A stretch of 19,260 nt of DNA from Gemmatimonadota bacterium (lineage in GTDB: Bacteria > Gemmatimonadota > Gemmatimonadetes > Palauibacterales > Palauibacteraceae): contig JBHIAV010000049.1 in the NCBI GenBank assembly GCA_046758745.1, positions 1 through 19,260 on the forward strand, in the 5' to 3' direction. Under the pieces are notes generated by a model. It searched no databases and was not told where the DNA came from. It saw only the letters and a program-made list of their open reading frames with translations. A program made the position numbers and the translations under genes. Every line of letters starts with the position of its first letter. Position 1 is the stretch's first letter. Below are positions 1 to 19,260 of the stretch, piece after piece.

Positions 1-70
1 GCCTTCGGGCGCGACGAGTGGGAGCCCTCGGGCGCGGTGAGCGGAAGCCCTCGGGCGCGGCAGACCGAGA
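1..70. repeat. Degenerate ~23-bp tandem repeat, 3 copies, possibly truncated by the window edge
   Basis: gccttcgggcgcgacgagtggga (1-23), gccctcgggcgcggtgagcggaa (24-46), gccctcgggcgcggcagaccgaga (47-70); each unit begins with a mini-hairpin GCC-(T/C)TCG-GGC. Confidence 0.7.
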
Positions 71-109
71 GCCATCGGTCTTCCGGTACAGGCCACGTCT
101 CCTGCGCCC

Positions 110-802
110 CTAGCTCGCCAGCAGGTGGGCCCCCTCGATGGTGAGCAGGCGCTTCTTGTACTCCACTCCGCCTCCGTATCCGCCGAGCGACCCGTCGCGC
201 CGAACGATCCGGTGGCAGGGAACGACGATCGCCACCGGATTGTGCCCCAGCGCGTTCCCCACCGCGCGGGCCGCTTTCGGCTTCCCGATCCGGCGGGCGA
301 GCTCCGAGTAGCACACCACCTCTCCCGGCGGGATTCTCCGTGCCGCCTCGAGGACGCGCTGCTCGAACTCGGACAGCGAGCTTAGGTCCACCGGGAGGTC
401 GAAGCAGGCCCGCTGGCCGGCGAAGTACTCCCGCAACTCCCGCTCCGCCTCGCCCAGCGCGTTGGGATCCCGGATCACCGGACGGCCCGGGAAACGTCGC
501 TCGAGCTGCTTGGCGAACGCGTCCGGGCCGGGCTGCTGCCAAGAGACCCGCACCAGGCCGGCCGACGTGGCGGCCACGTACATCGTGCCGAAGGGCGTCT
601 CGAAGCTGTGCCACCGGATCGCGTCATCGCAGCCGCAGTCCGGAAGGGCCAGGCTTAGCGCCCGGAAGTCGGCCGCCTGCTCACAGCACTCCTCGCACTC
701 CCCGAGGTGCTCCGCCACCTCGAGCTCCTCCGCCACCTCGAGGTCCCCGGCGACGAAGGCGAGGAGCTGGTCTTCCGTGCACTCACACAGTTCGCCGCTC
801 AT
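110..802 (-). CDS. ogt: Fusion protein: N-terminal zinc-binding anti-sigma (ZAS/zf-HC2) domain plus methylated-DNA--protein-cysteine methyltransferase (Ogt-like), 230 aa
   Basis: N-terminus has C8-x23-HLGECEEC (HxxxCxxC). C-terminal part has ETPFGTM, EYFAGQRACFDLPVD, YSELARRIGKPKAARAVG and the active site NPVAIVVPCHRIV..GSLGGYGGG. ATG at 802 overlaps the sigma stop (ATGA) and has GGGAG upstream; the ORF track begins 7 codons earlier at 823. Confidence 0.9.
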   Translation of the reverse strand: MSGELCECTEDQLLAFVAGDLEVAEELEVAEHLGECEECCEQAADFRALSLALPDCGCDDAIRWHSFETPFGTMYVAATSAGLVRVSWQQPGPDAFAKQLERRFPGRPVIRDPNALGEAERELREYFAGQRACFDLPVDLSSLSEFEQRVLEAARRIPPGEVVCYSELARRIGKPKAARAVGNALGHNPVAIVVPCHRIVRRDGSLGGYGGGVEYKKRLLTIEGAHLLAS

Positions 803-1422
803 GAAGCATTCTCCCTCTGCCACAGCTCGAACAGCTCCGCCCGAAGCCGCTTCATCCCCTGGAATACGTTGGCCCTGGCGCTCTCAACCGAGGAGTCGAT
901 CTCTCTGGCGATCGTCTCGTAGTCGCGGCCCTCGACCCAGCGGAGCCACACCGCCTCTCGCTGCTTCCGGGGCAGACTGGCAACGTGCTCGCGCACGCGG
1001 CGGCGCGCCTGCTCGCTCAGCACGCCGAGCCCCTCGTCGGGCGCCCGCCGGTCGGGCGCCAGGCGGAACCCTTTTCCATCGAGTAAGGCGCAGCGGCGAT
1101 GGTCCTTGGCCAGCCGGTCCAGCGCCGCGTTGGTGGCCACGCGGTACAGCCACGCCCGGACGTTGGAGCCCGGGCCGGTGTCGGGAGGCCTCCGGTACGC
1201 GGTGATCCACAGCTCTTGGAGGACGTCCTCCGCGTCGGCTTCGGCGCCCAACATCCGGGTGAGATGGCGCCGGAGCTCGCTGCCGTGCCGCTCGATCCAC
1301 CCCTCGAGACCACGGTCCACCGGAGCACACTCGAAAGGCTCCGGCGGCGTGCATTCCTCCTCCTCCGCTCGCGGCGCGGTGTCGGAGGCCGCCCGAGACG
1401 CTCGGGCGGGGGCCTCGTTCAC
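799..1422 (-). CDS. ECF-family (sigma-70 group 4) RNA polymerase sigma factor
   Basis: Region 2: [14 protein letters not shown]...[17 protein letters not shown]. Region 4: [46 protein letters not shown] start at 1422 inferred from its GTGA overlap with the upstream small ORF; the exact start is uncertain. Confidence 0.9.
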
Positions 1423-1556
1423 GTCAGAGCGCCCGCCGACGCGGCCAGCACCAGACCGAGATGGTCGAACAGCACCACCGGAACGAGGAAGCTCACCGTC
1501 ACGAGGAACACTCCGCCCCTCAACACGCTCGCGATCGTTGCTGCGCTCACCGACAT
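1419..1556 (-). CDS. Small hydrophobic (putative membrane) protein, 45 aa, absent from the ORF track
   Basis: Translated by hand: [45 protein letters not shown]. Strong SD GGGGAGGTGA just upstream of ATG 1556; its TGA overlaps the GTG start of the sigma gene. Confidence 0.65.
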
Positions 1557-1753
1557 CGTTCACCTCCCCGCCGCAATCGCCGATCATCCGGCCTCCAACC
1601 TTACCGTCTTCGCCCATGTAACTGCTCGGGGAGGGAAGGTGTGAAATCGGCCGCCGGCTGCTCCGGGACCGAGCGCCCGATGGGTTCCGTCTCACACGCT
1701 AAACCCGCTCCCTCGGGCCGTCCAGCGCCCAGCGGTCCGACAGCGGCTTTCCG

Positions 1754-1783
1754 TTGCCGCCCGCGCCGCCCGGCCCGTAACTT
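1754..1783 (+). promoter_or_regulatory. Candidate sigma-70 promoter for the acyl-CoA operon
   Basis: TTGCCG (1754-1759)-N18-TAACTT (1778-1783), about 110 nt upstream of ATG 1893. Confidence 0.3.
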
Positions 1784-1892
1784 GGCGGCGTCGCCGGCAC
1801 CGCCTCGTGCCTCGCGGCCGCTGCGGCGGGCGGTGGGGCCCTCGATCTGCCGCTTCCCGGCGCCACCATCAGCACGACAGGAACGGAATCGA

Positions 1893-2312
1893 ATGCCCGA
1901 GAGAAAGATCCGAGTCCTCGTCGCCAAGCCCGGTCTGGATGGGCACGATCGGGGCGCGAAGGTGATCGCGGCCGCTCTCCGGGACGCGGGGATGGAGGTG
2001 ATCTACACGGGGCTGCACCAGACGCCGGAGCGGATCGCCGCGACGGCCCTTCAGGAGGATGTGGATGTCGTTGCCATGTCGATACTTTCCGGAGCTCACA
2101 TGACCTTGTTCCCCAAGGTGCGGCGCTTGCTGGAGGAGAAGGGCCTCGGCGACGTGCTGATCACGGGCGGCGGAATCATCCCGGCCGAGGACATGGCGAA
2201 GCTCGAAGAGCTGGGGATCGGCCGCCTCTTCGGTCCGGGCACTTCCACCTCGGAGGCGGTGAGCTACATCCGCGATTGGTTCGCCCGGCACCGGGGCGCG
2301 GAAGAGACGTGA
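1893..2312 (+). CDS. Cobalamin-binding small subunit of a methylmalonyl-CoA/isobutyryl-CoA mutase-type enzyme
   Basis: [35 protein letters not shown] (DxHxxG B12 motif), SILSGAH, GGGIIP, LFGPGT. Start taken at ATG 1893 within ORF 1461..2312. Confidence 0.93.
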
Positions 2313-2338
2313 AGCAGGCGTCGGAAAGAGGAGACCGG

Positions 2339-3952
2339 ATGCCGCCCGCCGGCTCCCGCATGGCCTCCCTCGTCGAGGAGGTGCGGCGCCTTGAGGCCCG
2401 TGTCCGCCGCGGCGGCGGAGAGAAGCGTATCGAGCGTCAGCACGCCCAGGGGAAGCTCACGGCCCGGGAGCGGATCGAGCTGCTCCTCGACCCCGGCGGC
2501 GGGTTTCTCGAGATCGGGCTGCTGGTGGCGTATGACCGGTACGATGGCGGGGCTCCGGCCGCGGGCGTGGTCACCGGCATCGCGGAGGTGGCCGGCCGAG
2601 CGGTGGTGGTGGTGGCGAACGACGCTACGGTGAAGGCCGGAAGCTGGTGGCCGGAGACGATCACCAAGATTCTCCGCGCCCAGGAGATCGCCATGCGGTG
2701 CCGCGTCCCGATCCTGTATCTGGTGGACTCGGCCGGGGTGAACCTTCCGTATCAGGGCGGCGTCTTCCCAGGGCAGTACGGGGCGAGCCGGATCTTCTAC
2801 TACAATTCGATCATGCGGCACTATCTGGACGTGCCGCAGCTCTCGGCCGTGATGGGACCATGCATCGCGGGCGGGGCGTACCTCCCGGCCCTCTCCGACC
2901 AGATTGTGATGGTCGAGGGGACGAGCTTCATGGGGCTGGGCGGTCCGAACTTGGTGAAGGGCGCCACTGGACAGCAGGTCGAGTCCGATGAGCTGGGCGG
3001 CGCCGCGACCCACACGGGAATCAGCGGCGTGGCCCACTACCGGGTTCCGGACGATCGGGCGTGCATCGAGAAGCTGCGGGATCTGGTGGGGGACCTGCCG
3101 CCATCGACCCTTCCTCCGCCGGCGGATGCTCCTCGCGAGCCCGCACGTCCGGCCGGGGACGCCTACTCGCTGATGCCGGATGACCACCGGCAGCCGTACG
3201 ACATGCGAGCGCTGCTCGACACCTTCCTCGACGGTGGGCGCTTCGACGAGTTCCAGGCGGATTATGCGCCCGAGATGCTCACCGCGGTGAGCCGGCTCAA
3301 CGGTCGGCGGGTGGGCGTCATCGCGAACCGTCGCGGCATGTTTCGCACCGGGTCCGGAAGCCCGCCACGCTTCGGCGGCATCGTCTACGCGGACAGCGCC
3401 GAGAAGGTCGCCTATTTCATGGAGGTGTGCGACCGCCAGCGCATCCCGCTGCTCTTCGTGCAGGACGTGAGCGGCTTCATGGTGGGCGTGGAGGCGGAGC
3501 ATTCCGGGATCATCCGGGCGGGTGCCCTCATGGTCGAATCGATGGCCACGGCGCGCGTCCCCAAGATCGTGCTGACGGTGAACCACGCGAGCGGTGCGGG
3601 CTACTATGCGATGGCGGGGCAGGGCTTCGACCCCGACTTCATCTTCACATGGCCCACCGGTCGCATGGGAGTGATGGAGGGTGACTCCGCTGTGCGCGCG
3701 ATCTACGGGCGGAAGATGGACGAGGCCGTCGAGGCGGAGGCTCCTCTCGATCCGGAGACGGCGGCGGCGATCGAGAACACGCGGGCCGACTACGAGCAGC
3801 AGCTCGACGCGCGATACGCGGCGGCGCGGGGTTTCGCGGACGCGATCCTCGCGCCCGAGGATACGCGCGACGCGCTCGACCTCGCCCTGCGCTGCGCCCT
3901 GCACAACCCGGGGCCTCACATCGGACCCTTCACCTTGCCGGCCGGTGTGTGA
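2339..3952 (+). CDS. Acyl-CoA carboxylase carboxyltransferase (beta) subunit, MccB/LiuB/AtuC-like
   Basis: QHAQGKLTARERIELLLD, VANDATVKAGSW, LVDSAG, GPCIAGGAY, GGPNLVK, QDVSGFMVG, GAGYYAM. SD GAGGAG precedes ATG 2339; an alternative GTG at 2309 overlaps the upstream stop. Confidence 0.92.
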   Translation: MPPAGSRMASLVEEVRRLEARVRRGGGEKRIERQHAQGKLTARERIELLLDPGGGFLEIGLLVAYDRYDGGAPAAGVVTGIAEVAGRAVVVVANDATVKAGSWWPETITKILRAQEIAMRCRVPILYLVDSAGVNLPYQGGVFPGQYGASRIFYYNSIMRHYLDVPQLSAVMGPCIAGGAYLPALSDQIVMVEGTSFMGLGGPNLVKGATGQQVESDELGGAATHTGISGVAHYRVPDDRACIEKLRDLVGDLPPSTLPPPADAPREPARPAGDAYSLMPDDHRQPYDMRALLDTFLDGGRFDEFQADYAPEMLTAVSRLNGRRVGVIANRRGMFRTGSGSPPRFGGIVYADSAEKVAYFMEVCDRQRIPLLFVQDVSGFMVGVEAEHSGIIRAGALMVESMATARVPKIVLTVNHASGAGYYAMAGQGFDPDFIFTWPTGRMGVMEGDSAVRAIYGRKMDEAVEAEAPLDPETAAAIENTRADYEQQLDARYAAARGFADAILAPEDTRDALDLALRCALHNPGPHIGPFTLPAGV

Positions 3953-5354
3953 GCCCGCGCGGCTTGGGCGTCCGAGCGTCGGCCGGCGGGACACCGTGCG
4001 CGTCGGCTCCGGCCAGGGCTTCTGGGGGGACTGGCAGGAGGCGCCGAAGCTCCAGGTCCGCTGCGGACCCATCGACTATCTGATGCTCGACTACCTGGCC
4101 GAGATCACCATGTCGATCCTCCACAAGCAGCGGGAGCGGGATCCTTCGGCCGGCTATGCGCGCGACTTCGTCCCTCTCATAGTCGAGCTCGCGCCGGAGA
4201 TCATCGAGAAGGGAGTGCGGGTGGTGAGCAACGCGGGGGGGGTGAACCCGATGGCCTGCCGCGAGGCACTCGTGGCAGCGCTTCGGGAGCGGGATACACC
4301 CCGCCCGCTCCGCATCGCCACCGTCGGCGGCGACGACCTGATGGAACGGCTCGATGCCCTCTGGGAGGCCGGTCACGAGCTCCGCAACATGGAGACGGGG
4401 GAGCCGCTCGCCGTCGTGCGCGAGCGAGTGGAGAGCGCGAACGCCTATCTCGGCGCGGCGCCCATCATCGAGGCCCTCGGTCGGGGGGCCGACGTGGTGA
4501 TCACCGGCCGCTCCACCGATACGGCGCTTACCTACGCTCCACTGGCGTACGAGTTCGGATGGCCGTCCGACGCGTGGGACCTCCTCGCGTCCGGGGTGGT
4601 GGCCGGCCACATCAACGAGTGTGGCGCCCAGGCCACCGGCGGCAACACGCTGTACGACTGGCGGAGGGTGGACCTGGTGAGTCCCGGCTACCCCATCATC
4701 GAGGCGAGTCAGGACGGGAGCTTCGTCGTCACCAAGCATTCATCGCTCGGCGGCCGCGTGAACTGGGCGAGCGTCACGGAGCAGCTCGTGTACGAGATGG
4801 GCGACCCCTCCGAGTACATCACGCCGGACTGCATCGCCGACTTCACGACCGTCCGGCTTGAGGATCTCGGAGCGGACCGCGTGCGAGTGTCGGGAATCCG
4901 CGGCCGACCGCGCACGGACACACTGAAAGTTTCGATCGCCTACCACGATGGCTGGAAGGCGGTCGGCACCCTCACCTACGCCTGGCCGGAAGCGCTCGAC
5001 AAGGCGCGGCGGGCCGATGAGGTCCTGCGCGGCCGCCTGGGGCGGCTCGGACTGGCGTTCGACGAGATCCGGACGGAGTTCATCGGGGCCGGCGCGTGCC
5101 ACGGTCCCCTGGCCGGCGAGCCCTCCCCCGACCTGGCCGAGGTCGAGCTGCGGGTGGGGGTGCGAAGCGGCGACCGGGCTGCCGTCGATCGCTTCACGCG
5201 GGAGCTCTCGCCGCTCATCCTCGCGGGACCGCCTACGGTGACCGGCTTTGCCGCTGGACGCCCGCGCGTCCAGGAGGTGATGGCGTACTGGCCCGCCCTC
5301 ATCGACCGCGGCGTGGTCGAGTCGGAGGTTCGTGTGGAGTGCATCGAAGCGTGA
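3945..5354 (+). CDS. Acyclic terpene utilization AtuA-family protein (DUF1446), N-terminal part
   Basis: VRVGSGQGFWGD, DYLMLDYLAEITMSIL, NAGGVNP, ANAYLGA, GADVVITGR, AGHINECGAQATGGN, EQLVYE...YITPD. Start uncertain (GTG 3945 or GTG 3996). Confidence 0.88.
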   Translation: MCEPARLGRPSVGRRDTVRVGSGQGFWGDWQEAPKLQVRCGPIDYLMLDYLAEITMSILHKQRERDPSAGYARDFVPLIVELAPEIIEKGVRVVSNAGGVNPMACREALVAALRERDTPRPLRIATVGGDDLMERLDALWEAGHELRNMETGEPLAVVRERVESANAYLGAAPIIEALGRGADVVITGRSTDTALTYAPLAYEFGWPSDAWDLLASGVVAGHINECGAQATGGNTLYDWRRVDLVSPGYPIIEASQDGSFVVTKHSSLGGRVNWASVTEQLVYEMGDPSEYITPDCIADFTTVRLEDLGADRVRVSGIRGRPRTDTLKVSIAYHDGWKAVGTLTYAWPEALDKARRADEVLRGRLGRLGLAFDEIRTEFIGAGACHGPLAGEPSPDLAEVELRVGVRSGDRAAVDRFTRELSPLILAGPPTVTGFAAGRPRVQEVMAYWPALIDRGVVESEVRVECIEA

Positions 5355-5392
5355 GGAAGCCCGCCTTGGCGGCAACGTGTGGCGAGCCCGCC

Positions 5393-5458
5393 GGCGGGAG
5401 GAAACCGCGGCGCACCGATCCGAGGGGCGGGAGGAAACCGCGGCGCACCGATCCGAGG
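5393..5458. repeat. Perfect 33-bp tandem duplication in an intergenic spacer
   Basis: ggcgggaggaaaccgcggcgcaccgatccgagg at 5393-5425 and 5426-5458. Confidence 0.95.
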
Positions 5459-5511
5459 AGTGGGGGCTTGAGGGTCTCGCCCCGCGCTGCGGGGGTCCGG
5501 ACGAGCCCGGC

Positions 5512-5967
5512 ATGAAGATCCCGCTCCGGGCCGTGGCGATCGCCCGTTCTGGCGACAAGGGCGACACGGCCAACATCGGCCTCATCGCTCTGACGGAGGA
5601 GCTCTATCCGGTGCTCGCGCGCGAGGTTACGGCGGAGCGAGTGAAGGAGCACTTCCGCGGCATCTGTCACGGGCAGGTCGAGCGCTTCGAGCTCCCGAAC
5701 CTGCGAGCGCTCAACTTCCTCCTCCACCGATCGCTCGGCGGCGGAGGTACCGTCTCTCTCATGCTCGACGCCCAGGGAAAGACGTTCGGCGCCGCGCTCC
5801 TCCGGATGCGCATCGAGGCGCCGGAGGAGATGGTGGCGCGCGCGGCCGAGAGCGTGCGCGGCATCGACGAGCACGCGTCTGGGGCTCCTGCCGAAGCAGG
5901 GAGGGACGCCGACCCCGAGAGGGCTCACGATGCCGGACCCCCGAACTCCGAGACGGCCCATGTATGA
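5512..5967 (+). CDS. AtuA C-terminal-domain-like small protein
   Basis: MKIPLRAVAIARSGDKGDTANIGLI...VERFELPNLRALNFLLHRSLGGGGTVSLMLDAQGKTFG resembles the ARSGDKG C-terminal module of AtuA; low-complexity C-terminal tail. Confidence 0.85.
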   Translation: MKIPLRAVAIARSGDKGDTANIGLIALTEELYPVLAREVTAERVKEHFRGICHGQVERFELPNLRALNFLLHRSLGGGGTVSLMLDAQGKTFGAALLRMRIEAPEEMVARAAESVRGIDEHASGAPAEAGRDADPERAHDAGPPNSETAHV

Positions 5968-6724
5968 GAACCTTCTGACCTCGGTGGACGAGGCGATCGG
6001 CGTCTCGCGCATCGTCCTCAACCGGCCCGAGCGCCGCAACGCGCTGAGCGCCGGCCTCGTGTCCGATCTCAAGGACGCCCTCGCCTTCGCGGAGGCGGAC
6101 GACCGGGTGCGTGCCATCGCGCTCGGCGGAGCCGGTCCCGATTTCTGCGCCGGAGCCGACCTGAGGGAGGTGCAGGCTTCAGTGGAAGAGGGAGTCCTGA
6201 GCAGTCTGGCCGACGCCGAGTCGCTCGGCGAACTCTTTCTCCTCCTGCGCCGGCTCTCCAAGCCGGTGGTGGCGCAGGTGCAGGGCCGGGCCCTCGCCGG
6301 CGGCTGCGGGCTGGCCACCGCGTGCGATCTGGTGGTGGCCTCCTCCGACGCCCGCTTCGGCTACCCGGAGGTGAAGCTCGGCTTCGTCGCCGCCATGGTG
6401 ATGGCGATCCTCCGCCGGACGGTCTCCGAGAGGCGCGCCTTCGAGCTGATCGTGCTCGGCGACACGATCGGCGCCGAGGAGGCCCGGCAGCTCGGCCTCG
6501 TGAACCGTGTTCTTCCGGCGACGGAGTTCGAAGAGAAGGCGAGCGATTTCGTCGCCGAGCTGGCGACGCGCAGCAGCTCCGCCGTCGCCCTCTCCAAGCG
6601 ACTGCTGTATCAGATCGACGGGGCGAGCTTCGATGCGGCGATCCAGGCGGGCGCCGAGGTCAACGCGATCGCGCGGCTGACCGAAGATTGTCAGGAGGGG
6701 ATCCGCAGCTTTCTGGAACGGTAA
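5960..6724 (+). CDS. Enoyl-CoA hydratase/isomerase family, methylglutaconyl-CoA hydratase-like
   Basis: LNRPERRNAL, FCAGADL, ALAGGCGLATACD (Gly at the first catalytic Glu position), FGYPEVKLG. ATG 5960 overlaps the upstream gene end. Confidence 0.88.
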   Translation: MYENLLTSVDEAIGVSRIVLNRPERRNALSAGLVSDLKDALAFAEADDRVRAIALGGAGPDFCAGADLREVQASVEEGVLSSLADAESLGELFLLLRRLSKPVVAQVQGRALAGGCGLATACDLVVASSDARFGYPEVKLGFVAAMVMAILRRTVSERRAFELIVLGDTIGAEEARQLGLVNRVLPATEFEEKASDFVAELATRSSSAVALSKRLLYQIDGASFDAAIQAGAEVNAIARLTEDCQEGIRSFLER

Positions 6725-6766
6725 GGGACGGGAACGGGGAACGCCGAGGAGATAACCGAAGCGACC

Positions 6767-7501
6767 ATGGAAACGGGGACTACGGAGGCCTCCCACGCCG
6801 GAGGCGACGCGGCGAACGTGGAGTCAGGCTCGGGAGTGACGGTCGACCGTGAGGGGACACTTCGGCTCTCCCGGGCCTCGGCCGCGTTCCTCCGGGTTCT
6901 GGCCTTGGCGAGCGCCGTGGCCGGGGCGTGGCTCATCGATGGTGCCAGCCGGGCCGGCCTGAGCCTCGGGATTCTCCTGCTCGTCCTCTCCCTCGGTTCG
7001 GCCGCGATCGTCCTCGGCGGGGAGACGTTCGGCCCCGACGCGGAGGGACCGCTGGATCTGAGCGCCCGCCTCGCGCTCGGCCTCCTCGGGGGCTTGCTCG
7101 CGGGACTCACCCAGGCGGCCCTCACCCGAATCGGCGGCGCGACCGGGCTCTTCGGCCTGCTCGGTGTCGGTATCGACTCCCGCCTCGCCGCTTCGGAGTG
7201 GGCGCTCCGCTGCGCGTGGGGCAGCGGGCTCGGGCTCGCCTTCGGCGTCCTCTTCCGGCGGCTCCCGGGGACGTCGTCCGTGCGACGAGGCGCTTGGTTC
7301 AGCCTCCTCCCCACCGCGTACCTGCTTCTCTACTACTATCCGATCACGCTGGGAGTCGGCCTGCTGGGGATGCGCCTCGGGTTTCTGACCCCGTTCGTCG
7401 TGGCGTTCGTCAACCTGGTGCCCGGCGCCGTGGCCGGGGCGGTGATGGGGTGGGGCGAGCGGACCGACCTGGCGCCGATCAGCCGCCCCCTCGTCGGGTG
7501 A
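6767..7501 (+). CDS. Uncharacterised multi-pass membrane protein
   Basis: Several Leu/Gly/Ala-rich hydrophobic segments (e.g. LSLGILLLVLSLGSAAIVLG, FLTPFVVAFVNLVPGAVAG); co-oriented with the operon; GAGGAG upstream. Confidence 0.7.
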   Translation: METGTTEASHAGGDAANVESGSGVTVDREGTLRLSRASAAFLRVLALASAVAGAWLIDGASRAGLSLGILLLVLSLGSAAIVLGGETFGPDAEGPLDLSARLALGLLGGLLAGLTQAALTRIGGATGLFGLLGVGIDSRLAASEWALRCAWGSGLGLAFGVLFRRLPGTSSVRRGAWFSLLPTAYLLLYYYPITLGVGLLGMRLGFLTPFVVAFVNLVPGAVAGAVMGWGERTDLAPISRPLVG

Positions 7502-7722
7502 CCGGCGGAGCCGGTGACGGCTCTCCGCGCGACTGGCTCTACCGACAGATCGGCCTGGGGCTCGCCGGCGGCCTTGTGTGGCTCGCCGGAGTCCGTTTCG
7601 AGAGCGGTGCGCTGCGAGCGGCCGGCTTCGTGCTGCTCGTGTGCGCCCTGGCTCTCCGGCTGGCGCGCCGCGCAAGCGACAGGTCGGGGGAAGAACCCGA
7701 CGACGGAGGAAATCCTCGGTAG
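7498..7722 (+). CDS. Small two-TM membrane protein, 74 aa
   Basis: C-terminal part of ORF 6928..7722; GTG 7498 overlaps the upstream TGA (GTGA); IGLGLAGGLVWLAGV and AAGFVLLVCALALRL are hydrophobic. Confidence 0.6.
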   Translation: MTGGAGDGSPRDWLYRQIGLGLAGGLVWLAGVRFESGALRAAGFVLLVCALALRLARRASDRSGEEPDDGGNPR

Positions 7723-7911
7723 GAGCGACGCCCTCCGAGTCGCTCTCCCATAGCTCGCCCTGAGGGGTTGCGGGGCCTTGGTGAAAGCGGCAGGTCGCGG
7801 CGCGACCGGGTCGGCCGGGCTTCCGCGAGGCCGAGCGATCCCGCCCGACCCGCAGCGCGCCGTTCGATGCGTCCCCCGCCGCTGCCGACGACGCCTCTCT
7901 CCGCGGCTTCT

Positions 7912-8121
7912 CTACTGGTTCGCCCGGCAGCCGTCCAAGCAGCCGGTGTGCCATTCGAGGCACGAATCGGGGTCGAGCAGTCCGATCGTCTTCTTGCAGC
8001 CGATGTAGATGACGTCGCAGTACAGCCCGCACCAATTGACCTTCGCGGCCGCCGGCGCATCATCGGCACTCCCTCCCGTCAGGGTGAAGAGCGCCGCCAG
8101 AAGGATGATCGTTCGCCTCAT
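7912..8121 (-). CDS. Secreted six-cysteine peptide A, 69 aa
   Basis: MRRTIILLAALFTLTGGSADDAPAAA-KVNWCGLYCDVIYIGCKKTIGLLDPDSCLEWHTGCLDGCRANQ; SD GGAGGAGGTGG before ATG 8121; signal-peptide-like N-terminus. Confidence 0.8.
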   Translation of the reverse strand: MRRTIILLAALFTLTGGSADDAPAAAKVNWCGLYCDVIYIGCKKTIGLLDPDSCLEWHTGCLDGCRANQ

Positions 8122-8300
8122 CTTCCACCTCCTCCGCATCTCGTTTCTCACGTTGATGTACCTCGGCGGTCGGTCGGTCCATCGACCCGGCACGAGTCCG
8201 GCCCGGGGACACCGCGATCGTCCGATCGACCTGTCTGGAAGACAGAAACGATGGACGCGCCGTTCGCGCGGGCTCCCGCGTGACGCTCCGCCGGGGAATC

Positions 8301-8510
8301 CTACAGGTTCGCGATGTTGCAGCCTGCCAGGCAGCCCAGGATGTACCAGGTGCACTTCCAGCTGTCGATGCGCTCGCAGTGTGCAGCGGCCCGCTCGGCG
8401 CAGTAGTCCGTGCAGTCGACCTGGCGCGCCGCGGCGGCCGCCGGCCGGCTACCCCCGCCGGAAGCGCCCAGCATGGTGAGAGCGGCGAGCGCCATCACGA
8501 AACGTCGCAT
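8301..8510 (-). CDS. Secreted six-cysteine peptide B, 69 aa
   Basis: MRRFVMALAALTMLGASGGGSRPAAAAA-RQVDCTDYCAERAAAHCERIDSWKCTWYILGCLAGCNIANL; SD AAGGAGGTG before ATG 8510, 19 nt after the thioredoxin-like gene stop. Confidence 0.8.
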   Translation of the reverse strand: MRRFVMALAALTMLGASGGGSRPAAAAARQVDCTDYCAERAAAHCERIDSWKCTWYILGCLAGCNIANL

Positions 8511-8529
8511 CACGCACCTCCTTTTCCTG

Positions 8530-9105
8530 TCACGGTGAACCGCGGGGATCCGCGGCGGGGCGCCCCGCCACTTGGCCGGCGAGGCGCAGGATCGAGTCGA
8601 TGGCAGTGGCCCCGAGCACGCCGGAGAGGCGAACGCGCAGCCGCCGGTCTCCGTCCACGACCAGCGTCGTTGGGACCACGGAGAGGCCAAGCCTCGCGAC
8701 GAATCGGGACTCGTCGGCAGGCCGCACCGGCACGGCGCTCGGCATGTGCGCCTGCGCGTACGCAAAGCCGGAGTCGGCCGGCTCGAGCGCGACGGCGAAC
8801 GGCCGGATTCCCCTCGGAAGGCGACGGAGAAGCTCCCGCCACGCCGGAAGGTTGCGCTCGCAGGCGCCGCATGTGGACTGGAACACCAGCAGGAGGGCGG
8901 GACCGCTACCCGCGACGCTCACCGAGTCGCTCGAATCGAGCCGCGCCATCATCAGCCCGGGCGGAACCGGGTCCCCCTCTCCCGCCTCGTCGCGGGCACG
9001 CCACGCCGGAAGCAGGCGATCGTTGATGAGCAGCGCCGCGGCCGCCACTACCGCCGCTCCCGTCCCCGCGTTGAGCGCGATCTCCCCGACCCGGTGCCGT
9101 CCCAT
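8530..9105 (-). CDS. Membrane-anchored thioredoxin-fold thiol-disulfide oxidoreductase (TlpA/MauD/redoxin-like)
   Basis: N-terminal hydrophobic anchor (AAVVAAAALLI), LLLVFQSTCGAC (CxxC), cis-Pro loop LGLSVVPTTLVVD; SD GGAGGGG before ATG 9105. Confidence 0.82.
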   Translation of the reverse strand: MGRHRVGEIALNAGTGAAVVAAAALLINDRLLPAWRARDEAGEGDPVPPGLMMARLDSSDSVSVAGSGPALLLVFQSTCGACERNLPAWRELLRRLPRGIRPFAVALEPADSGFAYAQAHMPSAVPVRPADESRFVARLGLSVVPTTLVVDGDRRLRVRLSGVLGATAIDSILRLAGQVAGRPAADPRGSP

Positions 9106-9250
9106 CGTCCCCTCCGCACCGCTCCCGGCGCCGCCCCGGAGCGAGTGCAGGATCGTCCGGCCAGATCAACGAGGCGTCATCAACCGGCGGGACGGGACCG
9201 GGAGAAGGGTCCTTTGAAGGGCAGGTGACGCGGCTCGGCACCCTCGCGAC

Positions 9251-10714
9251 ATGTCCGCCGAGGACCGCCTCCCCGCCGCTCGGGCCGTGCTGGCCAGCCT
9301 GTTGGGGCATTCGGATTTCCGGCCCGCCCAGGCCAGGGTGGTGCGCGCCATGCTGGCCCGGCGGGACGTCCTCGCCGTCCTGCCCACGGGAGCCGGCAAG
9401 TCGGTGTGCTTTCAGGTCCCGGCCCTTCTCGAGGCGGGGATCACCGTGGTGGTCTCTCCCCTCATCTCGCTGATGGACGACCAGGTGGTGGCGGTGCGGC
9501 GGCGAGGGTTTCCGGCCGCGGCCCTCACGTCCCTCTCCTCTCCATCCGACCGAGGTGAGGTGGCGCGGGCGCTGGCATCCCGTCGGCTCAAGCTTCTCTA
9601 CGTCTCGCCTGAGCGGCTCGCCACGGGCGCCTTCCGTCGTCTGCTCGGCGGTTGCTCGATCAGCCGCGTTGCCGTGGACGAGGCGCACTGCATCAGCGAG
9701 TGGGGGCACGACTTCCGGCCCGCCTACCGCCGCATCGCGACCTTCTGCGCGGCGATGGGACGGCCGCCGGTGGCGGCGTTCACGGCCACCGCCACTCCGG
9801 CAACCCGCGCGGACATCGAGGCCTCCCTCGTCCTACGGGATTCGGTGAAAGTGGTCGGCCACGTGGACCGTCCGAATCTGTGGTGGGGAGTCGAGACCGC
9901 GCGCAGCCTGGCGGCGGGCGCATGCCGCGTCATGCAGGTCGTCCGTCGCACGGCCGGCGCGGGCATCGTCTACCTCCCGACGCGGGAGCGGGCGTCCCGG
10001 CTCGCGGAGGCGCTCATCCGGACGGGAGTGCCGGCCGTCCCGTATCATGCCGGCCTGAGCGCCGACGCGAGGCGGTCCGTGCAGCAGGGCTTCCTGGCCA
10101 GCCGGCACCGGGTCGTGTGCGCCACGAACGCGTTCGGGATGGGGATCGACCATGCCCATGTACGCTTCGTGTGTCACTTGGGCGTGCCAGGCTCCCTCGA
10201 GGCGTACGTCCAGGAGGCCGGCCGCGCCGGGCGGGACGGCGGGCGGGCCCGGTGTCTGTTGCTGAGCTGTCCCGGCGACTTTCGCCTGCAGCGAGGGCTC
10301 GCTGCGTCGAAGTGGCCCTCGCCGCGGCTCCTCTCCGCCGTGTGGGAGTCGATGCCCGCCGGTCGGGCGATCTCCGTTGCGGAGGTTCGGGAGCGTCTGG
10401 GCCGTCGCGCGGCCGAGGAGCCGGTGGGCGCGGCGCTACGTCTGCTGATCGAGCAGGGATGCGCTCGCCGGGCTCGTCCGACGGGCGCGCCGGATGAGGA
10501 GGCGGTGGTTCGGGGCCCGGCGAGTCTTCGGCGCCGGATCGACTTTTCCGCCCCTTCGCGCGGACGTGCGCGCGCGGCCGAGCGGCTCGAGGCGATGCGT
10601 CGATACCTTCGTCGCCGCGACTGTCGTCGCGCGATGCTCGCCGCGTATTTCGGCCAGCCGGCCCCGTCCTGCGCCGGATGCGACTCGTGCGACGCTCGGC
10701 GGCGTCCGGGATGA
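9251..10714 (+). CDS. recQ: RecQ-family ATP-dependent DNA helicase, no HRDC domain
   Basis: [80 protein letters not shown]-terminal CRR..YFG..CAGCDSC zinc site. Confidence 0.93.
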
Positions 10715-10815
10715 GCCGTCCGCGCGCATGGACGGCAGCGCGAGGGCCGCCGTGCCGCACCGACGTGAAGGCGTCGGTCCCCGAGCGCCGTGCCCTGTCG
10801 CCCGCTCGCGAATGT

Positions 10816-10843
10816 TTCACACCACCGTGGTATTGCGTAGAAT
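10816..10843 (+). promoter_or_regulatory. Candidate sigma-70 promoter for the acyl-CoA dehydrogenase gene
   Basis: TTCACA (10816-10821)-N16-TAGAAT (10838-10843) in an AT-richer patch about 85 nt upstream of ATG 10927. Confidence 0.5.
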
Positions 10844-10926
10844 GGTCAGCGCCCTCTCGCGGCGGCCGAGTCGAAGGCGAGGGAAGCCCGCGGCGTCGCG
10901 AAGGGCGAGCGTGCAGCCAGGGATCG

Positions 10927-12147
10927 ATGAGCGATCTTTCCATATACCTCGGAGAGCACCACCTCATGCTCCGCGACGTGGTGCGTGAGTTCGCGGAGTC
11001 GGAGGTCGCGCCCGTAGCGGCCCGACACGACGAGGACGAATCGTTCCCGTGGGAGATGGGAGCGAAGATGGCCGAGCTCGGCCTCTTCGGGATCCCGTGG
11101 CCGGAGGAATACGGCGGGGCCGGGATGGATCTCCTCGGGGCGGTGATCGCGGTGGAGGAGCTGGCCCGTGTCGACGCCAGCCACTCGATCATGGTCGGCG
11201 CCCACACCTCGCTCGCCTCCGCGCCCATCTTCTATTGGGGAACGGAGGAGCAGAAGAGGAGGTACCTCACGCCACTGGCGAGTGGGAAGGTGCTCGGCGG
11301 CTTCGGCCTCACGGAGCCCGGCTCCGGGTCCGACGCCGGCGGGATGCTCGCCACCGCGGTGCGGAAGGGCGACCGGTACGTTCTCAACGGACAGAAGACG
11401 TTCATCACGCACGCCGGTGTGGGGGAGATCTTCGTGATCGGGGCCCTCACCTCCCCCGAAAAAAGAAGCCACGGGATCACGGCCTTCGTGCTCACCAAGG
11501 AGACATGCGACCTGGAGGTGGCGCAGGGGCTGGGCTTCGGTCACAGCGATGCGCTCGAGCCGATGACGGGCTTTACGGCCGGCCAGAAGCTGAGGAAGCT
11601 CGGGTGGAACGCGTCCGACACGCGGGAGCTCATCCTGCAGGACGTCGAGGTGCCGGTCGAGAACGTCCTCGGTGAGGTGGACAAGGGATTCCACGTCTTC
11701 CTGGACACCCTGGACGGCGGACGGATCGGGATGGCTGCGCACGCGGTCGGCATCGGGCAGGGGGCGCTCGAGCTGGCTGTGCGGTACACCGGGGAGCGGA
11801 TTCAGTTCGGCCGGCCCATCAACGAGTTCCAGGGCGTCCGCTTTATGCTCGCGGAGATGGCGACCCGCATCCATGCCGCCCGGCTGATGACGTATCACGC
11901 CGCACACCTGAAGATGAACGGCAAGCCGTACAAGAAGGAAGCCTCGATGGCGAAGCTGTGTGCGTCCGAGGCCGCGATGGATGTGACGATCAAGGCCGTC
12001 CAGCTGCACGGCGGCTACGGCTACTCGAGAGAATACCCGGTGGAGCGCATGATGCGCGACGCCAAGATCACGGAGATCGGCGAGGGCACGAGCGAGATCC
12101 AGAAGATCGTCATCGCTCGCGAGCTGCTCGAGGGCCTGAAGGCCTAG
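10927..12147 (+). CDS. Acyl-CoA dehydrogenase (short/branched-chain type)
   Basis: [68 protein letters not shown] with the catalytic Glu. Start taken at ATG 10927. Confidence 0.95.
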
Positions 12148-12343
12148 GTTCGCCGGGCGTGCCGGCCCCCGCCCGAAGGTGGGATCGGTCGCCCCGTTCG
12201 ACAAGCGCCATGGCGCCTCGCGCGACCGGTACCGCCGGGTACCGGCCGCGCCGGACGTCGGCGGTTACAGGTTCAGAGAAGATGGCGAGACGCAGCTTCA
12301 GGGCGACGCTTACCCTGCCGCCCGCAACGCCGGCAGTCCGCTG

Positions 12344-13861
12344 ATGCGGCGCGAGATCCTGATCGACGCCACCGGGCGGGAGACGCGGGCGGCGATCCTC
12401 GAGGACGGCCGGCTCGTCGAGCTCATGCACGAGCGTCCCGACGCCCAGCGCATGGTCGGAGACATGTACCTCGGCAAGGTCGAGGCGGTTCTTCCCGGAA
12501 TCCAGGCCGCGTTCATCGACATAGGAAGCGAGAAGTCCGCGTTTCTGCACGTCTCCGACGTGGCGGGGCAGGAGGAGGACGAGGAGAACGAGGGCGCCGG
12601 GCGTCGTCCCCGCAAGTACCCCCCGATCCAGGAGCTGGTTACCAGGGGGCAGCAGATCCTGGTTCAGGTCACGAAGGAGCCGATCGGAACGAAAGGTCCG
12701 AGGGTCACCACCCAGGTCTCGCTTCCTGGTCGCTTCATCGTGTACATGCCGTACTCCTCGCACGTCGGGGTGAGCCGCAAGATCGAGGACCGAGAGGAGC
12801 GAGCCCGCCTCCGGGCCCTGGGGCGCGATCTGCTCGGCGACACTCCCGGCGGGGTGATCGTGCGCACCGTCGGCGAGGAGCTCACGCACGACACGTTCAG
12901 ACAGGAGCTGAGCTCCCTCCGCCGGGCGTGGGAGAAGGTACAGCGCCGGACGAAGAGCGTGAAGGCACCGGCCCTCGTGCACCGGGAGGCCACACTGGCC
13001 TCGGGGATCATCCGGGACCTGTTCAGCGAGAAGGTGGATCTCCTCACGGTCGACGCGCCGGAGCTGGCGCACGAGATCAAGTCCTACCTGGGACAGGTGA
13101 GCCCGGAGCTCCTCGATCGGGTGAGGCTGTACCGGGGGGATGCGCCGATCTTCGATGAGTATGGAATCGAAGAGGAGATCCGGCGCGCCTTTCAGCGGCG
13201 AGTGGAGCTTCGATCCGGCGGTCACATCGTCATCGAAGCGACCGAAGCCCTGGTGGCGATCGACGTAAACACGGGGCGCTATACGGGTCGCAAGGATCCG
13301 AGCCAGACGATCTTGCGCACGAACCTCGACGCCGCGGCCGAGATCGCTCGGCAGCTTCGCCTGCGCGACATCGGCGGCATCATCGTGTGCGACTTCATCG
13401 ACATGGAGGAGAAGGAGTATCGCGACCGCGTGCTCCAGGAGATGCGGACCCATCTCGGCCGTGATCGGGCCCGCACCAAGGTGTTCGACATCTCTGACCT
13501 GGGCCTCATGGAGATCAGTCGTCAGCGGGTGCGCCCCAGCCTGTTCCAGATGATGACCCAGCCCTGTCCGAGCTGCGACGGCACGGGTCGAGTGCTGGCG
13601 CCCGACACGGTCGTCCGTCGGGTGGAGCGCTCGATTCGCCGCGCCCGCTCGACGGGGGAGCGGCGCGACCTGACGATCCGGGTGCACCCGGAGGTCGCCC
13701 TGTATCTGCTGGAGGAGGAGCCGGAGTTCCTGCGGAAGATGAGGAAAGAGTACGGGATCGAGCTCGACATCCGGGACGATCCGCTGCTGGCTCACGATGA
13801 GTACCGGATCCTGGCCGCCCCGGCGGATACGGACGTGACGTCCAAGTACGCGGTGGCCTGA
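12344..13861 (+). CDS. rng: Ribonuclease E/G family (RNase G-length, no long C-terminal scaffold)
   Basis: S1 domain GDMYLGKVEAVLPGIQAAFIDIG, VQVTKEPIGTKGPRVT, IDVNTG, RQLRLRDIGGIIVCDFIDM, CPSCDGTG zinc link; synteny with rplU-rpmA. Confidence 0.93.
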   Translation: MRREILIDATGRETRAAILEDGRLVELMHERPDAQRMVGDMYLGKVEAVLPGIQAAFIDIGSEKSAFLHVSDVAGQEEDEENEGAGRRPRKYPPIQELVTRGQQILVQVTKEPIGTKGPRVTTQVSLPGRFIVYMPYSSHVGVSRKIEDREERARLRALGRDLLGDTPGGVIVRTVGEELTHDTFRQELSSLRRAWEKVQRRTKSVKAPALVHREATLASGIIRDLFSEKVDLLTVDAPELAHEIKSYLGQVSPELLDRVRLYRGDAPIFDEYGIEEEIRRAFQRRVELRSGGHIVIEATEALVAIDVNTGRYTGRKDPSQTILRTNLDAAAEIARQLRLRDIGGIIVCDFIDMEEKEYRDRVLQEMRTHLGRDRARTKVFDISDLGLMEISRQRVRPSLFQMMTQPCPSCDGTGRVLAPDTVVRRVERSIRRARSTGERRDLTIRVHPEVALYLLEEEPEFLRKMRKEYGIELDIRDDPLLAHDEYRILAAPADTDVTSKYAVA

Positions 13862-13997
13862 GGCCGGGTGCCGGCGCGGTGGCCTGAGATCGACCCCGCC
13901 CGGCCCGGACCGGTGGCCGGCTCGGTTCGGGGCGCCGATCGGGAGAAGCGAGCGGGGGCCGCCGGCGCCGAGGTGTGGTGGGGGAGGGCCGCTTCGA

Positions 13998-14026
13998 TTG
14001 ACAGATGTCCACACTGCACCTACGAT
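13998..14026 (+). promoter_or_regulatory. Sigma-70 promoter of rplU-rpmA
   Basis: TTGACA (13998-14003)-N17-TACGAT (14021-14026), 44 nt upstream of ATG 14070. Confidence 0.8.
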
Positions 14027-14069
14027 GCATAGTTTATGAGAGACCGTGAAACAGGGGCAGGTTTCAGAT

Positions 14070-14618
14070 ATGTACGCGATATTTCAGGCGAAGGGTAAGC
14101 AGTTCCGAGCCGACCCTGACGCCACCCTGCGACTCCCCAGCCTGGAAGCCCAACCCGGCGAGACGGTTACCTTCGACGAGGTCCTTCTCGCCGAGCGCGA
14201 CGGTCGGATCCTGATCGGTCGCCCGGCCGTAGCCGGGGCGTCCGTGGCCGCCGAAGTGCTGCGCCACGGCAAGGGCGACAAGATCGTCGTGTTCAAGATG
14301 AAGCGCCGGAAGGGATACCGGAGGAAGCAGGGTCACCGGCAGCGTTTCACCGAGGTCCGCGTGGTGAAGATCGATCTCGGTGACGGGCGTGCCGCGAAAC
14401 GTGCGGCGAAGGCGCGGGTAAAGGAAGAAATGCCCGAGCCACCGGCCGCCGCCGAGGCACCTGCCGCCGCGGCCGAGATCCTCGCGACCGACTCGGCGCG
14501 GGCGCTCGCGGAGGAGCACGGGATCGACCTGGCGGCGATCGATGGCACCGGGAAGGACCGGCGCATCCTGAAGGGCGACGTCGAGAAGGCGATCAAGGAG
14601 CGAGAGGCGCGGGACTGA
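14070..14618 (+). CDS. rplU: 50S ribosomal protein L21 with a C-terminal linker and E3-binding (PSBD) domain
   Basis: [13 protein letters not shown]...[27 protein letters not shown], then an Ala/Pro linker and [33 protein letters not shown]. Confidence 0.95.
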
Positions 14619-14619
14619 G

Positions 14620-14877
14620 ATGGCACACAAGAAGGGTGTAGGCTCGAGTCGAAACGGGCGCGACAGCAACCCGAAATACTTGGGCGTCAAGAAGTTCGGG
14701 GGAGAGCGGGTACGGGCGGGCAACATCCTCGTGCGCCAGCGGGGAACCCGGATCCACCCCGGCCGAAACGTGGGGCGCGGCAACGACGACACCCTCTTCG
14801 CGCTCGCGGACGGTCGGGTCCGCTTCATCAACCAGCGAGGCGGCCGGAAGCTCGTGAGCATCGTTCCCGGAGAGTAG
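14620..14877 (+). CDS. rpmA: 50S ribosomal protein L27
   Basis: [28 protein letters not shown]...[10 protein letters not shown]...[10 protein letters not shown]. Confidence 0.98.
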
Positions 14878-14891
14878 GGCGCCGGGGAGGT

Positions 14892-15671
14892 TCACTCCCC
14901 CACGAACTCGGCCGTCCGCTTCTCCAGGAAGGCGCTCACCCCCTCATCCTTGTCGCGGGTCGAGAAGAGAAGGCCGAACCACGCCCGCTCGAATTTCAGT
15001 CCCTCGTCAAGCGACATCCGATGTGCCGCCAGGACGCTCTCCTTCGCCGCCTGGAGGGCGATCGGGCCCTTCGAGGCGATGGTGCGCGCGAGGGCCAGCG
15101 TGCGCTCCCGAAGCTCCGCAGCCGGGACCACCTCCTCGACGAGGCCGATCGCCTTCGCCTCTTCCGCCCCCACCATCTCGCCGCTCAGGATGAGCCGCAT
15201 GGCGTGTCCCTCGCCGATCAGCCGCGGGAGCCGCTGCGTTCCACCGCCGCCCGGGATGATCCCCAGGTTCACCTCGGGCTGACCCAGCCTGGCGCGGTCC
15301 GAGGCGATGCGGATGTCGCACGCCAGCGCGAGCTCGCAGCCTCCACCCAGGCAGTATCCGTTGATCATCGCGATCACGGGCTTCGGGAATTCCTCCACGG
15401 CCGAGTAGATGTTTCCGCGCTGCATCGTGCGGTACTGCTGGACCGCCGTCGCGTCCCTGAACTCCGCGATGTCGGCGCCCGCGATGAACGCCTTCTCGCC
15501 GGCTCCGGTGAGCACGACTGCCCGGACCTCCTCGTCGTCCCGTAGGGTGTTGAGCGCCCCCAGGAAAGCACAGCGCACCTCGCCGTTGAGGGCGTTCAAC
15601 TTCTCCGGCCGGTTGAACGTGAGGAGCGCCACGCGCCCCTCCAGCTTCTCGACGAGCAGCACGTCACTCAT
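14892..15671 (-). CDS. Enoyl-CoA hydratase (crotonase/PaaF-like)
   Basis: [30 protein letters not shown] and QPEVNLGIIPGGGGTQRL, with both catalytic Glu present. Confidence 0.92.
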   Translation of the reverse strand: MSDVLLVEKLEGRVALLTFNRPEKLNALNGEVRCAFLGALNTLRDDEEVRAVVLTGAGEKAFIAGADIAEFRDATAVQQYRTMQRGNIYSAVEEFPKPVIAMINGYCLGGGCELALACDIRIASDRARLGQPEVNLGIIPGGGGTQRLPRLIGEGHAMRLILSGEMVGAEEAKAIGLVEEVVPAAELRERTLALARTIASKGPIALQAAKESVLAAHRMSLDEGLKFERAWFGLLFSTRDKDEGVSAFLEKRTAEFVGE

Positions 15672-16536
15672 TCGACATCTCCCTTGTGGCCTGTCGCCAT
15701 TCGTAGAAGCCTTCTCCGCTCTTCTTCCCTAACTTGCCCTCCGCCACCATCCGTTCGAGCAGCAGCGGGGGGCGGAAGCGCTCGCCGCCGAGCTCGCGGT
15801 GCAGGTAGCGCGCGATCTCGAGCCGAACGTCGAGCCCCACGAGATCGGTGAGACGCAAGGGGCCCATGGGGTGCCGGTACCCCAGCTCCATCGCGCGGTC
15901 GATGTCCTCCGGCGAGGCCACCCCCTCCTCCACCATCCGAATGGCCTCGAGCCCCAGGGCGACTCCGAGCCGCGAGGAGGCGAAGCCGGGTGAGTCGCGC
16001 ACCACGATCGGCGTCTTGCCCATGCCGACCGCCAGCTCGCGGGCCCGCTCCACGGCGCGGTGGGCCGTTCGATCCCCGCGCACGATCTCGACGAGCGCCA
16101 TGATGTGCACCGGGTTGAAGAAGTGCATCCCGACCACGCGCTCGGCCCCTGGGAGACCCTCGGCGATGGCCGTGATGGAGAGGGAAGAGGTATTGGAGGC
16201 GAGGAGCGTGTCCGGCGCCACACGCTCGGCGACTCGAGCGAACAGCTCCTTCTTCAGTTCGAGCCGCTCCGGCACGGCCTCGATGACCGCGTCGGCCTTG
16301 TCCACCGCCGCCTCGAGGTCCGCCACCGGCGTCAGCCGGGAGAGGGCGGCGCCCGGCTCGTCCGCCTCCACCTTCCCGAGCTCGACCCCTTTCGCGAGAT
16401 TGGCGCGGACCCTGGCCATCGCGGCTTCCAGCGCTTCCGGGCTCACGTCGTACAGGGCGGTGTCGTGCCCCGCCATGGCGGAAAGCTGGGCGATCCCGTG
16501 GCCCATCGTGCCGGCGCCCAGCACGGCCAGCCTCAT
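15664..16536 (-). CDS. 3-hydroxyacyl-CoA dehydrogenase (PaaH/Hbd-like)
   Basis: MRLAVLGAGTMGHGIAQ (Rossmann fold), IEAVPE, ASNTSSL, GMHFFNP, HPMGPLRLTDLVGLD, GKLGKKSGEGFY. ATG 16536 overlaps the GNAT stop (ATGA). Confidence 0.93.
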   Translation of the reverse strand: MRLAVLGAGTMGHGIAQLSAMAGHDTALYDVSPEALEAAMARVRANLAKGVELGKVEADEPGAALSRLTPVADLEAAVDKADAVIEAVPERLELKKELFARVAERVAPDTLLASNTSSLSITAIAEGLPGAERVVGMHFFNPVHIMALVEIVRGDRTAHRAVERARELAVGMGKTPIVVRDSPGFASSRLGVALGLEAIRMVEEGVASPEDIDRAMELGYRHPMGPLRLTDLVGLDVRLEIARYLHRELGGERFRPPLLLERMVAEGKLGKKSGEGFYEWRQATREMSNE

Positions 16537-17048
16537 CGGTCCACCTGCCCCTCGGGTGGCCGGCTCCAGTCGATCCGGTGTCGTCGGACCACCTCGATCG
16601 CCTCGAACCCCAACTCCTCCGCGATCGCGTTGGCCAGAGCGTTGTCGGCACCGGTGTACAGGCGGATCTCCGTCAGCTCCTTCTCCCGCGCCCAACGGTA
16701 TGCGGCCGCGAGCAGCCGTTTTAGGTTGCCCTTCCGGCGCGCGTCGGGGCGGACGAAGGGGGTCTGGATCCGCGCGTACTTGTGCGGATGAAAGTAAGGG
16801 ACGTTCTCCTCCACGAAGCAGGTGATCATCCCATCCAGTCCGCCGTCCTGCCGCTCGAGCACGAACACCGCCGAGTCGTCTCCGGTGATGTGCTCGATGA
16901 AGAGGTTGCCGCGCTTCCGCACCCCATCCGGAGTCACTCGACGATAGGCCGGGTTGGAGCGGTGGCTGCGGATGTAGTGCGACCACAGCGCCACGATCTC
17001 ATCCAGATCTTCGGGCACGGCCCGGCGCACCCGGTCCTCCTCAGTCAT
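16533..17048 (-). CDS. GNAT-family N-acetyltransferase
   Basis: VRRAVPEDLDEIVAL N-terminus, FVRPDARRKG acetyl-CoA-binding motif A, NALA..IAEELGF motif B; overlaps both neighbours. Confidence 0.8.
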   Translation of the reverse strand: MTEEDRVRRAVPEDLDEIVALWSHYIRSHRSNPAYRRVTPDGVRKRGNLFIEHITGDDSAVFVLERQDGGLDGMITCFVEENVPYFHPHKYARIQTPFVRPDARRKGNLKRLLAAAYRWAREKELTEIRLYTGADNALANAIAEELGFEAIEVVRRHRIDWSRPPEGQVDR

Positions 17049-17886
17049 CCACGTCCCCGAAGTTCGGTTGCCGCTTCTCGAGGAAGGCGCGCACGCCCTC
17101 CCGCGCGTCGGCCGACTCGAAGCAGCGGACCTGCGCGCGCACCTCGAAGTCGAGCATCTCCTCCAGGGAGGCGCTGGCGCTCCGCCGGATCGCCTCCTTG
17201 GCGAGCCGCAGCGACAGAGCCGGCTTCCGGGCCAGCCGTCGCGCCAGGGCCCGAGCTTCCTCCATCAACCGATCGTGGGGCACGACTCGATTCACCAGCC
17301 CGATTCGCTCGGCCTCCCTCGCGTCGATCATATCGGCCAGGAAGAAGAGCTCCGCGGCCCGTGCCGGCCCGACGAGCCGCGGGACGTGGTAGGTGCCGCC
17401 CCAGTCCGGGTGGAGGCCGATCCGGTTGAACGTCTGGCCGATCGAGGCCCGCTCCGACGCTATGCGCAGGTCGCACGCGAGAGCGAGGTTCGCACCGCCG
17501 CCCGCCGCCGGTCCGTTGAGCGCCGCGATCACCGGCTTCGGCATCTCGGCGATCGTGTGCACCACCCGGCGCCCCGCCTCGACGAGGAGCCTCGCCTCGT
17601 CGTGGGCCTCCCGTTCGAGCAGCTCGTCGAGGTAGGCGACGTCCGCGCCCGCGCAGAACGCGCGCCCGGCGCCCGTCACGATGACCACGCGCACATCGTC
17701 GCGCCGGCCGAGCTCCTCCAGTCCATCCGCGATGTCGTCGCGCATCGCGCCGAAGAAGGCGTTGAGCTTCTCGGGGCGGTTGAGGGTGAGCGTACCGATC
17801 ACCCCCTCGACGCTCACGAGGACGAGGGGCCCCTGTGCGCCCCCGGAGCTGGCGGCAGGGTCTGGCTCGGAGCCGCCCCTCGTCAC
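17041..17886 (-). CDS. Enoyl-CoA hydratase/isomerase family, PaaG-like isomerase
   Basis: [44 protein letters not shown] (PaaG-type Asp, lacking both crotonase Glu); SD AAGGAGG 8 nt before GTG 17886. Confidence 0.85.
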
Positions 17887-17964
17887 CCTCGAAGCCTCCT
17901 TCTCGCCATCCCCCTCACGCTTCCCCGCCGTCCAGGGCCCTCACGCTTCCGCGGCGCACGGTCG

Positions 17965-19191
17965 TCACGCCTCCCCGCTCTCGGCATGGACGAGCGCGGC
18001 GATCCCCTGGCCGACCCCGATGCACATGCTCACCAGCCCGGTGCGGGCCTCGCGGCGCCGCATCTCGTGTACCAGGGTGACGAGGAGCTTCGCGCCCGTG
18101 CACCCGAGCGGATGTCCGAGCGCGATGGCCCCGCCGCTCACGTTCACGCGCTCCGGGTCGAGGCCCAGCTCACGGATGCACGGGATCGCCTGCGCCGCGA
18201 AGGCCTCGTTGAGCTCCACCAGGTCGATGTCCTCCGGACCGAGACCGGCCCGCGCGAGGGCCTTCCGGACCGCCGGTATCGGACCGAGTCCCATGCACGC
18301 CGGGTCCACGCCGGCCACGGCCGCTGCGCCGAGTCGGGCGAGCGGCGCCAGGCCGAGTTCCCGGGCCGCCGAGCGGCTCACCAGCAGAATAGCTGCGGCT
18401 CCGTCGTTGATCCCTGAGGCGCTCCCCGCGGTCACCGTGCCGTCCGAACGGAAAGCGGGTCGGAGCCCTGCCAGCTTCTCCGGCGTCACTTCCGGGCGAG
18501 GGTGCTCGTCTACCTCCACCACGGCGGTGGCGCCGCGCGGGCCGCGCACCTCGATCGGCACGATCTCGTCGCGGAACCGCCCTTCCTCCAGGGCTCGCGC
18601 CGCGCGCCTCTGGCTCTCCAGGGCGAACGCGTCCTGCTCCTCGCGGGTCACGCGGTAGCGCTCGGCCACCACCTCGGCCGTCTCACCCAGCGAGATCGTC
18701 CAGCGCTCGGGCATCGCCGGGTTGGTGAATCGCCACCCCACCGTCGTGTCTGCGACCACGGGGGCGGCCCGGGGATAGGCGGTGCCGGGCTTCAAGGTTA
18801 CCCAGGGGGCGCGCGACATGCTCTCCACGCCGCCCGCAATGATCACCTCTCCCTCTCCGGCCCGAATCGCGTGACCCGCCGACACCACCGCCTGAAGTCC
18901 GGAGCCGCAGAGCCGGTTCACCGTCTGACCCGCGACCTCGACGGGCAGCCCGGCGAGGAGAGAGGCCATCCGCGCCACGTTCCGGTTGTCCTCGCCGGCC
19001 TGGTTCGTGCACCCGGCGATCACGTCCTCGATACGCTTCGGCGGGATGCCGGTCCGCTCGACGAGCGCCTCGATCGCGCGGGCCAGGAGGTCGTCGGGCC
19101 GGACCCCTGCCAGCGCTCCTCCGTGCCGACCGACGGGGGTCCGCACGGCGCCGACGATGAGCGCGTCCCGGTCGGGCCGGCGCGCGGTCAA
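17965..19191 (-). CDS. Thiolase (acetyl-CoA C-acyltransferase), PaaJ/PcaF-like
   Basis: [62 protein letters not shown] 19191 overlaps the upstream stop (TTGA); the ORF track begins at 19206. Confidence 0.93.
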
Positions 19192-19260
19192 TCGAGGGCC
19201 ACCCACACGCTCTTCATCTGGGTGTATTCGCGGAGGGCGTGCTCGCCGAGGTCGCGGCCG
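19188..19260 (-). CDS. Aldehyde dehydrogenase family protein, 3' end only (partial)
   Basis: Translated by hand: ...[23 protein letters not shown], a typical ALDH C-terminus; its stop overlaps the thiolase start. Confidence 0.75.

Follow-up and report, generated by a model that had tools for sequence, protein, structure and literature searches.

Several described systems bear on the locus presented here. Alpha-hairpinins are plant peptides processed from larger precursors, and some of them are trypsin inhibitors. The parts of the literature source used here describe members such as Luffin P1 and EcAMP1 as helix-loop-helix peptides with cross-linked CX3C motifs, which occur in a four-cysteine form (CX3C-Xn-CX3C) and in six-cysteine, three-disulfide versions (C-X3-C-X3-C-X4-20-C-X3-C-X3-C), with antiviral, ribosome-inactivating, antifungal and antibacterial activities (PMC11591084). 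In bacteria, nested-disulfide hairpins are found among the glycocins, such as sublancin, glycocin F and thermoglycocin/orniglycocin; according to the sections of the source used here, some of them carry three disulfides, and the group is defined by S- or O-glycosylation, for which the cluster encodes a glycosyltransferase, and by a PCAT that removes the leader (PMC12457901). The sublancin cluster encodes its own thiol-disulfide oxidoreductases, BdbA/B, as the locus described below encodes one. Comparable examples from the bacteriocin loci of Gram-positive bacteria are BlpG and PedC. The glycocin shape is itself a helix-loop-helix.

TlpA, ResA, DsbE (CcmG), StoA, TrbB and MauD form the group of oxidoreductases to be considered, of which StoA, DsbE/CcmG, ResA and the TlpA-type enzymes are mostly reductants. 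Two further families have comparable features, namely the mitochondrial small Tims, which are helix hairpins with two CX3C-CX3C disulfides that assemble into hetero-oligomers, and the Csp copper-storage proteins, which fold as single-chain four-helix bundles (more than 100 residues) and bind Cu(I) in a core lined with cysteines. Here, we describe a small three-gene operon, confined to one order of uncultured Gemmatimonadota, in which a thioredoxin-like oxidoreductase gene precedes two genes for six-cysteine miniproteins, hereafter U and D.

The three-gene locus and its distribution

The window, i.e. the whole stretch of 19,260 nucleotides that was analysed, contains the trio on its minus strand, with the following features.

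9106-9250, no strand: divergent intergenic region between the trio and recQ, presumed promoter region (ORF coordinates)
8530-9105, minus strand: thioredoxin-like oxidoreductase gene, ORF of 191 aa with the motif STCGAC
8517-8521, minus strand: Shine-Dalgarno sequence GGAGG of U, 6 nt 5' of the U start, read from the sequence
8301-8510, minus strand: U-type miniprotein ORF, 69 aa (peptide B of an earlier sequence-only reading of this DNA); signal-like leader at about residues 1-28, mature core of about 41 aa
8122-8300, minus strand: U-D intergenic spacer, 179 nt (ORF coordinates)
8128-8135, minus strand: Shine-Dalgarno sequence GGAGGAGG of D, 6 nt 5' of the D start, read from the sequence
7912-8121, minus strand: D-type miniprotein ORF, 69 aa (peptide A of the same reading); signal-like leader at about residues 1-26, mature core of about 43 aa

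The Shine-Dalgarno sequence of U lies within the 19-nt gap behind the stop codon of the oxidoreductase gene (8530-8532). The spacer between U and D is unusually long compared with the 11-43 nt found in six related loci from their ORF coordinates, and neither an Rfam family nor a terminator was found in it. An Rfam search of positions 7400-9400 returned zero matches, and a simple scan of the region between the trio and recQ found no sigma-70-like site. Consensus promoter and terminator sites in 7400-9400 occurred solely on the plus strand within ORF D and were judged irrelevant.

The plus-strand neighbours of the trio encode an enoyl-CoA hydratase, an unnamed membrane protein, RecQ, an acyl-CoA dehydrogenase and RNase G, and no transporter or tailoring enzyme adjoins the trio in the window. 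The minus-strand trio itself, with its CGAC thioredoxin-fold gene and two 69-aa ORFs, the Shine-Dalgarno sites, the leaders, both cysteine spacings, the shared CxxYC and GCLxGC motifs and the transporter-free flanks are all present as the sequence-only reading had described them. That reading also saw the trio as inserted among housekeeping genes. Rather than inserted, the trio should be seen as an accessory cassette occupying a variable site within a conserved backbone and inherited vertically inside sub-clades.

The peptides are present in 62 of the 145 genomes of the host order, with exactly two peptide matches in 58 of the 62. In 61 of these peptide-bearing genomes, the gene immediately 5' of the peptide genes, on the same strand, is that of the oxidoreductase, and in the sole genome without it the locus lies at a contig end. 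The gene order is U then D in all 23 loci inspected, and the linkage between oxidoreductase and peptides persists in the second host family (f2, as opposed to f1) despite different flanking genes. Occurrence follows clades, with 14 of 16 genomes in g3, 10 of 10 in g13 and 0 of 36 in g2. In two genomes (G446 and G449), an enzyme at the level of an orthologue (E about 1e-51) is followed by no six-cysteine ORF, and in another (G425) there is only one peptide, a divergent one, so that the association of the oxidoreductase with the pair is not a strict one. In the genus g10, an orthologue of the oxidoreductase precedes a different secreted protein with four cysteines. In f2 and g10, a beta-propeller lipoprotein is encoded behind the peptide gene or genes; it was considered as a universal fourth component and rejected, being absent from all f1 loci, and the genome of the window has only a weak partial match to it (E 6.4e-5). 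An ABC ATPase and a permease are encoded downstream in one of the two f2 loci inspected. Fused or longer forms of the peptides were found in none of 8000 scored candidates, which is weak evidence.

The miniproteins U and D

The cysteines of U are at positions 33, 37, 45, 53, 60 and 64 (C-x3-C-x7-C-x7-C-x6-C-x3-C) and those of D at 31, 35, 42, 54, 61 and 65 (C-x3-C-x6-C-x11-C-x6-C-x3-C). The two proteins have the CxxYC and GCLxGC motifs in common and are 37% identical (BLASTP, E 2e-7). In an alignment of 26 U-type sequences, C33, C37, A41, C45, C53, Y56, C60, L61, G63 and C64 are invariant, and in one of 33 D-type sequences, C31, C35, C42, C54, G60, C61, G64 and C65 are invariant. Thus both glycines of the GCxxGC motif are invariant in D (G60 and G64), and of the two in U, G63 never varies and G59 occurs in at least 90% of the sequences. 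With the U of the window as reference, the median identity to 18 orthologues is 84% in the core versus 38% in the leader, and the corresponding values for D are 59% and 36%. The U core thereby exceeds RecQ and the enoyl-CoA hydratase (about 50-68%) as well as the oxidoreductase (32-47%). In the phylogenetic tree, U and D are split with 100/100 support and both host families are represented on either side. The two are therefore ancient paralogues, from an old duplication both products of which were kept. U and D are real, constrained genes, as their cores are far more conserved than their leaders, their cysteines are invariant and their split is old. This pattern of cysteines and conservation is far beyond chance.

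The AF2 model of U has a mean pLDDT of 81 (92-96 in the core) and helices at residues 33-44 and 51-68, and that of D has a mean pLDDT of 80 (96-97 in the core) and helices at residues 30-44 and 51-68. Both cores are thus predicted to be helix hairpins of about 40 residues. The cysteine spacings are symmetric around the loop (3/3 and 6-7/6), and the small residues, i.e. the glycines of GCxxGC and A41 of U, would allow the helices to approach each other as closely as disulfides between them require. We infer from this arrangement that each hairpin carries three nested disulfides (C1-C6, C2-C5 and C3-C4). Both proteins are anionic, with a mean net charge of -1.5 for U and -3.0 for D. Their polarity is mirrored: U has a polar helix 1 and a greasy helix 2, with 0 exceptions among 26 sequences, and in 32 of 33 D sequences it is the other way round. 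Prediction of a U/D complex gave a score of 0.40 (0.40, 0.41 and 0.40 in the individual runs) versus 0.04 for the best control, within a band (0.32-0.60) where passes are more often wrong than right unless the pair is likely beforehand; contact agreement was at least 92% and the partner pLDDT at least 77. U and D may therefore pair as a heterodimer, a possibility to which this prediction lends weak support.

Sec-signal-like leaders were recognised in all 59 sequences (26/26 U and 33/33 D) by a home-made heuristic that looks for K or R within the first seven residues, for a 10-mer of hydrophobic residues and for a small-x-small site. Export, signal cleavage and a location in the cell envelope would follow for both proteins. 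The sequence-only reading called them secreted, which in this diderm host probably means periplasmic, since a Sec leader delivers to the periplasm.

No Pfam or NCBIfam model matches U or D at its cut-off, all homologues are annotated as hypothetical, and no description of the family was found in the literature. In the main text of the paper on the Palauibacterales genomes, none of the terms bacteriocin, cysteine, thioredoxin, disulfide and RiPP occurs. The family is thus undescribed. D matches Lepto_8Cys (TIGR04453) with 19.9 bits (E 7.3e-4), below the cut-off of 34, and this model reaches E<=0.1 in 10 of 76 family members (best E 4.5e-4). This match and those to RumC and Syntroph_Cxxx, discussed below, were judged to be noise from cysteine composition or at best remote. 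A Foldseek search of the PDB returned nothing at E<=0.001, and the best hits of a wide fold search with VIA-align (best Z 4.2) were all generic helical hairpins and were set aside. Also discarded were a micronemal protein (E 0.19), the only result of a sequence profile search of the PDB with the peptides, and an ESM Atlas feature score of 0.85 ('hypothetical', 'cysteine rich repeat'), which was below the lead threshold of 0.9.

The leaders, the six cysteines invariant in 26 U and 33 D sequences, the linkage of the homologues to the oxidoreductase and the lack of a characterised family across Pfam, NCBIfam, PDB and fold searches are the four points on which the sequence-only reading had staked its interpretation, and all four turned out as it expected. 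Its suggestion of a two-peptide system agrees with the retention of U and D as a pair, and the heterodimer prediction adds to it weakly. Its antimicrobial option is disfavoured by the anionic cores, the 84% conservation of the U core, the clade-wise inheritance and the lack of an export or immunity gene. Overall, the interpretation is supported in part.

The oxidoreductase and the competing explanations

The oxidoreductase has an N-terminal hydrophobic stretch at about residues 9-27. Its active-site motif is CGAC in the window and mostly CP[AT]C among the orthologues, and both C79-x2-C82 and V144-P145 (VPTT motif) are invariant in 18 orthologues; the latter probably forms the cis-proline loop. 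A profile of the 18 orthologues matched StoA (3erw, E 5.3e-7) among solved structures, and also 3ia1, DsbE, ResA and CcmG. Judged by E-values only (E<=0.01), the NCBIfam models matched were dsbE in 14 of the 18 orthologues, StoA in 12, TrbB in 11, ResA in 8 and MauD in 5. Judged from its sequence, the enzyme has the thioredoxin fold and CxxC active site of the TlpA/ResA/DsbE type. Nevertheless, the protein of the window is below the cut-off of every Pfam and NCBIfam model for which one was given, with 18.8 bits against 27 for Thioredoxin_2 of Pfam (E 0.002) and, in NCBIfam, 14.3 against 123 for dsbE, 13 against 170 for ResA and 24.4 against 300 for WAxxUGC_long. As these cut-offs are missed by a wide margin, it belongs to a divergent, unnamed sub-family. 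No close paralogue was found in its own genome (next match, E 0.002). Elsewhere, the genome encodes a DsbA-like protein next to VKOR, as well as CcdA/DsbD, and since this housekeeping set is present the enzyme of the trio is an extra one.

Based on these observations, we propose that the operon encodes two paralogous small proteins that would be exported by Sec and cleaved by signal peptidase I. Each would fold into an antiparallel helix hairpin of about 40 residues, stapled by nested disulfides between its six cysteines that are arranged like a ladder with three rungs. The co-transcribed, membrane-anchored TlpA/DsbE/ResA-like enzyme would face the periplasm as a thiol-disulfide oxidoreductase dedicated to U and D. 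It most plausibly proof-reads or isomerises wrong consecutive pairings made in the CxxxC motifs by the housekeeping DsbA/VKOR, or else it could oxidise U and D directly. The greasy helices of the two hairpins, with their mirror-image polarity, probably pack together in a heterodimer. This heterodimer would be retained in the cell envelope and have a conserved, clade-specific role that is binding, structural or inhibitory rather than killing. The redox direction of the enzyme is putative, and the envelope role is a guess. We give this account, taken as a whole, an even chance of being correct.

The predominance of reductants among the relatives of the enzyme fits proof-reading, but it fits equally well with thiols that are held reduced for metal binding. 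In that case, reduced U and D would form a four-helix bundle whose 12 core cysteines bind soft metal ions such as Cu(I) for periplasmic storage, buffering or detoxification, with the TlpA-like enzyme acting as a reductase fed by CcdA/DsbD. The closest relatives of the enzyme (StoA, DsbE, ResA and CcmG) and the presence of the membrane reductant donor CcdA/DsbD in the genome agree with this, as do the location of the cysteines on one face of each helix with CxxxC and heptad-like spacings, which resembles the way in which the cores of Csp bundles are lined, the anionic and highly conserved cores, which suit a binding protein, and the complementary polarity and weakly supported heterodimer, which suit a bundle. 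However, no His, Met or Asp is conserved next to the cysteines, neither genomic context has a conserved copper or metal-resistance gene, metal-binding Pfam families match 0 of 76 members, and the glycines before C5 and C6 and the mirror-symmetric spacings appear better suited to cross-linking helices, which makes metal binding unlikely. We also consider it unlikely that U and D are released and act jointly on competitors as a bacteriocin, with the oxidoreductase serving as a BdbA/B-like disulfide catalyst. Two related small exported peptides do adjoin a dedicated thioredoxin-like gene, in a cassette at a variable site that is patchy across genera, and the nested-disulfide hairpin is the shape of glycocins and of alpha-hairpinin antimicrobials, as far as the portions used of PMC12457901 and PMC11591084 describe them. 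Yet both proteins are negatively charged, the U core is better conserved than flanking housekeeping genes, inheritance looks vertical within sub-clades, and a Sec leader brings the protein of a diderm to the periplasm only. The ABC ATPase and permease of one f2 locus could point to export, but they are found in just one of two, and across 23 loci there is no conserved gene for immunity, a PCAT or export through the outer membrane. A conserved transporter or tailoring gene is likewise missing from the neighbourhood. A classical bacteriocin is thus unlikely because of the charge, the very strong conservation, the vertical inheritance and the lack of export and immunity genes.

The very high conservation of the U core would also suit recognition of a conserved partner, i.e. 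stapled periplasmic hairpins that inhibit a protease or lysozyme-type enzyme or that signal to a conserved receptor. The varied activities of plant alpha-hairpinins, in the sections used of PMC11591084, are in keeping with such a role, and the beta-propeller lipoprotein encoded behind the peptide genes in f2 and g10 could be the partner. As its gene is absent from all f1 loci, no receptor or kinase gene is linked and nothing specific favours inhibition, we hold this explanation to be quite improbable. Sactipeptide- or ranthipeptide-like precursors, with cysteines cross-linked by a radical-SAM enzyme encoded elsewhere, were suggested by sub-threshold matches to RumC_sactiRiPP (NF035950; 12 of 76 members, best E 0.0039) and by matches to Syntroph_Cxxx (TIGR04117, CXXX-repeat rSAM targets; 6 of 76, best E 0.015). 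By E-values only, all these NCBIfam matches are weak (E >= 0.0039), and a radical-SAM gene was found beside the trio in 0 of 23 loci (tblastn or ORF inspection). Moreover, Sec-type leaders with hydrophobic cores do not fit maturation in the cytoplasm, and symmetric cysteines on both helices are unlike those of sactipeptides. Such an origin is very hard to credit. Sec-exported, disulfide-stapled hairpins with a dedicated oxidoreductase are the most likely reading of U and D.

Comparison with known systems

Among the described systems, the alpha-hairpinins are an analogue of U and D and not the same family. Their CX3C...CX3C motif is found in U (C33/C37...C60/C64) and in D (C31/C35...C61/C65). 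In contrast, the six-cysteine spacing is different (3-7-7-6-3 in U and 3-6-11-6-3 in D), the third cysteine pair being separated by x6-7 and x6 in U and D and by x3 in alpha-hairpinins. Luffin P1 (2l37) was found at rank 33 of generic hairpins, within the noise band (Z 3.4, rmsd 2.4 Å over 40 residues). There is no detectable sequence homology to these plant peptides. U and D are anionic and bacterial, have Sec leaders and are accompanied by a dedicated oxidoreductase gene. The glycocins share with the trio a bacterial origin and, for sublancin, a thiol-disulfide oxidoreductase encoded in the cluster. However, the hosts of the trio are diderm Gemmatimonadota, the leaders of U and D are Sec-like and not double-Gly, and neither a glycosyltransferase nor a PCAT (C39 peptidase-ABC transporter) was found near the trio.

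The enzyme of the trio shares the CxxC, the V-P motif and the N-terminal anchor with the TlpA/ResA/DsbE(CcmG)/StoA/TrbB/MauD group, and it appears to be dedicated to particular substrates, like MauD, TrbB and StoA. It differs in its surroundings, where genes of cytochrome c maturation, mau, tra and sporulation are all missing. The trio would thus offer a natural case for the formation of non-consecutive disulfides by a dedicated enzyme other than DsbC. At a length of about 40 residues, with two helices held by three predicted cross-links, U and D would be a compact, apparently very stable and encodable scaffold, made via general secretion with one helper enzyme, features that make it attractive for the engineering of peptides. 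They also show that strongly constrained families of small ORFs are still outside all curated libraries, and the trio is a probable marker of an envelope function peculiar to its clade, in a lineage of marine and sediment environments that is widespread but uncultured.

No homology of U or D to small Tims or Csp was detected, and both are functional analogies only. For the Csp type, none of 76 members matched a Pfam family of this kind, nor did the PDB sequence search match one. If the cysteines of U and D bind metal, the pair would be a minimal two-chain analogue of the copper-storage bundles. More speculatively, and with less confidence than for the account proposed above, the trio may be a new bacterial class, in which a U/D heterodimer of mirror-polarity alpha-hairpins with three disulfides each (or 12 thiols) is served by its own TlpA-like redox partner. 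It would be a redox- or metal-active envelope module of one Gemmatimonadota order, in which the same enzyme lineage serves interchangeable cysteine clients, six-cysteine hairpins in most genera and a four-cysteine protein in g10, and it would be the prokaryotic counterpart of the twin-CX3C and alpha-hairpinin proteins.

Gene order and linkage of the trio

The sequence-only reading described three minus-strand genes, a thiol-disulfide oxidoreductase dedicated to two secreted six-cysteine peptides, inserted among plus-strand genes. The ORF positions in the window confirm this gene arrangement; the two peptides are referred to here as U (peptide B of that reading) and D (its peptide A), and the three genes as the trio.

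5930-6724, plus strand: enoyl-CoA hydratase, on one flank of the trio
6767-7501, plus strand: unnamed multi-pass membrane protein of 244 aa, same flank
7912-8121, minus strand: D, 69 aa
8301-8510, minus strand: U, 69 aa
8530-9105, minus strand: thioredoxin-like enzyme, 191 aa
9251-10714, plus strand: RecQ, on the opposite flank, followed by acyl-CoA dehydrogenase and RNase G

Between the stop of the enzyme and the start of U lie 19 nt, which include GGAGG, and GGAGGAGG is located 6 nt 5' of the D start. The U-D spacer (8122-8300, minus strand), in which no RNA family or terminator was found, measures 179 nt, as against 11-43 nt in six related loci. No Pfam or NCBIfam model matches the 244-aa membrane protein, whose homologues lie directly 3' of the enoyl-CoA hydratase across the order, with the trio present or absent. 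It is followed at about 7520-7722 (plus strand) by a short ORF (about 65 aa) that has two hydrophobic segments (WLYRQIGLGLAGGLVWLAG and LLVCALALRLARR) and probably represents a gene for a small membrane protein that annotation missed. Comparable short ORFs come after the homologue of the membrane protein in loci L011, L026, L027, L033, and L034.

Gene order was inspected in 20 species-representative contigs picked via U-specific patterns. D follows U in all 20, and the enzyme precedes U in 19, the only miss being a contig that starts at U. The flanking genes are the same (RecQ; membrane protein and hydratase) in 18 of the 20, where the contig is long enough. As such linkage among relatives with shared flanks could be mere synteny, a wider comparison was made. 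Among 401 genomes sampled across the phylum, the pair occurs in six only, all belonging to the host order, Palauibacterales; two further matches are marginal singletons (E about 7e-4), one of which has an in-frame stop. Within the order, the peptides are present in 62 of 145 genomes: 36 of 113 in family f1, the window's own genome, which groups with f1, and 25 of 31 in family f2. The distribution is clade-wise by genus (14/16 in g3, 10/11 in g153, 10/10 in g13, 0/36 in g2, and 0/12 in g6). Two peptide matches are found in 58 of these 62 genomes, one in two, three in one, and six in one. This last f2 genome, with six peptide and three enzyme matches, carries three copies of the trio, on contigs C24, C32, and C38; the C32 and C38 matches have identical scores and may be assembly duplicates.

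The association with an oxidoreductase extends to the homologues: a profile search of the order's genomes placed the enzyme directly upstream of the peptides, on the same strand and at 25-125 nt (HMM envelope), in 61 of the 62 peptide-bearing genomes, and in the exception (G402) the contig ends just upstream of U. In f2, the order of the trio is kept and the flanks are entirely different, with a divergent DUF5916/CBM9 protein upstream and a lipoprotein of 370-380 aa, then a Fur-family regulator, downstream; an ABC ATPase and a permease are also present at one f2 locus. This persistence of linkage despite changed flanks is the best evidence that the enzyme, U, and D work together. A 4.1-kb contig binned as Akkermansiaceae (L015) exhibits the same RecQ-trio-membrane protein-hydratase synteny as the Gemmatimonadota loci, with similar identity, and is probably mis-binned.

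Conservation and predicted fold of U and D

U and D are 37% identical (E 2e-7). The cysteine spacings of the earlier reading (3-7-7-6-3 in U, 3-6-11-6-3 in D) and its CxxYC and GCLxGC motifs were found as described. All six cysteines are retained without exception in 26 U-type and 33 D-type sequences. A41, Y56, L61, and G63 are likewise invariant in the former, and G60 and G64 in the latter. The median identity to the window is 84% (U) and 59% (D) in the core, and 38% and 36% in the leader. This combination of a freely diverging leader and a conserved core is, at the sequence level, the signature of putative export followed by signal cleavage. By a home-made heuristic, each of the 59 leaders is basic at the N-terminus, hydrophobic in its core, and carries a small-x-small site, in line with the signal-like leaders proposed. 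In the alignment of D-type sequences, four proteins (L038, P0071, P0075, and P0076) have at the C-terminus a run of glycines closed by one aromatic residue (GGGGG...F/Y).

With U and D as queries, a word-indexed search of 5.8 billion proteins retrieved 73 candidates, of which 57 reach E<=0.01. These 57 are all 52-74 aa long and unnamed or 'hypothetical', and the labelled ones come from Gemmatimonadota MAGs. A second search with the 33 D-type sequences gave 69 matches of the same kind, and HMMER, run exhaustively against 1.84 billion cluster representatives, returned only 22 at E<=0.001, which indicates that the family is real but narrow. A dedicated search found no longer or fused forms, which is weak evidence. 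In the tree, U and D are split by a branch with 100/100 support and both host families are represented on each side, so the duplication is old and both copies were retained.

AlphaFold2, run with family alignments, predicts a shared architecture for U and D, in which a disordered linker connects a signal helix to a two-helix hairpin (helices 33-44 and 51-68 in U, core pLDDT 92-96; 30-44 and 51-68 in D, core pLDDT 96-97). In both, the three cysteines of each helix would lie on one face, and their distances from the loop match between helices (3/3 and 6-7/6), which is what three nested cross-links, C1-C6, C2-C5, and C3-C4, would require. C5 and C6 are each preceded by a glycine. Neither glycine varies in D; of the two in U, G63 is invariant and G59 is conserved in at least 90%. 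The invariant alanine of U is placed at the 'missing rung'. Such small residues could permit very close packing of the helices. Foldseek gave no match at E<=0.001 for the predicted hairpin, and a wide fold search retrieved generic helical hairpins only (best Z 4.2), Luffin P1, a plant alpha-hairpinin, being within noise at Z 3.4.

The two paralogues are always retained together, and their polarity is mirrored. In all 26 U-type sequences, helix 1 is polar and helix 2 greasy (mean Kyte-Doolittle values -1.28 and +1.20, respectively); in D, helix 1 (+0.35) is greasier than helix 2 (-1.31) in 32 of 33. The prediction of a U/D complex reached 'weak support' (0.40 in three runs, against 0.04 for the best control), with a contact agreement of at least 92% and a partner pLDDT of at least 77; with this predictor, a pass of 0.60 or lower is wrong more often than it is right if the complex was not already likely. 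Taken with joint retention and mirrored polarity, this weak prediction makes a U/D heterodimer plausible.

The thioredoxin-like enzyme and its putative substrates

The enzyme exhibits an N-terminal hydrophobic anchor, the motif S-T-C-G-A-C (C-P-[AT]-C in most orthologues), and an invariant V-P within a VPTT motif. As a single sequence, it falls below threshold for every curated Pfam and NCBIfam model. A profile of 18 orthologues matches the solved StoA (E 5.3e-7), a Thermus thiol-disulfide isomerase, DsbE, ResA, and CcmG, and individual orthologues match the models for dsbE (14/18), StoA (12/18), TrbB (11/18), ResA (8/18), and MauD (5/18). By these matches, the enzyme is classed as a divergent member of the TlpA/DsbE/ResA group. 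The source genome (3.08 Mb, 130 contigs, 87% complete) encodes elsewhere a DsbA-like gene directly 5' of VKOR, a second DsbA-like gene, and a CcdA/DsbD-type protein; DsbB was not found in it, nor was a close paralogue of the enzyme (next match E 0.002). The enzyme is thus an addition to a complete housekeeping system.

U and D would be exported by Sec, lose their leaders, and undergo oxidative folding in the periplasm. In E. coli, DsbA tends to link consecutive cysteines, and proteins with disulfides that are non-consecutive depend on an isomerase driven by a reductant. CxxxC motifs cross-linked as a nested ladder would present exactly such a substrate. The enzyme could therefore act as a dedicated proof-reader, possibly fed by the CcdA/DsbD of the genome. 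Alternatively, it may oxidise the peptides directly, and the putative redox reaction could run in either direction.

Seven genomes have an orthologue-level enzyme (E<=1e-38) and no U/D match, which cuts against a strict dedication to U and D. Two of these loci (G458, judged from coordinates only, and G479) are truncated by contig ends. In G446 and G449 there is no six-cysteine ORF 3' of the enzyme, which is followed in G446 by a DUF192-like lipoprotein; in G425 it is followed by one divergent six-cysteine peptide, then Fur. In G495 and G316, both of genus g10, a different secreted protein with about 85 mature residues and four conserved cysteines comes next, then a beta-propeller lipoprotein. 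This g10 case suggests that the enzyme lineage serves whichever small cysteine-bearing secreted protein adjoins it. The downstream lipoprotein, which measures 363-380 aa across f2 and g10, has a sub-threshold match to a six-bladed beta-propeller (DUF5128) and is absent from the f1 loci, window included. G398 encodes a weaker relative of the enzyme (E 5e-20), with a small secreted-looking nine-cysteine ORF about 1.5 kb away.

L079:1630-1989 and L080:1515-1913, plus strand: four-cysteine secreted protein of g10, no family match
L036:7247-8356, plus strand; L037:5788-6930, minus strand; L079:2017-3108, plus strand: beta-propeller lipoprotein
L081:104-340, minus strand: nine-cysteine ORF of G398, of a type unlike U/D, no family match
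L033:8621-9718, plus strand; L011:6456-7709, L027:3202-4521, and L034:5839-7277, minus strand: contents of the trio site in relatives

Trio-less relatives keep the backbone of atuA, hydratase, membrane protein, RecQ, acyl-CoA dehydrogenase, and RNase G, and vary at the trio site between RecQ and the membrane protein. This site holds about 300 bp and no gene in G058 and, judged by eye from translations, a gene resembling DUF1028 + TPR in G270 and an alpha/beta-hydrolase with a Tag-like glycosylase in G258. The DUF1028 + TPR-like gene of some relatives looks secreted in translations read by eye.

Alternative readings and known systems

The main rival to disulfide-stapled hairpins is a reduced metal-binding bundle, the thiols of which would be kept reduced by the enzyme. 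An antimicrobial role was among the options of the sequence-only reading and is now disfavoured: U and D are probably not classical bacteriocins, since their cores are anionic (net charge averaging -1.5 in U and -3.0 in D) and the U core, with its median of 84%, is better conserved than RecQ (50-61%), the hydratase (62-68%), and the enzyme (32-47%). Moreover, there is no conserved immunity, PCAT, or outer-membrane export gene, and the hosts are diderm, so that a Sec leader reaches the periplasm only. A RiPP of the sactipeptide kind is also improbable, as the NCBIfam matches in that direction are weak and far below significance, the leaders are Sec-like, and the trio has no radical-SAM gene linked to it.

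Dedicated thioredoxin-like partners are known for sublancin and, as MauD, for the small subunit of methylamine dehydrogenase, and also include TrbB and StoA; the general idea of an oxidoreductase devoted to an exported cysteine-rich product is already known. We found no description of the U/D family in the literature searched, and the database relatives are all unnamed or 'hypothetical', which agrees with the earlier claim of an undescribed family; the main text of an ecogenomic study of a single marine Gemmatimonadota order makes no mention of such genes. An undescribed, order-restricted family of paired six-cysteine miniproteins, predicted to form helix hairpins and with a putative dedicated TlpA-like partner, is a robust observation. 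Plant alpha-hairpinins resemble U and D in shape and CX3C logic but differ in spacing, origin, and biogenesis (PMC11591084). Glycocins, including three-disulfide ones, are similar in shape, but they are defined by a glycosyltransferase and a PCAT, both of which are absent at the trio (PMC12457901). What is new is the proteins themselves, their pairing, and their setting.
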